64,000 nt of DNA from Octopus sinensis (Eukaryota), in assembly GCF_006345805.1 (NCBI RefSeq), contig NC_043003.1, forward strand, positions 91,450,001 through 91,514,000. The letters are read 5' to 3'. Position 1 is the stretch's first letter; every line of letters begins with the position of its first letter. Position numbers and translations under genes: made by a program. This document shows positions 1 to 64,000 of the stretch, in pieces. Below the pieces are notes generated by a model, which was not told the DNA's origin, did not search any database, and saw only the letters and a list, made by a program, of their open reading frames with translations.

Positions 1-979
1 ACCATCCGATCATGGCCGTTCGCCAGCCTCATCTGGCACCTGTGTCGGTGGCACATAAAAACACCATCCGAAGACCCGGCAAGACTAGTCAGTCCACCTG
101 TGCATACCTTCCTTCTTGTGACACTTGTGAAGACCGGTTGAGGCAAGTGAAAATCAAAATCAAATCAAATCAAAATAGACAAAATAGATGAACATCAATG
201 GAATTTGTATCTTGTGGTACCAGTGCCTGTGGCACACAAGAAATCCATCAGTGCTGTAGTCAGTGCGGTGGGCACATGACAAACACCATCCGATCGTGGC
301 CGTTCGCCAGCCTCATCTAGCACCTGTGTCGGTGGCACATAAAAACACCATCCGAAGACCCGGCAAGACTAGTCAGGCCATAACCCATGGCCCCTACCTG
401 GGACGTAGTCAGTCCACCTGTGCATACCTTCCTTCTTGTGACACTTGTGAAGACCTGTTGAGGCAAGTGAAAATCGAAACAAATCAAAATAGATGAACAT
501 CAATGGAATTTGTATCTTTGTGGTACCAGTGCCAGTGGCACGTGGCACACAAGAAAACCATCCGAACGTGGCCGTAGCCAGTACCGCATCGACTGGCCTC
601 CGTGCTGTGGGCACGTAACAAGCACCATCCGATCGTGGCCGTTTGCCAGCCTCATCTGGCACCTGTGTCGGTGGCACATAAAAACACCATCCGAGCGTGG
701 CCGTCTGCCAGCCTCGTCTGGCACCTGTGTCGGTGGCACATAAAAACACCATCCGAGCGTGGCCGTTTGCCAGCCTCGTCTGGCACCTGTGTCGGTGGCA
801 CATAAAATCACCCACTACACTCTCGGAGTGGTTGGCGTTAGGAAGGGCATCCAGCTGTAGAAACACTGCCAGATCTGACTGGACTGGTGCAGCTTTCGGG
901 CTCCCCAGACCCCAGTTGAACCGTCCAACCCATGCTAGCATGGAAAGTGGACGTTAAATGATGATGATGATGATGATGA
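1..979 (+). mobile_element. 3' UTR/3' end of an RTE-type LINE with internal duplications (about 280-bp duplicated block; three 62-bp tandem modules at about 623-808) and (ATG)n tail
   Basis: Same modules (ggcacataaaa..caccatccga..gtggccg; cccactacactc..ggagtggttggcgttaggaagggcatccagctgtagaaa..cccatgctagcatgga..gttaaa-tgatgatgat) as the 3' UTR of the RTE ORF at 6004-8092. Confidence 0.85.
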
Positions 980-1414
980 TATATATATATATATATATAT
1001 AGATACATATACACGTGTGTGTATAAAATGCAAATTAGTAGGTCCAGTTCTCTGAAACTACTTTTGTGTGTTATATTTGATTCCTCTTACATCCACCTCT
1101 TCTCTCAGCACATTTGTATTCTGTCATTCAGACCCATGAACATGACACATCTAGCAGAGTAGGCTCACTCCATTTATTTAAGGCTGTCACACACACACAC
1201 ATCTATCCTGGCTTTTCTGATTTACCAAAATAAAAAAAATGAATAAAAAGAAAATGCTTCAGAATAGTAACTCATGCACCTCTTATAACATAATTTATTT
1301 GTTTTGTTTTTTTTCATAACAGTCTTCAGATTTTTATCTTTTGAACTTAGGGGGTTTGGATTGTGAAAAATATATTTTATAAAATTTCATATTTTTAATC
1401 TCCTTTCCTCATTG

Positions 1415-1625
1415 GGAGGTATGTGGCCTAGTGATAGGTGTTGCACACATGATCATTAAGATCATGGTTTCAATTCCCAGACCAGATTGTGCATTGCTAC
1501 TTGAGCAAAACACTCCATTTCATAATGCTCCAGTGCACTCAGCTGTAAACCAGCAATAGCTGTGAAGTTAACCTTGCAACAGACTGGCATCCCATCCAGG
1601 TGGGAAAGCGTTGTGAACTCAGTCC
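1415..1625 (+). mobile_element. Degenerate tRNA-derived SINE (family C)
   Basis: tRNA-like head ggaggtatgtggcctagtgatagg...ggtttcaattccc with A/B-box-like motifs; similar to 8822-8940 and to minus copies at about 31960-32240 and 48560-48865. Confidence 0.6.
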
Positions 1626-1734
1626 TTTATATAATGTGGAAAGCAGGTTGAGTTCCAGCCTTATGAATCCTAGGGCTTACGACTGACCTAAGACCCTCAT
1701 TTACTGGCAATATATATAATGCTTGCAAACATGC

Positions 1735-2106
1735 ATGGCCTGGTTGTGTGATAAAAAGGTTGCTTCCCAACCACATAGTTCTGGGTTCAGTCCCACTGTA
1801 TGGCACCTTGGGCAAGTGTCTTCTACTATTGTCTCAAGTTGACCAAAGCCTTGTGAGTGGATCTGGTAAACTGAAAGAAGCCTATCGAATATATTTGTGT
1901 GTGTGTGTGTTTGCCTCCCACCATCGCTTGACAACTGATGTTGGTGTCTTTACATCCATGTAACTTAGCAGTTCTGCAAAAGAGACTAATAGAATAAGCA
2001 CTAGGCTTGAAGCGAATAAGTCCTGGGATTGATTTCTTCAACTAAAAAACCCTTTAAGGCAGTGCTCCAGCATGATCACAGTCAAATGACTGGAACAAGT
2101 AAAAGA
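1735..2106 (+). mobile_element. tRNA-derived SINE (family A)
   Basis: Collinear with the better-preserved copy at 22134-22536 (ggttcagtcccactg..ggcaccttgggcaagtgtcttct..gccttgtgagtggat..gaataag..cagtcaaatgactg.aacaagtaaaaga). Confidence 0.8.
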
Positions 2107-2375
2107 CTACACACCCATACACACAATATACACATCATCATCATCATCATCATAATTATCATTTAATGCTTGTTTTCATGCTGGCATGGGTTAGACAGTT
2201 TGACCACAACTGGCAAGCAAGAGGACTGCCAAGCTCTATTGTCTGCTTTGTCGTGGTTGCCACAATTGGATGCCCTTCCTAATGCCAAATAAATATACAC
2301 ACATACATATTTATATATATGTATATTCTAGCTTGTTGTATTTTTCATACAGTCTATACTGTTATTCCATTGTAG

Positions 2376-2530
2376 GCGTTTGCCAGAAGCAGTAAGAGGT
2401 GGCCACTTCATTCTGACATGGTAAAGCAGTATGCCTTATGTATTGAAAACAGGCTTGAAAATCTTGGTCTCAAGAATGTTGAACTCTATTTTGATGTTTG
2501 GGTTTCTTTGACGCAACGTTTCCAACAACG
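2376..2530 (+). CDS. GGCX: Vitamin K-dependent gamma-glutamyl carboxylase, internal exon (AFARSSKRWPLHSDMVKQYALCIENRLENLGLKNVELYFDVWVSLTQRFQQR)
   Basis: ttgtag| acceptor and |gtaagt donor; 155 nt, phase 0 to 2; resembles vertebrate GGCX ..RRWKDHADMLKQYATC..IYFDIWVSINDRFQQR. Confidence 0.92.
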
Positions 2531-2625
2531 GTAAGTTGTGGTGGTCATTTGGGGTGTTGTTTGATAAGCCTGCATCAACTCATTCCTAAGAGAGAGAGAG
2601 AGAAGTTGGGGTGGGGAGAGAGATG

Positions 2626-2656
<31 letters not shown>

Positions 2657-2833
2657 AGGGCTTAGTAAAATAAATTACTTTGCCACATACTGAACTCATT
2701 AGAAATAGCAGCTAAAGAAATTTCTTCAGCTATTTCTAATACTTAAAGAAGATCTCTCTCAGATAGTGTTTGCCTAAACTAACTCACAAAAGTATGGGGG
2801 AAAAAACATTAAAAAATCAAGTGCAAAGGTTAT

Positions 2834-2885
2834 TGAGAACGTACGTTTCTAGATTAGTCAATTCGACATTTCTTTCTTCAGCTCA
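2834..2885 (-). ncRNA. Minimal type I hammerhead ribozyme motif, monomer 1
   Basis: Minus strand: tgag-CTGAAGA-aagaaat-gtc-gaatt-gac-taatcta-GAAA-c-gtac-GTT-ctca; stem I tgag/ctca, palindromic stem III, but A-A mismatch at the base of stem II. Confidence 0.7.
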
Positions 2886-3387
2886 GAATTCCTTGAATCG
2901 GATTTTGGAACACTTAAAGTCGGGAGCATACCCTTTCGGCTTCTAATCACCTATAGAATTCTGCTCGAACTAAAAGTGCTATCAAATTCGAATATGCAAG
3001 CGAAGAATTTCTGCTCTCCCCTTTCCACCAGCGTGGGTTAAAATTGACAAACACCAAGTATTAACAGTGAAAACCGCAGAATTTAGCTAAGAGAGATGAA
3101 TTATAATTTCAACAATTGAGGGTAAAATTAATTAATTATTAATCAGTTTCACCAAGTGTTCAGTATGTAAAGGGACCATTATAGGCGAATTCAAAATATT
3201 ACATTATATATAAGGCTTAGTAAAATAAATTACTTGCCACATACTGAACTCATTAGAAATAGCAGCTAAAGAAATTTCTTCAGCTATTTCTAATACTTAA
3301 AGAAGATCTCTCTCAGATAGTGTTTGCCTAAACTAACTCACAAAAGTATGGGGGAAAAAACATTAAAAAATCAAGTGCAAAGGTATT

Positions 3388-3439
3388 TGAGAACGTACGT
3401 TTCTAGATTAGTCAATTCGACATTTCTTTCTTCAGCTCA
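3388..3439 (-). ncRNA. Minimal type I hammerhead ribozyme motif, monomer 2
   Basis: Identical core to 2834-2885. Confidence 0.7.
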
Positions 3440-3940
3440 GAATTCCTTGAATCGGATTTTGGAACACTTAAAGTCGGGAGCATACCCTTTCGGCTTCTAA
3501 TCACCTATAGAATTCTGCTCGAACTAAAAGTGCTATCAAATTCAAATATGCAAGCGAAGAATTTCTGCTCTCCCCTTTCCACCAGCGTGGGTTAAAATTG
3601 ACAAACACCAAGTATTAACAGTGAAAACGCAGAATTTAGCTAAGAGAGATGAATTATAATTTCAACAATTGAGGGTAAAATTAATTAATTATTAATCAGT
3701 TTCACCAAGTGTTCAGTATGTAAAGGGACCATTATAGGCGAATTCAAAATATTACATTATATAAGGGCTTAGTAAAATAAATTACTTTGCCACATACTGA
3801 ACTCATTAGAAATAGCAGCTAAAGAAATTTCTTCAGCTATTTCTAATACTTAAAGAAGATCTCTCTCAGATAGTGTTTGCCTAAACTAACTCACAAAAGT
3901 ATGGGGGAAAAAACATTAAAAAATCAAGTGCAAGGTTATT

Positions 3941-3992
3941 TGAGAACGTACGTTTCTAGATTAGTCAATTCGACATTTCTTTCTTCAGCTCA
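3941..3992 (-). ncRNA. Minimal type I hammerhead ribozyme motif, monomer 3
   Basis: Identical core to 2834-2885. Confidence 0.7.
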
Positions 3993-4493
3993 GAATTCCT
4001 TGAATCGGATTTGGGAACACTTAAAGTCGGGAGCATACCCTTTCGGCTTCTAATCACCTATAGAATTCTGCTCGAACTAAAAGTGCTATCAAATTCGAAT
4101 ATGCAAGCGAAGAATTTCTGCTCTCCCCTTCCACCAGCGTGGGTTAAAATTGACAAACACCAAGTATTAACAGTGAAAACCGCAGAATTTAGCTAAGAGA
4201 GATGAATTATAATTCAACAATTGAGGGTAAAATTAATTAATTATTAATCAGTTCACCAAGTGTTCAGTATGTAAAGGGACCATTATAGGCGAATTCAAAA
4301 TATTACATTATATATAAGGGCTTAGTAAAATAAATTACTTTGCCACATACTGAACTCATTAGAAATAGCAGCTAAAGAAATTTCTTCAGCTATTTCTAAT
4401 ACTTAAAGAAGATCTCTCTCAGATAGTGTTTGCCTAAACTAACTCACAAAAGTATGGGGGAAAAAACATTAAAAAATCAAGTGCAAGGTTATT

Positions 4494-4545
4494 TGAGAAC
4501 GTACGTTTCTAGATTAGTCAATTCGACATTTCTTTCTTCAGCTCA
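4494..4545 (-). ncRNA. Minimal type I hammerhead ribozyme motif, monomer 4
   Basis: Identical core to 2834-2885. Confidence 0.7.
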
Positions 4546-4704
4546 GAATTCTTGAATCGGATTTGGGAACACTTAAAGTCGGGAGCATACCCTTTCGGCT
4601 TCTAATCACCTATAGAATTCTGCTCGAACTAAAAGTGCTATCAAATTCGAATATGCAAGCGAAGAATTTCTGCTCTCCCCTTTCCACCAGCGTGGGTTAG
4701 TGCT

Positions 4705-4958
4705 TTGCTATACTCAAGAAGACCCTTCTGCCACAGCAAACTAGTGCCATATAAAAACACTGGTGCTGGTGCCACATTAAAAGCATGCTGTACACTGTGG
4801 AGTGGTTGGCATTAGGAAGGGCATCCAGCTGTAGAAACCATGCCAGAACAGACAATGGAGCTTGGCGTGACCCCCAACCTTACCAGCTTTGATCAAACCA
4901 GCCAACCCATTCTAGTATGGAAAAATAGAAAACAGGTGTTAAATTATGTTGATGATAT
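4705..4958 (+). mobile_element. RTE 3'-end-derived short element
   Basis: ggagtggttggcattaggaagggcatccagctgtagaaacc..aacccattctagtatggaaaa..gatgat tail. Confidence 0.7.
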
Positions 4959-4971
4959 ATATATATATATA

Positions 4972-5966
4972 TGGTTATCAGTAACAATAAAGGGTGAAAT
5001 TAATTAATTTGGAATAATTATCAATTACACCAAGTAGATTTCGGCATGTAAAAGCCTCATTCGAGGAAAATTTAAGTAATACTAAGCAATTAAGGGTTTA
5101 GCAACGAATTGCCTTACCACATACCGAATTTAGAAATAGCAGTCAAAGAGATATAGCTATTTCTTCTACTAAAAGGGAGATCTCAGTAAAAACACAGCAC
5201 TTGAAAGGCAAACACAGACAGGTAAGAAAGAATGAAATGACGGCAATCTATCATACAATTTTAAGTTACCTACGGACGTACGTTTTCTCACTTTTAGTAG
5301 AAGAAATAGGTATATCTCTTTGACTGCTATTTCTAAATTCGGTATGTGGTACGGCAATTCGTTGCTAAACCCTTAATTGCTTAGTATTACTTAAATTTTC
5401 CTCGAATGAGGCTTTTACATGCCGAAATCTACTTGGTGTAATTGATAATTATTCCAAATTAATTAATTTCACCCTTTATTGTTACTGATAACCATATTTT
5501 ATCCCAGTAAATGACCACAGCATCTTGTCTTGGCTGCACGCGGGTGGAAGGGGGCTGGTGACACAAACTTTCATTCAAACTTTGAATTTCGTGGTACTGG
5601 TAATGCTTTGGCTCGCTCTGACACTGAGTTGAGATAATGCCTTCTAGTATCTCAAAATTTAATATACAATTATTCATAATTGTAGTATCCTACGCCGATG
5701 AGAAAAGAAGTTTGGGTAAGGTAGAATTTTCTAATTCTTATGCTTTCCTAAAACTTGATTTCGAAACGTACGTCCGTAGGTAACTTAAAATTGTATGATA
5801 GATTGCCGTCATTTCATTCTTTCTTACCTGTCTGTGTTTGCCTTTCAAGTGCTGTGTTTTTACTGAGATCTCCCTTTTAGTAGAAGAAATAGCTATATCT
5901 CTTTGACTGCTATTTCTAAATTCGGTATGTGGTAAGGCAATTCGTTGCTAAACCCTTAATTGCTTA

Positions 5967-5968
<2 letters not shown>
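4972..5968 (+). mobile_element. Second hammerhead-bearing element: 1.16 head-to-tail copies of a 583-bp monomer (5291-5968) plus an inverted partial copy (4972-5287), flanked by (TA)n
   Basis: cttttagtagaagaaatag recurs at 5291 and 5874; about 4972-5175 is the reverse complement of about 5291-5495, and about 5085-5285 is the reverse complement of about 5765-5968; collinear similarity to the 553-bp monomer. Confidence 0.9.
5689..5780 (+). ncRNA. Type I hammerhead ribozyme motif with long stem II; predicted cleavage after GUC at 5774
   Basis: cctacg-CCGATGA-gaaa ag aagttt...aaactt ga tttc-GAAA-c-gtac-GTC-cgtagg; 6-bp stem I (cctacg/cgtagg), paired stem II, palindromic stem III; U4 replaced by C. 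Confidence 0.78.

Positions 5969-6004
<36 letters not shown>
5967..6004. repeat. (TA)n microsatellite between the hammerhead element and the RTE
   Basis: Direct reading. Confidence 0.95.
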
Positions 6005-6006
<2 letters not shown>

Positions 6007-8092
6007 GGCGGTGTCGGCTATAACCTAGTCACCCGTATAGTCAACCAGGTGATACACGAAGGAGTCATACCCAATGATTGGTGTAGCAGCATACTAGTCA
6101 ACTGCTACAAAGGTAAAGGTGATGCCCTAGATACAAATAATTACAGAGGTATCAAGCTGTTGGATCAAGTAATGAAGGTTACAGAGAGGGTCATAGCCCA
6201 ACTAATTAGAGAGAGAGTTAGTTTAGATGAGATGCAGTTTGGGTTCGTGCCAGGGAAAAGTACCACTGATGCTATATTTCTGGTAAGGCTGCTGCAGAAG
6301 AAATACCTAGCCAAAGATAAGCCCCTGTACCTGGCTTTTGTTGACATGGAGAAAGCTTTTGACAGGGTCCCCCGATCCCTTATCTGGTGGTCAATGAGGA
6401 AATTAGGGATAGATGAATGGCTGGTGAGGACTGTGCAAGCCATGTACAGAGATGCCATAAGTAAGGTTAGGGTTGGCAACATGTACACAGAAGAATTCAA
6501 AGTAGAGGTTGGGGTCCACCAGGGTTCAGTACTCAGTCCCTCCTATTTATCATAGTCCTCCAGGCAATTACGGAGGAATTCAAGACAGGTTGTCCCTGGG
6601 AGCTCCTCTACGCTGACGACCTTGCTCTTATTGCTGAGTCACTATCAGAGCTGGAGGAGAAGTTCCAGGTGTGGAAGGAGGGTTTAGAATCAAGGGGCCT
6701 TAGAGTCAACCTAGCTAAAACCAAAGTACTAATAAGTAGGAAGGTAGACAATCCACAAATGTCTTCAGGAAGATGGCCCTGCTCGATCTGTAGAAAAGGT
6801 GTAGGTAGAAACTCTATAAGATGTACCCAGTGTAAGCTATGGACACATAAGAGGTGCAGCAATGTCAAAGGTAGGCTAACTGGGAAGATAGTTTTTGTAT
6901 GTGGCAGATGCTCAGGAGCATTAACCACCGAAAATCTGCAGAAAATAACTTCCGTCACTTTCCAAGGGGAAAAACTAGAAGTAGTTGATAGCTTCCGTTA
7001 TCTAGGTGACCAAGTCAGTAGTGGGGGTGGGTGCGCTGAAAGTGTAACTGCTAGAATAAGAATAGCCTGGGCAAAGTTTAGGGAGCTCTTACCTCTGCTG
7101 GTGACTAAAGGCCTCTCGCTCAGAGTAAAAGGCAGACTGTATGATGCGTGTGTACGAACAGCCATGCTACATGGCAGTGAAACATGGGCCGTGACTGCCG
7201 AGGACATGCGTAAGCTCGTGAGGAATGAAGCCAGTATGCTCCGATGGATGTGTAATGTCAGTGTACATACTCGACAGAGCGTTAGCACCTTGAGAGAAAT
7301 GTTGTACCTAAGAGGCATCAGTTGTGGTGTGCAAGAGAGACGATTGCGCTGGTATGGTCATGTGGCGAGAATGGATGAAGATAGGTGTGTGAGAAAGTGC
7401 CAATCCTTAGCAGTTGAGGGAACCCGTGGAAGAGGTAGACCCAGGAAAACCTGGGATGAGGTGGTGAAGCACGACCTTCGAACTTTAGGCCTCACTGAGG
7501 AAATGACCAGCGACCGAGACCTTTGGAAATATTCTGTACGTGAGAAGACCAGGCAGGACAAGTGAGCCCAGCCCAATTATGAATGCCTTTCCTCCCTTGG
7601 ACACAAAGACCTGTTGAGGCAAGCGAAGTCGATATAGAACCTCATCCGACGACAGGCACCCCTGCCAACCCCCTTTGCTTGCGAAGACATGTTGGGGCAA
7701 GCGAAATCGAAATCGAATTGAACCAGCCAGGATCCCTGGTCTGGTGGTACGTAAAAAGCACTATCCGACTCGTGGCATAAAAAGCACTATCCGACTCGTG
7801 GCCGATGCCAGCTCCGCCTCGTCTGGCTTCCGTGCCGGTGGCACATAAAATACACCAATCCGACCGTGTCCGTTGCCAGCCTCGCCTGGCACCTGTGCAG
7901 GTGGCACGTAAAAAGCACCCACTACACTCACGGAGTGGTTGGCGTTAGGAAGGGCATCCAGCTGTAGAAACACTGCCAGATAAGACTGGAGCCTGGTGCA
8001 GCCTTCTGGCTTCCCAGATCCCCGGTCGAACTGTCCAACCCATGCTAGCATGGACAACGGACGTTAAACGATGATGATGATGATGATGATGA
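6005..8092 (+). mobile_element. 5'-truncated young RTE-clade LINE (RT domain with one frameshift near 6540, 3' UTR, (GAT)n tail)
   Basis: ORFs 6049-6555 and 6669-7565: KGKGD..NYRGIKLL, QFGF.PGKSTTDAIF, AFVDMEKAFDRV, GVHQGSVLSP, LLYADDL, RLRWYGHVARM, RGRPRKTW; one C missing in a C-run joins the frames. Confidence 0.95.
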
Positions 8093-8134
8093 TATATATA
8101 TACACACACACACACGTATACATATATATAGCTC

Positions 8135-8360
8135 ATCATCATCATCATTTAACAGTCTTCTTCCATACTGCCATAAGTTTGCCTGCTCAGTTTGACAAAG
8201 GATCTGCTGTGTCCAAGGACTGCATCAAGCTCCAATCTTTACTTCGGCATACTTTTTATGATTGGATGCTCATCTTAATGCCAACCACTTTACAGTTTGG
8301 ACTTAGTGCTCTTCTCATCTCACCTGCACTATTGAAGTCACCATGCAGTTTGCAGGACTA
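8135..8360 (-). mobile_element. RTE 3'-end-derived short element, tail-to-tail with the upstream RTE
   Basis: catcatcatcatttaac..ccatactgccat..ggatgc..ctaatgccaaccactt, reverse complement of the RTE 3' end. Confidence 0.65.
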
Positions 8361-8821
8361 GTAGCCTTGGGAGAGGTGGACAGGGGGTTCAGCTTCATGT
8401 CATAGAATGAGGGGATTACTATGAAAGAGGGAAGCAGGATCCTCAGAGGCACCTGCATGATTGCTCACATCTAGTAGGAGTGAAGTGGGAGAGAGAAAAG
8501 AGAAAATGATCAGTTGGAGCTACAAGACAGATAATGGCAATAAGGTGCTCAGGTGGCTGCACAAGGCACAAGCTGAGTAGAAGTGAGTGATTGATTTGTA
8601 AGATTATGTAGCAAAGTGAATGAAGGGTGTGGAGGCAGACTGCCAAAACATGTATCTATGCAATAATTCTGCTTGTTCGTTCTTTCACATGTTACGCTTT
8701 AGTTTGTTTGAGAGAAGGGGTGGTGGAGTGAGACTGATAGAGGGAGAGGGAGAAAGAGTGGAAGTGTGAGAGTGACTGAGACGGAGGGGAAGTAAGTGAG
8801 AGAGCAGATAGTCACTGTCAC

Positions 8822-9075
8822 AGTGGAGGCACATAGCCTAGTGGTTAAAGCCGCGGACTCGTGGTCAAGGGATCGCGGGTTTGAATCTCAGACCAGGCGA
8901 TGTGTGTGTTTATGAGTGAAACACCTAAGCTCCACATGAAAAAAAGGTGGCAAGCTGGCAGAAACGTTAGCATGCCGGGCGAAATGCTTAGTGGCATTTC
9001 GTCTGCCGTTACGTTCTGAGTTCAAATCCCACTGAGGTCCACTTTGCCTTTCATCCTTTCGGGGTCGATAAATTC
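8822..9075 (+). mobile_element. tRNA-headed SINE (family C head, 8822-8940) followed by a family B SINE (8945-9075)
   Basis: tagcctagtggttaa..gggtttgaatc A/B-box-like motifs; then gcaagctggcagaaacgttagc..ttctgagttcaaat..ctttgcctttcatcctttcggggtcgataaa. Confidence 0.7.
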
Positions 9076-9177
9076 TTTCTTTTTCTAGTTCCTCTTAATT
9101 TTTTTCATTCTGTGGAATTTCCATGGATCCTGCTAGTAGATTATATATATATATTCTTATTTTTTTACCTTGATCAG

Positions 9178-9356
9178 GTTATTTGACCCAAATACTGATA
9201 TAATCAAAGCAGATTGGCACCCATTCAAAGATACTCCTTGGATATTACCATTACAAAACCAACTTGCCAACTGGCGAAATACCATGGACAAAATTACCAG
9301 AGAAGTCCATGAGAATAATTCATTGGAAGATGTAACATTTATTCTTGATTTCCCAG
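9178..9356 (+). CDS. GGCX: GGCX exon (LFDPNTDIIKADWHPFKDTPWILPLQNQLANWRNTMDKITREVHENNSLEDVTFILDFPG)
   Basis: tcag| and |gtaagt; 179 nt, phase 2 to 1; resembles human [35 protein letters not shown]. Confidence 0.95.
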
Positions 9357-10264
9357 GTAAGTTAATTAGTTAATTATATATTGTAATTAAGATACTTTCT
9401 AATTACAATATCTTAGATATAAATAAAGCAATGCTTTTTTTGCATAAGACTATATTAAGAATAACTGCTAAGATTTTAATATAAATGTCAAGATACAACA
9501 GTAATGTTTGTATTCTCTCATTTACATTGAAAACTGAGCAGTTAACTCATACTTTGATTTATGGGACTATTTCCTCTCACAAATATCCAATCAATGTAAG
9601 CTACCTTGCAATCTTTTACCTTTTACTTGTTTCAGTCATTGACTCCAGTACTTTTTTTTTAAAACGTGGTACTTATTCTGTTGATTTCTTTTGCCAAAAC
9701 ACAAAGTTATGGGGATATACCATAAAAACCCATGTAAATTGTGTACCTGTGTAATTTATGCAGGTGATTTTCAGGATAAAAATTTTAGAAAAAGCTTCTA
9801 CTCATGTAAAATTCATGCCCAAAAGTTTTCAGAATTGCTAATATGGCCAGGGGTAAAAGGTTTTCAATTTAGTTGTATTTAGCATAATTTCACTTATGAT
9901 TAGATTTTTATTAAATTTTCATTAAATAAAAATAATTTCTGTTTAACAAGTATCACATCAAATATTTTCCCCTTTAAAGAAAAAAAATCAAGTACCCATG
10001 ATTCAAAAATATCTCATAAAAATATAAGAATTTCTATCTTTCAAGTCCATAACACTCCAAAAGTTGTTTAAATGATGAAGAGAAGAAAAAAGAAAGTTAG
10101 AGAAAAAAGATGGATGACGGTAGCTTTGACGACTCTTTGAAGTGTCCATATTTCCAACTTGATTTTTTTTTTCTTAAAGGGGGAAATGACTATTTTATTT
10201 GTAGTCTTTATCATCTTCACCAAATGGCAGAAAAACAAACTTTGAGTTTTAGTATAATTTAGAT

Positions 10265-10427
10265 ATGGCAGGCTTCTTTCAGTTTCTGTCTAGCAAATCC
10301 ACTCATAAGGCTTCAGTTGACCCTTGACTATAATAGAAGACATTTGCCTGAGGTGCCTTGCAGTAGGACTGAACCTGAAACCATGTAGTTAGAAAGCAAA
10401 CTTCTTAACCACACAGACACACCTACA
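10265..10427 (-). mobile_element. SINE family A, 5' half
   Basis: Reverse complement of the family A head. Confidence 0.7.
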
Positions 10428-10486
10428 TTTGTAATTACTGCAAATTCCCCTCGAATGGTCTTTAAAATCTTCTTTCTCTTTTTTAG

Positions 10487-10617
10487 GATATCATCTTGAA
10501 AATTTTATTCCAGAGGATCTTCTTAGGAATCGGTTAACAGTGCTCGAAGGATCAGTAATCGTTGAGATACCTGAGCAAGAAAAGAACTACACACTACACA
10601 AAGGTGATGGTGTAAAG
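10487..10617 (+). CDS. GGCX: GGCX exon (YHLENFIPEDLLRNRLTVLEGSVIVEIPEQEKNYTLHKGDGVK)
   Basis: Polypyrimidine tract plus ag| and |gtagga; 131 nt, phase 1 to 0; resembles human [26 protein letters not shown]..KNQTL. Confidence 0.95.
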
Positions 10618-12656
10618 GTAGGATGTCTAAGAAAATAGCAGACTTTTTTGATAAATATATTGATTTATTTTTCTATTTTAATATCTTTTGCTTAAATTTG
10701 AATACTTTCATGTGATCTTCTATCAGACATTATAAGTGCCAACATATGATAGAAATGAAGAGTAACAAAAATTAGACTTGAACAACATATTTAAAGTTTA
10801 GTTCAAGGGCTGTTACTCTTTTCTAATTCATGTAGGTTCATATAGTGTCTAACTTCATTTAATAATAATGATGGTTTCAAATTGTGACACTTCAAGGCCA
10901 GCAGTTTTGAGGGAGGAAGTTAATTACATTGGCCCCAGTAATCAACTGGTACCTATTTTATTGGCCCCAAAAGGATGAAAGGCAAAGTTGACCATGGTAG
11001 AATTTGAACTTAGAACATACAGATGGACGAAATACTGCTAAGCATTTTGCCAGATGTGCTAATGGTTCTGCCTACTCCACTCAGGTATACTGCAACTTTT
11101 CAGAAAGGGTGGACACAAAGCAGCCATAAGTCAAGTTAAAAAAGACAGCAATGAAAACTAGGAGTACATGCCCAGTATTCAGAATAAAATACAGGAAAAT
11201 AGAAAAGTGAATAGTAAAAGGAAAGGGGTACATAAGTAACATCAGGAGTAGTGTTGGTGAATTTCGAGAAGCATGGAATCTTTGAAGGATGCAGTGTCCT
11301 GGCAGCTAACCATTGACATGGATAGTTTATTCCATGCTTTGATAATCTGAGCATGAAATGTTTTACAAATTTAGACTTAATGTGAAATAGAAACCAGTGA
11401 GAGCATTTCTTGAGTGGAAGCTAGATAGGAATTTTAGGCGGTGAGGCAGACCCGTTGAGGCCTGAAGGAGAATTGAGGAGAAGGACCTGACAGATATGGG
11501 TGTGGCCTGGCCTGGAAGCAGGCTCACAACAGTTTTTGCAACTCTGTTTGATGGAAATTTCTCATCACCTGATGCTCCATAGGGAGTGAGAGTGACTTAG
11601 ACATAGACTGAAGAAGAATATATATTTATACTTTCCCAGTGCTATCATCATCATCACCACCATCATCATTTAACATCCACCTTCCATGCTAGCATGGGTT
11701 GGATGGTTTGACTAGAGCTGGCCAGGCAGAAGATTGCACCAGACTTCTGTGTCTGTTTTGGCACAGTTTTTATGGCTGGATGCCTTTCCTAACACCAACC
11801 ACCCAACAGAGTGTATTTTAAAACAATGCTTAATCCAAAATAGATCAATAACTAGACTGAAAAATAATGATGTCTATTGAACTAAAGAAAGAAAAAGTGA
11901 CAGTTATCTAAACTAATGATAATGCTCATGCCAACATGGTGATGATGATGATGACATAGACAAGTAGGATCGCATATGTAATGTAACATGATGTTGTATG
12001 CAATATGCCATCCATTGAGTGTAGGAAGTATTTGTGGTACCGTCTACATGTAAAGAAAATGTACAATGTACCATATATTGATTTTAGTGGATTCAAATGG
12101 TGGAAGTAGATCAAAAATATATATTAGTGATAGAAGCAGTTTTAGTACTGAGAGGTAATACTCATCCTCCACTTAAACGTGGATGTTCAGTTAGAATAAA
12201 CTATACTGTGATAGATGCCATGAGAGAAACTCTCATATTGGCTTTTGCTACAAAATGTACTCTTGTTTATATCACTAGCGGGGAGATAAATCTCTGCTAT
12301 CTCCAGCTGCCAGATCATACAATTTTAACATTTATTGCGCTCATCAATGATGGTTGCTTGACCACTAGAGATAGCAGTGATTCACCTCCCCACCAGCAAT
12401 ATATAAAACAAACAGTGTCAGAACAGGTGCTGGTGTTGCAATTAGCCAGTGAGGCATTGTGAGATCAGGTCTGTGGCACTGGTTTTTGATAAGATCACAC
12501 ATCAAGGTAGTTGGAGAAATACCATATGGCACAACCTATGTTGAACTGGAAAAGTAGGTGAAGAAATGATGAAGATGTAAACCTTATAAAAAAAAAATCA
12601 AATGAACCCTGGTTATAAACTCTTAATGTAGGGGGATAATTTTTTTCACTATGTAC

Positions 12657-13086
12657 ACGCAGGCATAGCTGTGTGGTAAGAAGTTTGCTTTCCAACCACT
12701 TAGTTCTGAGTTCATTCCCATTGCTTAACACTTTGGGCAAGTGCCTGGTACTACAGCCCCAGACTAACTAAAGCCTTGTGAATGGATTTGGTAGATGGGA
12801 ATTGAAAGAAGTTCATTATATATGTGTGTATATATATATACACACACATATATATATACACATGTGTGTGTCTTTGTGCTAGTGTTTGTCCCCCACCAGC
12901 ACTTGACAACTAATGCTGGTTTGTTTATGTCCGTGTAATCCAGCAGTCATCAAACAGAGACTGGTGGAATAAGTACCAGGTTTTTTTTTTTTTAATTAAG
13001 TACTGGAGTCAATTATTTGACTAAAAAAAACTTTCAACATTGTACCCCAGTGTAGCCTCTGGCCAATGACTGAAACGAATGAAAGA
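12657..13086 (+). mobile_element. SINE family A
   Basis: Collinear with 22134-22536. Confidence 0.75.
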
Positions 13087-13486
13087 TGGAAAATATAAAA
13101 TAGCCATATGTATATATTATTGAAAGGCTGTGAATTTTGTCAGAGATAATTTCCTAAGAGACACGGAAATCTTTTAAGCTATTGTTGGGACGATGTTCAT
13201 CTCGTGTTAATATATATCGTTTTTAACAGATGTCTATGAAGAGATTTTCTCTCAGACAAAAATCACAGCTTCATGCCTTTTAATGGTGTATGTACATACA
13301 CACATATTTTCATACACACAGGTATGTGTGTGTGTTAAGTGTGATACACAGATGGCAATTTTAATGCTGCTTTAGTTGCATACACCAAGTTTTTCAATAT
13401 TTTTGGAAAGCGTCAGTATTGTTCCTGTTTTAAGAATATTTATTATGCTAATGCTTCAATTTCACTTTTATTTTACTTATGTAAAG

Positions 13487-13637
13487 GTTCCTTCTGGAGA
13501 GTTCCATATCGTCCATACAGTTTCATCAGGTCCTGCAGGTTATATGTATACGTATCTCAGTCAGAAAAAGTGGAGTGAAAGCACGGCAACCTGTCCTCGG
13601 CTCAAATGGTACCAGAAACTCCCACAAGATCCACAGT
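13487..13637 (+). CDS. GGCX: GGCX exon (VPSGEFHIVHTVSSGPAGYMYTYLSQKKWSESTATCPRLKWYQKLPQDPQ)
   Basis: aag| and |gtaagt; 151 nt, phase 0 to 1; resembles human [23 protein letters not shown]. Confidence 0.92.
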
Positions 13638-14114
13638 GTAAGTAGCTCTCAAGAAGCCCAGCAACTGACTGTCTGATGTATTGGATTACAGACCCAACGG
13701 TTTTGAGTTCAAATAAAGCAATCAGTAGTGCAGGTGTTTCTTGTATACTAATACAATAGATATATGTGCATGTGTTTCAGTTGTTAGTTTAAGGAAGATG
13801 GAGAATAACAATAGCTTTTCATGCATTTCCTAGAGTAAGGATCACACATTTCCTAGAATTAAGGCTAAATGAAATGATGTGTTAGTATAAAGGGGACAGT
13901 GTCTACAAAAGAGGTCTAAAAACTCAGGAACATCTTACAAAACATAAAATAATGAAAAAAATAAGTTCTATGTTAGAGAAGGGCCCACTCTTTCTGATAA
14001 GAATTCGCTGGAATAGGTTTTTGTTACCTTATTTAGATCCATGGGAATTCTTGATCTCAGTATTGTAGGCTAATTTGAATTAGGACATACCTCCAGTGCC
14101 TACACCATCATCAT

Positions 14115-14292
14115 TTAAACTGGCCATATCGAGCCAAAATATTCTTTTTATATTCAAACTGGCCACATCCAGTCTTTCACACTTCTTTACAATGTCATTT
14201 TAAAACTAAGCAATTATGTTATAGAAATCTCTAAGCTATGAGATAATGCATGATGAATTCAAAGCAATGTAATCTGAATGCTAAAGGGTTAA
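14115..14292 (+). mobile_element. Partial TTAA-ended MITE (same family as 63660-63888 and the minus copy at about 23175-23451)
   Basis: tttaaactggccatatc..caaactggcca..ctgaatgctaaagggttaa. Confidence 0.65.
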
Positions 14293-15187
14293 CATCCACT
14301 TTTCAATGCTTGCTTGCACCAAATGGAATTTAAGGTATATTTGCTACAGCTGCCTTTCTATTGCCAACCCTCTCCTGCTTCCAGGCAAAGTAATATTTCC
14401 TCTTGGCTAGACATGTTTTTCACAGAAGATTGGAAACACTGCTTGTATGATATTGACAACTCAGACAGACATATGGGCTTCTTTTAGTATCCATCTACCA
14501 AGTCCAGTCACAAGGCTTTGGTCAGCCCTGAGCTGTAGTAGAAGATGAACCCAAGATTAAGAAGCAGGCTTCTTAACCAAACTCCTATGTGCCTTTGCTA
14601 TTTCCTGGCATCTGTTTACAACAAGAAGTAGACAAACAGCAATTAAATATGTTGACTATGGACACGGTTAAGAGAGACAGCGATGAGGTATTAAACCATC
14701 ATCTTATCAATTTGGTTGGTAGTCAGACTCGTTAACTTCAACATCAGCAACTGTCTAACTATTGTAAATTCTGTTGAGAAATATTTAGCCAAGTCAACAT
14801 CAACTTAAATTATTAGTTATGGCAAGATGAGAACATTTAGAACAGAATAGGGGACTCACCATTGAGAATAGAGTACCTACCATTGGAGGAGAAAAATATT
14901 GGACAAAATATTCCAATATAGAATCTTTAGAGGTGTTGGAGTAGAAATTCCTTCGTTCATTCCTTTTATGTCAGTTTTTCTATGCTAGCATGAGCTTGAT
15001 ATATACTACTAGCATTATGACCTGGTGTTGCCGGGTCATAGTGCTAGTGCATGTATATATGTGTATATATATATATATGTGTACATATTATATGTACATC
15101 TATATATATATACATCTACACATAAAATACAAAATACAAAGTTATATCTTGATATCGCTAGTGATAACAATACTTAAAATATATAAC

Positions 15188-15720
15188 AGACTGGAATTGA
15201 AGGCCCGTCTCTTGCAATTTCGATCAATTGTATCTTGTCCTCCTTCTTGTATAGAAGTGTGGCTACAATCCAGCCTACCTCTACTTCTGGGGGAACATTT
15301 TAAATTTTTATCCAGGACGTCCTATGTCCCAGATATAAAGGTAAAAATAAAATATTTCCACTTTGCAAGGTTCAAGTCGAGTACTCCCTTGCACGCTCCG
15401 TTGACTCGAACCTTGCTTCTATTGTGGCGAATTTACCGCCTCTGGTTAGATATCTTTCATAGTCGCACCAAGACACTTTTCGATGGTGCTTTCCTCCAGG
15501 TGTTTAAATCTTTTTTTTCTCTACATTGTATACTTTATAGACAATAGTCTTTTCTTTAATCTTATTTTTTATTTCGTTTGGTAGTGTTATCCTAGATTCA
15601 CCGTCTTTGTTGGTGATCAATCCGAAATAGGTGTGTATTTCTTCCATTTTAATTTTAATGAGTTCGCGCCCGCCAATGCCTCAGCGAAATTCATTTTTGG
15701 ACTTTCTTCTATCGAAGGCA
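15188..15720 (-). pseudogene. Possible decayed LINE ORF1-like coding remnant
   Basis: Minus frame with stops reads ..FATIEARFESTERAREYST*..RTSWIKI*NVPPEVEVGWIVATLL..; higher GC/CpG than the flanks; family not identifiable by eye. Confidence 0.3.
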
Positions 15721-16861
15721 TTTTAACAAAATTGCTTCCATATAAACGGTGAAAATGTCAACGAGGCAAAGATTAGTACAGCTGTCACACAGTATTTAGA
15801 GAGTGTTTATGAACTGTTGTTATTCAGCCCCATGTTAGCTGTTTGATAAGTCTGTAAACAAAAGTATTGAAACAGTTACTCTCCCATTCTTTCATTTCAG
15901 CTAGTGTATTTAATACATTATCTAGTATTAAACCACAATCACTTGCAATCAAGTGTCTTGGTCACAGCTCACACTATCACTTGTTTTCAATATTCATGTA
16001 TTTGCTAGCAGACCCAGGCACCTTCTCAACCCAGTGAAACATTAAAGGCTTGATAGTTGAAGGGAGGAGAGAAAGCTGTACCATAGTACTTTAAATGTTG
16101 CTTTAGTTTATCAACTGCAATGTTGACCGTGGCAAGATTTGAACTCAGAACATGAAGAGTTAAAAGAAATACAAGATATTTTGTCTGATGCTCTAACCGT
16201 TCTGCCTTATCCAATGTATTATACAATGCAGGACACACCTCACATTCTAAGATAAACCCAAAGAAATTAAATGTCCCTTTCAAATACTGTCAATCCATAT
16301 TTTCATTCCAATTAATGTGATTTACAGGAATTTAGCTGATATTTCTAGCAGGATGGGCAACTACATATAGGTTTCTGCCTTGGGAGCCTCTATGTGTGAG
16401 AGTTTACCAATCAAATGGACAGCTATCTTTGGATGTTATCTAGTATTATGCAAATGTGGTACAGTGCACCATTCCAGGCTGTGTACTCATTGTATCCATG
16501 TAAAACTCTAGATATCTCTGGCTTTTGAAGAATTAGACTAACTCTCTAAAACTAGTCATTTCTTAGCATTCTGTCTTTGTTACAATTCATTTTGAAATGA
16601 AAAAGTAAATAACTTTGTCATTAAGCTGGGATTTGAAACATAAATTAACATGAAATTTTGATGGAAAGCTTTTAGATCACTTATCCTAGAACCACTGTAT
16701 CCTAGAACCAGGGCCAGTCTCAAGTGGATTGGTATCAAAACGGTTAAGTACTGCAAAGAACTTTTGTTTGGCACTCTTACTGATTATACCATCTTTGAAA
16801 AAATGTTTAGGAATTATTGAAGATATTGCTTTAATCTGTTAATCTTTTTTTCTTTTTACAG

Positions 16862-16931
16862 TCCATAATCCAAACCTGCTGGAGACGTTTGTAAATTTCC
16901 TGAAATTAAAATATTTTATGTTTTCCAGGAG
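16862..16931 (+). CDS. GGCX: GGCX penultimate exon ((F)HNPNLLETFVNFLKLKYFMFSR(S))
   Basis: Polypyrimidine tract plus cag| and |gtgagt; 70 nt, phase 1 to 2; resembles human [20 protein letters not shown]. Confidence 0.88.
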
Positions 16932-17841
16932 GTGAGTATTTGATAGCTTGCTTTCTCTTATGTATCTTCATCATCATCATTTAATGCCTGTCTTCCTTGC
17001 TAGCATGGGTTGGACAGTTCAACAGGATCCAGTGAGTCAGAGGATTGTGCTGTACTCTTGTATCTGCTTTGGTATGGTTCCTACGGCTGGATACCCTTCC
17101 TAATGCCAGTCACCTTACATTTTGTATTGGTGCTTCTTTAGTGGCACCAGGAGATTGCAAAAAATACCCTCTCAGAGCAGAAAGGAAGGCAGTTTTATGC
17201 TAAGTGTTGAGAGGTTAACACGTAAAAAAGGGACATATATATGCACAACATAGCATGTATTAGAAAACCTAAGATAAATTCAAAGTAAGTTACATTATAA
17301 CCTTTAAGTCTCTTGTGAAACTTTGTTAGATGCCAATACATGTTATTCTTTGTACACAGAAAAATAAGCAATTGTCCTGACATATCATTGTTCATTGATC
17401 TCATTTGTGAACAATTACCCGACTCATTGTTCTATCTGTAAAGAGAACTTGTAGTAAATAACTACTTAAATATCAACTAGAACTTAGTTATAATGGCTAA
17501 ACTATGTATGTATGCATGCATAGTTTTATCTAATGTAATGTAGGTATATATATGTCTATGAATTTAAGCATGAAATAAATGCATGTATTAATTTCGCAGT
17601 TAAAGGGCTAAATGATGATGACAATTATTAAGTCAATTACATCAGTCCCAGTACTCAACTGGTACTTATTTTATCAACACTAAAAGGATGAAAGGTAAAC
17701 TCATTCTCAGCAGAATTTGAACTCAGAACATAAAGATGGACAAAATGTCACTAAGCATTTTGCCCAGCATGCTAATGATTCTGCCAGCTCACTACTTTGA
17801 AAATTATTAATATTTTTTTTCTTCTTTTTTTTCTCTTTTAG

Positions 17842-17977
17842 TCTCACATTATCTCTAGGGGCAGTGAAAAGTATTATCAGTGGCCAGCCTTTTGAAAGAA
17901 TATTGAATGAAACCTATGAATATGAAAATACACATGTTGAAAGATCTGTGAAAAACCATGCAAGACTATTTCTATGA
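17842..17977 (+). CDS. GGCX: GGCX last coding exon (LTLSLGAVKSIISGQPFERILNETYEYENTHVERSVKNHARLFL*)
   Basis: Long polypyrimidine tract plus tag|; phase 2 entry; stop TGA 17975-17977; resembles human [24 protein letters not shown]. Confidence 0.88.
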
Positions 17978-18216
17978 AATGAAAGTCAGATGGCAAAGAT
18001 AGAAAAATCTCTTAACATTCTGTAATGTCATTTGTCATATAACTGCCAGATTTTATTAAATCTCTTATAAAGCTATTTATGAAATTCATGCTTGAAGTAA
18101 AATTTTAATATATATATATATATAAAACAGAATTTTGAACAATTCTAAAAATGTTTCAAAGTAAAAATCAAGATTTTCATCATTTCTCAATGAATTCTTA
18201 TCAATATTTCAGTTTA

Positions 18217-18222
18217 AATAAA
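18217..18222 (+). promoter_or_regulatory. Candidate polyadenylation signal for GGCX (second AATAAA at 18444-18449)
   Basis: AATAAA 240 nt downstream of the stop; AT-rich context makes chance matches common. Confidence 0.4.
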
Positions 18223-18786
18223 TTTCATTTAATTGCATTTAAATTAAAAGGTGTTTGCTTTATTAGGAAGTTGTTACTTCAAAATTGCTTTTGTGTTTTC
18301 ACCTTAAGAGATCTTGGTTACTCTTCTTAACACTAACCAACAATTTTAAAGCTGAAGTGAATGTTGAACTAATTTTTCTGCATGTCAGACTTCAGTACCT
18401 ACTATAATGTACTATGATGTGTGTGTGTGTGAAAGAGATGATGAATAAAACATCCATAGTAATTAAGAGCTCAATTATAAATAGGTCATTTAACTCAATG
18501 TTATAACACTGCAGTAAAATGAGTGGGAGAAACTTGCATGTGTATACATAATTGACTAAAACAATCCTTAAAAGCTACACGTATTTAGAATAAAATGATA
18601 GTATTCCTGATGATTTGGAATAAGCATTGCTTTGAATTAACTTTCATTAATTGTGCATCTTAATTATGAAATTATACAATTAATTATGCTTAATCCTAAT
18701 GAAACAGGTGTAGAAAGTATTTAAATTATGATATATCTGTGAAATTTATGCTTTTCTACATTTATTCTATATATATATATATAAAC

Positions 18787-18945
18787 ATAGGTGTGTGGTT
18801 AAGAAGTTTGCTTCCTAATCATGTGGTTCCAGATCCAATGCCACAGAACAGCATCTTGGGCAAGTGTCACCTACTGTAGCCTTAAGAGTGAATTTGATAG
18901 ATGGAAACTGAAGGAAGCCTGTCATGTGTGTGTGTGTGCCTCCTT
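18787..18945 (+). mobile_element. SINE family A, 5' half, degenerate
   Basis: Similarity to the family A head. Confidence 0.6.
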
Positions 18946-19204
18946 GGTTTAACATCATGTGATGTCAAAACAATGTCTGTAAATGAGTTCCACCATCATA
19001 CAAGCAGTCATTCATTTTCAGTCTCCCATGAAAACATGCCTTGTCATGGTAGAATATTACCTTGCTTGGTAATAGACAAGGAAGAGCAACTCACAGTAAA
19101 AAATCTACCTCGACAGAATCCATGGGGCATCAAGCATCATCATCATTTTAATATCCACTTTTCCTTGGGAGCATGGAAAAGAGGACATTAAAACAAAGAG
19201 GTTG

Positions 19205-21722
19205 ATTATCATCATCATCATCGTTTAACGTCCGCTTTCCATGCTAGCATGGGTTGGACGATTTGACTGAGGACTGGCGAACTAGATGGCTGCACCAGGC
19301 TCCAATCTGATCTGGCAGAGTTTCTACAGCTGGATGCCCTCCCTAATGCAAACCACTCCAAGAGTGTAGTGGGTGCTTTTATATGCCACCAGCATGAAGG
19401 CCAGTCAGGCGGTACTGGCAACAGCCACACTCATGTGTTGTTTTTTATGTGCCACCTGCACAGGAGCCAGTCCAGTGGCACTGGCAACGACCTCGCTCGA
19501 ATGTTTTTCACGTGCCACCAGCACAAGTGTCAGTAAGGCGACGCTGGTAATGATCACGTTTGAATGTTGCTTTTTACGTGTCACCGGCACAGGAGCCAGT
19601 CAGCTGCTCTGGCAACAATCACGCTTGGATGGTGCTCTTAAGCATGGGTGCCAGTCATTGAATTTGCAATTTTGATTTCACTTCCCTCAACTGGTCTTCG
19701 CAAGCAGAGTTTAGTGTCCAATGAAGGAAAGGTACGCATAAGTGGGATGGTTACACCCCTGGCATAAGCCACGGGTTATGATCTCACTTGGCTTGCCGGG
19801 TCTTCTCAAGCACAGCATATTTCGAAAGGTCTTGGTCACTTGTCATTGCCTTGGTGAAGCCCAATGTTTGAAGGTCGTGCTTCTCCACCTCATCCCAGGT
19901 CTTCCTCTTCCACAGGTTCCCTTAACTGCTAGGGTGTGGCACTTTTTCACACAACTGTCCTCATCCATTTGCAACACATGACCATACCAGTGCAAATGTC
20001 TCTCCTGCACACCACATCTGATGCTTCTTAGGTCTAACTTTTCTCTTAAGGTACTTACACTCAGTCAAGTATGCACACTGACATTACACATCCAGTGGAG
20101 CATACTGGCTTCATTCCTTGCGACCTTATGCATGTCCTCAGCAGTCACAGCCCATATTTCACTGCCATGTAGCATGGCTGTTCGTACATATGCGTCATAC
20201 AGTCAACCTTTTACTCTGAGCGAGAGGCCCTTTGTCACCAGCAGAGGTAAGAGCTCTCTGAACTTTGCCTAGGCTATTCTTATTCTAGCAGCTACACTTT
20301 CAGTGCACCCTCCCCCCGCTACTGATTTGGTCACCTAGATAAAGGAAGCTATCAGCTACTTCTTGTTTTTCTCCCTGGAATGTGGCGGAAGTTGGTCTCA
20401 GAGCATTTTCAGTGTTTATTGCTCCTGAGCATCTGCCACATACAAAAACTATCTTCCCCGTTAGCCTTCCTTTGATATTGCTGCACCTCTTACGTGTCCA
20501 TAGCTTACGCTAGGTACATCTTATAGAGTTTCTACCTACACCTTCTCTACAGATCAAGCAGGGCCATTTACCTGAAGGGATTTGTGGTTTGCCTGCCTTC
20601 CTACTTATTAGGACTTTGGTTTTAGCTAGGTTGACTCTAAGGCTCTTCGATTCTAATCCTTGTTTCCACACCTGAAACTTCTCTAGTTCTGATAGTGAGC
20701 AAGGTTGTCAGCATGGAGGAGCTCCTGGGGACATCTTGTCTTGAATTCCTCTGTTATTGCCTGGAGGACTATGATAAATAGGAAGAGGCTGAGGACTGAA
20801 CCTTGGTGGACCCCTACCTCTACCCAGAATTCTTCACTGTGCCAACTCTTACCTTACTGACAGCATCCCTGTACATGGCTTGCACAGCTCTCACTAACCA
20901 TTCATCTATCCCTAGTTTCTTCATTGAGCACTAGATAAGGGATCGGGAGACCCTGTCAAAGGATTTCTCCATGTCAATGAAAGCCAGATACAGAGTTTAT
21001 GTTTGGCTGGGTATTTCTCCTGCAACTGTCTTACCAGAAATATAGCACCAGTGGTGCTTTTCCCTGGCAATGAACCCAAACTGCATCTCTCCCTAATTAG
21101 TTGGGCTATGACCCTCTCCATAACCTTCATTACGTGATCCAACAACTTGATACCGCTGTAATTATTTGTATCTAAAGTGTCACCTTTACCTTTGTAGCAG
21201 CTATGGTGCTGTTACACCAGTCATTGGGTATGACTCCTTTGTGTATCACCTGGATAACTATACGGGTGACTAGGACATAGCCGACACTACCAGATATTTT
21301 GAGTATCTCTGCAGTAATTCCTGATGGGCCTGGGGCTTTCCCTGTCTTCAAGCTTCTAATTGCCTTATCTACCAAGGAACTGACCAGTTGCTGGTCCTTC
21401 TGTTAGGTCGACATTCGGCAGACTCTCTTTCTCCCATTTATTTTCTTTATTAAGCAACCTTTCATAGTGGCGTCTCCAAACCTCTCTCTTTGCAGCCTTG
21501 TTTAGTGCAAGTGAACCATCATCCATGCGGACACATTTCTCTCCTACAACATCACGATTCTCTCTCACACACTGTCTTGCAACACAAAATACCTCAAGTC
21601 TTTGGTCCTCACGGTGCAGAACATTGGCAAATTTTTTCTTATCTGCTTCTCCTCTGGCTAAATATTTAATTTTAAAACAAACCTTAAAAAAATACATATC
21701 TTCTCAGTTTTGGAGCCTGTGA
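19205..21722 (-). mobile_element. Degenerate 5'-truncated RTE LINE (end of the endonuclease-RT linker, RT and 3' UTR)
   Basis: Minus ORF fragments (CVRENRDVVGEKCVRMDDGSL, KTGKAPGPSGITAEILK, VMKVMERVIAQLIRER) homologous to 6005-8092, with multiple frameshifts. Confidence 0.92.
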
Positions 21723-22133
21723 CATTGTTGAAGGTTGATGAGAAGAGGCCTGATGAGTTGACTCTTCATCTCTAGAAGACTAAGCACATATTTTATAAGA
21801 GACACTAAAGTAAGTGATTCTTCCACTCCACTCACATACTCTAAATGCTATAATGGAAGTGGGGAAACACATCTGCAACTGAATGGAGTAAATCACAGAA
21901 GTATTGCCAACAAGTAATTATTTAATCCAAGAATTTGGAGATGCTGGTCTGCCAGTTACAAGTCCTTGGCTTGGTGACTCATCAAACCAGAATGTCAGGT
22001 AAGGCTTGCAAGAAGTGGGGCATGTTATTCCAGTGCTTACCCTCATGATTGTTCACAATAATGTCTTGAGCTGCTTCCATTGATAAAATGAAAAAAAATT
22101 CTAACGATGAAAAAGTCAAAAATAAAGCTTATA

Positions 22134-22536
22134 GGCGCAGGAGTGGCTGTGTGGTAAGTAGCTTGCTAACCAACCACATGGTTCCGGGTTCAGTCCCACT
22201 GTGTGGCATCTTGGGCAAGTGTCTTCTGCTATAGCCCCGGGCCGACCAATGCCTTGTGAGTGGATTTGGTAGACGGAAACTGAAAGAAGCCTGTCGTATA
22301 TATGTATATATATATGAGTGTGTGTGTTTGTGTGTCTGTTTGTCCCCCTAGCATTGCTTGACAACCGATGCTGGTGTGTTTACGTCCCCGTCACTTAGCG
22401 GTTCGGCAAAAGAGACCGATAGAATAAGTACTGGGCTTACAAAGAATAAGTCCTGGGGTCGATTTGCTCGACTAAAGGCGGTGCTCCAGCATGGCCGCAG
22501 TCAAATGACTGAAACAAGTAAAAGAGAAAGAGAAAG
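22134..22536 (+). mobile_element. Well-preserved tRNA-derived SINE (family A)
   Basis: ggcgcaggagtggctgtgtggtaag (A box), ggttcagtccc (B-box-like), internal (TA)(TG) tract, 3' aaacaagtaaaaga; CpGs retained. Confidence 0.88.

Positions 22537-64000: not shown

What the first reader, a model, noticed from the sequence alone, without database searches (positions are those of the whole stretch)
5689..5780. Sense-strand hammerhead inside a GGCX intron
Seen: the best-formed hammerhead in the window (6-bp stem I, paired extended stem II, GUC site at 5772-5774) is on the + strand, within the intron between GGCX exons 2376-2530 and 9178-9356. Its core is CCGAUGA rather than CUGAUGA, and it is a lone copy, so it lacks a tandem partner for dimeric cleavage. 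Known: intronic hammerheads exist in amniote genes. Inference: either an attenuated ribozyme tolerated in a host intron, or a co-transcriptional cleavage site influencing GGCX splicing.
Basis: partly seen in the sequence, partly recalled or inferred. Interest (0 to 1): 0.7.

Follow-up and report, generated by a model that had tools for sequence, protein, structure and literature searches.

The report
Hammerhead carried by young jumping repeat
The hammerhead-shaped sequence in this GGCX intron is real, but it is one of about 500 copies carried by a young mobile repeat, a third of which share its odd core letter, and it is predicted to cut poorly or not at all here, so it is likely a passenger rather than a regulator of the gene.

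Summary
The motif is there as described (type I hammerhead, 5689-5780, core CCGAUGA, site after 5774), on the sense strand of a GGCX intron. It is not a host feature. It lies in a ~585-bp non-coding repeat unit inserted into a (TA)n tract as a forward arm (5286-5970) plus an inverted partial arm (4973-5285), the layout of Penelope-like elements and non-LTR retrozymes. The genome holds 495 exact-pattern copies of the motif; 173 carry the same C4. On a tree of 81 loci C4 needs one change and marks the youngest subfamilies, so it was inherited from a source element that kept transposing; it was not tuned for GGCX. A second, protein-coding Penelope-like family has C4 in 97 of 100 listed copies. 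Stem III is a 2-bp palindrome (dimer type); the active monomer fold is predicted at P~0.001, and the inverted arm is exactly complementary to the ribozyme's 3' half over 207 bases. Cleavage of GGCX pre-mRNA is unlikely but untested. The point of interest is the family: a core change reported to slow cleavage spreads in the newest copies, which suggests transposition needs little cleavage.

The parts
2376..2530 (+). GGCX (vitamin K-dependent carboxylase) exon, upstream of the intron
   Evidence: AG/GT ends, open frame; PF22777 E=2.9e-11
4954..4972 (.). left part of the (TA)n target tract
   Evidence: sequence; family copies end in TA tracts
4973..5285 (-). inverted, 5'-truncated arm of the element; starts inside the hammerhead GAAA, ends at the family's second 3' end ('tail'); 5079-5285 is the exact reverse complement of 5764-5970
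5286..5970 (+). forward arm: last ~100 bp of one unit (5286-5387) plus one whole ~585-bp unit, ending at the family's first 3' end
   Evidence: no open frame over 76 codons
5689..5780 (+). type I hammerhead motif of the Penelope/retrozyme kind
5695..5701 (+). core CCGAUGA; C at 5696 replaces U4 and is a subfamily trait
5766..5773 (+). palindromic stem III region (ACGUACGU): 2 bp as a monomer, 8 bp in the predicted homodimer
   Evidence: predicted
5772..5774 (+). GUC triplet; predicted cut between 5774 and 5775
   Evidence: sequence; position follows from the hammerhead consensus (inferred, no cleavage data)
5968..6004 (.). right part of the (TA)n target tract
9178..9356 (+). next GGCX exon

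Best explanation
The motif is the hammerhead of a young, non-coding repeat family that sits in (TA)n tracts, likely a non-autonomous Penelope-like element (non-LTR retrozyme), and this copy is likely a recent passenger insertion that is predicted to cleave GGCX pre-mRNA little or not at all. Shown: the repeat unit, its copy number, its two fixed 3' ends at TA tracts, tandem and inverted arms, no ORF, and C4 shared by the youngest subfamilies. Inferred: a Penelope-like RT/GIY-YIG protein supplied in trans nicked the TA tract and reverse-transcribed the RNA from two start sites, giving the two outward-facing 3' ends. Predicted: the monomer rarely reaches the active fold, U4C slows the chemistry, no cis partner exists for a dimer, and the inverted arm pairs with the cleavage site once the whole insertion is transcribed. 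Because C4 subfamilies kept spreading, strong cleavage is likely not needed for transposition.
For: 40 other full-length matches at 96-98% among 40 scored of 2480 candidates. 322 U4 and 173 C4 complete motifs, controls 0. In 86 loci, 39 have both orientations; of 123 outward 3' ends 66 fall at end 1 and 42 at end 2, and 105 of these 108 abut TA, as described for PLEs (PMC8557442 passages; PMC11167929). Tree of 81 of 86 loci: C/T needs 1 change, 32 of 33 C rows form one branch (97/92); C4 groups differ 0.25-1.0% from their majority, U4 groups 1.2-3.7%. Active monomer fold P=0.0008; dimer -56.4 vs 2 x -24.8 kcal/mol. Whole insertion folds with a 208-bp helix over the site, 7.5 kcal/mol below the fold keeping stem I. 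U4C 'considerably decreases activity in vitro' in a viroid; single PLE min-HHRs showed no cleavage; HHR mutants do not impair PLE insertion in vitro (PMC3088659, PMC4209133, PMC11167929). About 44% of Xenopus tropicalis retrozyme copies overlap introns (10.64898/2026.07.22.740005).
Against: No cleavage or transcript-end data: only contigs were available. No autonomous partner was found: no pLTR similarity in 40 GIY-YIG loci and no linked PLE ORF in 121 family loci beyond apparent chance neighbours, so the link to PLEs rests on anatomy. Sequestration is not complete in time: stem I stays formed (P>=0.93) for nascent ends 5790-5950 and is lost only at 5970, and the rival fold could be kinetically trapped. 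The structure is still kept in C4 copies (a compensatory A-U to G-C pair in stem II arose inside the C4 branch) and the viroid U4C variant stays infective, so C4 may be active enough in vivo. Without the hammerhead columns the tree needs 2 changes. Loci were picked by best hit and by allele, not at random.
Confidence: 0.8

Rival explanations
1. The copy is a passenger, but C4 hammerheads are adequately active in vivo as dimers or with protein help, so a fraction of GGCX pre-mRNA is cut in trans-dimers with family transcripts before the inverted arm pairs.
For: Homodimer fold is about 7 kcal/mol better than two monomers; stems I and proximal II are preserved with compensatory change, also inside the C4 branch; stem I persists over ~160 nt of elongation; the anole PLE hammerhead cleaves only with protein (PMC11167929); the viroid U4C variant is infective (PMC3088659 passage).
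Against: Needs a second RNA to meet a nascent intron within seconds; PLE hammerheads are slow even as dimers (PMC4209133); no RNA-seq ends at the site were found for the anole element (PMC11167929).
Confidence: 0.12
2. The hammerhead is a co-opted co-transcriptional cleavage site that regulates GGCX splicing, like the amniote RECK and C10orf118 intronic hammerheads.
For: Sense orientation in an intron; well-paired stems I and II.
Against: The copy belongs to a subfamily about 1% diverged, has near-identical copies at unrelated loci, carries the family's allele rather than a private one, has a 2-bp stem III and comes with its own antisense arm.
Confidence: 0.03
3. The insertion affects GGCX, if at all, through long double-stranded RNA (editing, slower splicing), not through catalysis.
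For: Both predicted folds contain helices of 145-208 bp; heavy A-to-I editing in cephalopods is recalled, and the organism is only inferred.
Against: No read-level data; inverted arms are the rule in this family (39 of 86 loci), so this is not special to GGCX. Compatible with the best explanation.
Confidence: 0.05

Closest known systems
Non-LTR retrozymes of animals (Cervera and de la Pena 2020, PMC7229834; Li et al. 2026, 10.64898/2026.07.22.740005)
   Same: Non-coding unit with one type I hammerhead, AT-rich, found as monomers, dimers and multimers, often in introns, in a genome rich in PLEs.
   Different: Unit ~585 bp (within the 51-972 bp range of the 2026 preprint, longer than the ~300 bp of the 2020 paper); stem II is ~60 nt with no clear loop 1-loop 2 contact; a third of copies carry U4C; circular RNA and cleavage not shown here.
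[quoted passage not shown] 2021, PMC8557442; Frangieh et al. 2024, PMC11167929)
   Same: Small palindromic helix III, enlarged helix II, G10.1-C11.1 pair, partial tandems, inverted 5'-truncated arm, two 3' ends (tail), (TA)n targets.
   Different: No RT/GIY-YIG ORF; tail ~105-112 bp rather than 30-40 bp; no bulged base before stem II; parent element not found.
Conserved amniote intronic hammerheads RECK and C10orf118 (PMC3088659 passages)
   Same: Type I hammerhead on the sense strand of an intron; these too may stem from repeats.
   Different: They are single, old, conserved and cleave robustly in vitro; this one is a young multi-copy insertion with a variant core.
Viroid U4C hammerhead variant (Ambros and Flores 1998, seen only as cited in PMC3088659)
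   Same: Same core change.
   Different: There one variant of an RNA replicon; here a state shared by whole expanding genomic subfamilies.

Membership tests
Type I hammerhead ribozyme | Three helices around the core, open end in stem I | tested here: met
   (stem I 99% of cells paired in 49 distinct rows; stem III only 2 bp and fixed by the search anchor)
Type I hammerhead ribozyme | Core CUGANGA / GAAA / NUH | tested here: not met
   U4 is C in this copy; all other core bases match; 322 of 495 family copies have U4
Type I hammerhead ribozyme | Match to an Rfam hammerhead model | tested here: not met
   no hammerhead family among 54 matches at E<=1
Type I hammerhead ribozyme | Self-cleavage at the NUH site | not testable with these tools
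   only contigs available
Non-LTR retrozyme | Tandem non-coding units, each with a type I hammerhead | tested here: met
   arrays at ~582-588 bp period, up to 13 hammerhead-bearing units in L090; no frame over 67 codons in an array
Non-LTR retrozyme | At least two consecutive complete units at this locus ('active' by the 2026 preprint) | tested here: not met
   one complete motif in the window insertion; it is a monomer member of the family
Non-LTR retrozyme | Expressed as monomeric linear and circular RNA | not testable with these tools
   no holder on record as RNA
Penelope-like element | ORF with RT and GIY-YIG endonuclease | tested here: not met
   none in the unit or linked to it in 121 loci: non-autonomous at best
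Penelope-like element | Partial tandems, inverted 5'-truncated arm, optional tail, microsatellite targets | tested here: met
Penelope-like element | Sequence shared with the pLTR of an autonomous element | tested here: inconclusive
   none in 40 loci out of 5029 GIY-YIG candidates
Co-opted intronic hammerhead (RECK/C10orf118 kind) | Single locus, conserved across species | tested here: not met
   hundreds of near-identical dispersed copies, ~1% subfamily divergence; presence at the orthologous site in other individuals was not determined

The most novel reading that the evidence does not exclude
U4C is not decay but a favoured dampening of the ribozyme: slower cleavage leaves longer multimeric RNAs that are copied as longer arrays, each a new source, so C4 subfamilies replace U4 ones. 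It arose independently in this retrozyme and in an autonomous Penelope-like family of the same genome (C in 97 of 100 listed copies). The genome would then hold a natural U4/C4 series for the open question of what PLE hammerheads are for.
Probability: 0.15. Interest if true: 0.6.

Novelty: new member of a known kind. Interest (0 to 1): 0.27.

Why it matters
For GGCX it probably does not matter. For retroelement biology, the role of hammerheads in Penelope-like elements is described as unknown in the papers read. A family in which a core change reported to slow cleavage marks the newest, still spreading subfamilies is in-genome evidence that little cleavage is needed, and gives matched natural U4 and C4 alleles to assay. 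Five literature searches turned up no description of this family or of U4C in PLE hammerheads; that library lacks most subscription papers, Lunse et al. 2017 was not held, and no supplements were read, so prior report cannot be excluded.

Tried and rejected
Rfam scan: no hammerhead model matched. Private mutation or assembly error at 5696: rejected, 173 copies share it and public contigs show both letters. Search for an autonomous parent: 40 GIY-YIG loci compared with the unit, 121 family loci compared with two PLE proteins; only apparent chance neighbours. Expression: no RNA holder listed; contigs of three runs guessed to be RNA and one of unknown kind cover the unit with both alleles, but cannot show strand, ends, level or locus, so they are not used as evidence. 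Presence/absence of the insertion in other individuals: no result obtained, left open. A third C4 motif (L065) has 1 exact copy and says nothing. Recombination as the source of the stem II change in the long-array C4 group: not favoured, because that group lacks most other diagnostic letters of the U4 group with the same change; not formally tested. The link between C4 and longer arrays (12 of 44 vs 4 of 68 loci with same-strand tandem motifs on C1-C13, Fisher p=0.002) is kept only as a lead: loci are related, one locus counts in both sets, all 4 loci with 3 or more tandem motifs are in the G-stem C4 group, and U4 arrays of 3-5 units exist that this count missed. Earlier scan notes: none held. 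Papers not held: Lunse 2017, Ambros and Flores 1998, de la Pena 2010.

Full report
Observation. The window shows a type I hammerhead layout at 5689-5780 on the + strand: stem I CCTACG/CGTAGG, core CCGATGA (5695-5701), a ~60-nt stem II, GAAA (5763-5766), the palindrome CGTACG and the GUC triplet at 5772-5774. The flanking exons have canonical ends, join in frame and match consecutive parts of the vitamin K-dependent carboxylase lumenal domain. A strict descriptor finds this one hit and none in 100 of 100 shuffles; the descriptor was written with the motif in view. No Rfam hammerhead model matched, and the lowest-energy fold lacks stem III. The genome has 2.72 Gb; that it is an octopus is my inference from memory and was not checked.

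Surroundings. The motif sits in an insertion between two TA tracts (4954-4972 and 5968-6004). The forward arm runs 5286-5970 (a ~100-bp unit end plus one whole unit); the inverted arm runs 5285 to 4973 on the - strand, and 5079-5285 is the exact reverse complement of 5764-5970. The unit has no long open frame. A search with 5480-5960 gave 40 other full-length matches at 96-98% identity among 40 scored of 2480 candidates. Across 86 family loci (30 best hits less 4 overlaps, 20 picked for C4, 20 for U4, 20 older U4), 39 have arms in both orientations; of 123 outward-facing 3' ends, 66 stop at window-equivalent 5955-5967 and 42 about 105-112 bases further, and 105 of these 108 abut TA. The window copy has one end of each kind. 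Partial tandems, an inverted truncated arm, an optional tail and (TA)n targets are described for Penelope-like elements (PMC8557442, passages), and the tail has been tied to two reverse-transcription start sites (PMC11167929, parts 1-2 of 4). The genome is rich in PLE endonuclease matches (5029 candidates, 147 matches among 150 scored) and holds 775- and 781-codon RT plus GIY-YIG frames, but none was linked to this family.

The C4 letter. Exact-pattern counts give 322 complete motifs with U4 and 173 with C4; tighter 18-mers give 113 and 169. On a tree of 81 loci (5 of 86 dropped as too short) the state needs one change; 32 of 33 C rows form one branch (97/92) nested among U4 rows under a midpoint root; without the hammerhead columns it needs two. 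Median distance to the group majority is 1.0%, 0.5% and 0.25% for the three successive C4 groups and 1.2-3.7% for the U4 groups. So C4 arose in a source element, which then gave dozens of dispersed insertions and further subfamilies. The window copy belongs to the first C4 group. The fold is still kept: stem I is paired in 99% of cells, and the stem II pair 5704-5760 changes on both sides in 13 of 49 distinct rows, in three separate branches, one inside the C4 branch; relatedness inflates these counts. An unrelated family with a 775-codon PLE frame and a 4.26-kb tandem period carries a hammerhead-like motif with C4 in 97 of the first 100 of 324 listed copies; its stem II junction is imperfect, so that motif is less certain.

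How it most likely works. Inferred: a PLE protein in trans nicked the TA tract and copied the RNA from two start sites, leaving two outward-facing 3' ends. Predicted: as a monomer the active fold has P=0.0008; a dimer through the palindrome is about 7 kcal/mol more stable than two monomers, but no second complete copy lies in cis. Single PLE minimal hammerheads gave no cleavage in vitro and dimers little (PMC4209133, parts 1-2 of 4; PMC6765202, passages). U4C is reported to lower activity considerably while leaving a viroid infective (PMC3088659, passage citing a paper I could not read). In the full intron context the inverted arm pairs with the GAAA, stem III, the site and the 3' strand of stem I in a 208-bp helix, 7.5 kcal/mol below the fold that keeps stem I. 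This is not immediate: stem I survives until the 3' end reaches about 5970, pseudoknots are not modelled, and the other fold may be trapped. Hammerhead mutants did not impair insertion by an anole PLE in vitro (PMC11167929), which fits the spread of C4. I put 0.8 on a passenger with little or no cleavage, 0.12 on low-level cleavage through trans-dimers or protein help, 0.05 on an effect through double-stranded RNA, and 0.03 on co-opted regulation of GGCX.

Comparison and novelty. It works like, and by anatomy files with, non-LTR retrozymes derived from PLE pseudo-LTRs (PMC7229834 and PMC7761336, passages; 10.64898/2026.07.22.740005, parts 1-3 of 5, which reports about 44% of X. tropicalis copies in introns and cleavage in 1 of 9 tested dimers). 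This locus is a monomer and fails the canonical-core test; cleavage, circular RNA and the parent element are not shown. It is not of the conserved RECK/C10orf118 kind. Searches found no account of this family or of U4C in PLE hammerheads; supplements and subscription papers were not seen. The bolder reading, that C4 is favoured because slower cleavage gives longer arrays, rests on 12 of 44 C4 loci against 4 of 68 U4 loci with same-strand tandem motifs, a non-independent count that missed U4 arrays of 3-5 units; I give it 0.15.

Verdict. Observation confirmed; interpretation partly supported; new member of a known kind; interest 0.27, almost all of it for the family-level C4 pattern rather than for GGCX.

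Noticed in passing
window ~2640-4700, - strand: A second retrozyme-like array in the same GGCX intron: four hammerhead motifs at 553-bp spacing (core CUGAAGA, same CGUACG palindrome, GUU site, weak stem II), antisense to the gene; about 70% like the first family in the 3' part of the unit.
   Followed up: partly
L068 (G000:C8:18815000-18824000) and L133: Penelope-like family with a 775-codon RT + GIY-YIG frame and 4.26-kb tandem period whose 3' region has a hammerhead-like motif with C4 in 97 of 100 listed of 324 copies.
   Followed up: partly
L061-L065, L069, L070 (e.g. G000:C1:207472500-207481500): Young Penelope-like family with a 781-codon frame, in two loci preceded by a 479-codon frame, ending in (TA)n; its 3' region has a hammerhead-like motif that appears to carry the U3-A8 core pair (read by eye; the predicted fold did not show it).
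   Followed up: partly
window 6005-~7600, + strand: 5'-truncated LINE with reverse-transcriptase frames (PF00078) abutting the same TA tract as the retrozyme; further copies near 20000-21700 and 43400-44100.
   Followed up: no
L063, L064, L068, L070: Several other type I hammerhead motifs with long stem II and 6-base palindromes (CATATG, CAATTG, CATGTG, CTCGAG) near TA tracts: many more retrozyme families likely exist in this genome.
   Followed up: no
window 45243-46013 and 26447-26788, - strand: Frames that look like tektin exons (name recalled, not checked by a call).
   Followed up: no
window 27500-30100, + strand: Broken frames resembling a Gypsy-type gag/pol with integrase (recalled resemblance, not checked).
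   Followed up: no
G000:C2:156353592-156354270: A tandem pair in which one unit has U4 and the neighbour C4, a hint of reversion at the CpG that C4 creates or of mixed templates.
   Followed up: no
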